From positions 3,712,001 to 3,776,000 of the forward strand of contig OY970166.1 of the NCBI GenBank assembly GCA_963706595.1: a DNA stretch of 64,000 nucleotides, read 5' to 3'. Position numbers and translations under genes: made by a program. Shown piece by piece: positions 1 to 64,000 of this stretch (its first letter is position 1; the number at the start of each line of letters is the position of its first letter). This DNA comes from an uncultured cyanobacterium. Lineage in GTDB: Bacteria > Cyanobacteriota > Cyanobacteriia > Cyanobacteriales > Nostocaceae. A model generated the notes under the pieces. It was given only the letters and a program-made list of their open reading frames with translations. It was not told where the DNA came from and did not search any database.

Positions 1-3
1 TTG

Positions 4-109
4 TATAGCGGTTATCAGTTAAGTGAGATACAAGAACCCCACCCCCAACCCCCTCCCCGCAAGCGAGGAGGGGGCTATGATGTACTTCATTGAAGTGGAT
101 ACCGCTATA
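4..109. repeat. TATAGC-ended MITE-like repeat carrying a CCCCTCCCC/GAGGAGGGG hairpin
   Basis: TATAGCGGT at 4-12 and its reverse complement ACCGCTATA at 101-109; a similar internal CCCCACCCCCAACCCC motif recurs near 40888. Confidence 0.7.
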
Positions 110-338
110 AATAGGTAAAATTAAGTAAATCACCAGGGCGGAGGAAATTACTCAGATAATTTCACAAGTTAATTAAACTTGTTAGGGTAATTCCCTATCG
201 CTCTGGTGCTTCTTTAGCGGAGATATCCGCCATAAGGGTATAAGTAAAGGGTTTTCAAAGCCTATAACAGTTATTTGAAAAATATTGTATCAGCCCACAC
301 ATTTTTATGCTGTTTTCACAATGTGAGACGATCAATAT

Positions 339-1112
339 TTATGTTTGTCGATGAACGAGGGTGGCGCTGGCTTGGTCAACTGGCATGAGGATGATTTCGT
401 TAATATTGACATGAGGCGATCGCGTGACGCAGAAAAATATCACATCAGCGATATCATCGGCTATGAGGGGAGTAACTCCTTGATAAACTTTGTCAGCCCG
501 TGCAGTATCACCATGAAAGCGCACACTGCTAAATTCCGTTTCTACCATCCCAGGGTCAACGGAAGTCACCCTGATAGGAGTTCCCAACAAGTCTTGTTTT
601 AAACCTTCAGAAATTGCCTTGACAGCAGCTTTAGTAGCACAGTAAACGCCACCACCGGGATAGGTTTGATGTCCAGCAATGGAACCTAAATTCACAATAT
701 GACCGCGATCGCGTTTCACCATTCCAGGCACTACATAACGGGTCAGGTAAAGCAACCCCTTAAGATTAGTATCAATCATTTCATCCCAGTCTTGAACGTC
801 GCCTTGATGCAGCTTATCTAAACCGCGACTCAAACCAGCATTATTAATCAGAATATCGATATCAGACCAAGCCGGAGGTAAACTGGAAATTGCAGATTCA
901 ACCGCCGAGCGATCGCGTACATCTAACTGTAACAAATGAGTCTCCACACCAAACTCTTTGTTAAGTGTATCTGCTAATTCCTGCAAGCGTTCCCACCGTC
1001 GCGCCGCCAAAATTAATTTTGCCCCCGCACCAGCAAAAATTCTGGCGCAAGCAGTACCGATACCACTACTCGCACCAGTAATAAGAATGATTTGATTTTG
1101 GACAGAAATCAT
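339..1112 (-). CDS. NADP-dependent short-chain dehydrogenase (YdfG-like)
   Basis: TGASSGIG nucleotide-binding motif, NNAG, YCATK catalytic YxxxK. Confidence 0.92.
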   Translation of the reverse strand: MISVQNQIILITGASSGIGTACARIFAGAGAKLILAARRWERLQELADTLNKEFGVETHLLQLDVRDRSAVESAISSLPPAWSDIDILINNAGLSRGLDKLHQGDVQDWDEMIDTNLKGLLYLTRYVVPGMVKRDRGHIVNLGSIAGHQTYPGGGVYCATKAAVKAISEGLKQDLLGTPIRVTSVDPGMVETEFSSVRFHGDTARADKVYQGVTPLIADDIADVIFFCVTRSPHVNINEIILMPVDQASATLVHRQT

Positions 1113-1189
1113 GATTAATTAAGAGCTAATCTGCAAAAATACTGTAGATACAAAAGGGACAAGAGAACAAGAACTACTCCCCAGAAGAA

Positions 1190-1323
1190 GCAGGGGCGCA
1201 CCGGAGCAGGGAGCAAGGGGGAGTGAGAAATTACTTTAAACTTCCGGTTACTTAACAACCGTTCCTCTTCTCCCCTGCCCCCTGCACCCTGCACCCGTTC
1301 CTCTTCTCCCCATTCCCCACTCC
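1190..1323. repeat. GGGAGCA/CCCCTGC-type short tandem repeats (STRR-like), inverted blocks
   Basis: gcaggggcgcaccggagcagggagcaaggggg followed by cccctgccccctgcaccctgcac and ccccattccccactcccta. Confidence 0.6.
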
Positions 1324-2256
1324 CTACCTAACCACTTGCAGACGCTGAGTCACCATAGTCATTCCACCACCTCGCAGAATGACCGCAGAAACCCAACGGT
1401 TCCCAGGAGTAGCTGGTGCGCGTCCCACTTTAAAAAGTCCACCAGATGTCAACAATTCCAAATCTACAGATGTGGGATTGAGATATTTACTGACTTGAAC
1501 TGGTTCTTCAATTGCGGTTCCCAACAAAAAATCCTCGCCCAGTGGTTCTTGGACAATGGCATCAAAACTATATTGCTGTCCTACTCTGACTTGCTGTGGT
1601 AAATTAACATCAATTTGGGGTGGCTTGTTACCAGAGGTAAGTAGGCTCCGTTCGGATAAAATCTCTTGATGAACTATTTTTGCGCCTTGCATCCGTTGGC
1701 GGGAAATAATCGTAGCATTGAGAGCTAAATTGTTACTGTTAGCAGAAGGTAAGCCAGTTATATTAGTTATCGTTTCGGCGACAATGGCATTGCCTTCAGC
1801 TTTCCAAGATTGCAACTGTGTATTGTATCGCAACTGCGGATATCGTTTCCAGAGTGCTATCAAGGATTGTTCTAGAGATTGGGCGTTTAATCCATCTCCA
1901 TGTGTGAAGGTGGGGCTGTATAATTGCATTACTCCTTTAATATCGCCTTGGCTTGCTGCTGCATCCATTTGCGTTAAGAGATTTCTCAACTCAGTGGGTG
2001 TACTGCTGGGAACAGTTTCCGCAGTTTGTATTCTTTGAGCAAAACCGTTGGCTGTGCGAGATTCGCGTAGCCTGATTCTTAAAGACATCTGAGATTCTTT
2101 GACAGCAGCAGAGACGGGCTGCGCTTGTCCTGGAGTTTTGGCTTGAACGAGTTGCCCATTACTCGTGAAACTAAGTATCAGCAGAGACAAAGTTAACCAA
2201 ATACTATGAGGAAATTTCTGTTGGTGTTTCAGTAATAAGGCAGTAATGTTAGTCAT
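1324..2256 (-). CDS. Secreted protein with NTF2/SnoaL-like domain
   Basis: N-terminal hydrophobic signal; LLTQMDAAASQGDIKGVMQLYSPTF is an NTF2-like start. Confidence 0.65.
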   Translation of the reverse strand: MTNITALLLKHQQKFPHSIWLTLSLLILSFTSNGQLVQAKTPGQAQPVSAAVKESQMSLRIRLRESRTANGFAQRIQTAETVPSSTPTELRNLLTQMDAAASQGDIKGVMQLYSPTFTHGDGLNAQSLEQSLIALWKRYPQLRYNTQLQSWKAEGNAIVAETITNITGLPSANSNNLALNATIISRQRMQGAKIVHQEILSERSLLTSGNKPPQIDVNLPQQVRVGQQYSFDAIVQEPLGEDFLLGTAIEEPVQVSKYLNPTSVDLELLTSGGLFKVGRAPATPGNRWVSAVILRGGGMTMVTQRLQVVR

Positions 2257-2341
2257 TTGGTAAGAGTTGACTGATTTGAGTAAAGAACGTCAGGAAATTG
2301 TTTTATCTTAGATAACCTAAGCGCTAAACGGTAGAGTTTTG

Positions 2342-3421
2342 ATGGCAAACGCACCGATAAAATTATTAATAGCTGCGAGTGGGACTGGTGGACATTTGTT
2401 TCCCGCGATCGCACTGGCTCAAAAGCTGCCAGACTATGAAATTGAATGGCTGGGTGTCCCCAATCGTTTAGAAACTCAACTGGTTCCCACGCAGTACCCT
2501 TTGAATACTATTGCAGTTGAAGGGTTTCAGCAAGGATTTGGATTGTCCACACTCCGGATCTTGGGTCAGCTGATGGCGGCGATTCTGGAAGTGCGGCGAA
2601 TCCTTAAACAAGGTAAGTTTCAAGGTGTTGTCACCACTGGGGGTTATATCGCCGGACCAAGCGTGATTGCGGCGCGTTCTCTGGGTTTACCTGTAGTTTT
2701 TCATGAATCTAACGCCTTACCTGGTAAAGTCACCCGATTTTTTGGTCCTTGGTGCAGTGTTGTAGCTTTAGGATTTGCCGAGGCTAGTCAGTATTTACCT
2801 CGGTCTAAAAATGTCTGTGTGGGGACTCCGGTACGTTCGCAATTTTTGGATGAAGGTCTGGAGACAACACTAGATTTACCCATTCCTGACGGTGTTCCTT
2901 TAATTGTAGTCTTTGGCGGCAGTCAGGGTGCGGTGGCGGTGAATCAATTAGTGCGCCAGTCAGCTGCGGCTTGGTTTGATGCGGGTGCTTATGTGGTACA
3001 TTTAACAGGCGATCGCGATCCCGAAGCCGAGAGCCTCAAACATTCACAATATATCGCATTACCCTTTTACGACAATATGGCCGCATTATTAAGACGAGCC
3101 AATTTAGCCATTAGTCGGGCTGGTGCTGGTAGTTTGACAGAATTAGGAGTATGTGGAACGCCAGCGATCTTAATTCCTTACCCCTTTGCTGCCGAAGACC
3201 ATCAAGCATACAATGCAGATGTATTTACTAAAGCTGGCGCAGCGTTAACTTTTAAACAATCTGAGTTAACAACCAAGATATTGCAAACTCAGATTTTAAA
3301 TTTATTACAATCACCAACAGAGTTAACCAAAATGGCAGAAAATGCCAAGGCGATCGCAATTCCTGATAGTGCCGAAAAGTTAGCTTCTTTAGTCCGTGAG
3401 ATAGTTGAAATTTTTCAATAA
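2342..3421 (+). CDS. murG: Undecaprenyl-PP-MurNAc-pentapeptide GlcNAc transferase
   Basis: GTGGHLFPA, HESNALPG, GGSQGA, SRAGAGS motifs. Confidence 0.97.
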   Translation: MANAPIKLLIAASGTGGHLFPAIALAQKLPDYEIEWLGVPNRLETQLVPTQYPLNTIAVEGFQQGFGLSTLRILGQLMAAILEVRRILKQGKFQGVVTTGGYIAGPSVIAARSLGLPVVFHESNALPGKVTRFFGPWCSVVALGFAEASQYLPRSKNVCVGTPVRSQFLDEGLETTLDLPIPDGVPLIVVFGGSQGAVAVNQLVRQSAAAWFDAGAYVVHLTGDRDPEAESLKHSQYIALPFYDNMAALLRRANLAISRAGAGSLTELGVCGTPAILIPYPFAAEDHQAYNADVFTKAGAALTFKQSELTTKILQTQILNLLQSPTELTKMAENAKAIAIPDSAEKLASLVREIVEIFQ

Positions 3422-4179
3422 TTAAAAACTACTCGACCACCAGAACGCCAATCGCAATGAATAAAGCCTCTATGCATTCCTCTTCCCAATCCAGTACAAT
3501 CAGAGGCGCGACAAATTTCCATTAGCCGTCCAAAGTTGCGATCTAATGGGTAAATATCAATTGCTAATCCTTGGATATGTTGAGAACGGATCGCACCTTT
3601 GATTTTGCGATTAACTGCGGGTGTGCGATAACCAGAAGTTACACCAATACTACTGCCATATTTATCCCGAATTTTGCCAAAACCTTGCGCTGTTTTCACA
3701 ATATTATCGATAATCCTTTTTGACTCTGGCGCTCTTTCAGGATCACAACCTTTGGTCATTTCTCCCCAAGTCAAAGGAATACCAGGAACAATCAATTCAT
3801 GTTGATAAACTGTCACACCAGTTACAAGCTTCATAGTGCGACCACTTTTAGTCCCCAGAGTTATTGTAGGTAAAGGTGTTAGTTGCTGGGTTTGTTCTTC
3901 AAGTACCTGATGATTTTCTGCAATTTCCAGCAATGCAGCCGCAGTGCTTGGTCCTAACAACTCCGGAGAATTTAGCCAAACACTTTCTTTGAATTCTGCA
4001 AATGCTTTTTCGGTTAAATTACCCACAATGCCATCAACTTTACCTGTATAAAATTCTTTTTTACTCAGCAAAGTTTGAATTTCTTTAACAGTCGCAACAT
4101 CAGCTTCATTGAGTTTAACTGTAGTATTAGAACTCTGAATCGTTTCTAAATTAATAAATTCCTCGACAACATTTGTCAT
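3415..4179 (-). CDS. Peptidoglycan-binding domain + peptidase M15A (Zn D-Ala-D-Ala peptidase/endolysin-like)
   Basis: VKEIQTLL..VDGIVGNLT PG-binding motif; TSGYR, SQHIQGLAID, FIHCD M15 zinc motifs. Confidence 0.85.
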   Translation of the reverse strand: MTNVVEEFINLETIQSSNTTVKLNEADVATVKEIQTLLSKKEFYTGKVDGIVGNLTEKAFAEFKESVWLNSPELLGPSTAAALLEIAENHQVLEEQTQQLTPLPTITLGTKSGRTMKLVTGVTVYQHELIVPGIPLTWGEMTKGCDPERAPESKRIIDNIVKTAQGFGKIRDKYGSSIGVTSGYRTPAVNRKIKGAIRSQHIQGLAIDIYPLDRNFGRLMEICRASDCTGLGRGMHRGFIHCDWRSGGRVVFNY

Positions 4180-4766
4180 ATATATCTCTCCTTAAATTAG
4201 GTGGTGAATGACTCAGGAAGACGCTATTGCAATACGTCCGGACAAAAGCTAATTAAATAAGCTTCTCATTGATTATCAATGATCTGTTTATTTAAGACCA
4301 CTTGTACTAGCCAGCACAAATTCAATTACCATAAATGAACCCCTATGATTTGTTTTTCTGCTTTCAATGAAATTATCCTTCAAGAAAATCAGAAATTCTA
4401 ATTAAGAATTCGATAGGCAAAACCAATAACCAAAAACAGGAAACAAAGAATATGTACCTGTATTAAATAGATTTTTTACCAGAATTAAATATAATTTATG
4501 TTCTCACATTTATTTCGTGTTTTGAGTGATATAACATTCATTTTAATAATTTAACATAACTGTGTAATTAATATACATAATAATTAAATTATAAGTAATA
4601 GGTAAAAATAAATTTTAATAAAATTTATCATCTGCGATATTTAGTATAAAGATATACGAAGTATTCTTAAGTTTGGCAGCCCCTCTTCAGACACTCCTTT
4701 ATCTGTGCCTGATTGTATTGTACAATTTAGAACCAGTAAATCTTCCGAATTTGCGACACACCATTC

Positions 4767-5255
4767 ATGCTGAGGGTTAGCCTTATGACAAAATTAATCT
4801 GGTTTCCGGTTGTGGCTTCTGCTGTAATCATAGGATATGCAGATCAATTAGCCATTAGCCGAAAACCCAAAAACTATATGCAGATGTCGCTAAACTCTTC
4901 AGAAACAGTTGCGGAGTTAGACAAGCCTACGCCGATCAAATTTTCTCCAGCTACGAGCAAAATTGATCAAAAAGCAGCCTTTGACTTAGTTTGGCAACTA
5001 CCATTAGTACAACGCAAAGCACGAGAAATTCAATACCTCTCTAAGGGGACGATAAAGGTTGCAGCAATTGTTTATGATTATCCTACGCCAAATGACCCCT
5101 ACTACAAAGTTAGAGTATTTGACGGTGAACCAAAACACGATACAACAATTTATTGGTTCCGTGTCTTGAATACAGGAGATGTGATTGAAGTCCTAGATGT
5201 TATAGACAACAAATATATCTCCTTGGAAAAATGGCGGGAACAATTAAAACCCTAG
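4767..5255 (+). CDS. Hypothetical exported protein
   Basis: 162-aa ORF with N-terminal hydrophobic segment. Confidence 0.6.
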   Translation: MLRVSLMTKLIWFPVVASAVIIGYADQLAISRKPKNYMQMSLNSSETVAELDKPTPIKFSPATSKIDQKAAFDLVWQLPLVQRKAREIQYLSKGTIKVAAIVYDYPTPNDPYYKVRVFDGEPKHDTTIYWFRVLNTGDVIEVLDVIDNKYISLEKWREQLKP

Positions 5256-5313
5256 CAAGAATTAATTGTGCCATTCCGGGCTACAGTTGGGATAGTTTTG
5301 AATCAGTAAATCC

Positions 5314-5559
5314 ATGTCTGAACACAAACCTCTAAGTCCTTGGCACTACAAACCTTGGTGGTGTCAGCCCTGGTCTATCATGCTTACAGGCACAACACTG
5401 ATTAGCGGTAGTTGGTTAGTATTTAAAATTCTTTGGCTAACGGTTCTTGTTTCCATCCCTGTCTTCACATGGATGGGATTTTTTATCTTAATTTGGCCAC
5501 AACTAATGATTCGCAATGGTGGTTTGGAGTCACATCAAAGTCAGGGTAAGCTCATGTAA
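5314..5559 (+). CDS. Small conserved cyanobacterial membrane protein (KPWWCQPWSI family)
   Basis: KPWWCQPWS motif followed by two TM segments. Confidence 0.7.
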   Translation: MSEHKPLSPWHYKPWWCQPWSIMLTGTTLISGSWLVFKILWLTVLVSIPVFTWMGFFILIWPQLMIRNGGLESHQSQGKLM

Positions 5560-5585
5560 GCTGGCGCTCTCCCGCCAAGCCTAAC

Positions 5586-6310
5586 GTGTACACACAAGTC
5601 TAAAAACCTTTATTTGGGTAGGGTGTGTTATGGACGTTAGTCCTAACGCACCGAAAATTTAGCTTAAACAGCAAGAAGCCTCTCACTTAACACGATAGCG
5701 GAAGTGATGAGATGAATTGCGCGTGAATTGACGACAGTCTCCCGACCAATGCGACAGCGAGGAAGGGAGACACGGAGGAAACGAGCAAAATATTTTAAAT
5801 TTGGTATAATCGATTTGGTTGACTTCACCCATATTGGTGTCTGATAAGCCTCTGTCCAATAGCATTACGATTATTGGTAAGCGACTCCGTTGCACAGCAT
5901 AGAAGCAAGTAGGCACATCTTGATTAATACAGATCACCTCCGGGTTTGTCCTATAGCGCGAATAAGCCAGCATTTCATCCAGGACAGTAAAATTTGTAGG
6001 GTACAAGGTAAGAAATTGCATAGTCTGCGGAGGGGCTTCTCGTGGACTTAAAACAAAGCTCAGTCAATGTCTTCATAGAAGAGTCGCTGAGAAGCCTACA
6101 CTGTATGCTTGCATCAGTGTAGGAGTATGTCACGATGCAATACCTTTCGGTTAAGGGATGTAGAGACGTTCCATGGAACGTCTCTACAAGGGTTTTCGGC
6201 TCACGAATTTGCTTAACCAAACAGTATTGATTTAGGATGGTGCGTTGCGCTACGCGACAACACACCCTACAAAAAAAGATTTGGAGTAATTTAATGATTT
6301 GTGTGTACAC
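5586..6310. mobile_element. Composite nested MITE block (outer TIR GTGTACACACAA)
   Basis: gtgtacacacaagtc 5586-5600 / gatttgtgtgtacac 6296-6310; inner inverted REP pair 5618-5652 / 6239-6270; CAATAC-TIR MITE 6138-6229. Confidence 0.75.
5672..6133 (+). mobile_element. Non-autonomous IS200/IS605 derivative (no tnpA/tnpB) retaining both ends and an omegaRNA-like 3' region
   Basis: Left-end-like CAAGAAGCCTCTCACTT..AAGTGATGAGATGAATTGCG; right-end hairpin GAAGCCTACACTG..CAGTGTAGGAGTATGTCAC ending in TCAC; GTCTGCGGAG motif near 6023. Confidence 0.7.
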
Positions 6311-6649
6311 CGTCGCCTGCCACGCTGAAGCTATGACGGGAGATTTTTGTATAAAAGTCTGAACCTATCTCTAAGCTCCAACGGTGAACTAGTAGCACAA
6401 ATTTGTCTCCATGCACATCGTATCAGTTTTTTGACTAGACTCAATATAAATACAGATGCTAAAAGGCATAACATATTGTGTTACACAGATAAATTGTCCG
6501 CCAGTCTGAGGGTTAAACTATATTGATAGAGCCTGCTGCGGATAAACCCAGAAAAAGGCTTAATTTTTATGATTTTATTTGGCAACTCTGGTTTTTACTC
6601 GTAAAATCGAAGACAAAGTAAAAAGCAATAGCATAAATACTCTAAATTA

Positions 6650-7582
6650 ATGAGTCAGTTAATAAGTCAGGGTGCGAGAGTTTTCACTAATTCTCAAATG
6701 GTAGATCGGATAAATGATATCGCTTGGCAGGCTCACCAAGGTAGTGTAGCCGCCATTATTCAACTATTGAACGAAAAACTAGCTCATTCGGGGGTGAGAA
6801 CCAGGGCTATTTTTGTCGCTGGTGTTTTACAACTTTTGTGTGAGGCGGCTAGAGAAGAACAACTTGACCAATCTACTCTAGTAGAACAAATTCAGCAAAT
6901 CCTGAATTCCATTACACCCCGTAATATTCGTAGAGTTAATATCAACAGTCGAATTGTTCGGGAACAGCAACTACTTTGGCTGACAGAAATTCACCGCAAC
7001 CATCAATTACTCTGGTCACAGGAAATTACATTAACTCAGCCCCATATCTTCCAACAGCTAGTCGCAGATTTAAAAGAAGCTCGAACTCAAGTAAAAATAA
7101 ATTTACCTAAGACCAAATTTTCTCGCTCTTCGGTGATTACGAAAAAGGCATCCAAGAAACGGCTACTAGCAGCCACTGGGTTATGTTCACTGTTATTGCT
7201 GGCTTGGGTTGTTTATGCCCAGTTGGGTGATAAATTGACAAATTTCGGACAAATAAATAGGACTAACTCTTTAGTTACAGCAAATGGTGATCAGACTCAA
7301 GCGGTATCTTTACCCCTTGCTGCTAATTATGGTATTTCTGCTCCTGTTGAAGAACCATTTTCAGACGCGGTGCGAATTGCTAACCAAGCTTCTGCTGCTG
7401 GTAAAATGGCCGTAACACCAACAGAGTGGTTAGAATTAGCTGCTCAGTGGCAACGAGCTTCAGATTTAATGGGTATGGTACCACCGAACCACAACCGCTA
7501 TCAGGAAGCAAAAATTCGGACTCGGTTGTACCAAAAATATAGTGAGGTGGCACAAGAAGAAGCTCGGAGAAGTTCAATATAA
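6650..7582 (+). CDS. Conserved cyanobacterial single-pass membrane hypothetical protein
   Basis: 310-aa ORF, one TM segment, helical C-terminus (WQRASDLM). Confidence 0.7.
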   Translation: MSQLISQGARVFTNSQMVDRINDIAWQAHQGSVAAIIQLLNEKLAHSGVRTRAIFVAGVLQLLCEAAREEQLDQSTLVEQIQQILNSITPRNIRRVNINSRIVREQQLLWLTEIHRNHQLLWSQEITLTQPHIFQQLVADLKEARTQVKINLPKTKFSRSSVITKKASKKRLLAATGLCSLLLLAWVVYAQLGDKLTNFGQINRTNSLVTANGDQTQAVSLPLAANYGISAPVEEPFSDAVRIANQASAAGKMAVTPTEWLELAAQWQRASDLMGMVPPNHNRYQEAKIRTRLYQKYSEVAQEEARRSSI

Positions 7583-7634
7583 TTTTGACGGGGACATCAA
7601 AAGCTAGATATCCCCACAGATAAAAATATTCAGA

Positions 7635-8609
7635 TTAACTGCTCATCTCCAGCATCCGTTGCATTGGTTGCAGCGCCGCTAGGCGGATATCTTCTGACAT
7701 GGTGATTTCAGGAGTGCGATTTTTCATGGCTAAATATAGTTTTTCCAACGTGTTTAATCGCATAAATGGACACTCGTTACAATTACAGTTATTTAATGGT
7801 GGGGCAGGAATAAAGTGTTTGTCAGGAGCCAGTTTTTGCATTTGGTGAATGATGCCTGGCTCTGTAGCTATGATGAATTCTTTTGTAGGGCTGTTTTGAC
7901 AATATTTGAGTAAGGCGGCTGTTGACCCGATAAAACTGGCATGGCGTAATACACTACTTTCACATTCTGGGTGAGCGATCGCCTCTGCTTGGGGGTGTGT
8001 AATTTTTAACTGCACAATTTTCTTTTCAGAAAAGGTTTCATGAACAATACAGCTACCTTGCCATAGCAACAAATCTCGTCCAGTTTGTTCCATGACATAC
8101 CTTCCCAAGTTCCGATCTGGGGCAAAAATAATCGGCTGTGTGGGTGGGATTTGTTGGACAATCTTGACAGCGTTGGAACTGGTGCAGATAATGTCGCTCA
8201 TGGCTTTAATCTGGGCCGAGCAGTTGATGTATGAAATTACCAGATGATCTGGATGCGCGGCTTTAAAAGCTGCAAACGCTTCTGGTGGACAACTGTCGGC
8301 TAAAGAACAACCAGCATCTAAATCTGGTAAAAGCACCAATTTATCAGGATTCAAAATCTTGGCTGTCTCTGCCATGAAGTGAACACCAGCAAAGACAATT
8401 ACATCTGCATTGGTCTGGGCTGCGGCTTTGGCCAGTTGTAATGAATCCCCAATAAAGTCGGCGATATCTTGAATATCCGGTTCTTGATAGTAATGCGCCA
8501 AAATTACTGCGTTGAGTTCTTTTTTGAGAGTCTCAATGGCAGTAAATAAATCTAGCGGTAGTCCACCCGGTGGGGTGAGGTTTTGTTGAGGTAGTGCAGT
8601 GGTAAACAC
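7635..8609 (-). CDS. nadA: Quinolinate synthase
   Basis: ILAHYYQ, GVHFMAE, GCSLAD, HPEC, CPFM motifs; GTG start at 8609 inferred. Confidence 0.96.
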
Positions 8610-8758
8610 AATTAGGGGTGCTTTAAGTTGCAAGTTTTTCTCCTGTGGATTCAATTATAGTAGTTTTTACCAAAAATAGGAGAGGGTGGATGTCCCCTCA
8701 TTTGTATGCAAATCCGGCGGAGTTTCATATCCTGGAGATAGACGGCAAGGAAAGTGGC

Positions 8759-9691
8759 ATGACCAGTCAAAAAACGAAATCAATAACCCTGAAAATTGCT
8801 GTGGTTGGAGATGTTCACGACCAATGGGAATTAGAAGATGGCATGGCACTCAAGCATCTGGGTGTGGACTTAGTGCTGTTTGTGGGCGATTTTGGCAATG
8901 AATCGGTGGATGTGGTCAGAGCGATCGCCTCCCTGGACATTCCCAAAGCAGCAGTAATGGGAAACCACGATGCCTGGTACACCGCCACGGAATGGGGACG
9001 CAGGAAATGTCCTTATGACCGTTCTAAGTCAGATTGGGTACAGGAACAACTCGATTTATTGGGATCTAGCCATGTCGGTTACAGTAAGCTGGATTTTCCC
9101 GCGTGGAATTTAACTGTGGTGGGGGGTCGTCCCTTTACCTGGGGCGGTCCAGAGTGGAAATTTGCGGACATCGTGCGAGAACGGTATGGTGTGACGAGTT
9201 TGGAAGAATCCGCCGACCTGATTGTTAAAGCCGTAAACAGCGCTGCTCATGAAACGATTATTTTTCTCGGTCACAATGGCCCTAGTGGTTTAGGCGATCG
9301 CCCCGAAGATCCCTGCGGTAAGGACTGGCATCCCATCGGTGGTGACTTTGGCGACCCCGACTTTGGGGCGGCAATTTCTCAGGCTCTCACGGCTGGTAAA
9401 ACCATTCCTCTGGTGACATTTGGTCACATGCACCGCACCCTCAGACATACCAAAAAAGTGCAGCGCCAAGCTGTATTTAAAAGTCCAGAGGGAACAATTT
9501 ACTTGAATGCGGCAACTGTACCCAGAATTTTGGAAAATCAGGGTGAGAAACTGCGTAGTTTTTCCATTGTTTCTCTAGACGCGGGTGCGGTTTCCCAAGT
9601 CTCCCAAGTTTGGATAGGCAATGATTTCCAGGTGACTTTAGAGGAAATTTTGTATGAGCGATCGCGTAGTGTGCCGGAGGCTTTCGCTTAG
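8759..9691 (+). CDS. Calcineurin-like metallophosphoesterase (TIGR04168-type)
   Basis: GDVHD, GDFGN, GNHD, GHMH motifs; ATG 8759 inferred. Confidence 0.88.
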   Translation: MTSQKTKSITLKIAVVGDVHDQWELEDGMALKHLGVDLVLFVGDFGNESVDVVRAIASLDIPKAAVMGNHDAWYTATEWGRRKCPYDRSKSDWVQEQLDLLGSSHVGYSKLDFPAWNLTVVGGRPFTWGGPEWKFADIVRERYGVTSLEESADLIVKAVNSAAHETIIFLGHNGPSGLGDRPEDPCGKDWHPIGGDFGDPDFGAAISQALTAGKTIPLVTFGHMHRTLRHTKKVQRQAVFKSPEGTIYLNAATVPRILENQGEKLRSFSIVSLDAGAVSQVSQVWIGNDFQVTLEEILYERSRSVPEAFA

Positions 9692-9831
9692 TGCGTCCTA
9701 GATATTTGCCTTCTGTAGTGCAATCTGCGTAGATGATGAGATATAGTATGATCTGTCAGCTTGTTAATTTTCGACAAAGGCGCTATACTGCTGTATTGTC
9801 GTAGGTTAACGAAAAGCTCGACAGTTTTATT

Positions 9832-9916
9832 GGAGAGGTGGCAGAGTGGTCGATTGCGTCCGACTTGAAATCGGATGAGGCTAAAACCTCCGGGAGTTCG
9901 AATCTCCCCCTCTCCG
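9832..9916 (+). tRNA. trnS: tRNA-Ser(TGA)
   Basis: GGAGAGG/CCTCTCC acceptor stem, TCCGA-CTTGAAA-TCGGA anticodon arm, long variable arm, GTTCGAATC T-loop; CCA not encoded. Confidence 0.97.
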
Positions 9917-10255
9917 TTGAATAAATTATCTATCGTATCAGTTTTCTAGAATCAATTTAAAATTGTTAAGTAAAAAAAAACTGCTAGTAGATTGCTTGTA
10001 TTATTTTAGAGAGTGATTTTGCGAATATAGAGTGACTATAGTTTCTTCATTAAATTTGAGTTTATATTTAAATTGCAAAACAAAAATCACAAAGTAAAGC
10101 ATTTAAGGAATTATCTTATTAGTTATTAAATTCTTTCAAGGTAGTTTAAAGTTAAAACTACAACACTAATTTTATGGCGGGAAGTTCTTTGAGAATTTAC
10201 GTGGGCATTTAGTCTACTTAAAATCTAAATATATTAGTGAATCTGTAGTTACGAA

Positions 10256-12847
10256 CTATGTAGATTTAGAAGGGAAGTTAGCACCTTTTTTTCTATTTGC
10301 ATCTGCGTGAGTTGCCTGAATATTATCAATTGTATCAGAACCACCAATTGCGAGTGGTTTGATGTGATCGTAATGCAAATCATCGCTATAGTATATTTCT
10401 GCACCTGTCAAGGCACAGCGATTTTCCTGAATTTTAATCAATAACCTTTTTTCTTCCTCTGTCAAACGAAGTCTTCTATCCTCTCTTTTGAAATCACTTT
10501 TAATAACTTCTAGTCTTTCCTCAAAGCCTTTGATAATTATTTCAAAATCAGCATTAATAGGATTTTTCATGTATACAAAAATCTCTTTTAATCTCTTCTT
10601 TATTTCCTGTCTATGAAACTTAGCCATTTGGTAATTTAAATCAGCTAAGATATGCCAAAGCATATAAAAATCCTGAAACCTTCTTACAAGAACTGGTAAA
10701 TTCCTACCAGCATCAAAGATAGAATTTAACTCCTCCCTTAAGAAATCATTAACATCACCATCCTCAATATCTTTATCAAGAAGAATTAATCGTAAGTTTT
10801 TGATAAAGCTTTCTACATATTTAATACTGTCTCGAAATGAACGCAAAGAATCGACATCTGTAGATGCTTGATGAAGTAGTTTTGTCACATCCCTTTTATC
10901 TTTAATTCTCGCATTTACGGAATTATTTTTTATATGTATATTAAGTACACCAGTCGATTTACCTTTACCACTTATCTTATGGTAGAACAAGTAAACTAAT
11001 AATGTGTATAATTCTTCATTTTGCATCCTATCACCATAATCATTTTTATTGCGGGCGACAGTGATGTAGAACCAGTTTTTATGTTTTTCAGCATTCTTTT
11101 TAATATCATCAATTAATTCCTTCTTAACCCAAGCATTCCACATCTCAAATGAATTCTCTAGGATTGGGAATGGTTTATTGTTGAGTCTAATAAATAAATC
11201 GACAGGTAAAAACTGAGTATTGATTCTCTCTTCAATTTCAACTACTAGCAGCGGAAAATCATAAATTTTATCTTGTAGGTTTATATCAAAACTATCAAAT
11301 TTGCTTTTTTCTAAATCTCTAAGTATTCTTAACTGTCTTAAGGCAAATTTATCATTCTTTGATTTCTGTTCGTTACCTTCTTCATCAATATAAGTTCCCC
11401 CAGTAAATGCAAGAATTGAAAGTAGTCTTTGTTGTCCATCAATCACTTCCCATACACCATCATTACGACTAAAGATAAATATTGGTGGTAGTTGAATACC
11501 AAGTAAAATACTCTCGATTAAGGCAGATGCTTTGGGAATACTAATAACTTCAGACCTCTGATAAGGTGGGCGTAAAAGTAGTCTTTTTTTTCTAATTCTT
11601 GATAAAAAATCATCAATAGTTACTCTTTGAGGATCTGGCTTGGTTGTTCTTAACGTTTCCAATTGGCTTACCTTTACTAAGGTATCATCTTGACTAGAAA
11701 CATTAATTTTGGGTTTACCACCACCTAAATAGTTATTGAAATTAGTATTTAGTTTTTCACTGAAGAAATTCGCTATAGTTTGATACCTTTCCAGGGTAGG
11801 AGCATAAAAATGTGAGCCTTCTTGAGCGAAAATAGCTATATTTTTTGCTATGTAACTTGAAAATTCAATAGATAAAGATACATTTTCAAAATTGCATCTG
11901 GGAACATTTTCTTTTTCTAACACTGAAAATGCCCATAAAAGACATTCACAAACTAGTCTATTAGACCTTATTGCCCTTGAGTATAAAGTTGAGTTTACTT
12001 TATCAACTAACTCAAATCTCTTGATTAGTTTATTGCATAATTCTTGAGGATCAGAATTTGAAACTATTAATTCATAGAGCTTATCAATAGTTTCAGTTCT
12101 TGATTGGCTAGATGCATAACTTCTAATCGGAAGCATACTAAGGATTAACTGTTTACGCACAAAAGTTAAAATTTTCTGAATTTTAAATTTAATATTATCT
12201 TCTGTTTTAGTATGTTTTAAAAAAAGTTGATATGTTTTTTCAGCTAGCTGTGAGTCATTAGTTAGTAAATCCTTAAAACACTTACTTACAGGATCATTTA
12301 GATATGCAGCATTATCAATCTCAGCCTTCTTCAAAGGTGTAATTCCAGAATTATACCTTGAAAATATTTCTTTCTTAATCTTATCTTCTAAATCACTATC
12401 CAGTTTAGGTTCATTTACTACTGCAAATTCAAATACTCTAAGCTTAGAATCAAGAAAGAGATCTTGAATTTGATTACTCAAATCTTGAAATGATTTTTTC
12501 CTTAGTTCTTTTAACTCATACAAACCTTTTTCAGTGAGCTTTAAGTCTTTTTTTAGAAGACGCAAAATCGTCTCAAATCTCTGTCTGCCATCAATTACTT
12601 CTTTTGTATTTCCGCTATCGAACAGTATTATTGGTGGTATTTCTGTTCCAAGCAATATACTTTCTATAAAAAACGTTGCTTTCTCAGGAGTCCAGACATA
12701 ATTTCTCTGGTAGTAGGGATCATATTTAATTTTATTTAAATTTCTTTCTCTGAACAAACTCTCTATACTTTGTGAGTATGTACTAATTTTTAGATGAGAT
12801 GAAAAAATTCTTTCAAAATCATCTTGCTTCAAAAATATGTCATCCAT
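10256..12847 (-). CDS. Tandem DUF262-DUF262 + C-terminal HNH nuclease (GmrSD-like, putative defence)
   Basis: Two sets of DUF262 motifs (YQR/DGRQR/FSRYN and YQR/DGQQR/FIRLN); HNH DHIKPLAIGGSDTIDN..HADANRKKG; AT-rich, no HIP1. Confidence 0.85.
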   Translation of the reverse strand: MDDIFLKQDDFERIFSSHLKISTYSQSIESLFRERNLNKIKYDPYYQRNYVWTPEKATFFIESILLGTEIPPIILFDSGNTKEVIDGRQRFETILRLLKKDLKLTEKGLYELKELRKKSFQDLSNQIQDLFLDSKLRVFEFAVVNEPKLDSDLEDKIKKEIFSRYNSGITPLKKAEIDNAAYLNDPVSKCFKDLLTNDSQLAEKTYQLFLKHTKTEDNIKFKIQKILTFVRKQLILSMLPIRSYASSQSRTETIDKLYELIVSNSDPQELCNKLIKRFELVDKVNSTLYSRAIRSNRLVCECLLWAFSVLEKENVPRCNFENVSLSIEFSSYIAKNIAIFAQEGSHFYAPTLERYQTIANFFSEKLNTNFNNYLGGGKPKINVSSQDDTLVKVSQLETLRTTKPDPQRVTIDDFLSRIRKKRLLLRPPYQRSEVISIPKASALIESILLGIQLPPIFIFSRNDGVWEVIDGQQRLLSILAFTGGTYIDEEGNEQKSKNDKFALRQLRILRDLEKSKFDSFDINLQDKIYDFPLLVVEIEERINTQFLPVDLFIRLNNKPFPILENSFEMWNAWVKKELIDDIKKNAEKHKNWFYITVARNKNDYGDRMQNEELYTLLVYLFYHKISGKGKSTGVLNIHIKNNSVNARIKDKRDVTKLLHQASTDVDSLRSFRDSIKYVESFIKNLRLILLDKDIEDGDVNDFLREELNSIFDAGRNLPVLVRRFQDFYMLWHILADLNYQMAKFHRQEIKKRLKEIFVYMKNPINADFEIIIKGFEERLEVIKSDFKREDRRLRLTEEEKRLLIKIQENRCALTGAEIYYSDDLHYDHIKPLAIGGSDTIDNIQATHADANRKKGANFPSKST

Positions 12848-13385
12848 AAATTCTAGTAATTACCTCGTCAAAACTTTTTCAATTCAACATAAAGAGCCAA
12901 TTTTACTCTTTATTGATATCTTGGATAAAACTTGCTCGATTTAAAAATTATCATGCTGTAGATTAACGTAAACAGTTTGTTTCAGGCTTTTGTGAATCAT
13001 CATTTGATTAAGCGGCACACACTAAAAAATAGTTAAAAAAGCATATTGAATGCCTGAGAATCATACTTGACGTTGGTAGTTTCTATCAATGCGTAAGTGA
13101 TATTGTAATATTAATATTTGCATAATATCTAAGATAGTGTATCATTCTTTAATTAAAAAGTACGACAAATAGTAAGATTTCTTAGTTATATCTAGAAGCT
13201 AGAAGCGATTTCTCCTTAATTTTTACTTGCAGAACGCCGTAAAGACAAAAACATAGACAAAAGGTGAAAAAACGTCCCAAAAGTTCTATAGGAAAGCCGT
13301 CTTCGTCGTGAGAACCTTCGGACTAATGTAGAACTGCCTGATAGTAAGGCATCCAGTGGAGGCTACAAATGTCAAAAAAAATAAT

Positions 13386-13452
13386 GTTTCACGCCAAGAC
13401 GCATTCGCAGGAGGCGTTCCCGCCGGATAGGCGCAAAGAATTGGCGTGAAAC
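13386..13452. repeat. CACGCCAAG-family inverted repeat with an internal SDR-like insert
   Basis: GTTTCACGCCAA 13386-13397 / TTGGCGTGAAAC 13441-13452. Confidence 0.65.
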
Positions 13453-13459
13453 TGTGCTT

Positions 13460-14362
13460 TTATTCAGCAGGTTTGTTACTAGCTCGATTAGCACGCGCCT
13501 CGGCTGAAGCCATGACTTCATCGAAATTCTCTAGTATTTCACCAGGGAAGTTTTCCAAAACCCTGGTAGAAATAGCCACACGGCCTTTACCTTCATCTAA
13601 GTCAATAATTACAGCTTTAATTGTTTGACCAATTTGAAAGACTTTTTCCAGAGATTCAATGTATTTTTGGCTGACTTGTTTAATATGTAGTAAGGCACTC
13701 AGACCCTCTAAATCTACAAATACTCCAAAAGGTTTAATTCCAGTAACTTTACCTTCTACAAGCTGATTGAGTGCTAATAAACTGAAGCTGCTAGAACGAG
13801 TTGCCAATCGCTGGGAAAGTATCAGTTTGTTGGTATTACGATTAATTTCTAAAAACGCTACAGTCAAATTTTGACCTTTAAGTGCTTCTAAGTTATCACG
13901 CTCTGCTAAATGCGATCGCGGAATAAATCCTCGCAAAGACAGCAAATCAACAGTCACACCACCTTTATTCACACCCGTTACCCTGACTTGCACCGTCTGG
14001 CCACCTTCGTTCATTTGGACCAGTCGTTCCCAGATTTGCTGAATTTCCAACTGCTTGCGCGAAAGGGTGACTTGACCTTCTGCATCCTGATCTCGGATGA
14101 TTACAAACTCCAGTTCCTCTTGCAATGGCAGCACCTCCGATAAATCGGTAACAGCTCTCAAAGAAGCCTCATCACGGGGGAGAAAAGCGGATGACTTGCC
14201 ACCAATATCTACATAAGCTCCATTGGGGTCAAGTTGAAATACTTTCCCACGTACAACTTGTCCCTTTTGAAACTGGTAGTCGTGTACTTCTAGTGCTTTG
14301 GCAAAATCGTCCATCGTAAAAGACGAATTGGCAGATTGAGAAAGTTTCGATTCGGAGTTCAT
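13460..14362 (-). CDS. S1 RNA-binding protein (ribosomal protein S1 homolog B-like)
   Basis: Three S1 domains (GAYVDIGGK, RGFIPRSHL, FGVFVDL). Confidence 0.88.
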   Translation of the reverse strand: MNSESKLSQSANSSFTMDDFAKALEVHDYQFQKGQVVRGKVFQLDPNGAYVDIGGKSSAFLPRDEASLRAVTDLSEVLPLQEELEFVIIRDQDAEGQVTLSRKQLEIQQIWERLVQMNEGGQTVQVRVTGVNKGGVTVDLLSLRGFIPRSHLAERDNLEALKGQNLTVAFLEINRNTNKLILSQRLATRSSSFSLLALNQLVEGKVTGIKPFGVFVDLEGLSALLHIKQVSQKYIESLEKVFQIGQTIKAVIIDLDEGKGRVAISTRVLENFPGEILENFDEVMASAEARANRASNKPAE

Positions 14363-14537
14363 GACAATTGAAGATAAATTATTATTTGATGTGATGCCAC
14401 TGGAGTTTTACTAAACACCTAACAAATTCCGACCCAGTAGGAGTGTTAGGAAATTATGGCATGATTATTTGTTAGGCAAACAACCTAAAATAGCTTGAAT
14501 AGTCCCCAATATGGGAACTTCACAGTATTTTTCTTTT

Positions 14538-14703
14538 CAGTACAGCACGGCGTAAATCAACCAACCATTCCAAGTCAATGAAAATCCTATAGAATAATCT
14601 CTTTGACTTTTGACCCCTTCGGGGTTCGCCAGTCGCTCATGGGGGAAACCCCCAAGACCGCGCTGGCTCACTTTTGACTTTTGACGAACGCCCTGCGGCA
14701 CTA
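14538..14703. mobile_element. MITE with TTTTGAC repeats and a nested GGGGGAAACCCCC hairpin repeat
   Basis: cagtacagcacggcg ... cgccctgcggcacta imperfect TIR; internal ttttgac units. Confidence 0.65.
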
Positions 14704-15450
14704 GGCTCCTAACACACTGCCAAAAAGTTGTTTCACCTGCTCCCAAGCATCAGCTGCGGCTTTAGGATTATAGCTGGCGCGATGGTCACAGAAAAATCCG
14801 TGTTCAGATCCATCGTAACGAAACACACGATGAGAAATTTGGTATTTTTCTAATTCTGCGGCAATTTGATCTACCTGTTCGGCGGGAATACTGGCATCTT
14901 CCACGCCAAAGAAAGTATAGATGTGTCCTTTTATATCTGAAGTATGGGTGATAGTGGGAGCGCCACCTCCTGGTGTACGAGTAGTAATACCAGCACCGTA
15001 GAAGGAAGCAGTAGCTTTGATATCTGGTAAGGTAGCAGCAAAATAAGCTACATGGCCACCAAAACAAAAGCCAATACAGCCAAAGCTATCTGGTTTTACT
15101 TGGGGGAGACTTTTGAGATAATCGATTGCCGATTGAATATCATTCAATAACTCTGATGCTTGAGTTTGCTGCCAAGCATATTTTCTGCCAATTTCCATAT
15201 CTTCGGGGGTGTAGCCGGTGGCAAAATCAGGGGCTTGACGTTGAAAAAGTGCCGGTGCGATCGCCACATATCCTTGTTGAGCAATTCGTTCTGTCACTTC
15301 TTGAATGTGTACATTAACACCAAAAATCTCCTGTAATACTACAACTCCTGGATAAACACCGGGTGCTTGTGGTTGCGCCAAATAAGCCGATATTTGGAGA
15401 TTATCTTGCGAAATCTTCACCGTTGTGGTATCTATTATTTGCTCTGTCAT
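14701..15450 (-). CDS. Dienelactone hydrolase family protein
   Basis: QEIFGV, GFCFGG nucleophile motif, HGFFC. Confidence 0.92.
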   Translation of the reverse strand: MTEQIIDTTTVKISQDNLQISAYLAQPQAPGVYPGVVVLQEIFGVNVHIQEVTERIAQQGYVAIAPALFQRQAPDFATGYTPEDMEIGRKYAWQQTQASELLNDIQSAIDYLKSLPQVKPDSFGCIGFCFGGHVAYFAATLPDIKATASFYGAGITTRTPGGGAPTITHTSDIKGHIYTFFGVEDASIPAEQVDQIAAELEKYQISHRVFRYDGSEHGFFCDHRASYNPKAAADAWEQVKQLFGSVLGA

Positions 15451-15548
15451 AAAAATTTTGCCTAAAAAATTCCATCTGTATATAAGATATCTAATATGTC
15501 ATAAATGCACCTAGTTACTTACATCTACTCATATCAATAGGTTTGGTA

Positions 15549-16535
15549 ATGATTCAATTCCGTATTCAGCCAGACAGTGAAATTCCTGCTTCCAACCAGC
15601 TATTTAATCAAATTCGGTTTGCGATCGCTTGCCGACAATATCCACCTGGATACAAACTGCCCAGCACCAGGGCGTTAGCCATGCAAACAGGCTTACACCG
15701 CAATACCATTAGCAAAGTTTACCGCCAGTTGGAAGAAGATGGGTTTGTGGAAAGTCTAGCTGGTTCAGGAATTTATGTGCGGAGTCAAGGGCATGAAGGC
15801 GGTGGCAAGCTAAAATCCTCTATCGCCAAAAAACCAGCCGAAGATGCCTATAAACTGGTGCAAAAAGCCCTGGATGAGATGCTAGCTCAAGGTTATTCAC
15901 TCAATGAAGCGCGAGAGCTATTTTTAGGTGAAATTGATTGGCGTTTACGTTGTAGCGCCCAAGTGCTGGTTGCAGTTCCCTCTCAGGATATGGGTGCGGG
16001 TGAATTAATGGTGTATGAGTTAGAAATGTCTCTCAATATACCTGTACAGTTGGTAGCGATGGAAGAATTAACTGCCGTGTTAGATAAAACTAATTCGGCA
16101 ACGGTGGTTACAAGTCGTTATTTCATTAGTGATGTGGAAGCGATCGCTGGACCGAAATCTGTACGTGTCATTCCTCTAGATATCTACGACTACAGCAAAG
16201 AACTCGACCTCCTGAAAACCCTACCAAAGCAGAATTGTGTCGGCATAGTTAGTCTCAGTTCGGGAATTGCTCGTGCCGCCGAAGTGATTCTTCACGGTTT
16301 ACGAGGAGATGAACTATTGATTATGACTTCACAACCAAAAGACGCGTACAAAATTCAGGCGATCGCCAAGCGGGCAGAAGTCATTATCAGCGATCAAGCC
16401 AGTTTTCCCACTGTACACGCAGCAGTACAAGCATCACTTGAAGATATTATTCGTCCACCTAAACTGATTAAGGTGGAAAATTACATTGGGGCTAATTCGA
16501 TCAACTTGTTAAAACGCGAACTGGGTTTGGGTTAG
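15549..16535 (+). CDS. plmA: GntR-family regulator PlmA
   Basis: IQFRIQPDSEIPAS..LPSTRALA..LHRNTISKVY wHTH plus cyanobacterial PlmA C-domain. Confidence 0.88.
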   Translation: MIQFRIQPDSEIPASNQLFNQIRFAIACRQYPPGYKLPSTRALAMQTGLHRNTISKVYRQLEEDGFVESLAGSGIYVRSQGHEGGGKLKSSIAKKPAEDAYKLVQKALDEMLAQGYSLNEARELFLGEIDWRLRCSAQVLVAVPSQDMGAGELMVYELEMSLNIPVQLVAMEELTAVLDKTNSATVVTSRYFISDVEAIAGPKSVRVIPLDIYDYSKELDLLKTLPKQNCVGIVSLSSGIARAAEVILHGLRGDELLIMTSQPKDAYKIQAIAKRAEVIISDQASFPTVHAAVQASLEDIIRPPKLIKVENYIGANSINLLKRELGLG

Positions 16536-16630
16536 GTAATTCCCCAAAAAATCACTTATCCAAATAAACAAACCACAACACATACACCGAACACGTGGAA
16601 TGAGGAAAACAAAGGTTTATATTCTTGACA

Positions 16631-16722
16631 CGAACGTCGAGGGATGGTAAGACTATTTCGATAGCACAACCCAATGAAGCGTTAAGGAATCCTCTCTCCT
16701 TCAGGAAGAGGAGGTATGTCAA
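16631..16722 (+). mobile_element. Isolated IS200/IS605 right end with omegaRNA-like scaffold remnant
   Basis: GAACGTCGAGGGATGGTAAGAC..TGAAGCGTTAA then hairpin GAATCCTCTCTCCTTCAGGAAGAGGAGG and terminal TATGTCAA. Confidence 0.6.
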
Positions 16723-16762
16723 ACTCCCCTCTCCTTACTAAGGAGAGGGGTTGGGGGTGAGG
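16723..16762. repeat. CCCCTCTCC..GGAGAGGGG palindromic dispersed repeat
   Basis: cccctctccttactaaggagaggggttgggggtgagg. Confidence 0.7.
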
Positions 16763-16801
16763 TTAGTGTATTTTCTTAAATCCGCATTCATCAGCTTTAA
16801 A

Positions 16802-17723
16802 TTAACCAGCTTGTGGTTCCGGTGCATTAGCCTGCAAAAACTCTCGCACCCGCATTAGGTAAGTTGAGGCATCTTCCAACATCGGAAAATGGGATGTATT
16901 GGCAATCATGGCAAACTCAATTTTGTCACTCTTTGCAGCCGCTTGACGACCCATCTCGGCAGGAATAATTTGGTCATACTCACCAGCTACCAGCAAAGTT
17001 GGTACTGTCAGCTTGGCAAACTCGTGAGGCATTAATTCTGCTTGAGCTTTACTTACAGAAGTATAAATTGTACCCAATGCTGCATCATAGTCTGCTTCGA
17101 GAAAATCTTGCCAAAAAAGCCTGACGCTCGGAACTAGGAATGGGGCTATGCAAAAATCTCGCCATAAATATTCTGTCAACGAACGGTATTTTCCCTAACC
17201 ACTTGGGACGAAATTTGACTACATAGCCACCAAATTTATGAAAAGCAGTAAAGGCTTTTTCGTCGTACTCAAAAATACCGCTACAAGTTAAAATCCCTCG
17301 TTCTACTCGTTGGGGATAACTGTTGATAAATAATGTCGCAATAGATGCACCCATTGAATGAGCATTAATATAAATGCGCTGGAGTTGTAATTCATCTAGC
17401 AAAACTGCTAAATCTTCAACATACTCTTCTAATTCATAGGTTAACTCTTTGATTGCGGCTGATTTTTCAGGTGTTGATTGTGACTCCACAACAGATGCAC
17501 TGGCGGCGGCTATGTTAGGTTTTCCACGAGAACGCCCAAAACCCCGCAAATCGTAGAGTAAACAATCAAATTCGTCTACTAAAGCATCAGCCGTACTTTT
17601 CCAGTACCTAGCTGAACCAGCCCAACCATGAATAAACAGCATTACTGGCTTGACCAAAGAACCAGATGGTTTTTTCACCCATTCATAATAATGCTCAACA
17701 CCACGAACACAAATATAAGGCAT
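16802..17723 (-). pseudogene. Alpha/beta hydrolase split by a 1-nt frameshift (real or sequencing error)
   Basis: ORF 17085-17723 has HGWAGS and HSMG; overlapping ORF 16802-17179 has GEYD and HFPMLE; removing one base near 17110 gives AFLQDFLEADY. Confidence 0.8.
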
Positions 17724-17726
17724 TTT

Positions 17727-17827
17727 TCAAAAGTCAAAAATCAAAAATCAAAAATCAAAAGTCAATGACCAATGACTAATGACCAATGACTAATGACCAA
17801 TAACCAATGACCAATGACTAATGACCA
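17727..17827. repeat. STRR heptamer arrays (TCAAAA[A/G])n and ([C/T]AATGAC)n
   Basis: Tandem 7-mers read directly. Confidence 0.9.
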
Positions 17828-19162
17828 CTAAGCTGATTCTGGCTTAGGTAGGGAAGACGGATGCACTATTAATTCAGCTGTGGAACGCTTCTCTACCATT
17901 TCCTTCGTAACCATGCAGCGACTAACATCCTTGCGGGATGGTAACTCGTACATGACATCCAGCATCAATTCTTCCACGATCCCCCGCAATGCTCTAGCGC
18001 CTGTTTTCCGACGGTAGGCCTCTTGAGCGATCGCCCGTAAAGCATCCGGTTTAAAATCTAACTGGACATTATCCATGTTGAGCAGCTTTTGGTACTGTTT
18101 CACCAAAGCACTGCGTGGTTGGGTCAAAATCGCCATTAGCGCTTCTTCATCCAACGGCTCAACCACCGCTACCATTGGTACGCGGCCGATAAATTCGGGA
18201 ATCATGCCAAACTTCACGAGGTCATCTGGTTCTAGATAGCGCAGAGTATCGGCCGTCCGCTGCTCTTTGGATTGCAGGTCTCCGGGCTGTACAAAACCCA
18301 TTGACTTTTTGCCTGCTCTCTGCTCTACTACCTTATCCAAACCCACGAAAGCACCGCCACAGACAAACAGAATATTACTTGTATCAATCTGGATACAGTC
18401 TTGATAAGGATGCTTACGTCCTCCTTGAGGTGGCACATTAGCGATTGTCCCTTCTAACATTTTCAGCAAAGCTTGCTGTACGCCTTCGCCAGAAACATCG
18501 CGGGTAATCGAAGGGTTTTCACTCTTGCGAGCTACTTTGTCTATTTCGTCAATGTAGATAATTCCGCGCTGGGCTTCCTCGACATCCAAATCTGCCACTT
18601 GTAACAGTCGCAGCAGGATATTTTCCACATCTTCACCCACATACCCTGCTTCTGTCAGTGTAGTGGCATCAGCCACAGCAAAGGGTACATCCAAGATGGT
18701 GGCTAAGGTTTGCGCCAAGAGGGTTTTACCGCAACCAGTCGGGCCAATTAACAAAATATTGGACTTTTGCAGTTCTACAGCATCATCTGCCTCATTTTTG
18801 CCTTTCGACTGAATGACGGCTAGTCGCTTGTAGTGATTATAAACCGCTACTGACAATACTTTCTTGGCTTCGTCTTGACCGATAACGTGTTCATCCAGAT
18901 AATTTTTAATCTCTCTGGGCTTAGGAATTTGGTTAAGTGAGAGATTAGAAGAGCGCGCACGACGTTTTTGAGGTGGTTCTGACCTTGGTGCTGGTTGTGA
19001 CGCAGCAGTATTCGTGTCGAGTAGCTCTTCATCTAGGATTTCATTACACAAGTCAACGCATTCATCGCAGATGTAGACTCCCGGCCCTGCGATTAATTTA
19101 CGCACCTGCTCTTGAGACTTGCCACAAAATGAACATTTTAAATGGGAGTCGTACTTAGACAT
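17828..19162 (-). CDS. clpX: ATP-dependent Clp protease ATPase subunit
   Basis: CSFCGK zinc finger, [21 protein letters not shown]. Confidence 0.98.
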
Positions 19163-19171
19163 ACCAGCCTC

Positions 19172-19870
19172 TTATTTCAGAATGGTGACGTTTTCCCCGA
19201 CGGTGGGAATGTTTTGTCTGGAGATGACTTGATCAATCAAACCGTAATTTTTTGCCTCTTCTGCCGACATAAAAAAGTCACGTTCGGTATCTGCCTCAAG
19301 TCTGTCCAGGGGTTGACCAGTATGATGGCCTAGTAACTGATTTAACTTAGCCTTAACGTAAAGGATTTCTCTGGCTTGAATCTCAATATCAATGGCTTGA
19401 CCTTGAGCGCCACCTAGTGGTTGGTGAATCATGATCCGAGAGTCAGGCAGAGACATTCGTTTACCAGCAGAACCTGCGGCTAACAGAAATGCTCCCATGC
19501 TGGCGGCTAATCCAAAACATATAGTAACCACATCAGGGCGGATTTGCTGCATTGTATCATAAATGGCCATCCCTGCGTAGACGGAACCGCCAGGAGAATT
19601 GATATAGATTTGAATATCTTTTTCTGAGTCTTCCGCGTCTAGGAACAGCAATTGAGCCACAATGGAATTGGCCACAGCATCATCTATGGGAGTACCCAAA
19701 AAGATAATCCGCTCTCGCAGCAGGCGGGAGTAAATGTCAAAAGCTCTTTCTCCCATGCCAGACTGTTCTACCACCATCGGTACAATGTTGGTAGGTTGGC
19801 TCAGATGGGAGCTAAATTGGATTCTACTTAAACTATTGATGGGGTCATTTCCCGACTGCGATAGAAGCAT
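19172..19870 (-). CDS. clpP: Clp protease proteolytic subunit
   Basis: DIYSRLL, INSPGG, ASMG, IHQP. Confidence 0.97.
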
Positions 19871-20280
19871 ATAAGAACTATAGAGAATTAAGTTAGGACA
19901 GGTTTGGTAGCACTTATTGCTGCCTTTTGCACGGATGCAATTTTATTTGAGCTATTTATTCACCATTATGCCTCATATATATTCCTCTCGGTGAAACGGA
20001 TCAAGCTAAAGCAATCACATATACCCTATTTCTTGACGATTCCTGAAATATTTCCTCGAAATTTGGTGTAATAACGCGATTAATCAATCCTCTATCGGAC
20101 TGAAGCAAAAAACCGTACCCTTCGGGAAGCTTCGCTAACGGCTGACGCTCACGGCGAAGCCTCTCAAACTCTCATAACTCGGTATGCGCTGCGCGTTAGC
20201 GACAGATTTTTTCCTTACTTAAGCCTAAGTCTTGTGTTCAAAGGAAGTGCCGAGTCGGAAAAATTTTGACTCAGCACTTT

Positions 20281-20364
20281 CTTGTAGAGACGCGATTTAT
20301 CGCTTGTAGAGACGCGATTTATCGCGTCTAGGATTTATCGCATCTAGGATTTATCGCATCTAGG
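20281..20364. repeat. Tandemly amplified GTAGAGACGCGATTTATCGCGTCT REP-like palindrome
   Basis: cttgtagagacgcgatttatcg twice, then ggatttatcgcatcta units. Confidence 0.8.
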
Positions 20365-20370
20365 TAAAGA

Positions 20371-21792
20371 TTATATTGATTCTGTACTAGCTGCGACGCT
20401 TTCTTCCTCGGTCTGAGGTTCAATTGTCTCAGACTCGTCTGCTGTTTCTTCGGCGGGAGTCAGAGAACCTTCGGGGACAAGTTCCACAGATGAATGTTCT
20501 AACAGCCAATCGATGATTTTTTCAGTTAACAGTTCGTTTTCCACCACTGAGCGCATTCTATCAGCGTCAATGTCTTGGTCTGCGTACTGTTCCATCAATT
20601 CGGCAACTCTGGCTGCAACTTCTTCCGGTGTAACCTCGATGGACTCACGTTTGCTGACTTCCAATAATCCCAAAGAGCGTTTGAGGCGTTCAATGGCCTC
20701 ATCGCGCGATCGCTCCCGCAATTGAGGAATAATATCTTCAGTAAACAGCTTTCTCACGTCCAAACCTTGCTGAGACAGCCGCATCGCTGTTTGGTTCAGC
20801 ATCGCGTCTATTTCTCTGTCAATCAAGGTTTCTGGTAAATCAACTTCCACATACTTGAGCAGTTCTGCTAACAAAGCTTCCTGCTGGTTCGATTTGGTTT
20901 TTTCCTCAGCCTCTTTTTGGTGGCGTTCGGCTAAAGAAGCACGCAGTTCTTCCAAGGTGTCAAAATCGCTAACTTCCTGAGCGAAGTCGTCGTTCAATTC
21001 TGGTAGTTCTTTTTCCTTCAGTTCTTTGAGTGTAACTGTGAAAATTGCCGCTTTTCCAGCTAACTCTTCGTTGGCATAAGGATCTGGAAACTGAGCCGGA
21101 ATTTCTCTAGTTTCTTCAGGATTCATCCCTACCATGCCAGATACAAAGCCAGGAATAAACTTGTCTTCTTCCAATTCTAGTTTAAAGTCTGTAGCTTCGG
21201 CTCCTGGAATTGCTTTTGGCTCGGCTGTTTCGTCTTCGCCTTCACCTTTTGCCAGCACACCTTTAAAATCAACTACAGCCACATCACCAATTTGGGCTGC
21301 ACGTCCTTCTACAGGAATCAGCGTCGCTAATTCTTGCCTTTCCTTTTCTAAGACTTCATCAACTCGATTGGTGTCGTGTTTGATTTCCTCGGCTTGGGCG
21401 GATAAACCTGTGTACTGCACCAGATTAACTTCTGGTTGCACATCTACAGCCGCTAAAAAAGTCAGGGGTTTTCCTGGTTCATAATTACTAATCAATTCCT
21501 CAAAGGAAGTCCGCAGTTGTGGTTGTCCAATTGCCGAAATTTCTTCTTGTTTGAGGGCTTTTTCTACGCCATCTTGAACTATTTCTTCCAGCGCTGCTGC
21601 TTTGATTCGAGCTACGCCAAGGCGCTGTAGCAATATCGGCCGAGGTACCTTGCCTTTACGAAACCCAGGAATAGTTGTAGTACTAGCTAAGTTTTTAATT
21701 ACCTGTTCGTAAGTTTTCTGGGTAATTTCTGGCGTAATCTCGATTTCCAAACCAATTTGGCTGGCGGGAAGTTTTTCCTGGGTAACTTTCAT
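20371..21792 (-). CDS. tig: Trigger factor
   Basis: IPGFRKGKVP signature, FKBP-like domain, tig-clpP-clpX synteny. Confidence 0.97.
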   Translation of the reverse strand: MKVTQEKLPASQIGLEIEITPEITQKTYEQVIKNLASTTTIPGFRKGKVPRPILLQRLGVARIKAAALEEIVQDGVEKALKQEEISAIGQPQLRTSFEELISNYEPGKPLTFLAAVDVQPEVNLVQYTGLSAQAEEIKHDTNRVDEVLEKERQELATLIPVEGRAAQIGDVAVVDFKGVLAKGEGEDETAEPKAIPGAEATDFKLELEEDKFIPGFVSGMVGMNPEETREIPAQFPDPYANEELAGKAAIFTVTLKELKEKELPELNDDFAQEVSDFDTLEELRASLAERHQKEAEEKTKSNQQEALLAELLKYVEVDLPETLIDREIDAMLNQTAMRLSQQGLDVRKLFTEDIIPQLRERSRDEAIERLKRSLGLLEVSKRESIEVTPEEVAARVAELMEQYADQDIDADRMRSVVENELLTEKIIDWLLEHSSVELVPEGSLTPAEETADESETIEPQTEEESVAASTESI

Positions 21793-22527
21793 GCTTCGTC
21801 TCTAATATTTATTTCTGGTTTTTTTTGGCTCCAAGTACGCACAAGACGCGATTTACCGCTTCTGTGGGTTGATTTCTCTTGGTTTAGGAATGGGAGGGAC
21901 CCACAAGTTATCTGTCAAAATCCCATATTATATGGATAAGTACCTTCAGTAGATATCCAGTTTATCGTCAATGCCAAAGGACTTGACAATTAACCGCAAT
22001 AACTTTACCTATGGAAACTCGCAGTTATTACAATCACTTAAGCAAGCCATTTTTCTAAATTCAAAGGTCTAACACCGTGATATTCTGGTTCTTAAGGAGC
22101 ATTTTATGCTATAAATTGTGGAACTGTCGGGTTTTTCTGCCTTGGGTGACTACTTTTAACTTTACTGATTACAGTCCATCTGGATCATAGTACATCCATC
22201 CTAATTGGCAACCCACTTAACCAGAGTGATATTTGTTTACCTATCCTGAAGTGTGTGTACTGCATTTTTCTCTAAGACTGAGTTTGTTGTATAATAATAA
22301 TATTTAGATATTTTGATAAATCGGTGGAAAATTCTAGCAGCAAGACAAGTAAATTTCAACATTGTCTAACTTAAAATGTAATCTAGAAAATAAACGTCCT
22401 ATTTTTAGAAAAGTCGCGTAGAATTAAAAAAAATTTTATTAAAAATCTGCGATCGCTATTTAGATAAGTAAGTATAAATTGTAAATTGTTCAGAAAAATT
22501 ACTCACCTCTTAAAGGAGAAAGCCAGT

Positions 22528-23577
22528 TTGTCGAAATCCTATCGTGTCGCTATTTTGGGAGCTACGGGTGCTGTTGGCACAGAGTTACTGGAATTACTAG
22601 AAAGCCGTAATTTTCCGGTGGCGGAGTTGAAGCTATTGGCATCAGCACGGAGTGTAGGGCGATCGCTCCGGTTTAAAGGCGAAGATTTACCAGTAGAATT
22701 AGTCAGCGATCGCACCCTAGAAAATGTAGACTTAGTTCTAGCTAGTGCAGGCGGTTCCACCTCCAAGACTTGGGCAGCTATTGCCGTAGAAAAAGGTGCT
22801 GTAGTCATAGACAATTCCAGCGCCTTTCGGATGAACCCCGAAGTTCCCTTAGTCGTACCAGAGGTAAACCCCTTAGCTGCTGCTAAACACCAAGGTATTA
22901 TCGCTAACCCCAACTGCACCACAATTTTGATGAGCGTGGCAATTTGGCCTCTGCATCAAATCAGTCCCATCAAACGCATTGTAGTTTCCACCTATCAATC
23001 AGCCAGTGGCGCAGGTGCCAAAGCAATGGCAGAAGTTCAAACCCAAGCCAGTGCTATCTTACAAGGACAGGAACCAGTAGCCGAAATTTTGCCTTATCCC
23101 TTGGCGTTTAACTTATTCCCACATAACTCTGCCTTAAACGATTTGGGTTACTGTGAAGAAGAAATGAAAATGGTCAACGAAACCCGCAAAATTTTTGACG
23201 ACCAACAAATTAGAATTACTGCTACTTGTATACGGGTTCCCGTACTTCGCGCCCATTCCGAAGCCATTAATCTAGAATTTGCTCATCCATTTAGTGCAGA
23301 TGCAGCTAGAGAAATTTTAAGTCACTCTCCTGGAGTAAAATTAATCGAAGATTGGGAAAAGAATTACTTTCCCATGCCGATGGAAGCCACAGGTCAGGAC
23401 GACGTGTTAGTGGGAAGAATTCGTCAAGATATTTCTCATCCATGCGGCTTGGAACTTTGGCTTTCTGGTGACCAAATCCGTAAAGGTGCGGCCTTGAATG
23501 CAGTCCAAATTGCCGAGTTATTGGTAGAAAAAAATCTCCTCCAACCAGCAAAAACATACGTCTCTAGTGAGAAATAA
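22528..23577 (+). CDS. asd: Aspartate-semialdehyde dehydrogenase
   Basis: GATGAVG, NPNCTT, SASGAG, RKGAALN; TTG start inferred. Confidence 0.97.
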   Translation: MSKSYRVAILGATGAVGTELLELLESRNFPVAELKLLASARSVGRSLRFKGEDLPVELVSDRTLENVDLVLASAGGSTSKTWAAIAVEKGAVVIDNSSAFRMNPEVPLVVPEVNPLAAAKHQGIIANPNCTTILMSVAIWPLHQISPIKRIVVSTYQSASGAGAKAMAEVQTQASAILQGQEPVAEILPYPLAFNLFPHNSALNDLGYCEEEMKMVNETRKIFDDQQIRITATCIRVPVLRAHSEAINLEFAHPFSADAAREILSHSPGVKLIEDWEKNYFPMPMEATGQDDVLVGRIRQDISHPCGLELWLSGDQIRKGAALNAVQIAELLVEKNLLQPAKTYVSSEK

Positions 23578-23616
23578 TCACCAATTAGATATCAGGTATT
23601 TTTCCCTAGTAAGATA

Positions 23617-23717
23617 TATAGCCATCCTATTTGATATATGAATTATCGAACCGCCAAGTCGCCAAGGTCGCCAAGAGAGGAAGTAAAGAGGTTCACAATT
23701 GATTTAGGACTTCTATA
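23617..23717. repeat. TATAGC-ended MITE with internal CGCCAAG repeats
   Basis: tatagccatcct ... aggacttctata; aaccgccaagtcgccaaggtcgccaag inside. Confidence 0.6.
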
Positions 23718-23747
23718 TAAAAAACAATATCTTTGAAGTACCTTTCA

Positions 23748-23856
23748 AACAGTTATCAGTAAACAGTGAACAGTTATCAAGCCGAGTTGCTTAACAACGA
23801 TTGTAATCCAATTATGTCTCGTAACTGATAACTGATAACTGATAACTGATAACTGT
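23748..23856. repeat. STRR (ACTGATA)n in inverted arrangement
   Basis: cagttatcagt ... taactgataactgataactgataactgataactg. Confidence 0.85.
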
Positions 23857-23891
23857 AAAAAACCAAGAGGCTAATTAGGAGTAAAAACAGG

Positions 23892-24776
23892 GTGGGAGAA
23901 TTTGGCAGAGTTTTAACCGCTATGATTACGCCGTTTAAAGCAGACGGTAGTGTTAACTATGATGTAGCGGCAGAATTAGCAGCACATCTAGTTAACAACG
24001 GTACAGATACATTAGTCGTATGTGGGACAACAGGTGAGTCTCCTACCCTAACTTGGGACGAGGAATACCAGTTGTTTGTGGAAGTATTGCAAGCCGTGGC
24101 CGGAAAAGCCAAGGTAATTGCCGGATGTGGTTCTAATTCCACCAAAGAAGCGATCGCAGCTACCCAAAAAGCTGCTAGAATAGGAGTACATGGTTCATTA
24201 CAAGTTGTACCCTATTACAACAAACCGCCACAAGCAGGTCTATACCAGCACTTTCAAGCGATCGCCCAAGCTTGTCCAGAACTACCATTACTGTTATATA
24301 ATGTCCCTGGACGTACCGGACAAAACCTCAGTCCAGAAACTGCTGCCAGGTTAGCGGAAATTGACAATATTGTTGGCATCAAGGAAGCAACTGGAAATTT
24401 AGACCAAGCAAGTGAAATTCGCCGCTTGACACCAAAAGAATTTCAGATTTACTCTGGAGATGATTCCTTAACCTTGCCCTTGTTAGCAATTGGGGCAACA
24501 GGAGTTGTGAGTGTCGCTTCTCATCTGGTAGGTAATCAACTACAGCAGATGATTCAAGCTTTTAGTGCGGGAGAAATCGCTACGGCTACCGAAATTCATC
24601 TACAACTATTTCCATTGTTTAAAGCTTTATTTTTAACTACAAATCCCATTCCAGTTAAACAAGCGCTGAAACTTCAAGGTTGGGAGGTCGGTTCAACTCG
24701 TCTACCGCTATGCGAAGTTGACTCAGATGTTAGTGATAAGTTAAAGGTGGTGTTAGATAAACTCGATTTAATTTAA
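23892..24776 (+). CDS. dapA: 4-hydroxy-tetrahydrodipicolinate synthase
   Basis: [23 protein letters not shown]. Confidence 0.97.
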
Positions 24777-25081
24777 ATGCCAATTTCTGGAATATCGACC
24801 AGTTATCACTTGACATTTTTATGCTGAGACTGTTGGCGATATCTGATTTTGTAGTTGAGTAAAGTATGGCATTGAAAAAATCACAGATAAGATAATTTTG
24901 TATTTGATTAATATCAGAAGAGTTATATATGTGAAATCGTTTTATTCAAGGCATAACTGAACATCTCAAACATCATTTAGCTGCTTTTACATAGAAAGCT
25001 AGTATTTTCTTTCATACATAACCAAGATAGATAATTGTGAATTTATTAAAGCTGAAAAACCAACAACCATCAAAGGACAAA

Positions 25082-26854
25082 ATGGTAAACAACGAAACTA
25101 AATCCGCCCTGAAAATTATTCCCTTGGGCGGTTTGCACGAAATTGGCAAAAATACCTGTGTTTTTGAGTACGAAGACGAAATTGTGCTTCTCGATGCCGG
25201 ATTAGCCTTTCCTACAAAAGGAATGTTAGGGGTAAATATTGTCCTGCCTGATACAACATATCTACGGGAAAATCGCCATAAGATTAAAGGCATGATCGTG
25301 ACTCACGGTCATGAAGACCATATCGGCGGTATCGCTTTTCACCTCAAGCAATTTGACATCCCGATCATTCATGGCCCTAGATTAGCAATGGCGATGCTAG
25401 AGGGTAAATTGGAAGAAGCCGGAGTACGCGATCGCACTGAGTTAAGATCAGTTAAACCCCGTGATGTAGTCCGCATTGGTCAACATTTCTTTGCAGAATT
25501 TATCCGCAATACCCACTCCATTGCCGATAGTTTTACAGTGGCTATTCATACGCCTCTAGGTGTAGTTATCCACACAGGAGACTTTAAAATTGATCATACA
25601 CCTGTAGATGGCGAACACTATGACTTACAACGGTTAGCAGAACACGGCGAACGAGGTGTACTGTGCTTGTTGAGTGATTCAACTAACGCCGAAGTCCCAG
25701 GATTTACCCCTTCAGAACGTGCTGTTTTCCCCAACTTAGACAGGGAATTTGGTAAAGCTACCGGACGCTTATTTGTCACCACATTTTCATCCAGTGTGCA
25801 TCGCATCAACATGATTTTGCAGTTGGCGCAGAAGCATAACCGGGTGGTGTCGGTGGTGGGTCGTTCCATGCTGAATTTGATTGCTCATGCCCGCAATTTG
25901 GGTTACATCAAGTGTGATGATAGTATCTTCCATCCATTGCACGCAGTCCGGAATATGCCAGATGAAAAAGTACTGATTTTAACTACTGGCTCTCAGGGTG
26001 AAACAATGGCAGCCATGACCCGCATTGCCAACAAAGAACACTCCCAAATCAAAATTCGTCCAGGAGATACGGTACTCTTCTCTGCAAACCCAATTCCTGG
26101 CAATACTATCGCTGTGGTTAACACCATCGATAAATTGATGATTCAGGGCGCAAATGTAGTCTATGGGAAAGACAAAGGCATTCACGTTTCTGGTCACGGC
26201 TGTCAGGAAGACCAAAAACTGATGATTGCTTTAACTCGTCCTAAGTTCTTTGTGCCATTCCACGGTGAACATCGAATGCTAGTGAAGCACTCCCAAACTG
26301 CTCAGAGTATGGGTATTCCTGCCGAAAATATGGTAATTATCGAAAACGGCAACATCGTAGAATTAACTGAAGAATCTATCCGTGTTGCTGGTAAAGTCGC
26401 ATCTGGTATCGAACTCGTAGATACTACCAGCGCTGGTATGGTAAGCGATAAAGTCTTGCTAGAACGACAACGGATGTCAGAAGAAGGACTTGTTACCATT
26501 GCTGCTGCTATTGATTGGAATGGCAAACTGATGGCTAGAGTAGAAACTCATTTGCGCGGTGTCGTTACCAGTGTAGAGCAATCGCTAGTACAAAAATGGG
26601 TACAACAGCGCATTGAAGAAATGCTTACTGTGCGTTGGTCAGAATTTGCCCAGATTCGTGAAGGCGAAAAACCAGAAGTAGACTGGGGTGGATTGCAAGG
26701 GATGTTAGAGCGTGAATTACAACGCTCCATCCGCCGAGAATTGCAATGTCAACCAACTGTGACATTATTGATGCAAATTGCTGAAGAACCACCTGCGAAA
26801 GTTTCCGATGGTAGAAGACGACGGACTCGCACGACAGCGCAAGTAGCATCTTAA
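25082..26854 (+). CDS. rnj: Ribonuclease J
   Basis: PLGGLHEIGKN, HGHEDH, HVSGH, HGE motifs; ATG 25082 inferred. Confidence 0.96.
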   Translation: MVNNETKSALKIIPLGGLHEIGKNTCVFEYEDEIVLLDAGLAFPTKGMLGVNIVLPDTTYLRENRHKIKGMIVTHGHEDHIGGIAFHLKQFDIPIIHGPRLAMAMLEGKLEEAGVRDRTELRSVKPRDVVRIGQHFFAEFIRNTHSIADSFTVAIHTPLGVVIHTGDFKIDHTPVDGEHYDLQRLAEHGERGVLCLLSDSTNAEVPGFTPSERAVFPNLDREFGKATGRLFVTTFSSSVHRINMILQLAQKHNRVVSVVGRSMLNLIAHARNLGYIKCDDSIFHPLHAVRNMPDEKVLILTTGSQGETMAAMTRIANKEHSQIKIRPGDTVLFSANPIPGNTIAVVNTIDKLMIQGANVVYGKDKGIHVSGHGCQEDQKLMIALTRPKFFVPFHGEHRMLVKHSQTAQSMGIPAENMVIIENGNIVELTEESIRVAGKVASGIELVDTTSAGMVSDKVLLERQRMSEEGLVTIAAAIDWNGKLMARVETHLRGVVTSVEQSLVQKWVQQRIEEMLTVRWSEFAQIREGEKPEVDWGGLQGMLERELQRSIRRELQCQPTVTLLMQIAEEPPAKVSDGRRRRTRTTAQVAS

Positions 26855-26865
26855 TCAAGGTGCTG

Positions 26866-27064
26866 AGTTAAGTTGGTAGTGGGTTACGGAATAGACCGAC
26901 ACGCTTAAAATAGTTAAGTTGGTGGTGGGTTACGGACTACCGTCCTAACCCACCCTACTGGCGTGGCAAGGCTAAAATGTTGCAATAGATTTTTGAGAAA
27001 ATTGAGATAAATCAATGTTTTCGGCTTTTTCCTAATGCACTATTTTAAGCTTGCCACGCCACTA
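26866..27064. repeat. Duplicated REP-like unit followed by a MITE (TIR TGGCGTGGCAAG)
   Basis: 25-bp direct repeats at 26866 and 26912; tggcgtggcaaggctaaaat / attttaagcttgccacgcca. Confidence 0.7.
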
Positions 27065-27227
27065 CGAATATAATTTATTACCCTGGTTTCTTGAATAAAT
27101 CGGGGTTTTTGATTTTCATCAATAATTGTTGATTCTCAAAAAGACATATCTTATAGTAGTTGTTGTAAAAGTAGTCACGTATACAAAATTAGTTTTACTA
27201 ATATACTTTATTTTAAGTATAAAATTT

Positions 27228-27236
27228 TGCTATAAT
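27228..27236 (+). promoter_or_regulatory. Extended -10 promoter for the Rieske cluster
   Basis: TGCTATAAT upstream of the petC-like gene. Confidence 0.5.
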
Positions 27237-27409
27237 AAATAGGGGAACAAGAAAAGTATTGCAAACCTTTAAAGTCCCTTCTAAGGTTACTGCACCAAGG
27301 TTTTTGCAATCCATTTCACACTGCAAATTGCCATTTTGATCCTCTCAGGTCTAAGGATACTGAGATCAATTTCAATGGGTTTACGCATCAATTTTTCAGG
27401 AGGTCCTTT

Positions 27410-27946
27410 ATGGACACCAATCTTCATCTCGAAAGTCCATCCCTATCAAGACGACAACTCCTCAACTTTCTGACCGGAGCAACCGTTGCTGCTACTGCTG
27501 GGGCTGCACTCTATCCTGTTGGCAAATTCTTCATTGCTCCAGCCGAAAAAACGGGAGCAGGGGGTGCTATTCTTGCTAAAGATATTTTGGGGAAACAAAT
27601 ACCAGCCGCGCAAATTCTGGCAGAACCGCCTGGAACCCGCGCCTTGGTTGCAGGTTTGGCAGGAGAACCCACTTACCTAATTGTCAAAGAAGATAATACA
27701 CTAGATCATATTGGGCTGGTAGATAACTGCACTCACCTTGGTTGTACCTTCCCCTGGAACCCTCTGGATGAGGAGTTTCAGTGTCCTTGTCATGGTTCCC
27801 GCTATGCTCCAGATGGGACGGTGGTACGTGGTCCGGCTCCTCTGCCTCTCAAAATTGTCCAAGTTGAAGTGATCAATAATAGTATTTTGATTTCGCCCTG
27901 GACAAAAACTGATCCTCGCACTGGAAAAAACCCCTGGTGGGTCTGA
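27410..27946 (+). CDS. petC: Alternative cytochrome b6f Rieske Fe-S protein (PetC paralog, not linked to petA)
   Basis: Tat signal SRRQLL, CTHLGC and CPCHGS boxes, DPRTG..WW end. Confidence 0.92.
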   Translation: MDTNLHLESPSLSRRQLLNFLTGATVAATAGAALYPVGKFFIAPAEKTGAGGAILAKDILGKQIPAAQILAEPPGTRALVAGLAGEPTYLIVKEDNTLDHIGLVDNCTHLGCTFPWNPLDEEFQCPCHGSRYAPDGTVVRGPAPLPLKIVQVEVINNSILISPWTKTDPRTGKNPWWV

Positions 27947-27958
27947 AGATGAAATAAT

Positions 27959-28636
27959 ATGAAACCGATTCGTATTTTTTACTTTTCCGATATTCTCTGC
28001 ATTTGGGCTTATATTGCTCAAATTCGGCTAGATGAGTTAAAAATAACCTTTGAAGACAAGATTGCCATAGAACACCACTTTGTCCCCGTCTTTGGTGCTG
28101 CTGGTGAAAAACTGGAGAACCGATGGCGAGAAAGAGGGGGATTGCAAGGATACAGTGATCATGTTCAGGGGGTTGCCAAAAAGTTTGATCACATCAGCCT
28201 TCATCCTGATATTTGGACTAAGGTGACACCAGCTTCATCTACATCTTGTCATCTGTTTCTCCATGCGATTCAATTATTAGCAGCGAAAGGTTTGGTTGAC
28301 CCAGATCAACAGGTATTTGAAAAAGCAACTAAGGCTTTTCGAGAAGCGTTTTTTACCAAATTGGCAAACGTTTCTGAGCGTAATGTGCAATTTGAAATTG
28401 CGGAGGAGTTAAAACTCCCAATTGCAGCTATCCAAGCTGAGATTGATAGTGGTGAGGCTTATGCTCAACTATCTAAGGATTTTGAATTAGTCAAAGAGCT
28501 TATGGTTACGGTCAGCCCTACCCTAATTTTTAATGAAGGACGGCAGAGACTCAATGGTAATGTGGGCTACCGAGTTATGGAAGCCAATATTCGGGAGTTA
28601 CTACACAATCCTCCGGGGGAACAATCTTGGTGTTAG
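27959..28636 (+). CDS. DsbA/FrnE-like thioredoxin-fold protein with a single active-site Cys
   Basis: FSDILCIWAY in place of CPWC; VSPTLIF cis-Pro loop. Confidence 0.8.
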   Translation: MKPIRIFYFSDILCIWAYIAQIRLDELKITFEDKIAIEHHFVPVFGAAGEKLENRWRERGGLQGYSDHVQGVAKKFDHISLHPDIWTKVTPASSTSCHLFLHAIQLLAAKGLVDPDQQVFEKATKAFREAFFTKLANVSERNVQFEIAEELKLPIAAIQAEIDSGEAYAQLSKDFELVKELMVTVSPTLIFNEGRQRLNGNVGYRVMEANIRELLHNPPGEQSWC

Positions 28637-28677
28637 GTGGCAAAATATTAAATTTATATGCCTGTCAGCTTAAGTTT

Positions 28678-29223
28678 ATGAGAATTTTTATGATGACCTC
28701 TATCTGCTTTAACGGGTCTATAATTCGCTCAATGCGCTGGCTGCTGGCTGCTTGGCTCTGCATTTCACTGTTTGTTTGCAGTCCATTACCCGCTTTTGCT
28801 ACTGTGACGCAAATCGAAGAGTCCCCAGGGCAGATGCTCTACCAATCCCGGCAAAGTCTGCGGGATCAGAACGGAAATTCTTGGCAGGCGATCGCCTTCA
28901 ATCGCATCTATCCCGATGGTAGTAATATGATTTCTGTGAGGCTAGTGGGCTTTCCTGGTGCGGTGGAAATAGATCACAGTCAACCACTGACTCTAACAAC
29001 ATCTATGGGAAAAACTCTCACTGCTAAGGATATTTCTAGCAAAATTTCTTCAGACACACCAACCCTAACGAATGTCGGAGAATATGACATTAAGCCTGTT
29101 TTACCACAGTTGCAGGCGGAAATCCCCCTTCAGTTAACATTACCGATACTGAATGGCTCTGCGGTCGAGTTGCAAATTCCTTCCACAGCAGTTCAAGAAT
29201 GGCAAACATTTTCTGCTCATTGA
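28678..29223 (+). CDS. DUF3122-like exported protein
   Basis: Signal peptide; QSLRDQNGNSWQ, RLVGFPG; start uncertain. Confidence 0.7.
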   Translation: MRIFMMTSICFNGSIIRSMRWLLAAWLCISLFVCSPLPAFATVTQIEESPGQMLYQSRQSLRDQNGNSWQAIAFNRIYPDGSNMISVRLVGFPGAVEIDHSQPLTLTTSMGKTLTAKDISSKISSDTPTLTNVGEYDIKPVLPQLQAEIPLQLTLPILNGSAVELQIPSTAVQEWQTFSAH

Positions 29224-29342
29224 TTTTGACATTCTCATTCAAGTGAGGTACAAGCAGTAATAATTAAACGCAGATGGACGCAGATAAACGCAGATAATTG
29301 TGTACTTTATTAGACTGGGAAATGCTATGTGGAGTCGGATCA

Positions 29343-29744
29343 ATGTTCAAAATGGGCGAAGTTTCTCGTAATTTAGGAATCAATCCCCAAACGCTGTATT
29401 TTTACGAGCGCATTGGGCTAATTCCACCTCCCCAGCGTACTGAAGCGGGATATCGACTTTTTAGCCAGTTAGATGTAGATCGACTGGCTTTTATTACCCG
29501 TGCTAAGTCTTTGGGGCTGAGTTTGGATGATATTAAGGAGATTCTATCTTTAAAGGAAGGGAAATTACTCTCCTGTAAAGCTGTTTATGAACGACTCAGC
29601 CAAAAAGTTAAGGATATTGAGGAAAATATATCTCAATTGCGATCGCTCCATGATGAGCTAGTACCTTTGGTTGAGCAATGCAAAACCAACTTAGACCATC
29701 CTGATCCAGCTTATCAATGTATTATTCTTGACGCAGAACTCTAA
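29343..29744 (+). CDS. MerR-family metal-responsive regulator (CueR/ZntR-like)
   Basis: LYFYERIGLI..GYRLF, Cys at the start of the dimer helix, C-terminal C..C. Confidence 0.92.
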   Translation: MFKMGEVSRNLGINPQTLYFYERIGLIPPPQRTEAGYRLFSQLDVDRLAFITRAKSLGLSLDDIKEILSLKEGKLLSCKAVYERLSQKVKDIEENISQLRSLHDELVPLVEQCKTNLDHPDPAYQCIILDAEL

Positions 29745-29769
29745 AAAACTAAATATTTTCCGAAACCCC

Positions 29770-29801
29770 TTGACCTTATACATGGGTATAGAGTTTATAG
29801 T
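29770..29801 (+). promoter_or_regulatory. MerR-type promoter/operator
   Basis: TTGACC-20 nt-TATAGT with dyad ACCTTATAC-ATGG-GTATAGAGT. Confidence 0.85.
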
Positions 29802-29839
29802 GAAATCTATCAAGATTATTCTCTATTGAGTAGGTCATT

Positions 29840-30286
29840 ATGTTCCAAACCATCACGAATACTCTAGCCATTGGTTCTGTTGCTGAAACTGAAGCGTTGC
29901 AAGAAGTTGCTCAAAACGGCTACAAGACTGTGATTGATTTGTGTCCTGCGGCGGAAGGAAATCAGCTTAATGCGTCAACTGTGAAAGAACTGGCTTTGGA
30001 ATATGTCAGTGTTCCGGTTTCAGCCAAAAACTTGACCGTCGAAACACTAGAAGCCTTTAAACAAGCGGTGAAAGCATCCCCCCAACCGATTTATACTCGC
30101 TGTGCTTCTGGATTAAGGGCGGGAGTATTTACCTTATTGATATTAGCAGAAGAACAAGGTTGGACAGAGGCGCAATATCTTGAGAAATTTCAGGCTTTAG
30201 GAATTGCTCAGAAGCCAAACTGTCCTTTAGGAAGTTTTGCTCATACTTACTTTCAGGCAAAGGAAACAGAGAATGTGGCAGTTTAG
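29840..30286 (+). CDS. DUF442/Blh-like sulfurtransferase (phosphatase fold)
   Basis: GYKTVIDL and CASGLR (C-x-S-G-x-R) active loop. Confidence 0.75.
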   Translation: MFQTITNTLAIGSVAETEALQEVAQNGYKTVIDLCPAAEGNQLNASTVKELALEYVSVPVSAKNLTVETLEAFKQAVKASPQPIYTRCASGLRAGVFTLLILAEEQGWTEAQYLEKFQALGIAQKPNCPLGSFAHTYFQAKETENVAV

Positions 30287-30323
30287 TGAACCGAATTAGA
30301 TCACACCAAAAAGGAAATATATC

Positions 30324-30566
30324 ATGAATGCGATCAAGATTGAAATTCTGGGTACAGGCTGCAAAAAGTGCCAACAGCTAGAAGCAAATGCTCAAGAAGC
30401 TGTGGCAAATCTTAACTTAACGGCGGAAGTTCTGCACATTACCGATCCTGTGGAAATTGCGATGCGTGGGGTAATGTCTACGCCTGCAATGGCGGTAAAT
30501 GGCAAAGTTGTCACCAAGGGGAAAGTGATCAGCGCCGAGCAAATCCAACCCCTATTACAGGGTTAA
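30324..30566 (+). CDS. Small thioredoxin (MTH895/ArsE-like)
   Basis: GTGCKKC, GVMSTPA. Confidence 0.88.
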   Translation: MNAIKIEILGTGCKKCQQLEANAQEAVANLNLTAEVLHITDPVEIAMRGVMSTPAMAVNGKVVTKGKVISAEQIQPLLQG

Positions 30567-30578
30567 ATCAGCAAATTA

Positions 30579-31571
30579 ATGGTTGATCTATTTTATCCTT
30601 TTGATTGGCTGGCGACCCAAATTGTAACTGGACTCTTAGGATTATCTATAGAATCTCAACTAGGGTCTAGTTTACATTTCTTTTTCTATGATGTGCCAAA
30701 AGTTTTAACGTTGCTGCTGGTAATTAGCTTTGTAATTGGTGTTTTACAAAGTTTCCTATCACCAGATCAAGTCCGGCACTTTCTTGCAGGAAAACGCACT
30801 TTTTCAGGGAATATTTTAGCAGGAATGTTGGGGGCAATTACTCCCTTTTGTTCCTGTTCCGCCGTACCATTATTTATTGGCTTTTTAAAAGCAGGTGTTC
30901 CCCTGGGGGTAACATTCTCCTACCTGATTTCTGCACCGATGGTAGATGCGATCGCAGTATTTTTACTGTGGAGTTTATTTGGGCTGCAAGCAACTATCCT
31001 GTATGTTGTCTTTGGAGTCAGTTTGGCGATCGCCTCTGGATATATCATCGGATTACTAAAACTAGAAAAATGGGTTGAGCCATTCATCCTCAAGTCACGG
31101 GATGACTATCTTCCTGATGACAATGAGTCAGACTTAAGTTCATCTGCGTTAACCTGGAAGCAGCGATTGCAAGAAGCTCAATTTCAAGCTCTGGAAATTC
31201 TCAAATCGGTTTGGATTTATGTGGTAATTGGGATTGCTATTGGTGCTGGTATTCATGGCTATGCACCAACTGATTTGATTAGTCAGTGGGCGGGAAGAAG
31301 CAATCCATTTGCTGTCATCGTTGCAGTTTTGATGGGAGTACCCCTATATACCAATGTTGCTGGAGTTTTACCCATTGCGGAAGCTTTGGTAAATAAAGGT
31401 ATGCCTTTAGGAACTGTTTTATCATTCACAATGGCGGTGACAGCACTATCTCTACCACAAATGATTATTCTCAAAAGGGTGCTACGCCCTCAACTTTTAG
31501 CTGTGTTCATCGGTTTGACAACTCTAGGGATTATCAGCGTTGGCTACATATTCAACTCCATGATTATTTAA
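30579..31571 (+). CDS. ArsP/DUF318-family permease
   Basis: TPFCSCS motif, SLPQ..L, multiple TM segments. Confidence 0.88.
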   Translation: MVDLFYPFDWLATQIVTGLLGLSIESQLGSSLHFFFYDVPKVLTLLLVISFVIGVLQSFLSPDQVRHFLAGKRTFSGNILAGMLGAITPFCSCSAVPLFIGFLKAGVPLGVTFSYLISAPMVDAIAVFLLWSLFGLQATILYVVFGVSLAIASGYIIGLLKLEKWVEPFILKSRDDYLPDDNESDLSSSALTWKQRLQEAQFQALEILKSVWIYVVIGIAIGAGIHGYAPTDLISQWAGRSNPFAVIVAVLMGVPLYTNVAGVLPIAEALVNKGMPLGTVLSFTMAVTALSLPQMIILKRVLRPQLLAVFIGLTTLGIISVGYIFNSMII

Positions 31572-31601
31572 CTTACTTCCTGAAAATTGTGAAATCATAT
31601 C

Positions 31602-32117
31602 ATGTTTAAAAAACCAATTCAGACCATATTACTGGCATTTGCGATCTGCTTTTGCCTCTTGTTTGGTATTGGGCAAAATCCGACTATAGCAGCAACTCTC
31701 ACAGAGGCTGAATTGATATCTCCAGAAAGAATGCAAACTCTGCCTGAAACTAATTTAGAATCAGGAGTTGATAGCTTTCTGAAATCGATTCCAGCAGGCT
31801 ATTACACAATTGCCAATGTCGAAGAGTTGAAAAGCTTTTTAAAGAACCATCAAACCGTGTTGGTGGATGTGCGAGAAGCCTCTGAGTATCGGTCTGGACA
31901 TATACCTAACGCCATTAACATTCCCTTGCGAACCCTATCACACAATCTCAATCAGATTCCGCGCGATCGCCCTGTGGTGTTGTACTGTTCCTCTGGTTAT
32001 CGATCTGCAATGGGGGTAATGACTTTGCACCTGTTGGGCTACGAGAATGCACAGGGTTTTCCGCCTAGCTTTGTAGCTTGGAGAACAGCAGGCGAGGCGA
32101 TCGCCAAAAAGTCTTAG
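31602..32117 (+). CDS. Exported rhodanese-like sulfurtransferase
   Basis: Signal peptide, DVRE, GHIPNA, CSSGYR. Confidence 0.88.
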   Translation: MFKKPIQTILLAFAICFCLLFGIGQNPTIAATLTEAELISPERMQTLPETNLESGVDSFLKSIPAGYYTIANVEELKSFLKNHQTVLVDVREASEYRSGHIPNAINIPLRTLSHNLNQIPRDRPVVLYCSSGYRSAMGVMTLHLLGYENAQGFPPSFVAWRTAGEAIAKKS

Positions 32118-32728
32118 GATGTTGGGAGTAGGCAGTACAGGCAAAGAAACTGCGAAATCCCAGTCACCTTACCCAGAGATATACTAGAAATAGAGTACAA
32201 ACTGTTAGTGGGACTACAAAGCGGAGATGTTCCCAAAAAGTTAGTCTGTAACCTAACTCAGCAATTGCTTCTACAACTATGAGATTTGCAACTGCACCAA
32301 ATAAAGTTAAATTACATTCTTTTCCCAGCCATTGCAAAACCCAATATCTGAATACAGGGCGCTGAAATCCTCCAATATTCAGCCATTACAACTAATATTT
32401 GCATTTATGATATTTATACCTACTGCAAATATCTATATAATTTTGTTATATTAATTTGTGTAACGATTACATGGGAACCTGTCCAATGACAGATGACTTT
32501 AGTAAAATTTAAAGTATGTGAAGTTATCGATAAGATTAGATTATTACACTACCAATACTGCGAAATTGCGATTAACTTGATGTAGTAATAAATTAGATTC
32601 TGACATCAGCGGCTACGGTAACACCTATTGTAACTCAGTCAGGAAAGCATTTTTCCGGTAAAGGTAATTGCCACGTTGTATACATTCATCAGCAAGATGA
32701 ATACCCTCATTAATACAGAGGCTTAATC

Positions 32729-33106
32729 ATGAAGGTATTTGACAATACCACGAAAAGGTTTTTTTTGGCAAGCTGGGTATCGATTAATCAAACAGAGACT
32801 AGTCAAGCTCCTGTAACTCAGCTACACCATTCAGCTTCTCAGTCTCAGGGTGATTTTCTCCAACCCCTGCGGCGGAGGATAGAAAATATTCACATTAATA
32901 ATCGTCAACTAGCTCACCGCTTGTGCAAACTGATTCCGGCTCAATGTCCCTTTGAGCGCGATGTCAAATTATTCGGCAGAACACTGTTTCACATTCCGCC
33001 TATGTGTAAACTCAATCCCTTGTTTGAAGAAGTGGTTGGTTTACGCTTCCGAGCGCTGTGCTACCTTGCAGACGAATGTGGTGAAGATATATCGCAGTAC
33101 TGCTAG
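32729..33106 (+). CDS. Mo-dependent nitrogenase C-terminal domain-like small protein
   Basis: IPAQCPFER, IPPMCKLNP, LRFRALCYLADECG. Confidence 0.85.
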   Translation: MKVFDNTTKRFFLASWVSINQTETSQAPVTQLHHSASQSQGDFLQPLRRRIENIHINNRQLAHRLCKLIPAQCPFERDVKLFGRTLFHIPPMCKLNPLFEEVVGLRFRALCYLADECGEDISQYC

Positions 33107-33111
33107 ATAAA

Positions 33112-33185
33112 GAATCGATGAAGATGAATCGATGAAGAAGACGCGATGAATCGATGAAGAAGACGCGATGAATCGCGTCTCTACA
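33112..33185. repeat. Tandem amplification of a REP-like GACGCGATGAATCGCGTCTCTAC palindrome
   Basis: gaatcgatgaagaagacgcgat units ending in the full palindrome. Confidence 0.8.
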
Positions 33186-33232
33186 AGAGAGTTAGGAGTT
33201 GATAATTGACTCCTAATTTTTTTATTTGTAAT

Positions 33233-34423
33233 TTAATTTGTAATTTTTCTGCCTTGCCATTTTTGGATGGCTTCTTGAGCGTCTTCGTAAACTGCTGTCA
33301 CCTCTGGGACTAAAGTAGCCGTTTCAATTGCTGCTGCAATATTGCCTTGGTCAGATCGACTCTTGGCCAGTTCCAAAATTTTTTCACTCCATTCATTAAT
33401 AGATTGTTGGGCGCGATCAAATCCTGGTTGACCTGGTGGTACTCTTCTAGCGACTTCAATGGCACGATTATATGTTGATGCTTGTCCAGGTCGGATTAAG
33501 GACTGTGCTGCATCTAAAACAGTTATATTACCGACATATTGTTGAGCTTCTAGCTGCCATTGGCTAATTGCTGCTTGTGCTTGAGGATAAAGGTCTAGTT
33601 CTGGGGAAATTAATTGCGCCGCAGCAATGGCATTTGTATATTCTTGTTGCTTGGCACGTCCCTCTGCTAAATCTAGAATCATGCGACTCCAAATTTGAAT
33701 ATTGTCCTGAGCTTGTTCGTAGAGTGGTTCCCCTGGTTGAATTTTACTAGCAGTGGCGATCGCTAAGTTGAGATCACTAGCTTGAGTTTCTCTCAGAGAC
33801 ATTTTCGCTAAATCTAAAACTGCTTGATTCCGCTTTTGAGATTCAGAATTAGCAGCAATTTGGGCGCTAGATTGGTTTTTCCCTGAAGGACTTATTGGTA
33901 TTCTCTCGGAGGCAGAGTTAGCATTTGGCTCAGGGATAAGAGTAGTGGGTGATGGGGGTGGTATTTCTTTAACTTGCAAAAATATCGCCTGATTGCGGAG
34001 AACAACTACAGTAATTAAAGCTACTACCAACATACTGCCTCCACCCCAAAATAAAAACTGCTTCCACAACGGGTTATCTGCCTTATTCTTAGTCCAACGA
34101 GAAACTTCAGGTTGAGGCATATTGGGGATGAATCTCCCCCCTGTGGCCGTTTGGGGATTTGGCGGGTTTTGTTGGTTGAGGTACTGCTCTTTAGCCGAGC
34201 TAGAGAGTTGTTGTTCTTCTAACTCACCAATAGCTGGAATAAAGTTTGACAAATTCAGCGCTGGGGATTTACCACCCAGGGTAGTTTCTATACCTTGGGC
34301 TTCTCCCCAGATACTCGTGTTTTGCTTCTTAGTTAAATTGTTGGGGATAATTGCACCAAAAGAAGGCGCTGTCAGTGCCACAGCAAAGGTATCGTCTGGA
34401 AAAATCAGTGAGCTCGTTTCCAC
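33233..34423 (-). CDS. Membrane-anchored helical-repeat protein; probable C-terminal half of the caspase-like gene
   Basis: One TM segment, repeated AI..A..IP....Y..AQ..I..W units; overlaps the upstream ORF by 19 nt. Confidence 0.7.
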   Translation of the reverse strand: METSSLIFPDDTFAVALTAPSFGAIIPNNLTKKQNTSIWGEAQGIETTLGGKSPALNLSNFIPAIGELEEQQLSSSAKEQYLNQQNPPNPQTATGGRFIPNMPQPEVSRWTKNKADNPLWKQFLFWGGGSMLVVALITVVVLRNQAIFLQVKEIPPPSPTTLIPEPNANSASERIPISPSGKNQSSAQIAANSESQKRNQAVLDLAKMSLRETQASDLNLAIATASKIQPGEPLYEQAQDNIQIWSRMILDLAEGRAKQQEYTNAIAAAQLISPELDLYPQAQAAISQWQLEAQQYVGNITVLDAAQSLIRPGQASTYNRAIEVARRVPPGQPGFDRAQQSINEWSEKILELAKSRSDQGNIAAAIETATLVPEVTAVYEDAQEAIQKWQGRKITN

Positions 34424-35199
34424 TGGGTTCGTATGGTGCTGGGAGCTACTTCGTTGTGGCTTTGCACCTCAAACTTCGGCAATATTGCTTGTGGGTGAGA
34501 TGGAGATATCGTCACAGGGTTTTGTGTAGGTCGCCAATAGTGTTGACATAATTCGGGGGTGAGAATGCTTAAATAGCTGTCTAGATCAGTTAAGTTACTG
34601 GCATTACCAGAACGCAAAGCCTCTAATAATGCGGCAGTGAAGAATCCGTGACCTAATTCACTACTTTCATGGGAGAATTGGTCTGATTGGCAAGAAAGAA
34701 TTGCTGCCATTTGTAGTTCTTTGGCAAGTTCTATGGTTTCTGGCCCCACGGGACTATCTGCTTGTGTGCCAAAAGCACGGTTGATATCAAGCAGTAGCAG
34801 TGTATTAATTCCCGCCAATTGTAGACTTTGCATGAGCGATCGCACTTCGATGCCAGTTTCTTCTACTAATTCCGGGTTTCCTTCCACCGGCATTAAATAA
34901 TCTTGGCCTTTGTAACTGACCCCATAACCGCTAAAGAATAACCACAGATGGTCTTGTGGTTGCCAACAAGCTGCTGTCAAATCCTCCAGCAACATGAGAA
35001 TATTTTGCTTAGTGGGATAGGTGGATCTATCCCCAATTGGTGGGGAAGCAGCTGTCATCAACAGACAGCGTTGCTGTGCCAAACCTCCTTCTTGAACCAA
35101 AAAATTATTTAGCACCTCGGCATCTGCTTGAGCGCAACGTAAAGGTTGAAATAGCTGATATTGATTGATGCCGATTGTTACCGCCCAGTAATTTGCCAT
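34405..35199 (-). CDS. Peptidase C14 (orthocaspase) domain with substituted catalytic dyad
   Basis: IGINQY, FSGYG (His to Tyr), LDINR (Cys to Asn), HGFFT. Confidence 0.85.
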   Translation of the reverse strand: MANYWAVTIGINQYQLFQPLRCAQADAEVLNNFLVQEGGLAQQRCLLMTAASPPIGDRSTYPTKQNILMLLEDLTAACWQPQDHLWLFFSGYGVSYKGQDYLMPVEGNPELVEETGIEVRSLMQSLQLAGINTLLLLDINRAFGTQADSPVGPETIELAKELQMAAILSCQSDQFSHESSELGHGFFTAALLEALRSGNASNLTDLDSYLSILTPELCQHYWRPTQNPVTISPSHPQAILPKFEVQSHNEVAPSTIRTQWKRAH

Positions 35200-35398
35200 C
35201 CCGCTCTTTGTAGGTTGTTGTTTGATTGCCTAAAATTGCGGTTGGCTTTGCTGAAAAAACAAAGCTAACCTATGTCTTATACTCTTCGGGGAATATTATC
35301 GAGTTACTGAATTATAAGCAGTTTTTATTACAGTAAACTTAGATAATCATGCTTAGTAAAATTCCAATTACAAATCATCACTAAGGAGTTATCAGGTT

Positions 35399-35902
35399 AT
35401 GACCACTCGTATTACTCATCAACGATCATTGATCATTCCCTTTCCATTTATTGGCCAAATTGCCAAAAAGATCCGGAGATTTTCGTTAATTGTTTTACTT
35501 TTTTCGCCCATTTCTGTATGGATATTAACAGAAGCGATCGCACCCCAAATAGTTCGTGCTTATACCGCGAGAGTTGATTTGAAAATTGAGCGCATGGCAG
35601 ATGAAAGCTATGAAACCGTTCTCCGGAGAGCCGAAGCGGTTTCCAGGGCAGCCGCTCAACGTAGCTTTGACCAAGATATATTAGCGACAGATGTCTCAGT
35701 GATTGTCACGGTAGAAAGTTATGGAGCGATCGCACCAGTTTTGGCTTTAGAAGTTAGTCGCCAGCAATGGCGCACACGCCCTGATCCCAAACGTTGGGCA
35801 ACTTACTTCAAAACAGCGCGATCGCTCCTCTTGTTTGACACAAAACCAGCAATTCCCAATGCAAACCAACCAACCACTATGATTCCCCCAGCCGCCGAGT
35901 AA
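35399..35902 (+). CDS. Conserved cyanobacterial hypothetical exported protein
   Basis: Hydrophobic N-terminus; RRAEAVSRAAAQRSFD. Confidence 0.7.
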   Translation: MTTRITHQRSLIIPFPFIGQIAKKIRRFSLIVLLFSPISVWILTEAIAPQIVRAYTARVDLKIERMADESYETVLRRAEAVSRAAAQRSFDQDILATDVSVIVTVESYGAIAPVLALEVSRQQWRTRPDPKRWATYFKTARSLLLFDTKPAIPNANQPTTMIPPAAE

Positions 35903-36062
35903 GGAATGGGGAGTGGGAAGAAGCAGGGGAGCAGGGAGCAGGGAGCAGGGGGGAAGAAGCAGGGGAGCAGGGAGCAGGGAGCAGGGGGGAAGAAAATTAG
36001 TCAATCGTGGCGAATCCCCAAAGGCGATAAGGGGGAGCAGGGAGCAGGGAGTAGGGGGGAAG
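35903..36062. repeat. STRR (GGGAGCA)n array
   Basis: Tandem gggagca units with a higher-order duplication. Confidence 0.9.
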
Positions 36063-36162
36063 AAAATTCTCCATCTCAATCCCCAGTACCCAAGGACAAT
36101 CTATAAAGTTGAATTGATCGCTTAGAATAGGAAGGTTGTCAAGAATTGCGATATCCGCTACT

Positions 36163-36336
36163 ATGGCTGTTCCTAAGAAGAAAACATCAAAATCCAAACG
36201 AGATAAACGTCGAGCCACCTGGAGACATAAAGCTGTTGTTGAAGCTCAAAAGGCTCTTTCTCTGGGCAAGTCAATTTTGACTGGACGTTCTACCTTTGTC
36301 TATCCCACCACTGAAGAAGAGGAAACCGAATCATAA
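36163..36336 (+). CDS. rpmF: 50S ribosomal protein L32
   Basis: [20 protein letters not shown]. Confidence 0.97.
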
Positions 36337-36576
36337 TTCCCTTGTTAGAAAAAGCCCCCTGCCAGATTTAGCAATACTGTATAAGCGCTTTTTTTTGGCT
36401 TTTCTCTGCGCGGAGCAAAGCGGAGCATGGGTACTCTTCCCCACCCTTTTAGGGCGCTTGAACTGGGGCAGAGTACAAGCTTCGTCTGGATGTTCTCCCT
36501 TGCTCCCGTTCGGCTACGCTCACGGCAAGCCTGCTCCCTGCTCCCCTGCTTCTTTTAACAGTAGTGGTTTTGGGCT

Positions 36577-37959
36577 TTAGCCGACAATTCGCTTCAAGGT
36601 TGATAACTTGTCTTTGTAGGGCGCATAACGCCAGTTTAAATCTAGCCAGAAGTAATTTTTTAACACACTTTTGTAATGGGAAAATGTGTCAAAACTAGAT
36701 TTACCATGATAGCTACCAATTCCACTATCACCGACACCACCAAAGGGTAAAGATGAGACACCAAATTGCATAACTGTGTCGTTGATGCAAACTCCACCCG
36801 ATGAGGTTGACTGTAAGACTTGTTTTTGCAGGTTTTTGTTTTGAGTAAATATGTATAAAGCTAAGGGTTTTGGTTTAGAGTTAATTAACGCGATCGCTTC
36901 TGTAATATCTGTATATTCAATTATCGGTAAAATAGGGCCAAAGATTTCCTCTTCCATGACGGAATCTGTTAAAGAAACATGGTCAAGTAAGGTAGGCGCA
37001 ATATAACGTTCTTCTGCGTTGGTTTCTCCGCCAATAACAATTTCCCCATCTTTGATGAAATTAGCTAACCTATCAAATTGTTTTTTACTAATAATCCTAG
37101 CATAATCTGGACTGGTTGCGGGATTATCTCCATAAAATTCCTTGAGGCATTTTTTCATCCCATCCAGCAAATCTTTTTTGATTTTTTGATCAACTAAAAG
37201 ATAATCAGGTGCAACACAAGTTTGTCCAGCATTAATAAATTTGCCCCAAACAATGCGTTTAACGGTGTATTCTAAATTAATTTCACTATCGATAATACAA
37301 GGGCTTTTGCCACCTAGTTCTAAAGTAACTGGTGTGAGGTGTTTAGCGGCTGCTTGCATGACAATTTTACCAATAGCTGTACCACCAGTAAAAAAGATAT
37401 GGTCAAATTTTTCTGCTAGGAGTTGTTGACTGGTTTCTACACCTCCTTCTACTACAGCAATATAATCTGGGTGAAAATGTTTACCAATTATTTGCGCTAC
37501 TAAACTGGAAGTATGGGGTGCAATTTCTGAAGGTTTGAGAATTGTACAATTTCCTGCGGCGATCGCACCGACTAAAGGTGAGATAATCAGTTGCAAGGGA
37601 TAATTCCAAGGACCAATAATTAAAACCACTCCTAGCGGTTCTGGATAAATTTTGGCTGAGTATTGAAAAAACGTCCAGGAGACTGCGGCTTTTTTCGGCT
37701 TTGTCCAATTCTTGAGATTTTTAATAGCGTCATCGATTTCATTAACTACACCAATTTCTGTAGCATAAGTCTCGAATTCCGGTTTATGTAAATCTGCTTG
37801 TAGGGCTGCAATGATTGCTTGTTTATTCTCAACTATTGCTTGTTTGAGAATTTTGAGTTGTTCCAGGCGAAATGTAATATCTTTTGTGTTTCCAGTCTGA
37901 AAAAATTCACGCTGCTTTTCAATAATTGCAGCCGCATCTAATATTTCATTAGTAATCAT
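36577..37959 (-). CDS. Aldehyde dehydrogenase (ALDH3-like)
   Basis: PWNYP, FTGG, LELGGKSP, GQTCVAP, EEIFGP. Confidence 0.95.
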   Translation of the reverse strand: MITNEILDAAAIIEKQREFFQTGNTKDITFRLEQLKILKQAIVENKQAIIAALQADLHKPEFETYATEIGVVNEIDDAIKNLKNWTKPKKAAVSWTFFQYSAKIYPEPLGVVLIIGPWNYPLQLIISPLVGAIAAGNCTILKPSEIAPHTSSLVAQIIGKHFHPDYIAVVEGGVETSQQLLAEKFDHIFFTGGTAIGKIVMQAAAKHLTPVTLELGGKSPCIIDSEINLEYTVKRIVWGKFINAGQTCVAPDYLLVDQKIKKDLLDGMKKCLKEFYGDNPATSPDYARIISKKQFDRLANFIKDGEIVIGGETNAEERYIAPTLLDHVSLTDSVMEEEIFGPILPIIEYTDITEAIALINSKPKPLALYIFTQNKNLQKQVLQSTSSGGVCINDTVMQFGVSSLPFGGVGDSGIGSYHGKSSFDTFSHYKSVLKNYFWLDLNWRYAPYKDKLSTLKRIVG

Positions 37960-38114
37960 ATTTTCTATTTTGTTATTTTTTATCCCTAGTATTACTATAA
38001 CAAAATATTTAAATGTTAATTTCGTAGTACCTAATAGATAAATAATTTCTATTGAAAATATGAATTACAAATTTCCTGAATTTTAAGTTTTATAAATCAT
38101 AATTTATCATTGGT

Positions 38115-39218
38115 TTATTCCTGTTTCATGGGTAAATCAATCTTGAAAACACTACCTTGACCTAATTCAGAATTTACTAGGATATTACCTTGATGTGCTT
38201 CCACAATGCGGCGAGAAAGGTACAATCCTAAGCCACTACCAGAACTGTTATGGCTTCCCTGACGAAATCTTTCAAATAACGTTTCTATTTCTTCAGGCGG
38301 AATCCCCATTCCTGTATCCGCTATTTTAATGTTAATCTTACTACTTATATTTTCTGTATTAAACCGGATATTCACTGACCCAGATTCAGTAAATTTGATG
38401 GCATTACCGATTAAATTTGTAAATAAACGATGCAGTTCTAAGCGATCGCCCATCATGATAGTTGTAGTTGAATCTTCAGACAAGTCCAGTTTGATAGCTA
38501 GAGCTTTTTCTTGTGCTAACGGTGTCAGTTCCCCAACGACATCTTTTAACAACTGCATTAAATCAACTTCTTGAAATACAAGGGTTTTGCGCCCTGCCTC
38601 AAAGCGGTAAACTTCTAATAAAGTATTCACCATAGATAGCAGGTTCAGATTACTGCGAGCCATAATGGTGATTACTTCTTCCATTTGTGGCGATAAGGTT
38701 CCCAAAGCACCTTCCCCAAACAGCGTTAACATTCGATCAGCTGCTATTAAAGGTGTGCGTAAATCGTGGGTTAGGCGAGAAACAAAATCTTGGCGCTGAC
38801 GGGCGATTTCATCACGTTCATCCATACTACGCTTCAACCGTAAGAGCGATCGCACCCTGGCGAGTAATTCATCTAATGTGACAGGTTTGCGGATAAAATC
38901 ATCAGCACCCAAGTCTAGCCCTTTAGCTACATTAGGCGCATCGTGGGCTGTAATCAGCAAGATGGGGATATATGGCTGAAACTTCGTATCTCCACGAATG
39001 CGTCTGGTGACTTCGTAACCATCCATTCCGGGCATCATTAAATCTAATAATACCAAGTCACAAGGTGATTTTTCCAGTTGTGCTAAGGCGCTCATACCAT
39101 TTTCTGCGGTGCTAATAATATAGCCTTCTCCCTCCAAAATCGTTTTGATCAAAAACACATTATCAGGGGAGTCATCGACAACCAGAATTTTGTCAAAGCG
39201 AGAAGATGGCGAAGTCAT
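38115..39218 (-). CDS. Hybrid receiver-histidine kinase
   Basis: REC (VVDD, DLMMP, KP), THDLRTP H-box, N/G1/F/G2 boxes. Confidence 0.95.
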   Translation of the reverse strand: MTSPSSRFDKILVVDDSPDNVFLIKTILEGEGYIISTAENGMSALAQLEKSPCDLVLLDLMMPGMDGYEVTRRIRGDTKFQPYIPILLITAHDAPNVAKGLDLGADDFIRKPVTLDELLARVRSLLRLKRSMDERDEIARQRQDFVSRLTHDLRTPLIAADRMLTLFGEGALGTLSPQMEEVITIMARSNLNLLSMVNTLLEVYRFEAGRKTLVFQEVDLMQLLKDVVGELTPLAQEKALAIKLDLSEDSTTTIMMGDRLELHRLFTNLIGNAIKFTESGSVNIRFNTENISSKINIKIADTGMGIPPEEIETLFERFRQGSHNSSGSGLGLYLSRRIVEAHQGNILVNSELGQGSVFKIDLPMKQE

Positions 39219-39339
39219 GGGGTATTGAGGTTTAGGGAAATCAGCGATCTTGTGGCAATGATATTATGCTTTTGTATAAGTTCTATCGTCAAGATTTTGG
39301 TGAACTCACAAGTCAGCGCTGGTGCGATCGCTTTCAACG

Positions 39340-39467
39340 AAGTAGGTAGGCGGGAAAATTTCAAGGTATGTCATTGCGAAAGGAGGGTAGCGGAGTGAAG
39401 CAATCGCAAGGGTTTTGAGTATTTCACATTTTGTTACATAGTTAGGTTTATTTGTGTCTACCTACTT
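39340..39467. mobile_element. MITE (TIR AAGTAGGTAG)
   Basis: aagtaggtag 39340-39349 / ctacctactt 39458-39467. Confidence 0.7.
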
Positions 39468-39576
39468 ACACAAATTGGACTGATAAATATTGTCCTGATG
39501 TTAATGGTTTTGCTAAACGTCCACCCAATAGATATAAAACCACATTTGTATCTATCAAAAATATAGCTGGTGTCAA
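39466..39576 (-). pseudogene. Truncated PIN/VapC toxin
   Basis: Manual translation MTPAIFLIDTNVVLYLLGGRLAKPL.. stops after 36 aa at the MITE edge; overlaps the upstream small gene's stop. Confidence 0.75.
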
Positions 39577-39788
39577 TGCCACTCATCCCTGATTTGCTGT
39601 TGATACTCTAACGGGTCTTGATTCAGTTTAATGACACCAGTATATTGGTTTAAATTCAACTCTTCTTTTTGTAGTAGCTGATAAGCTGCCAATATTTTTT
39701 CTATTTGTTGCCAATCTTGATAGTCAATCAAAACTGCTACCGGATGCATGGCTTCATCGGTGACAATTTTTTTCTTAAAAGGTAACAT
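39573..39788 (-). CDS. Putative VapB-like antitoxin
   Basis: 71 aa, ends DPLEYQQQIRDEW, translationally coupled to the PIN remnant. Confidence 0.65.
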   Translation of the reverse strand: MLPFKKKIVTDEAMHPVAVLIDYQDWQQIEKILAAYQLLQKEELNLNQYTGVIKLNQDPLEYQQQIRDEWH

Positions 39789-39855
39789 GATTTTTCAATT
39801 CAGATACAATGTTTCACTTTTTGATATTAACTCTAAAACAAATGTGCATTTACAC

Positions 39856-40845
39856 TCATTCTCTAGGAGTCAAATCATCTAAAACTTGCTGAAATTCTGC
39901 TGTAGAAGGAATGGCGATCGCTCTTTTCAGCAGCATTTTCAGTACAGAGGCATCTTCTATGCCATTGACAACAGACAAAATAGAATCTGGTACTTGTCCA
40001 AAGCGCGTTTCGAGAATGTCAATTACATTATCTCGACCCATTTGGATAACTCCTTGTTCAATCCCTTGTTCAATTCCTTGTTCAATTCCTTCTTGTTTTG
40101 CTAATCGTTCAATACTTGTTACGTACCGCATTCTACTGGCCTCCTCGTAACTTCTCAATTCTGTTTGAAAACTCAGTGCTAATTCTTCTGGTAATAACAT
40201 CACCCAGTCAATAAAGCGAAATAATTCCAGAACCTCTTCCCGACTGTAACCCCGTTGAAATAGCTGTCTGACTAAGCTTAACTTCCACTGTAACCGACTT
40301 TCTGGGTTTCGTTGCGTCGCTTTAGTCTTGAGATGCGCCATTACTATTATCCCAAAAGGGTTGGTAGTTTGTTCTAAAACTTCCCACATTTGTTCATAGT
40401 CTAAAAGTTTGGCGATGGGAAACTCTAAACTTACCCGACATCCCCCTAATTGATAGCTGTAGCTGGAAGGTCGCCAATTTGACTGTTCATCGGCTAAAAT
40501 AGCCAAGCTAATCACTGGCTTTTTGTGACGGTCAAACAAGCGGTAATTATAGGTATACATCCGTTCAGGAAATTTGCTGTCATATTGACCTTGAACTTCT
40601 ACATGAACCAATACCCAAGCTTCTTGACCATCAAGTAACCAAACTTTGGCTACTTTATCAACCCAACGCCGACCAATTTCGGCATCAGGTTCTAGTTGTT
40701 GTAATTCTGTATCCAGAAATTCATAAGGGCGTGTCCAGTCGATAGCAGCATAAGCTAGGGGGAAAAAGAATTCTAGAAATCTGGGAAAGTAGAGTTCAAT
40801 TACTTCTTTCCAAGGACTATCGTAATCGGTATATTGTTCTGTCAT
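39856..40845 (-). CDS. Rpn/YhgA-like PD-(D/E)XK nuclease with GIEQ repeats and DUF4351-like tail
   Basis: YDSPWK, D..HVEVQ, RMYTYNYR, (GIEQ)3, RFG helix bundle. Confidence 0.85.
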   Translation of the reverse strand: MTEQYTDYDSPWKEVIELYFPRFLEFFFPLAYAAIDWTRPYEFLDTELQQLEPDAEIGRRWVDKVAKVWLLDGQEAWVLVHVEVQGQYDSKFPERMYTYNYRLFDRHKKPVISLAILADEQSNWRPSSYSYQLGGCRVSLEFPIAKLLDYEQMWEVLEQTTNPFGIIVMAHLKTKATQRNPESRLQWKLSLVRQLFQRGYSREEVLELFRFIDWVMLLPEELALSFQTELRSYEEASRMRYVTSIERLAKQEGIEQGIEQGIEQGVIQMGRDNVIDILETRFGQVPDSILSVVNGIEDASVLKMLLKRAIAIPSTAEFQQVLDDLTPRE

Positions 40846-41030
40846 ATCATGTCAGTTTAATTAGTTACAATTACCACAATCATGTCACCCCACCCCCAAC
40901 CCCTCCTCCGAAGTTCACCCGGAGGGAAACCCTCCTTGTGACTTCTCTCCGCCGCGAGGTGGGGAGATAAAGCAAAAGTTTGGCAGGTTTTCGCGTTTCG
41001 TAAGTATTCAACCAGACTTGATATCATTAG

Positions 41031-42737
41031 CTAAAACAAAAAGTATCTTTGCGCCATTGGTAAAACGGTTGCGGGTTCACAAGTTAGCAATTCACCATCA
41101 GCCCTGACTTGATAGGTTTCTGCATCTACTTCTATATGTGGTAAAGCATCATTTAGCTTCATATCTCGTTTAGTTATTTGACGTGTCCCAGAAACGGCTA
41201 CAGCAGATTTTTTTAAACCTAACTGAGTGGGAATTTCTCTTTCTAAAGCTGCTTGGGAAACAAAGGTTAAAGATGTGGCGTGACGCGCCCCGGCAAAACT
41301 ACCAAACATGGGTCGGCTATGCACAGGTTGGGGTGTGGGAATACTAGCATTAGCATCCCCCATCTGTGACCAAGCAATCATTCCTCCTTTAATGACTATC
41401 TCTGGTTTGACACCAAAAAACGCTGGTCGCCACAAACATAAATCTGCAAGTTTTCCCGCTTCCACTGAACCGACATACTCAGCAATTCCATGAGTAATTG
41501 CTGGGTTTATTGTGTATTTCGCAACATATCTTTTGGCGCGATTATTATCTGCAAGTCCATCGCCGGGAAGGCTTCCGCGTTGCACCTTCATTTTGTGGGA
41601 TGTCTGCCAAGTGCGAATTATCACTTCCCCCACTCGCCCCATTGCTTGGGAATCGGAAGCTATCATACTAAATGCGCCTAAGTCGTGCAGAATGTCTTCC
41701 GCAGCGATGGTTTCCCGGCGAATGCGAGACTCAGCAAAAGCCACATCTTCGGGAATGCTGGAATCGAGGTGATGACAGACCATCAACATATCTAGATGTT
41801 CTTCTAGGGTGTTGACGGTGTAAGGGCGTGTGGGATTAGTGGAAGATGGTAAAACGTTGGCTTGTCCGCAAACTTTTATAATGTCTGGTGCGTGTCCGCC
41901 GCCTGCGCCTTCGGTGTGGTAAGTATGAATAGCCCGATGTTTGAAAGCTGCAATGGTATCTTCCACAAATCCGGCTTCATTCAGAGTATCGGTATGAATC
42001 GCTACTTGCACATCATACTCATCTGCAACACTGAGACAGGTATCAATGGTAGCAGGGGTAGTTCCCCAATCTTCATGTAGTTTTAACCCCATTGCACCGG
42101 CTAGCACTTGTTCGACAATTCCTTGGGGTTGACTGGCGTTACCTTTACCCATAAATCCTAAGTTAACGGGGAAAGCATCAGCCGCTTGTAACATCCGGTG
42201 TATATTCCAGGGACCAGGAGTGCAGGTTGTAGCATTTGTTCCTGTAGCGGGACCAGTACCACCGCCAATCATGGTAGTAATTCCAGAGGCGATCGCCACT
42301 TCAATTTGCTGGGGACAAATAAAATGAATATGGCTATCAATTCCGCCAGCAGTGAGAATCATTCCTTCCCCGGCTAAAGCTTCGGTTCCAGGTCCGATAA
42401 TAATATCTATATTGTCTTGAATATAGGGATTTCCGGCTTTCCCGATTTTGAAAATTTTGCCGTCTTTAATGCCAATATCGGCTTTGACAATACCCCACCA
42501 ATCGAGAATTAAGGCGTTTGTAATCACTAAATCTACTGCGCCATCGGCGTTAGAAATGGGGGATTGTCCCATTCCGTCTCTGATGACTTTACCGCCACCA
42601 AATTTCACTTCGTCGCCGTAGGTGGTGAAGTCTTTTTCTACTTCGATAAATAATTCTGTGTCTGCTAATCGGATGCGATCGCCTACTGTGGGACCGTAGG
42701 TTTCTGCGTAGGCGCGGCGAGAGATTTTGTAAGGCAT
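41031..42737 (-). CDS. ureC: Urease subunit alpha
   Basis: [33 protein letters not shown] 42737 inferred. Confidence 0.98.
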
Positions 42738-42746
42738 AATAAGAAT

Positions 42747-43176
42747 AAGATTTAAACGCAAAGGTACGCGGAATATGGACGAGAATGATTTGAGTGAGGC
42801 TATAATTGGCTGTGCAGTGCAGGTACATACGGCGTTGGGACCGGGTTTGTTGGAGTCAGTTTATGAGCAGTGTTTGTATTATGAATTGAGTAAGAGGTTT
42901 AATGTCAAAAAGCAAGTTCCCTTAACGCTTGTGTACAAACAAGTGGAATTGGATTGCAGTTATCAATTAGATTTAATAGTAGAAGATAAAGTAATCATCG
43001 AAGTCAAATCTGTAGAATATCTCGAACCAATTCACTCAACAGAACTCTTAACCTACCTCAAATTCAGTAATTGTAAACTCGGTATCCTCTTCAACTTTAA
43101 CGTTCTCCACCTCCAAGAAGGAATCAAACGCATAGCCAACAACTTTTAACTCCGCGCCCCTTTGCGTTTAAATCTT
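42747..43176 (+). mobile_element. GxxExxY gene bounded by 28-bp inverted repeats
   Basis: AAGATTTAAACGCAAAGGTACGCGGAAT (42747-42774) vs reverse complement of 43149-43176 AAGATTTAAACGCAAAGGGGCGCGGAGT, 25/28 identical. Confidence 0.65.
42775..43149 (+). CDS. GxxExxY protein (PD-(D/E)XK nuclease fold)
   Basis: [27 protein letters not shown]. Confidence 0.92.
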
Positions 43177-43473
43177 CCCATTAACCCTCCCATTAAAACC
43201 ATAAACTTCACGACTCCCCACCAAACCCACTAAACTCACCTCCTTCTCATCCCCCGGTTCAAACCTCACGGCTGTTCCCGCCGGAATATCAAGACGCATT
43301 CCCCGCGCTTTTTCCCGATCAAAATTCAATGCTGCATTCACTTCATAAAAATGAAAATGTGAACCAACTTGAATCGGGCGATCGCCTGTATTTCCCACCT
43401 GTAACTTAATAACAGAACGACCAGCATTTAACTCAATTTCACCATCTAGCGTAATAATTTCCCCTGGAATCAT
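43168..43473 (-). CDS. ureB: Urease subunit beta
   Basis: [28 protein letters not shown]. Confidence 0.97.
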
Positions 43474-43489
43474 AACAGAACTTCCTGAT

Positions 43490-44146
43490 TTATAAATTTT
43501 CCAAAAATTCCACAAATGGCTTGAAAGCTTGAGGACATAATTCGGCAATATCTTGATATCTAGCATTGCCTAATATTATTGGTGCATCTGCCCGTCCTTT
43601 ATACTTTTTGCCATATTTAATAAAAAGTTGTTCTACAATTTTCTTCGGTGGTTCATTATGATTTTGATCTTCAACTGGTCTTGTCCATGTTATTGGTAAA
43701 GAATCAACACCAAGTACACTGCTTAATTCTGATTTAGCCGCTAAAATTAATGCTTCTAAATCATGTTTAAAGCAAAAAACTCTAAAACGCTCTCTGAGGC
43801 GATTATCATCAATTCCTTTAGACTTTAAAGCTAGATTAAAGTTATTGAGAATACCATTTTCTAGTTCTTCGATGGTTTCATGATGAAAATCTATATTTTG
43901 GGGATATAAGTCCGGCATTATGATTACAATTGTATCAGGATTATTCCGGATAATATTTATTGCTTTGGTTGGTATCTTGGTCAATAAATCTTTCTTAGCA
44001 TGACCTCCTTTATCATTGTCCTTTCCCTTAACAGGAAAAAAATTGATGCTAATACCTTGCTGTAATTTCTCTTCAATTAAAGTTCCTAATAATGCTTCCA
44101 TTGCGAATTTATCAGATGTGCCTTCTACATAAATATTGACTTTCAT
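43490..44146 (-). CDS. DUF4276-like TOPRIM-fold protein
   Basis: [21 protein letters not shown]-terminus; coupled to the upstream ATPase. Confidence 0.8.
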
Positions 44147-45348
44147 GGAAGCCTCTCTAATTCATCGCTACGGTGTAACTGTTCTATTTCATCTGAACCA
44201 AAATCGTCAAGCATATCAATTAAAACTTGAGAATTTCCAGGTTTAATAAACTTTGCTTCTCCATTCTCTTTTCTGAGTACAGCAATTTGAGCAATATCAA
44301 ACTGTGTGAGAAAATAAGAAGCATGAGTAGCTAAAAGAATTTGAGTGCGTTCAGAAGCTTTTTCAAATAAAGCAGCAAGAACAGGTAATGTGCGAGGGTG
44401 TACACCTTGATCTGGTTCATCAATACAAATTAAAGATGGTGGATTTGGCTGTACACAAAGACAAATCCAACAAATTAAACGCAAAATTCCATCTGACAAA
44501 TCAGCAAGACTTAAATCTTGATCAATTCCTGATTCCTGCCAAAAAGCTATGACTTCACCTGGTCCACCACGAGCTTTTACTGTTAAGCCTTTAAAACCAG
44601 GAATTACCGAACGTAAGTGTTGTTGTAGTTGGTCAAAGGCTGATCTATGTTCAGTCATTAAATAATGTAAAACTGAACTTAAATTACCTGCATCTTCCCG
44701 TAATACTGGTTCTTGTTCTAGGGGAACTGATTTACGAATTTTATCATTTGCTATATTGAAGGAACTATAAAATCTCCAATCACGAATATATTCACGTAAG
44801 TTATATAATGCTTCTAGTGATGGATTGGTCATTGCACTCAGCGTTAGTTGATTATGACGCTTTAAAGCAATATCTTGTTGTATGTCTGGTTCAATTTTGA
44901 CTTGTGTAAATCCTCTTTCTCCAGGTTCTCTAATCACACCTTTATTACCTTGAATATCCATATATATGTATGGATTAGTGTATTGATCACTAAAAGGTTT
45001 AGAAGACTCCACACGCTCATAGGATACTTGAGTTCGACCAACCGGACCCATAAGTTCTCCTAAATATCTCATACCAATAGGACGGTCTGTAGCAATTTCT
45101 ATATTCCATTCAAACTTTTGCGGACCAGGTATATGAAAAATTTGTTGCCCGATAGAACCAGGAACGATTTCAGGTGGTATATCTTGGTAAAGACTATCGC
45201 GTAAAAATTTCAGAAATTCAAACAAACTTGATTTCCCAGCACCATTAGCGCCAACAATAATTTCTAGTGGTTCTAATGGGGCTTCAAAATTCCTGAATGG
45301 TCGATAACCTTGAATATTGACATTAGTCAATCTATATAGCGATAGCAT
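44143..45348 (-). CDS. ABC/SMC-like AAA ATPase (AAA_15/AAA_21-type)
   Basis: GANGAGKS, LSDG signature, IDEPD..HP, ATH. Confidence 0.9.
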   Translation of the reverse strand: MLSLYRLTNVNIQGYRPFRNFEAPLEPLEIIVGANGAGKSSLFEFLKFLRDSLYQDIPPEIVPGSIGQQIFHIPGPQKFEWNIEIATDRPIGMRYLGELMGPVGRTQVSYERVESSKPFSDQYTNPYIYMDIQGNKGVIREPGERGFTQVKIEPDIQQDIALKRHNQLTLSAMTNPSLEALYNLREYIRDWRFYSSFNIANDKIRKSVPLEQEPVLREDAGNLSSVLHYLMTEHRSAFDQLQQHLRSVIPGFKGLTVKARGGPGEVIAFWQESGIDQDLSLADLSDGILRLICWICLCVQPNPPSLICIDEPDQGVHPRTLPVLAALFEKASERTQILLATHASYFLTQFDIAQIAVLRKENGEAKFIKPGNSQVLIDMLDDFGSDEIEQLHRSDELERLP

Positions 45349-45400
45349 CTTTTCCCTCTATTTCGCTGACCTTATATTTCTCATATTAAGTTCTTTTTTC

Positions 45401-45703
45401 CTAACGAATCGGATTATGCACTGTCACCAACTTAGTTCCATCAGGAAAAGTTGCTTCTACCTGCACCTCATGCACCATTTCCGGGATACCCTCCATCACA
45501 TCATCTCGTGATAACAAAGTCGTCCCATAACTCATCAATTCTGCGACAGTTTGTCCATCTCTCGCACCCTCCAAAATCGCCGCCGAAATATAGGCGATCG
45601 CCTCTGGATAATTCAACTTCAAACCCCTATTTTTACGCCTCTCAGCCACCAAAGCCGCCGTAAAAATCAATAACTTATCTTTTTCCTGTGGTGTCAATTG
45701 CAT
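45401..45703 (-). CDS. ureA: Urease subunit gamma
   Basis: [31 protein letters not shown]. Confidence 0.98.
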
Positions 45704-45741
45704 TCTTCTCTTCCTCTTGGCGTTCTTGGCTTCTTGGCGGT

Positions 45742-46581
45742 TCAAATCTGCCATACTCTTGGTACACAGCCACCACGATGTAAAAAATCCCCTCGCAGCA
45801 ACTCCCAAACAACCGTAAACCAGTTTCTCACCTCAGAGGTAGAAGCACCACGATATCGACACAAAAATCCATTTTGTAACCGAGTCATACCTACTTCCCC
45901 AGAACCATCCCATAAACTCCGTGCTTTTGCCAAAAATTCCCCAGAAATATCACTTCCCACCCAAACCAAACTACCTGCTATTGGTTGTCCAGCCAAGCCG
46001 TGAGGACTGTGAAAAACTGCTTCGCTACCCGGTAAGTATTGGCGATCAATCCACAAGGGTACGCCTTGCTGCCAAATTTCAGTATGCGATCGCCATTCGC
46101 CCTGTAAAAATTTTTCGCCTCTAGCAGTCCGCCCAAATCGGGTAATTTCCCAACCTAACCAACTACCTCCGGGTGCTAATTCTACCCGTAAATCTTGGCG
46201 ATAAATTGCCCCGTTAAAGACAATTGTTTCTTGGGGTAGCCATTCTAAATAAGCACCAGCATCAACTTGGATCTCAATATTTTGCCTCGCTTGCAGTCCG
46301 TTAGTACCGTATATTTTACTAGCTGCGGCTGTGGTAATTAAAGCTTGGGCATTGGCTTGGAGGTGGATATTAGAGGATAGGCGATCGCCTCCCACTGCAC
46401 CCCCAGCAGTGTGTAATATAACACTATGACAAATTTTTGCACCCTCTGGATAAAAAGGCCGTTGTACCTTCAGGGGGGCTTGATTGTGACTGTAAATTAA
46501 CTGGGTACTATTGAGGCGATCAGCATAAACTAAATTAAGTTTGCCATGCCAACTTTTATCTATTGGACTGTTAACAATCAT
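45742..46581 (-). CDS. ureD: Urease accessory protein UreD
   Basis: [29 protein letters not shown]. Confidence 0.95.
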
Positions 46582-46808
46582 TAATAAATGGATAAAATTT
46601 ATCTAGATTTAACTTTAACATTCAAAATCTCAACATTATTAAATTTGTAGAAACATTGTCAAAAATACTTATTCGATGAGATAGTTATTTAGGGCTTACC
46701 TGTTTATATTCAAGATTTTGACGGTTTTCGCATCTCAAATTCGGATACCCAAAATTCTGGTATCCTATTTCAGGGTTACTCATCACTTTCACTAATTTAC
46801 GAAAGCTT

Positions 46809-47678
46809 ATGAACCAAATAGTTCGCTTTGTAATCATTGCTCTGGTTGCGTTAATTTGCACGTCCTCAATCCTATTTCAAACAATGCAATCAGGATTAAC
46901 TCTACCAAAATCAGCGATTGATCTGCCAACCAGTGTAGATATCGCTCAGAACATTGATTTTAAAAGGCACTTTCAAGAATTAGGAGTTGAGGGTTCAATT
47001 CTGATCTATGACTTGAACAACGATCGCATCTTTGAAAACAATCCCCAACGTAATGCAACCGCTTTTTTACCTGCATCGACATTTAAGATTCTCAATTCAT
47101 TAATTGCGTTAGAAAGTGGGGTGATTTCAGATGAAATTGCAGTTCTAACATGGGACGGTATTCAAAGGAGTATTCCAGGGTGGAACCGAGACTTGAATAT
47201 GAAAGAAGCATTCAAGGTTTCTGCTGTTTGGTTTTACCAAATTCTAGCTCGTCGAATTGGGTATGAGCAAATGCAAAAATGGGTAATGGAAGCTGGATAC
47301 GGCAACCAAAAAATTGGTAGTGAAGATGATATTGATAAATTTTGGTTAGCGGGAGAACTGCGAATCACACCTCAAGAGCAAATTCAATTTCTCCGTCGTC
47401 TCTACAATAACGACTTACCTTTCTCCAAGCGATCGCTCGCCATTGTCAAAGACATCATGGTAAACGAGCAAACTCCAGACTACACAATCAGAGGTAAAAC
47501 AGGCTGGCTGGGGTTTGAGGACAACGTAACGCCGAAAATTGGCTGGTATGTGGGTTATTTGGAGAAGGGAAAGAATGTTTACTTTTTCACCACTAACATC
47601 GACATTCGTAATCAGAAAGATCCATCGGCTCGAATAGAGTTAACACGCCGTTGTTTTAAAGAACTTGCCGTACTGTAG
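46809..47678 (+). CDS. Class D beta-lactamase (OXA-like)
   Basis: Signal peptide, PASTFK, SAV, YGN, FWL, KTG motifs. Confidence 0.9.
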   Translation: MNQIVRFVIIALVALICTSSILFQTMQSGLTLPKSAIDLPTSVDIAQNIDFKRHFQELGVEGSILIYDLNNDRIFENNPQRNATAFLPASTFKILNSLIALESGVISDEIAVLTWDGIQRSIPGWNRDLNMKEAFKVSAVWFYQILARRIGYEQMQKWVMEAGYGNQKIGSEDDIDKFWLAGELRITPQEQIQFLRRLYNNDLPFSKRSLAIVKDIMVNEQTPDYTIRGKTGWLGFEDNVTPKIGWYVGYLEKGKNVYFFTTNIDIRNQKDPSARIELTRRCFKELAVL

Positions 47679-47842
47679 TAAATCCCTGGCATTTTTACCC
47701 GGTTCAACTGATTTTGACTCTTTAGAAGCGATCGCTTCTGATTTTTGTCTTTTGTCTGTATCTAATACTACTTTATCTCTACGAATTATCCCCATCAGTT
47801 TCTGCTTTTTTGCGCTTTATTCTACTACTTCTCTCAATATAC

Positions 47843-47915
47843 AAGGTTGGGTTGACGTAACCAAAGCCAACCTTGTATGCAGCGTTGGGTGGCGATGCGC
47901 TGAACCCAACCTACG
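47843..47915. repeat. REP-like palindrome pair
   Basis: aggttgggttg..ccaacct and cgttggg..cccaacctacg. Confidence 0.6.
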
Positions 47916-48072
47916 TTTAATGCACTATTTTAGGCTTGTCAGTCCACTACAATAGTTAAATTTTTTCAACCGGATTCATCTATGACTATAGTCACGGTTA
48001 AACACAATCAGAAACAATCACTTTAAATCCTCGTCAGATCATACACCACAGACACAAAGCACAAGCATCATC

Positions 48073-48759
48073 ATGACTACCTTTTACCAATGGAAATCTC
48101 GAACCGCCGCACTCATGGCTATGGCAATTACTACTACTGCTGTTGCTCCCATGATTGCCTTTGTGCCTGCTCATGCTCAGTATAATATTGGGCAATCGAG
48201 AACAGTCACAATTCCGGCTAACGCCAATGTAAGTTTTCCGGTTAGACACGAAAAAGAGAAAGTTGTTGTTAGTCGTGGGGAAACATTAGATATCACATTA
48301 AAAATCACAAACGACATCACCGACAGAGAAAGAAATGTCTTAATTCCCAGAAATACTGAAGTTGTAGGCAAGATAGAGCCTGTATATTTCAACGACAGAA
48401 ACAGAGATAATAACAATATTAGAGGTGTGCGGTTCGTAGCACAGACATTAGTTTTTCCTTCCGGTCGTAGCCAGCCAATAAATGCCTCTTCTCAGACTGT
48501 TACCAGAACTGAAAAAATTAGCAGAAATGATAGCGGTAAAATCTTGACAGATGCGGCTATTGGTGCTGGTGCTGCTACGGCAATTTCATTACTTACAGGT
48601 AACCGCAGAATTGAAATTTTAGAACCTCTGGGCGGTGCGGCGGCTGGTGCTTTAGCCAGTGTATTCCTCCGGAAAAAAGACACTGAAGTATTCGTCTTAA
48701 GACCAGAACAGGATTTGAGGCTGGCACTTAATTCTAATTTAGTTATAGACCGCTACTAA
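48073..48759 (+). CDS. Exported protein with beta domain and glycine-zipper hairpin
   Basis: Signal peptide, IP.NTEVVG, GAGAATAI..GGAAAGAL. Confidence 0.7.
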   Translation: MTTFYQWKSRTAALMAMAITTTAVAPMIAFVPAHAQYNIGQSRTVTIPANANVSFPVRHEKEKVVVSRGETLDITLKITNDITDRERNVLIPRNTEVVGKIEPVYFNDRNRDNNNIRGVRFVAQTLVFPSGRSQPINASSQTVTRTEKISRNDSGKILTDAAIGAGAATAISLLTGNRRIEILEPLGGAAAGALASVFLRKKDTEVFVLRPEQDLRLALNSNLVIDRY

Positions 48760-49095
48760 GCTTGACTATATTGCCGCCGTGACTTTAATTATCTCCCCTA
48801 AGCGATCGCGACTGTAACTATAGTCGGCGATCGCTTCATTTTTGCTTCCTGCTTCTTTGACTCTGCATTCAGCCTCTAAAATGTTGACATTTGTGGTGAA
48901 TTAATTCTTGCCAAACCTGACTGAGACGGGACGCACTATAACTATTAATTTTTAACAGTAGAAATACGAAATTTCCAAATCATTCCAAAATTATCAGTTG
49001 ACTAATGAAAAATCTCAACTTAAGGAACTTTTGATCACGCAAATTGTCTGAATAACTAAGAGAAGAAAATTTTAATTTTACTGGGGTAAATCGCA

Positions 49096-50340
49096 ATGTT
49101 TAATTTAAATCGTTGGCAATCTGGAACTGCGGCACTTATGGCTTTGAGCGTCACAGCAGGCGCGGTAGCTCCCTTGATTACAGCTGCACCATCTTTAGCT
49201 CAGACTAGATTTTCTGATGTTCCTTCTAATTATTGGGCAGCACAGTTCATTCAACAATTGTCAGAGCGAGGTGTAATTGCGGGCTTTCCTGATGGTAGTT
49301 TCCGCCCCGAAGAGGCAGTAACCCGCGCTCAATTCGCCGCGATGATCAACAATGCTTTCCAAAAATCACCGCAACGGCAAGCAATCAGTTTTGTGGATGT
49401 CCCCAGTAATTTTTGGGCATCTAATGCCATTAGGCAATCCTATACCATTGGTTTCTTATCAGGATATCCCGGTAATCGCTTCGAGCCTAACCAAAATATT
49501 CCTCGCCAACAGGTTTTGGTTTCTTTAGCCAACGGTTTAAATTATTCTCCCACTGCTAATACCCAAACTATTCTGCAATCTTTCAGCGATAGCTTTAATA
49601 TTGCTGACTGGGCGCGTAGTCCCATCGCTGCGGCGGCTGAACGGCGAATTGTGGTCAACTATCCTAATGTTCAGTTCCTGAATCCCACTGCAACAGCCAC
49701 ACGCGCCCAGGTAGCAGCTTTTATCTATCAGGCGTTGGTCAGTTCTAATCAAGCCTCAGCAATTAGTTCGCCCTATATCGTAGCTTTGGGACCAACTACG
49801 CCTCCTGCACCTGTATCTGTAACCATTCCCCAAGGTACGGCTATTCCTGTGAAGTACGATCAGGCAGAAAAAATTCTAGTCACCAAAGATGAGACAGCAC
49901 CTTTGACTCTGACAGTAGACCAAAATGTAGTTACTCAAGAAGGAACTGTAGTCATTCCGGCTGGTAGTCAAGTTATCGGTAAACTCCAACCTGCTCAAGG
50001 CGGTTCACAATTCGTTGCAGAAAGACTACTTTTGACTACAGGTGAAGAGTATCAAATTAATGCCTCTTCCGAAGTAATTACTAAAACTGAAACCATTAGA
50101 AAGGGTACTAGCACCAGTACAATTATCCGGAATACTGTATTAGGTGCTGGTGCGGCGGCGGCGGTATCTGCTGTCACAGGCGATCGCGCCGTGGCGACAG
50201 AAGAAGTCCTCGGTGGTGCAGCTATCGGCGGTTTGATAGGTCTATTCTTTGGTAGAAACAGCGTTGACTTAATCACAATCGCACCTGATACCGATTTACA
50301 AATGACTATCAACCAAAACTTGCTGGTTTCAGTTAAATAG
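49096..50340 (+). CDS. S-layer homology (3x SLH) protein with C-terminal glycine-zipper domain
   Basis: FSDVPSNYWA, GFPDGSFRP, TRAQFA SLH motifs. Confidence 0.9.
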   Translation: MFNLNRWQSGTAALMALSVTAGAVAPLITAAPSLAQTRFSDVPSNYWAAQFIQQLSERGVIAGFPDGSFRPEEAVTRAQFAAMINNAFQKSPQRQAISFVDVPSNFWASNAIRQSYTIGFLSGYPGNRFEPNQNIPRQQVLVSLANGLNYSPTANTQTILQSFSDSFNIADWARSPIAAAAERRIVVNYPNVQFLNPTATATRAQVAAFIYQALVSSNQASAISSPYIVALGPTTPPAPVSVTIPQGTAIPVKYDQAEKILVTKDETAPLTLTVDQNVVTQEGTVVIPAGSQVIGKLQPAQGGSQFVAERLLLTTGEEYQINASSEVITKTETIRKGTSTSTIIRNTVLGAGAAAAVSAVTGDRAVATEEVLGGAAIGGLIGLFFGRNSVDLITIAPDTDLQMTINQNLLVSVK

Positions 50341-50497
50341 TCATTGGTCATTAGTCATTGGTCATTAGTCATTGGTCATTGGTCATTAGTCATTGGGAAG
50401 TTACCGTCTTCCCCCCCCTGCTCCCTGCTCCCTGCCCCCCTGCCTCTTTCCCCCTGCTCCCTGCTCCCTGCCCCCCTGCCTCTTTCCCCCTGCCTCT
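50335..50497. repeat. STRR (GTCATT[A/G])n plus 36-bp CCCTGCT-rich tandem repeat
   Basis: Read directly; overlaps the 3' end of the kinase gene. Confidence 0.9.
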
Positions 50498-51824
50498 TCA
50501 TTGGCAACCAAATCATAAAAGTATTTCCCGGTGCATCGGCTGAAGACATATTTGAGTTAATTGCAGGGCTGAAAATTTCAATTTCGCCCTGCATTTGTTG
50601 TATTAACTGTTTGGCGATCGCTAGCCCCAAACCACTACCAGGAATTTCAGTTTGCGCTTGTACTCCCCGATAATGGCGTTCTCCCAAATGTGCTAAATCT
50701 TCTGGGGGAATCCCAGATCCAGTATTACTAATAGCAATTCCTTGAAAATTAGCTTTTTCTTGCCCTACCTGAATGAAAATCTTGCCGCCTGGAGGAGTGT
50801 ATTTCAAGGCATTATCAATAATATTGCTCAATACTTCTTGCAATGCCTTGACATTAACTTGTACCAGTGGTAGATTCCTGGGAATTTCTGTTTTCAGTTG
50901 TAGATGACGTTCCTGTGCTATTGCTTGAGCTGACACTAATAATGGTGTTAATAAATCAACTACAAAGCAATCAGTTTCTTTCTCTCCCGTTCCCGGCAAC
51001 AATAACGCTGGTTTGCGTTCTTTTTCTACAGTTGCTTCTACAAATACTTCATTTTCCGGCAATGACAAAGGCGCTAAATCTGCCTCAGTCCAATCAATTA
51101 CTTGATCGAACTGTCGCAGCAATTCTTCCAGGCGATCGCTTTCTCGGACAATATTCACTCCTACTTCTCGATTAGGATCACCTTGTCGCAGGCGTTTTAA
51201 TAGCAATTTGCCAAAGGTTCTGATTGCTGTTAAGGGGTTACGAAACTGGTGCAGGAGGTTATCGAGCAAATCTCGCTGCTGTTCTTGGATAATTTGCTGT
51301 TGATGTAGCTGATGCTGTAACCAAGCGCGACGTTGATCTAGAATACAGGCGATCGCCAGCGTCTGGACTATTTTCTGAATTTCGCTTTGCTCTTTTTCAT
51401 TCCATCCCCTGTCTTCTCTACCTGTCACCAATAGCCCCATCATCACACCTTCATGGATCAGAGGCAGCACAATTTGGTGGCCACTGAGTCGATATTCCTC
51501 TTTTATATCTGGTGCTTCAGCATCTGCTTTCGTTGTCTCCTGTGATGAAATCGGTGATCCCGTCCCAGCTGTCAATAACTTACTATGTTGCTGAGGTAAT
51601 ACCAAAACATCCGCAACTGTGGCTTCAGCCATTTCATTCCCAGGCTGCAAGACTGCTGTCTCCGGGTAAACCACCACAGGAATCAGTTTGGCCTCGCCAG
51701 CAGGAGCATCTACCAACTCTTGTGTTAAGTAAACAACACTTAAAGATGCTCCCAGTCCTTGGGTTAGCAGTGCTATTTGCTCTCGGCATAGAGCAACAAA
51801 ATCTGAACTAGCAGACATTAACAT
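50376..51824 (-). CDS. GAF sensor histidine kinase, Hik2/CSK-like
   Basis: ASSDFVALCREQ N-terminus, VYLT, HQFRNPLTA H-box, DNALKY. Confidence 0.85.
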   Translation of the reverse strand: MLMSASSDFVALCREQIALLTQGLGASLSVVYLTQELVDAPAGEAKLIPVVVYPETAVLQPGNEMAEATVADVLVLPQQHSKLLTAGTGSPISSQETTKADAEAPDIKEEYRLSGHQIVLPLIHEGVMMGLLVTGREDRGWNEKEQSEIQKIVQTLAIACILDQRRAWLQHQLHQQQIIQEQQRDLLDNLLHQFRNPLTAIRTFGKLLLKRLRQGDPNREVGVNIVRESDRLEELLRQFDQVIDWTEADLAPLSLPENEVFVEATVEKERKPALLLPGTGEKETDCFVVDLLTPLLVSAQAIAQERHLQLKTEIPRNLPLVQVNVKALQEVLSNIIDNALKYTPPGGKIFIQVGQEKANFQGIAISNTGSGIPPEDLAHLGERHYRGVQAQTEIPGSGLGLAIAKQLIQQMQGEIEIFSPAINSNMSSADAPGNTFMIWLPMKRQGERGRGAGSREQGERGRGAGSREQGGEDGNFPMTNDQ

Positions 51825-52088
51825 TTTTTAGCTTTTGCTCAGGATCACAGAATTTAAGGGAAGATAGAAGAAAGTAGCTTTATTTTTGCTCACTCTTTGA
51901 ATAAAGCTTAACTAAATCTTTGTAGTAATGGTTTGCACCGGGGAATTATATGCTTTACCAATTTCAAACATTATTTTTCTGTATCAAAAGTTTAAGAACT
52001 ATTGATATTTTGAACTAGAACTTATATAATTGCGACGGATTTTGTAGCTATAACTACAATCTATAGCTTGAAAGAGGAGGAAAATCAA

Positions 52089-52409
52089 TTGGCAAGAAGA
52101 CGTAAGCGGAAAAGTCGCCGTCGCCAAGAAGGGCGACGCATTCTAGAACATGTGCCTCAATATAGCATCGAAAGTGGCGAAGAAAAACCTGTAACAGCAG
52201 CGAGAAAATTCATTCAAGCTGAAGGGATTGCGCCACCAGCATTGCTACTTGTCAAGCGAAATGAACACACCACAGACCGTTATTTTTGGGCAGAAAAGGG
52301 ACTGTTTGGCGCTCAATACGTTGAAGAAAACCATTTCTTGTTTCCCAGCCTGCGGACATTAGAATCTCCCGTAGGTCTAGAACCAGTGGCCATGGCTAGT
52401 AGCCGCTAA
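52089..52409 (+). CDS. DUF3155-family protein
   Basis: ARRRKRKSRRRQEGRRIL..FWAEKGLFGAQY; AGGAGG upstream of TTG. Confidence 0.8.
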   Translation: MARRRKRKSRRRQEGRRILEHVPQYSIESGEEKPVTAARKFIQAEGIAPPALLLVKRNEHTTDRYFWAEKGLFGAQYVEENHFLFPSLRTLESPVGLEPVAMASSR

Positions 52410-52670
52410 ATCATAAATGGTTATCTTAAAGTGTGTAATGTGACTTCTGACAATCATTTAACTGGTAAAGTTGTTCAGTTTATGCAAAGTTTTCGTTTTT
52501 TTTAAGTTTGTGACTGATTTGCCAGTATATCCAGTCCAGTTCATTGGATTTAATTAGAAAATCAACTTCTTCTCAAACCACGTTAGTTTGTATCGACCGC
52601 TTGATTTCTAGTCAAATGATGCAGAGGGGAGTCAGATAGAGCAATTAAATGATCACGTTTGGCTAAAGCG

Positions 52671-52694
52671 TGTTCGCGTAGCGTTCGCTCTGCG
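52671..52694. repeat. 24-nt small dispersed repeat (SDR-like)
   Basis: 21/24 identical to the reverse complement of the insert in tnpB (54664-54687). Confidence 0.7.
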
Positions 52695-52927
52695 AATAAG
52701 CTTACTCAGGGATAACCGCTCCCATGCTCCCATTGAAGTAAGAAATAAAGTCTAGACTGAATCTAGGTTTTATATAGCAGCAAAATGCATTTGCAAGTGA
52801 GAGTTGAGTTGCACTCTCCTCAAATGCGTTGTCAAAGAAGCTCTGTCAGCAAATATAATCTTTTCCCTACGATGCCATGTCGTAGGGAAAACTTATGTGG
52901 CCGCCAACTTTGTCCTCCTCCTTCATG

Positions 52928-53461
52928 TCAATCAGCAGATTTTAACTGTAAAGCCCTCTGTAACTCCATGAGTTCATCTCTATGGGCAATGATCGTAATT
53001 TTAGTTGCAGAGCTTAATTCCCCCTGGTTTGCTGATTCTATCTGGAAAGATACCTTTTCAAATCTTCCTGATTTTTTCCAATAAAACAGACCACTCAAAG
53101 GTGACAGTATTACTAATCCGATAAACAAAGTACCGAAGTTAGGAAAAAGCATCGATAAAACCAGCGCCAGACAGGCCATACCCCCAAATGCCAGCAGTGT
53201 TAAAAACACAGCTAAAAATAAGCTGGGTTGAACAAAACCTTCAAAAATTACTTGATTTTTTTCTCGGTCTATTGCTGCTACTTGGTAAGAACGGGAGCGA
53301 AAATACTCCTTAACTTTGGGCATTAAAGCGGCTTCATCTTGTTCAGATACCAGTTCTGCTTTTGTAATTCGGTCTTTGGTGGAAGCCCGAATAAAGAAAA
53401 ACAGACCAACTGATAACAACAAGGTGAGCAGCAAGGTAGATGGCACAATTGCAGTATCCAT
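52928..53461 (-). CDS. ccb1: Cytochrome b6 heme ci assembly factor CCB1 (DUF3529)
   Basis: GLFFFIRASTKDR, FYW, AHRDEL. Confidence 0.8.
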   Translation of the reverse strand: MDTAIVPSTLLLTLLLSVGLFFFIRASTKDRITKAELVSEQDEAALMPKVKEYFRSRSYQVAAIDREKNQVIFEGFVQPSLFLAVFLTLLAFGGMACLALVLSMLFPNFGTLFIGLVILSPLSGLFYWKKSGRFEKVSFQIESANQGELSSATKITIIAHRDELMELQRALQLKSAD

Positions 53462-53512
53462 AACTAAATTGTTATTTTTTTTATGCGAGGAGATTTATCT
53501 AGGATCAATTAT

Positions 53513-54951
53513 TGGTCTAACCCTCCATTCCTCTCACCACCAATCTGAGTATAGATTTGGTGGTGAGAGGAATGGAGGACTAATTGTGAAACGTCCCCTG
53601 AGTAATTTTGTGCGCTGGCACAAACAACGATGGGGACAGTTGAACAATTAGCAAATATTTTGCTGGCTAATGGTTTGTGCATTGTATTTTCTGCTATACT
53701 TGGATGAATTTTGGTAAGGATGCAATGCAAACAATATCTGTAAAATGCAAGCTTCAAGTACCTATACAGTTTCGGTCTGAGATAGACCGCACTTTGCAGG
53801 GGTTTGCCGACGCTTGCAATCAGATACATGAAGTTGCAAAGCGCGAGAAATGCTGGAATACGGTAAAGCTGCATCATCTGGTGTATGCACCCGTTAAGGC
53901 GCAGACAGGCATTAAAGCTAATCACGTCTGCCAAGCTATTCGCCGTGTAATTGGTAACGCCAAGGCAGTTAAACAAGTCCATAAGTTTAGACCAACATCT
54001 ATTAATTTGGATGCCCGGACTTTTCAATACTTGGAAGAACTGCAAACTGTTGGCGTTACATTGATGTGTGGTCGAGTTAAATTCAAGTTGTTGATTGGTA
54101 ATTACCAGTTGGCATTGCTTAAAGGGCAAGTACCGACAGCAGCAACGTTGAATAAAACTAAACAAGGTGACTATTACATCAATATTTGTGTTGATCTGCC
54201 CACTAATCCCACGGGCAAGACTCCCAAGGTAATTGGTGTCGATCTTGGGAGGCGTGACATAGCCACTACTTGCAATGGTAACTCTTGGAGTGGTAAACAG
54301 ATTCAAAACACTCGTGACCGATACAGTAAGGTCAGAGCTAATGTTCAAAGCAAACGCACTAGGAGTTCTAGAAAACTGCTTAGAAGGCTCACTGGCAGAG
54401 AACAAAGGTTTCAAAAGTGGCTGAATCACAACATATCGAAACAACTTGTTCAAGAGGCAAAGCAGACTAACTCTGCTCTTGCTTTTGAAGACTTGACTAA
54501 TATCAGACAATCGCTCAATCAGCAACCCAGAAGTAAGACTGAGCGACGTAGAACTAACAATTGGGCTTTTTACCAATTGCGGATTTTTGTTGACTACAAG
54601 GCAAATATTGCTGGTGTTCCAGTGGTATTTGTTCCACCTGCTTATACAAGTCAGACTTGTAAGCGCAAAGCGCACGCTACGCGAACGCAGTGTCACCATG
54701 TACACCCAGTCAAAGGTAAATCCTATCGTTCTGGCAAGTTGTTCAAATGTGGACATTGTGCTTTTGAGCATGACGCTGATATTAACGCTGCACTTAACAT
54801 TGCAGCTTTGGGGGTTTTTGTAAATAACCCTGAAGTTCCGGGGATTGCTTGCTTGTTGTCAGGACCACTTAGCTTGTTTCCGACAGGTGGTGAAATCTGG
54901 GACAAAGCCTACTCCGCATTTGGGAAGGACAAATCGGTGTAGGTAGTTTAC
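53513..54951 (+). mobile_element. IS200/IS605-family tnpB-only (IS1341-like) element
   Basis: Left hairpin 53522-53578 after TTAT; right end AAAGCCTAC..GTAGGTAGTTTAC; no tnpA; left boundary +/-1 nt. Confidence 0.85.
53725..54942 (+). CDS. tnpB: RNA-guided endonuclease TnpB
   Basis: RuvC GVDLG / AFEDL / DADINAA, YTSQTC zinc finger with an 8-aa insert. Confidence 0.95.
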   Translation: MQTISVKCKLQVPIQFRSEIDRTLQGFADACNQIHEVAKREKCWNTVKLHHLVYAPVKAQTGIKANHVCQAIRRVIGNAKAVKQVHKFRPTSINLDARTFQYLEELQTVGVTLMCGRVKFKLLIGNYQLALLKGQVPTAATLNKTKQGDYYINICVDLPTNPTGKTPKVIGVDLGRRDIATTCNGNSWSGKQIQNTRDRYSKVRANVQSKRTRSSRKLLRRLTGREQRFQKWLNHNISKQLVQEAKQTNSALAFEDLTNIRQSLNQQPRSKTERRRTNNWAFYQLRIFVDYKANIAGVPVVFVPPAYTSQTCKRKAHATRTQCHHVHPVKGKSYRSGKLFKCGHCAFEHDADINAALNIAALGVFVNNPEVPGIACLLSGPLSLFPTGGEIWDKAYSAFGKDKSV

Positions 54952-55298
54952 TAATTTGTTCTCCCCTTGGTGTAATCTTGCCAAAGTTGCGCTAAATGTT
55001 GTGATTGTTCTTGCCATTGTGGAGAAACTTGGTACATCCGTCTGGGGCGACCTCGCCCTTCGAGCTTCTTCCAATACCCATTAATCGCACTTTCGTCTTC
55101 GAGAAATTTAATCGCACTATAAAGTACGGTATCTGAAAGCCGATAGGTAGGGTATTCAGTTTCCAGTCGCTGGATCAACTCAGTTCCGTAGGATTCACCC
55201 TGCAATAAAATATACACAATGTAGCAAATTGCTAGTTCCTGACAGAGATAAGTTGGCGGAGGATTCTCAAAGAATTGATATATATCCTCAAGTTTCAT
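54951..55298 (-). CDS. pex: Circadian period extender Pex (PadR family)
   Basis: FENPPPTYLCQE, ESYGTELI, LSDTVLY, GRGRPRRMY. Confidence 0.88.
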   Translation of the reverse strand: MKLEDIYQFFENPPPTYLCQELAICYIVYILLQGESYGTELIQRLETEYPTYRLSDTVLYSAIKFLEDESAINGYWKKLEGRGRPRRMYQVSPQWQEQSQHLAQLWQDYTKGRTN

Positions 55299-55836
55299 GG
55301 TTTAGTGAATGGCTAAAAAATGCCTGGTAATAGTGGTATTTACAATCCTGGTAGACAGTATATAGTGCTACTACAAAATAAGCAGTTATATATGGCTACT
55401 TTGGCAGGGTATTCCCAGGTTAAACATTACAACAATTACCCACACGGCTAAAGTCGCGGGACGGATGTGCAAGTTTTAGGAGCGCAATATACTACGTTCC
55501 TACCCCAGTTATAGGTATTGTGGAGAGGAGCAATTAAAGCGATCGCCTGGTCAGCTTCCAGGTGTCAAGTGATGCCAAACTGGTTAGAACTGCCTAAGCA
55601 TAAAATGCCATCGAAGAAATTTTACAAGCAAAATGGCGTTTTGTCTGCAAAAGTTAATAAACACTTTGTTTTACAGTGATTATCCCAGTACAAAAGCTCA
55701 AAAATTCAGTCGTGTGAAAACTCGGCATAAACACCTATAAGCTCGTAAACACAATCAAATCAGCATTCAACACTGACACTCCATCTAGTAAATGTGATAT
55801 TAAATTTAACAAGTCCTTAGCACATTAGTGATCAGT

Positions 55837-56415
55837 ATGTCAGAAAACCCCGACACCCCATCGTCTTCGTCTAATCTCCGCGCGATCGCCCAAACCTTTC
55901 GCCTCACAGGTTGGATTAGCTTTTGGATTCAGTTAGTCCTAGGAGTTGTTTCTGCCATTATTGTGCTGCTATTTGCAATATTTAGTCAGCAGCGAACCGG
56001 CACAGGCAATAATCCTGGAACTGGGTTTGGCGTATTTTTAGCAGTTTGCGGAATTTTGATTTTAGGTGGCGGCATTTATTTGGCTTACCGCTATACCAGA
56101 ATAGGTAATCAATTGCAATCCTCAAATCCCAGTAACCGCCCTCGCAAAAGTGAGACGCTGCAAGTATTACGCCTGGGACTGTGGATTAATTTAGTGGGAA
56201 TGCTAGTCACATTATTGGGTTCACAAGCGATCGTGGGGACATTGGTAGCCAGGTCGATCTCTCCCCAAGCCGCAACCACTCAATTATTTGACCCCACGCG
56301 GATTATTAGCGGTCTAGATATGCTTGTAGTCCAGGCAAACATCAACACCGTCTCAGCCCACTTCGCAGGGCTTGTCGTGTCCATTTGGCTGCTTAATCGC
56401 ATTACTAAAAATTGA
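55837..56415 (+). CDS. DUF3611-family membrane protein
   Basis: GWISFWIQL, LD..VVQAN.N...AHF. Confidence 0.75.
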   Translation: MSENPDTPSSSSNLRAIAQTFRLTGWISFWIQLVLGVVSAIIVLLFAIFSQQRTGTGNNPGTGFGVFLAVCGILILGGGIYLAYRYTRIGNQLQSSNPSNRPRKSETLQVLRLGLWINLVGMLVTLLGSQAIVGTLVARSISPQAATTQLFDPTRIISGLDMLVVQANINTVSAHFAGLVVSIWLLNRITKN

Positions 56416-56574
56416 AAGCTTTAGTTGGAATCAGAATTAATATAGAATTTTCTAGCTTGAGCAAGATTAGCAAAGCAAAATTGTGGGACTGGCAATTCCT
56501 GCCCTACCAAGCCAAAATCAGGATATGCTGATGTTTTGGCAAGAAGACACTAGGCAAAAAACCGAGAAAAATCT

Positions 56575-57855
56575 GTGCTGGATATTAAGCAAATACGGGA
56601 AAATCCCCAATTAATCCAAGAACGTTTGAACAGTCGTAGTGGTAAATACGACATCGAACCGATTTTACAGTTAGACAAGCAACAACGGGAACTGGAGGGG
56701 ACACGCAGTAAACTTCAAGCCCGCAGTAACGAAATTGGTAAGCTTGTAGGACAGAAGATTAAATCTGGTACTGATCCGAAATCTCCAGAAATTCAAGCCT
56801 TGCGGGACGAAGGTAACGACCTTAAAGCCCAATTAAGTGAACTGGAACCCCAAGAAAAAGCCCTCAAAGCCGAAATTGAGCAACTGGTGTTAGCACTTCC
56901 TAATTTACCCAGTGAGTTCACACCTTTTGGCACAAGTGAAAATGATAATCAAGAGGTGCGACGCTGGGGTGATGAATATCTACCTGAAAACCCGAAGATT
57001 ATTCCCCATTGGGAAATCGGGGAAAAAATGGGTATTCTCAACTTTGAGCGAGCTGTGAAAGTTGCCCAAAGTCGGTTTGTAACTCTCGTTGGTGCGGGTG
57101 CGGCTTTAGAAAGGGCATTAATTCAGTTTATGCTGAAGACGCAAACAGAAGCCGGCTATGTAGAAGTTAGTCCGCCGTTGTTAGTGAATACTGATGCTTT
57201 AACCGGAACAGGTCAGTTACCGAAGTTTGCGGAAGAAAGTTTTAAATGTGCTGATGATGAATTGTGGTTGATACCCACAGCAGAAGTTCCCGTTACCAAC
57301 CTTTACCGAGGAGAAATTTTAGCTGCGGAAGAATTACCAATTTATCACTGTGCTTATACTCCCTGTTTTCGGCGGGAAGCGGGAAGTTATGGGCGAGATA
57401 TGCGGGGTTTAATTCGTCTGCATCAATTCAATAAAGTTGAGTTAGTAAAAGTTGTTCATCCCAGTTCTTCTTTTGATGAATTGGAAAAATTAGTAGTCAA
57501 TGCCGAAGCAATTTTACAAGCTTTGAAATTACCTTATCGAGTCATTAATTTATGTACTGCTGATTTAGGTTTTGGGGCTACGAAAACCTATGATTTAGAA
57601 GTATGGTTGCCTTCTTCTGGGAAGTATCGAGAAATTTCCAGTTGTTCTAATTGTGTAGATTTTCAAGCACGCCGGGCTGATATTCGCTTTAAGGAAGCGG
57701 GTAAGAAAGGGACGCAGTTTGTCCATACTTTAAACGGTTCCGGCTTGGCTGTGGGTAGAACTATGGCAGCGATTTTGGAGAATTATCAGCAACCTGATGG
57801 GACGATTAAAGTACCAGAGGTTTTGCAGGTTTATTTGGGTAGGGAGATTTTGTAG
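56575..57855 (+). CDS. serS: Serine--tRNA ligase
   Basis: [30 protein letters not shown]. Confidence 0.98.
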
Positions 57856-58038
57856 TTTAGGGGTTTTTGTAGAGGCGTTTGGGGTGCGTCTCTACAGTAA
57901 ATTTACGTAAAGCATACTGAATTTATAATTAATTTATAGTATGTATGATAAATTAATTATTGATGAAGCTGTAATTGACTTACATAGCTACTTTTATCAA
58001 TACTTGATTTTGAAAATAGTATATACATGAGTAACTAA

Positions 58039-58659
58039 ATGTCTATTATAAACCTGATTGTAATTGCAGTATTTTATATTATTTACTGGATATTTTTTGG
58101 TCGTGATCTTAAAATTATTGGAATATGTATTTGGAGAGCTTTAGGTCTTTCTATCCCAACATTTATGGGAGCCATTGTAGGAATTGTTGAAATATATCAC
58201 TTTCTATTTTTATATTTAAAACTTTTAGTTAATCAAGTTCCAGACTTTTACTTTTTTCTATTTCCTGTTTTATTATTTTTATTATTATCTTTAGTTATAT
58301 ATCTAGGTTTGATAGGATTATATTTACTATTGCTGAAAATATTTTGGAGTAATCCTCCTCAATGGCTTAAGTTTAGAAATTGGCAAACAATTATTTTAGG
58401 TTTTGTTATTTCTGTATTCGCTACTTTACCTGCTGCAATAACCTATGCACCATTTCTTGCACTAATTCCCAAGAGTGAATTAATTATAGACACTTTGATG
58501 AAAAAAGGTTATGAAGCATCAGATATTATAAGTGCTATGTTTTTAATTTGGTTCTTGTTTGCAGTTGAGTTATATCATGCTGAGTATAGGTTTCGGATAT
58601 GGTATGTATCTAGAAGAAAAACAAAAAATCCATGCAGATCATCTTGTAGGGTGTGTTAA
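58039..58659 (+). CDS. AT-rich polytopic membrane hypothetical protein
   Basis: 206-aa ORF with about five hydrophobic segments. Confidence 0.6.
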   Translation: MSIINLIVIAVFYIIYWIFFGRDLKIIGICIWRALGLSIPTFMGAIVGIVEIYHFLFLYLKLLVNQVPDFYFFLFPVLLFLLLSLVIYLGLIGLYLLLLKIFWSNPPQWLKFRNWQTIILGFVISVFATLPAAITYAPFLALIPKSELIIDTLMKKGYEASDIISAMFLIWFLFAVELYHAEYRFRIWYVSRRKTKNPCRSSCRVC

Positions 58660-58727
58660 TGAAATGTAACGCACCATCTTTTATTGATATTTAATCGGTG
58701 CGTTACGCTATCGCTAACACACCCTAC
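58646..58727. repeat. REPIN-like inverted pair GTAGGGTGTGTT..CGCACC / GGTGCG..ACACACCCTAC
   Basis: Same family at 5618/6239 and near 61060. Confidence 0.8.
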
Positions 58728-58813
58728 ATTTTTTGAATGCGATATTCTCACCAGTGAGATTTCACGAAATATTCTGTAGTGAAAATTTTGCGGTTGATAC
58801 AATTTCACAACTT

Positions 58814-60103
58814 TCAATTCTGCTTTTGTGCCAAAATTACATAATCATCTAATGTATAGTGAGACTCATATTTCTGAGCCAAATATTTTTGCATCATCGG
58901 ACTCATATACAGTTGCTTAGGTAAATTTTCTCTAGCAAATTTACCAAATTTACTAGCAGAAACAGGTAGTCGAGAATCTGTAGATGTTAAATATCTATAC
59001 CAGACCAGGTTTAAACCTAAATCCGAAAGAAACTGAATAACAATATTTTTTTCCTGTTCTACATTTTTACTTTGTTGACATTTATAAAGACTAAATAATC
59101 TTTTATCCTGTATGACTAACAAAACATAACCTTGAGAACTTAAACTTTTAGTAATGATGTCTTGATAAATCCTATTAACTTGTAGTATTTGATTTTTATC
59201 GGCAAAAAAACAATGCGAAATGATAATGAAGTCAAAAAAATCATTAGGTAAATTATCCGCTTGATAATTCCAATTAAAGATGTTAGCAGTCACAAACCGA
59301 AAGTAAGCATTGATAGGGGTTATCTGCGACTCAATATATCTTCGCCAAAACTGAAGTCCTTTAAATTGGAAAGTATCTTGCTGGTCTAAAGAGTAATAGG
59401 ATATATGGATCGGGGGAATATTAAAAAACTTAAGACCACTTTTAAGAAATAAAGCTAACCCATAAGCAACTGTTCCTGGTCCTGATCCAATATCAAGAAT
59501 TTTTACCTGCGTCGGTAGTAGTCCATCCTGATAAATCAGAAACCAAGCTAAATATATACAATATACACCTTCTAAAAAATACTTCATAAAATAGACATGA
59601 GGAGTCAAACTCAAACCGTAGTTTGGGTCTTGTCCAATTTTTAATTTATGAATATCTTCTAAAGCATCTTCTAGTTTAATAGCTAACTGTTGTTCAGACA
59701 TTTTACCAAACTCTGCTTGTAGGTATTCAACCAGACTAGCTTCCAAACCATCAAATATTTCTTGGTCAATCCCAGTCACTTGTAGCTTATATTCATCATG
59801 CTGGACTAAATTAAAAGTTTCATAGATAAATTTAATAAACTTTTCGTCTGGTGCTAATGTGAGATTATCTGTTTGATGAGGCGCAGATGTTATTTGTTTA
59901 GTTAAATTTTCTATCTCCCGTTTATAATCTTGAGAATAACGCTCAATTTTTAGCTTATCCCTAAATAATTTTTCTATCCAAGAAAAACTCGCACCTGATT
60001 TCTGAATAGTTTGCAATAACTGTACTGCTTTTTTTGTATCCCCACGTTTCAAAGCCGAGTTAAATTGCTGACTACGCCACCAATTAGCAATGGGATTACT
60101 CAT
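58814..60103 (-). CDS. Class I SAM-dependent methyltransferase-like protein (Rsm22-like motif) with N-terminal helical region
   Basis: ILDIGSGPGT motif I, FDFIIISH, GYVLLV. Confidence 0.7.
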   Translation of the reverse strand: MSNPIANWWRSQQFNSALKRGDTKKAVQLLQTIQKSGASFSWIEKLFRDKLKIERYSQDYKREIENLTKQITSAPHQTDNLTLAPDEKFIKFIYETFNLVQHDEYKLQVTGIDQEIFDGLEASLVEYLQAEFGKMSEQQLAIKLEDALEDIHKLKIGQDPNYGLSLTPHVYFMKYFLEGVYCIYLAWFLIYQDGLLPTQVKILDIGSGPGTVAYGLALFLKSGLKFFNIPPIHISYYSLDQQDTFQFKGLQFWRRYIESQITPINAYFRFVTANIFNWNYQADNLPNDFFDFIIISHCFFADKNQILQVNRIYQDIITKSLSSQGYVLLVIQDKRLFSLYKCQQSKNVEQEKNIVIQFLSDLGLNLVWYRYLTSTDSRLPVSASKFGKFARENLPKQLYMSPMMQKYLAQKYESHYTLDDYVILAQKQN

Positions 60104-61034
60104 ACCCAAAACCCTCCTTACCTTCTTTAATTTCTACACCTGGAAGTTGATTAAATAACTTTTCTTTAAATTTGAGGTAACTAAAATTTTCCGCATTATA
60201 CCACCAATCATATTTTTGCTTAATTTCCTCAGCTTCTTGGCGAGTTGAGGCGATGAGGGAACGACGATGATTAGCATGAAAATCTTGAATTACCACTCTA
60301 TCAGCAACAGCCAATTTACTAATAAAAGCAGCTTCATCAGTGTATAGAGTAGGAAGTAAGGGAGTAATCGTAATAGATATTTTGGGGACAAACCCTTTAA
60401 AAGAGTCAATACTTTGCTTCAGTTTAATGATGGCATTTAATCTGGCTCTAACGCTAGGCGATCGCGGTTCAAAATCCCGCCGCACTGATTCACTCCCCGT
60501 CGGAATACTCATATTAATTCGCAAGCGCTGAAAACGTTGTAAATAATCAATATCTCTAGTAATAATGGGACTGCGAGTTTGAATTACTAACGTTGGTGTA
60601 GGATAACCATCATCCCTCACATCTAGCATTACCTCCAACAATCTGCGAGTCAATTGATGTCGAGATTCCAGAGGTTGATAAGGATCTGTAACACTACTCA
60701 TGTAAATTCTGGGAGGAGTTTGAGGATATTGCTTATACCATTTTTGTAATTCTTTAGTTAAAACTTCCGCAGCATTATCTTTAACAATTACCCATTTACC
60801 CCAATCGTCGCGCATCTGAGTATTCGGACTAAATGCAGCCGCATAACAATAACTACAACCATACTGACAACCCCGGTAAGGATTGAGAGTAAAATCATAA
60901 TCACCAATAAAACCGCTAGCTTTTGTCAGCAAAGACTTAGCATTTTGTCCATAAACCTGAGTATCACCGAATTTTTCTCTAACTAATTTAGTCGGCTGTA
61001 CGTCACAATAACCTTCATATTTTGCTTTTGCCAT
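60096..61034 (-). CDS. Radical SAM protein, spore photoproduct lyase-like
   Basis: NPYRGCQYGCSYCYA, SVTDPYQP, QTRS, FEP. Confidence 0.9.
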   Translation of the reverse strand: MAKAKYEGYCDVQPTKLVREKFGDTQVYGQNAKSLLTKASGFIGDYDFTLNPYRGCQYGCSYCYAAAFSPNTQMRDDWGKWVIVKDNAAEVLTKELQKWYKQYPQTPPRIYMSSVTDPYQPLESRHQLTRRLLEVMLDVRDDGYPTPTLVIQTRSPIITRDIDYLQRFQRLRINMSIPTGSESVRRDFEPRSPSVRARLNAIIKLKQSIDSFKGFVPKISITITPLLPTLYTDEAAFISKLAVADRVVIQDFHANHRRSLIASTRQEAEEIKQKYDWWYNAENFSYLKFKEKLFNQLPGVEIKEGKEGFGYE

Positions 61035-61125
61035 TTTTAATATTGAGTATTTAATAAGGGTGCGTTAGCCTAATGCTACACACCCTACTTTATATAATGC
61101 CCATTTTTGATCGCTGAATAACGCC

Positions 61126-61338
61126 CTAATGCTGCTGTTCTAACCAAACTACCAAATCAGCAACTTCGGAAAAATCAAATAATGCTTCGCCTAAATCTTC
61201 TAAATCATCAGCAGATAAATTTCTCACCTGTATCATTAATGAATCATTAATATCACCAAAACGACGTTTCAGAAGACGACTAATCATTTTTAATGCTTGT
61301 TTTTGAACTATATCTTGATAAATTACAGACTCTTGCAT
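61126..61338 (-). CDS. Stand-alone DUF4351 (Rpn C-terminal-like) small protein
   Basis: MQESVIYQ..RRFG..LEDLGEALFDF..L..WL; GAGG upstream. Confidence 0.8.
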   Translation of the reverse strand: MQESVIYQDIVQKQALKMISRLLKRRFGDINDSLMIQVRNLSADDLEDLGEALFDFSEVADLVVWLEQQH

Positions 61339-61425
61339 AATATCCTCGATAAAATACTAAATTGAAATTAGGAAATTTATATGTTATTATCTCAGATAAT
61401 TGACTAATTTATCACTTGATAAACT

Positions 61426-61656
61426 ATGGAAAAACTACTAAACATCCGTATTGAAAAATTACCAGAAGGTGTTTATTTAGCAACATCTGATGATTTGCAA
61501 GGGTTAGTTGCTCAAGGAAGGACTGTTGCAGAAACTTTAGAAATTGCTCGTGATGTAGCGAGAAAGTTATTAGAAGCGCAAAATCAGGATGAAGAATTAG
61601 AGTATTTGCAACCTATAACTGAGCAGTTTAACTATCCTTTAGTAGTAGGATATTAG
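61426..61656 (+). CDS. hicB: HicB-like antitoxin
   Basis: YLATSDDLQGLVAQGRTVAETLE. Confidence 0.85.
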   Translation: MEKLLNIRIEKLPEGVYLATSDDLQGLVAQGRTVAETLEIARDVARKLLEAQNQDEELEYLQPITEQFNYPLVVGY

Positions 61657-61663
61657 TGAATTG

Positions 61664-61888
61664 ATGGGTAGGTTATCTGGGTTTAGTTATCGAGAAATTA
61701 TTAAAATTATCAAAAAATTTGGTTTTGTTTTTTATCGTCAAGCCGCAGGAAGTCACGAAATTTGGTTTAACCCGGAAACTAATCTTTATACTACCATTCC
61801 TAATCATTCTGGTGATATGCCAGAAGGCACATTACGATCAATTTTGAAGCAAGCTGGAATTAAACCCGATGACTTTCTTGAAGGTTAA
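61664..61888 (+). CDS. hicA: HicA mRNA interferase toxin
   Basis: GF..RQAAGSH, IPNH, GTLRSILKQAG. Confidence 0.92.
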   Translation: MGRLSGFSYREIIKIIKKFGFVFYRQAAGSHEIWFNPETNLYTTIPNHSGDMPEGTLRSILKQAGIKPDDFLEG

Positions 61889-62010
61889 ATTCTTTCAATT
61901 AATTACAATATTTATTATTTATGTTTTAAATAAAGAATTAAACGGAAATTTTACTCCTCTAAAATAACATGATAATATTTATTATATTTGAAATATTGTA
62001 ATATTGGCTA

Positions 62011-62460
62011 ATGGCAAAACTCTACTATCGTGGTATGGCAGAGCAAAATGGTAAGCCCAAAGTAGGTCGGAGTGCTAGACTATTAGGAGTTAGACTTGGC
62101 ATTGATATAAATATTGAGCAAATGCCCGTAACTTATCTGGATGAGCAAGGCTATTTGTTAGCAGAGTCAGAACGTGAGAAGTTGTGGGGAGAATTGGTTG
62201 CTGTTGCTATTAGAGATACAAAGGGAATGTCCGTTTCCCTATCCATTGACGGTTTACCAACATCTCGCAAACCTGCTAAATTTGGTGGAACTGGAAAAGA
62301 TCCCCTATGGCAAATTGATGACAGCAACATCACTGGAGATTTGCAAGCTGTTCAGGATAGCCCAACCCACGTTAGCATTTTGCCAAGAGCTACAATGTCT
62401 CTAGAAAAGTACGAATCAGCATTGGCAAACACCCAAAACGATTGGGAAAGAGTTGATTAG
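62011..62460 (+). CDS. Putative Tse2-like ADP-ribosyltransferase-fold toxin
   Basis: YYRG..LGVR..D..GMSVS..H.SILP..LE.YE.AL pattern. Confidence 0.55.
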   Translation: MAKLYYRGMAEQNGKPKVGRSARLLGVRLGIDINIEQMPVTYLDEQGYLLAESEREKLWGELVAVAIRDTKGMSVSLSIDGLPTSRKPAKFGGTGKDPLWQIDDSNITGDLQAVQDSPTHVSILPRATMSLEKYESALANTQNDWERVD

Positions 62461-62486
62461 CACTATAAGAATAGGAGTCTATAGGC

Positions 62487-63020
62487 ATGGCGTGGATATT
62501 TAGTTTATCGGCAGAGTGTGGCTCTGATGAAAGCAGTGCTAAGGAATTGGCTAACTATCTGGGGGCAACGACTTTTGCATTGAAACTCTCAGATAATCGT
62601 ATACACCTATGTTGCACAGACACTTTTCAAGATATAGAAAATAATTGGTGGTGTCGCCTTTACCCAGATAATATTAGTGAAGTGGGCATAGATAGCCCTG
62701 AAAGTGCTTATTTAATGACAGAGTTAGGTCTTTTATTCTATGAAGCTCTAAAGTTTGATTCTACATTTCGTTATGCTTTAGTTGGTGTAGAAGTTGATGA
62801 ATTTAGAACCTATAGTGAACTGATTGAAGATTTGCCTAATTTATCTATTCCAGGATTAGTTTTGTCTAAAGCACTTAAACAGGAAGTAGAAACATTACCA
62901 GTTTTCCAACCATTTAGTGATGGTTATGTTTGGCAACCTTATCAGGGAGAAGTTTACAATCCATTAATGGTATCTCCAGAGTTAAAAAGTAAACTTGATC
63001 AACTTTCAGCTTTGAGTTGA
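62487..63020 (+). CDS. Hypothetical acidic protein, candidate immunity protein
   Basis: Directly downstream of the putative toxin with GGAG RBS; FRYALVGVE motif. Confidence 0.55.
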   Translation: MAWIFSLSAECGSDESSAKELANYLGATTFALKLSDNRIHLCCTDTFQDIENNWWCRLYPDNISEVGIDSPESAYLMTELGLLFYEALKFDSTFRYALVGVEVDEFRTYSELIEDLPNLSIPGLVLSKALKQEVETLPVFQPFSDGYVWQPYQGEVYNPLMVSPELKSKLDQLSALS

Positions 63021-63225
63021 ATTTAAGCATTTTGTATTTCTTCTGATTGTTTAAGGAAAAAAATACTGCTGATACTATACGATGTATAGCATTTTCTAAT
63101 CTGCTGAGTTACACCTAATTAATTCTTCTCTCTGCGCCCTCTGCGCCTCTGCGGTTCGATTTCCAAAAAAAACAGCCACCTCCATTAGGAAGCAGCTATT
63201 TTTCAATTTATGTGGCTATAGACTA

Positions 63226-64000
63226 TTAGTAATCGAAGTCACCGCCACCCATACCACCGCCACCAGCAGGAGCAGCATCTTTAGGCTCAGGCTTGTCAAC
63301 GATGATACATTCGGTTGTCAACACCATACCAGCGATAGAAGCAGCGTTTTGCAGCGCAGAACGAGTTACCTTCGCAGGGTCAACAATACCAGCTTCTAAC
63401 AAATCAACGAATTCGTTGGTTGCAGCATTGTAGCCAATGTTGAAATCTTTCTCTTTCACACGTTCAGCAATTACAGCACCATTCTGACCAGCGTTTTCAG
63501 CAATCCGCTTCAGAGGCGCAGGTAAAGCACGAACGACAATCAAAGCACCAATCAACTCTTCATCTTTCAGATTAGCTTTTGCCCAAGTTTCTAATTCAGG
63601 AGCAAGGTGAGCTAGAGTTGTACCACCGCCGGGAACAATCCCTTCTTCTACAGCAGCTTTGGTGGCGTTGATCGCGTCTTCTAGGCGTAGCTTCTTATCT
63701 TTCATTTCGGTTTCAGTGGCTGCACCCACTTTCACCACAGCTACACCACCAGAGAGTTTAGCAAGACGTTCTTGCAGCTTCTCTTTGTCGTAAGAAGATT
63801 CGGTTTCTTCCATCTGACGACGGATTTGTTCGCAACGAGCCTTCACAGGGGCTTCGTTACCTTCAGCAACAATTGTGGTTGTGTCCTTGGTAATGGTGAC
63901 ACGGCGAGCTTTACCCAGGCTTTCTAGCTTGGTATTTTCTAGCTTCAGACCAGCGTCTTCTGTTACCAATGTACCACCAGTTAGAACGGCGATATCTTCT
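63226..64000 (-). CDS. groEL: Chaperonin GroEL (3' part; runs off the window)
   Basis: [34 protein letters not shown] tail. Confidence 0.98.

Follow-up and report, generated by a model that had tools for sequence, protein, structure and literature searches.

A predicted PD-(D/E)XK nuclease gene of the GxxExxY family between inverted arms of a genome-wide repeat family in a cyanobacterial urease operon

The closest described counterparts of a small enzyme gene framed by repeats are the RAYT/REP(IN) systems and the TIRtrons (PMC3116915, PMC5581495, PMC3733652, PMC6006769), with which the following comparison is made as far as the accessible portions of these papers describe them. The GxxExxY genes considered here resemble the RAYT/REP systems in being small enzyme genes with one copy per type that are chromosomal and mostly vertically inherited, in lying between inverted copies of an abundant extragenic repeat, and in the coexistence of several types in a genome, every one with a repeat of its own, alongside orphan repeats. 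They differ in that the predicted fold of the GxxExxY enzyme is PD-(D/E)XK, whereas the RAYTs have an HUH/Y1 transposase fold; in that their repeats are tandem arrays of 7-bp words, spaced 8–12 bp apart depending on the clade, rather than GTAG-footed hairpins; and in that the arrays of class A, to which the locus described below belongs, are mostly singlets in its genome (2 tail-to-tail doublets among 51 arrays), whereas a doublet is the unit in RAYT systems (REPIN). By the criteria of PMC5581495, as set out in its accessible portion, the profile of the GxxExxY genes is that of RAYTs and not that of insertion sequences. The system works like RAYT/REP without being a member of it, given its different enzyme and its non-hairpin singlet arrays. 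With the insertion sequences and MITEs of cyanobacteria, Nezha and others (PMC3184786, in the part available), it shares inverted ends and dispersed gene-less copies; unlike them, it has no DDE transposase, no target duplication was seen and no recent multicopy spread, and it lacks fixed termini, orthologues differing in the length of their arms and in their outer ends. PF13366 is listed as 'Unknown' and with 'multiple transfers' in the accessible portion of PMC3424549, the mention of GxxExxY in that of 10.1101/2021.01.26.428298 is incidental, and the gene-repeat pairing is not described in the available parts of PMC3733652, PMC3116915, PMC3184786, PMC6006769 and PMC4390886. Our literature search, which did not extend to the survey of Nostoc small dispersed repeats, returned no paper linking GxxExxY/PF13366 to flanking arms, cognate repeats or mobility.

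The window, that is, the whole 64,000-nucleotide stretch analyzed, is part of a 5.57-Mb single-contig genome (hereinafter G000) whose best named protein matches, among the matches listed, come from Nodularia and other Nostocales. As the initial annotation had stated, a GxxExxY gene (42775..43149, + strand; 124 aa, predicted PD-(D/E)XK fold) lies here antisense between ureB (43168..43473, −) on its right and ureC (41031..42737, −) on its left. Its left arm (42747..42774, +), a shortened class-A repeat array with the half-sites CGCAAAG and CGCGGAA 10 bp apart, does end at the base preceding the ATG at 42775, and its right arm (43149..43176, −), a shortened class-A array likewise with two half-sites, does begin in the GxxExxY stop, the last base of that TAA at 43149 being the first base of the arm. 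The two arms are identical at 25 of 28 positions, and the right one holds the final codons of ureB, AAG ATT TAA, the ureB stop being the TAA of the arm head; ureC starts 9 bp outside the left arm. The description of the locus as a 430-bp unit with 28-bp arms gave its coordinates correctly; however, the length of 28 bp is peculiar to the window copy, as the congeneric arms are 22 bp longer on each side. Orthologues have four half-sites in the left arm against two in the window copy and a spacer of 474 bp in the congeneric genomes against 430 bp, because each arm of the window copy has lost one 22-bp unit, a loss also seen in the sequencing-run contigs. The outer AAGATT match between the arms is found only in the genus of the window genome and therefore arose after the insertion. 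Precise 28-bp termini are ruled out by the longer arms and differing outer ends of the orthologues, and the symmetric 22-bp loss was set aside as proof of arm pairing in view of one-sided contractions at other loci (L088, L089, L090). Within the urease mRNA, the complete cassette can form a pairing between its arms (folding z −2.6), and a promoter scan of 42400–43300 yielded no site. No rRNA match was found at 41000–47000 of the window, and, unlike the ORF-bearing intervening sequences of rRNA genes, the cassette sits between ureB and ureC and not inside an rRNA gene. A match to Rfam RF02514 (5_ureB_sRNA; 42296–42583, +; 106.5 bits) lies antisense inside ureC, a short distance 5' of the GxxExxY gene and on its strand; conserved coding sequence probably accounts for it. 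Elsewhere in the operon, an AAA ATPase (PF13304) gene and a DUF4276 gene (43490–45348, −) lie between ureA and ureB and match PADLOC HEC-01A (E 7e-57) and HEC-01B (E 2e-9), making them a candidate defense pair inserted in the urease operon; downstream of ureC, 39856–40845 (−) gives a weak match to an Rpn/YhgA-like nuclease (TIGR01784, E 6e-4, below the cut-off).

The protein is a plain member of the GxxExxY/PDDEXK_3 family, matching PF13366 (E 2e-39; 135 bits, cut-off 22) and TIGR04256 (E 9e-41; 138.9 bits, cut-off 35), with G24, E27 and Y30 as the motif residues. These are the sole Pfam/NCBIfam matches in the unit, in keeping with the earlier statement that it has no DDE or HUH gene. For the fold, which the initial annotation had given as PD-(D/E)XK for the family, a structure was predicted with the orthologue P0004 as first row (pLDDT 92.5); the top structural matches of this model are Cas4 (Foldseek E 1.6e-3) and a restriction-endonuclease-like protein, it matches a viral PD-(D/E)XK nuclease with a Foldseek E-value of 1.9e-6, and the VIA comparison gave Z 8.1–8.3 and rmsd 3.1–4.3 over ~100 aligned residues. 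The GxxExxY protein is thus predicted to be a minimal Cas4/RecB-like PD-(D/E)XK domain. Searches with it against PDB sequences and PADLOC returned no match. Like the Cas4/RecB nucleases (PDB 4r5q, 4ic1; PMC2475608, in the part available), the model combines this fold with a D-ExK center and a family-wide QxxxY motif; unlike Cas4, in which four conserved cysteines bind an Fe-S cluster (PMC4176176, in the part available), the window protein has only 124 residues, no four-cysteine cluster, no CRISPR context and E for the Q. Cysteine stays below 85% in every column of the 217 homologues. The catalytic residues D66, E76 and K78 are intact in the window copy, whose reading frame is open, and are kept in 216/217, 216/217 and 215/217 homologues, respectively. 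At the QxxxY motif, the E that had been noticed in place of Q is indeed unusual: the window copy has E90xxxY94, whereas 214 of 217 other homologues have Q and one has E. E90 is common only to the window copy and a sister allele (P0002, with 85% identity and 11 member sequences), and is therefore not a read error; R64Q, P51T and L104I of the window copy also fall at conserved columns. The dN of the window copy against its orthologues is ~0.10 (dN/dS 0.32–0.43), compared with 0.003–0.035 among the orthologues (dN/dS 0.02–0.32), and in a quick tree its terminal branch measures 0.24 against ~0.01–0.05 for most. In EcoR124I, substitutions of the corresponding motif residue slowed cleavage (Q179A) or abolished it (Q179K), according to the accessible portion of PMC2475608. 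The suspicion that this copy may be impaired is supported by Q90E, R64Q and the raised dN; judged from these substitutions, the window copy is probably weakened, with E90 as a putative contributor.

The initial annotation had further proposed a precisely packaged, autonomous mobile element, and had named empty ureB-ureC alleles as a test of it. The gene is present at the same site and in the same orientation in 6 of 10 other congeneric genomes (77–81% amino acid identity) and also in five genomes of other genera; it occurs in 8 of the 80 ureB loci of the genome collection, and 7 of these 8 loci also include ureC. When 110 ure loci were surveyed and the 33 without both genes in the locus removed, the remaining 77 comprised 18 with the gene, 8 with a lone class-A arm, 7 with an arm of another class and 44 with nothing matching. 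The dS of the window gene against six congeneric orthologues (0.23–0.33) is like that of ureC (0.21–0.28). By these sequence comparisons, the cassette is old and inherited in place, and it predates the split of several cyanobacterial genera. The congeneric short alleles L093 and L094 retain pieces of the arms and are read as deletion scars; they were rejected as pre-insertion sites, as the arm pieces are kept and the gene stands at this site outside the genus too. In L009, one arm and a remnant of the end of the gene are left, and a clean empty ureB-ureC site was not found. Among the six congeneric orthologues themselves (L082–L087), the dS of the gene (0.07–0.23) is mostly below that of ureC (0.13–0.32), albeit over few sites, which may reflect exchange of the cassette between species.

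For an autonomous minimal transposon that excises and inserts as a unit by precise 28-bp ends, one can cite the tight packaging, the scatter of 166 GxxExxY loci over 61 neighborhoods (clade A over 5), and two pairs of similar within-genome paralogues. The more similar pair (94% identical, in G096) has unrelated flanks, and its likeness stops at the arm heads; the other (~90%, in G190) was weakened as a clean duplication, since the downstream gene is also in common. These are the best (94.1% and 89.8%) of 101 within-genome pairs, from 153 genes in 87 genomes, none of which reaches 95% identity. The family is nearly absent from plasmids (6 of 72,556 records) and phages (0 of 50,697 records), and the constancy of site and orientation across genera, the ureC-like dS, the variable arm length and outer ends, and the arm pieces kept by L093 and L094 all tell against such a transposon. 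The earlier observation that no target duplication is evident holds throughout: none was seen in any comparison, with no true pre-insertion allele among those compared. In particular, neither a target duplication nor a clean empty site was found at the solo-array sites of six G000 stretches or at three candidate recent gene insertions, and the orthologous comparisons contained no new class-A array insertion with a clean empty site. Sequencing-run contigs, which represent relatives only (share of words ≤0.30), contained no joint of an excising cassette, and a single 'skip' in them came from a doublet elsewhere with other flanks and was not cassette excision. We hold this reading to be highly improbable in general; for the ureB-ureC locus, it is largely refuted, and the claim of a recently mobile element is not supported, given the age of the insertion and the lack of near-identical pairs. 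A separate observation concerns a subclade of clade B1 (L172, L375, L504, L505, L506, L514) that adjoins different host genes; 4 of its 6 loci have a long downstream ORF of ~450–470 codons, similar in at least three, as if this were part of a small mobile island.

Turning to the family at large, TIGR04256 has matches in 72 of the 151 genomes sampled at the level of the order, in 100 of 121 at that of the family and in all 11 at that of the genus, with 1–5 per genome. That other GxxExxY genes would have flanking inverted arms was an expectation of the initial annotation, and such arms stand above the shuffle null at 124 of 165 loci: they beat the best shuffle at 28/30 and 46/60 cyanobacterial loci, and at 50/75 metagenome loci (GC 0.31–0.68; 80 loci, of which 5 were dropped for short flanks), leaving 41 loci without arms above the null. 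A quick tree was built from 105 proteins (125 columns) and has many weak forks; on it, seven arm classes, defined after the loci had been inspected, follow the protein clades with 10 changes against 46–59 in shuffled data, compared with 44 changes against 57–64 for host family on the same tree. Of the 60 loci with a class call for each arm, 59 have two arms of one class. In 89 of 105 loci, the best-matching right arm from any other locus belongs to a gene of the same clade, and gene fragments retain the cognate arm. The reading frame meets the arms in different ways: in clade A, the left arm ends before the ATG, unlike in B-type clades (L140, L115, L506, G000:C1:4631949), where it lies in frame behind the ATG and would encode an N-terminal extension; in a metagenome subclade (L226, L231, L233, L237, L246, L274, L277, L284), the gene ends inside a bare arm head, the right arm consisting of a few bases that supply the stop codon.

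The abundance of the repeats also follows the presence of the gene, a correlation for which the initial annotation had asked. Repeats of classes A, D, B1 and B2 were counted across the 151 genomes, with broken-gene genomes set aside, and carriers of an intact gene are usually rich in the cognate repeat: at least 10 matches were found in 8/10 clade-A carriers against 13/138 others for class A, 8/8 against 22/141 for class D, 21/24 against 12/125 for class B1, and 8/10 against 18/139 for class B2, counts whose significance is overstated, as they come from related and hence not independent genomes. Two divergent clade-A carriers have 4 and 0 class-A matches. Conversely, orphan repeats occur in genomes without any GxxExxY match (121–223 class-D matches in G043, G098 and G119; 61 class-A matches in G026) and in G000 itself, with 55 class-D and 19 class-B2 matches and no gene of those clades; 15 of 79 gene-less genomes have at least 10 matches of some class. 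Together, the arms at most loci, the arm class following the clade and the repeat abundance following the gene support the analogy to RAYT/REP drawn in the initial annotation. Given that every branch of the family comes with a repeat of its own, it is likely that the enzyme cuts at its repeats and spreads them; since gene and arms are physically linked, their co-inheritance is no proof of recognition.

In G000, the arm pattern has 87 matches, against 0, 0 and 1 in three shuffles, which collapse into 51 class-A arrays. A full array consists of a T-rich head followed by four CGCDRAG words spaced 10-12-10, and four words are present in 38 of the 51. Arrays are mostly single, and the single ones show no folding tendency on the purine-rich strand (mean z +0.2) and a weak one on the other (z −1.7); the GTAG foot is absent from the base counts of class-A arrays. 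The spacing of words is 10/12 bp in class A, 10 in D and 8–9 in A2, B1 and B2, a difference between classes that rules out a universal helical-turn spacing. Class-C words are reversed in polarity and lie in long tandem arrays with periods of ~73 and ~66 bp (G000:C1:2884958-2885665, 3109392-3110315). Small dispersed repeats (SDR) of Nostoc were reportedly described by Elhai in 2008, and the class-A array may already be catalogued as such a family. Altogether, the genome has ~280 arrays of six classes and two further GxxExxY genes (42% and 34% identical to the window protein), each framed by a different repeat class. The window itself contains gene-less arrays of class B1 at 23649..23676 (+), the cognate gene of which lies elsewhere (G000:C1:4632012), and at 63129..63156 (−), as well as a class-D array at approximately 29269..29297 (+), in a genome with no clade-D gene. 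This last array is inside a MITE-like unit of ~107 bp (window ~29240–29350) that recurs at G000:C1:1145655-1145761 and in many 94–98% identical copies in congeneric genomes; other MITE-like units carry B1 or B2 arrays.

Such units are one ground for regarding the gene as a passive passenger, trapped between two copies of repeats that spread by other means, such as MITE transposases, RAYTs, slippage or recombination. Flanks are repeated in G000 for 17 of 33 class-D and 25 of 82 class-B1 arrays, which indicates hitchhiking on MITE-like units, and the existence of orphan repeats where the cognate gene is missing would fit the same account. So would other genes so framed in G000: some ordinary genes lie between two converging arrays, and RAYT-like and IS200-like genes have flanking repeats of their own. 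The small genes with such inverted repeats (G000:C1:4347985, 4904574, 329111, 4762438) are, judging from their N-terminal sequence, a four-helix-bundle-like gene in short tandem repeats, two RAYT-like genes and one IS200-like gene. However, the passenger account would need about seven separate captures, each clade with its own class on both sides, in many lineages; all three GxxExxY genes of G000 are in the top 25 of 4096 ORFs by flanking inverted-repeat score (ranks 15, 21 and 25); a repeated flank occurs at the head of just 1 of the 51 class-A arrays, and in 11 of them when both sides are considered; and the fragments of decayed genes keep the cognate arm. We therefore regard it as unlikely.

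The distribution of the arrays also bears on an alternative in which the protein is a tool of the host, binding or processing arrays for the cell (self-DNA marking, entry of recombination or repair, control of gene ends, or self-regulation through the left arm), with spreading as a secondary matter. Although the genome is 76% coding, none of the 51 class-A arrays lies in an ORF (of at least 100 aa), and 16 of the 51 lie no more than 30 nt past a same-strand stop, compared with 6% of 5118 control words. Across 14 sites, class-A arrays are kept while their flanks drift in 35–38 of 42 orthologous comparisons, the higher figure being obtained by a loose pattern and including three that look like another class or could be seen incompletely. 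Some gene sites are very old, with 31 loci at valS, 19 at ureB-ureC and 17 at G000:C1:2657650, and the congeneric orthologues of the window gene are under purifying selection. Against a role in the service of the cell stands the frequent loss and decay of the gene, seen in deletion scars, in fragments and in the 79 of the 151 order-level genomes that have no match. Up to five unrelated clades also coexist in a single genome, every one with repeats of its own, a pattern closer to selfish turnover than to a single host function. We consider this explanation, too, decidedly unlikely.

Between orthologous arrays, the number of units varies and the repeat class is swapped between conserved flanks, and in some genomes one arm of the valS-side gene has received a copy of the other arm's flank. 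At G000:C1:2657650, eight congeneric genomes show three alleles, 69–74% identical, in both orientations; a 97.9% identical gene has opposite orientations in G010 and G001, the point of switching lying within arms that themselves stay in place, and in G000 only the two arms remain. Inserts of ~25 nt with internal palindromes were also seen in relatives at a fixed position inside array words (L381, L382, L427, L438, L449, L518, L526); they resemble the SDR of Nostoc and fall within their size range.

The explanation that we favor, with a little better than even confidence, is that the enzymes of the family bind and cut their own class of repeat and that host repair then copies, swaps, inverts or deletes DNA, the window copy probably being a weakened representative. 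On this view, the locus is a long-established cassette passed on with the chromosome, its single Cas4/RecB-like nuclease gene standing between inverted arms of a genome-wide repeat family. The enzyme would bind 7-bp half-sites sequence-specifically (in class A, the four CGCDRAG words), nick or cut near the T-rich head, and leave it to host recombination and repair to join the ends with another array as the source; the whole cassette would rarely arrive at new sites, there to become a domesticated single-copy gene, as RAYTs do. PD-(D/E)XK domains hydrolyze DNA without a covalent intermediate: they cut and do not join. For this reason, we prefer array recognition, a nick or break and host repair as the route, which predicts ragged ends and no target duplication. 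The proposed route fits the ragged ends, the lack of duplication, the class swaps, the copying of flanks, the inversion and the exchange of alleles; none of these needs the enzyme. Against this explanation, inversion and deletion between inverted repeats are possible without a dedicated enzyme; class-A arrays are mostly static and persist in G000 despite its damaged-looking clade-A gene; and orphan repeat families are common, with D and B1 arrays often in MITE-like units.

We tentatively extend this to a wider proposal, which we rate as possible though somewhat short of even: that GxxExxY proteins drive repeat-and-enzyme systems of a second class that extends across bacteria, in which a nuclease of ~120 residues reads a clade-specific array of 7-bp words and cuts, and host repair seeds new arrays and moves or exchanges the gene without transposase or recombinase. 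The present locus contributes a code linking clade to repeat across cyanobacteria, cases of inversion in place and of exchanged alleles at the arms, and a naturally decaying copy; it would itself be a poor reagent, and intact congeneric orthologues from the same site are preferable. The very large family PF13366 has no assigned function, and the genomes of filamentous cyanobacteria hold hundreds of unexplained intergenic repeats; the clade-to-repeat code names a candidate substrate for each clade, by which both questions become testable. If the enzyme drives the repeats, the system would be a counterpart of RAYT/REP built on unrelated chemistry; if the wider proposal is true, hundreds of intergenic repeats per cyanobacterial genome would be explained, and the family would offer a natural panel of orthogonal pairs of mini-nucleases and targets.
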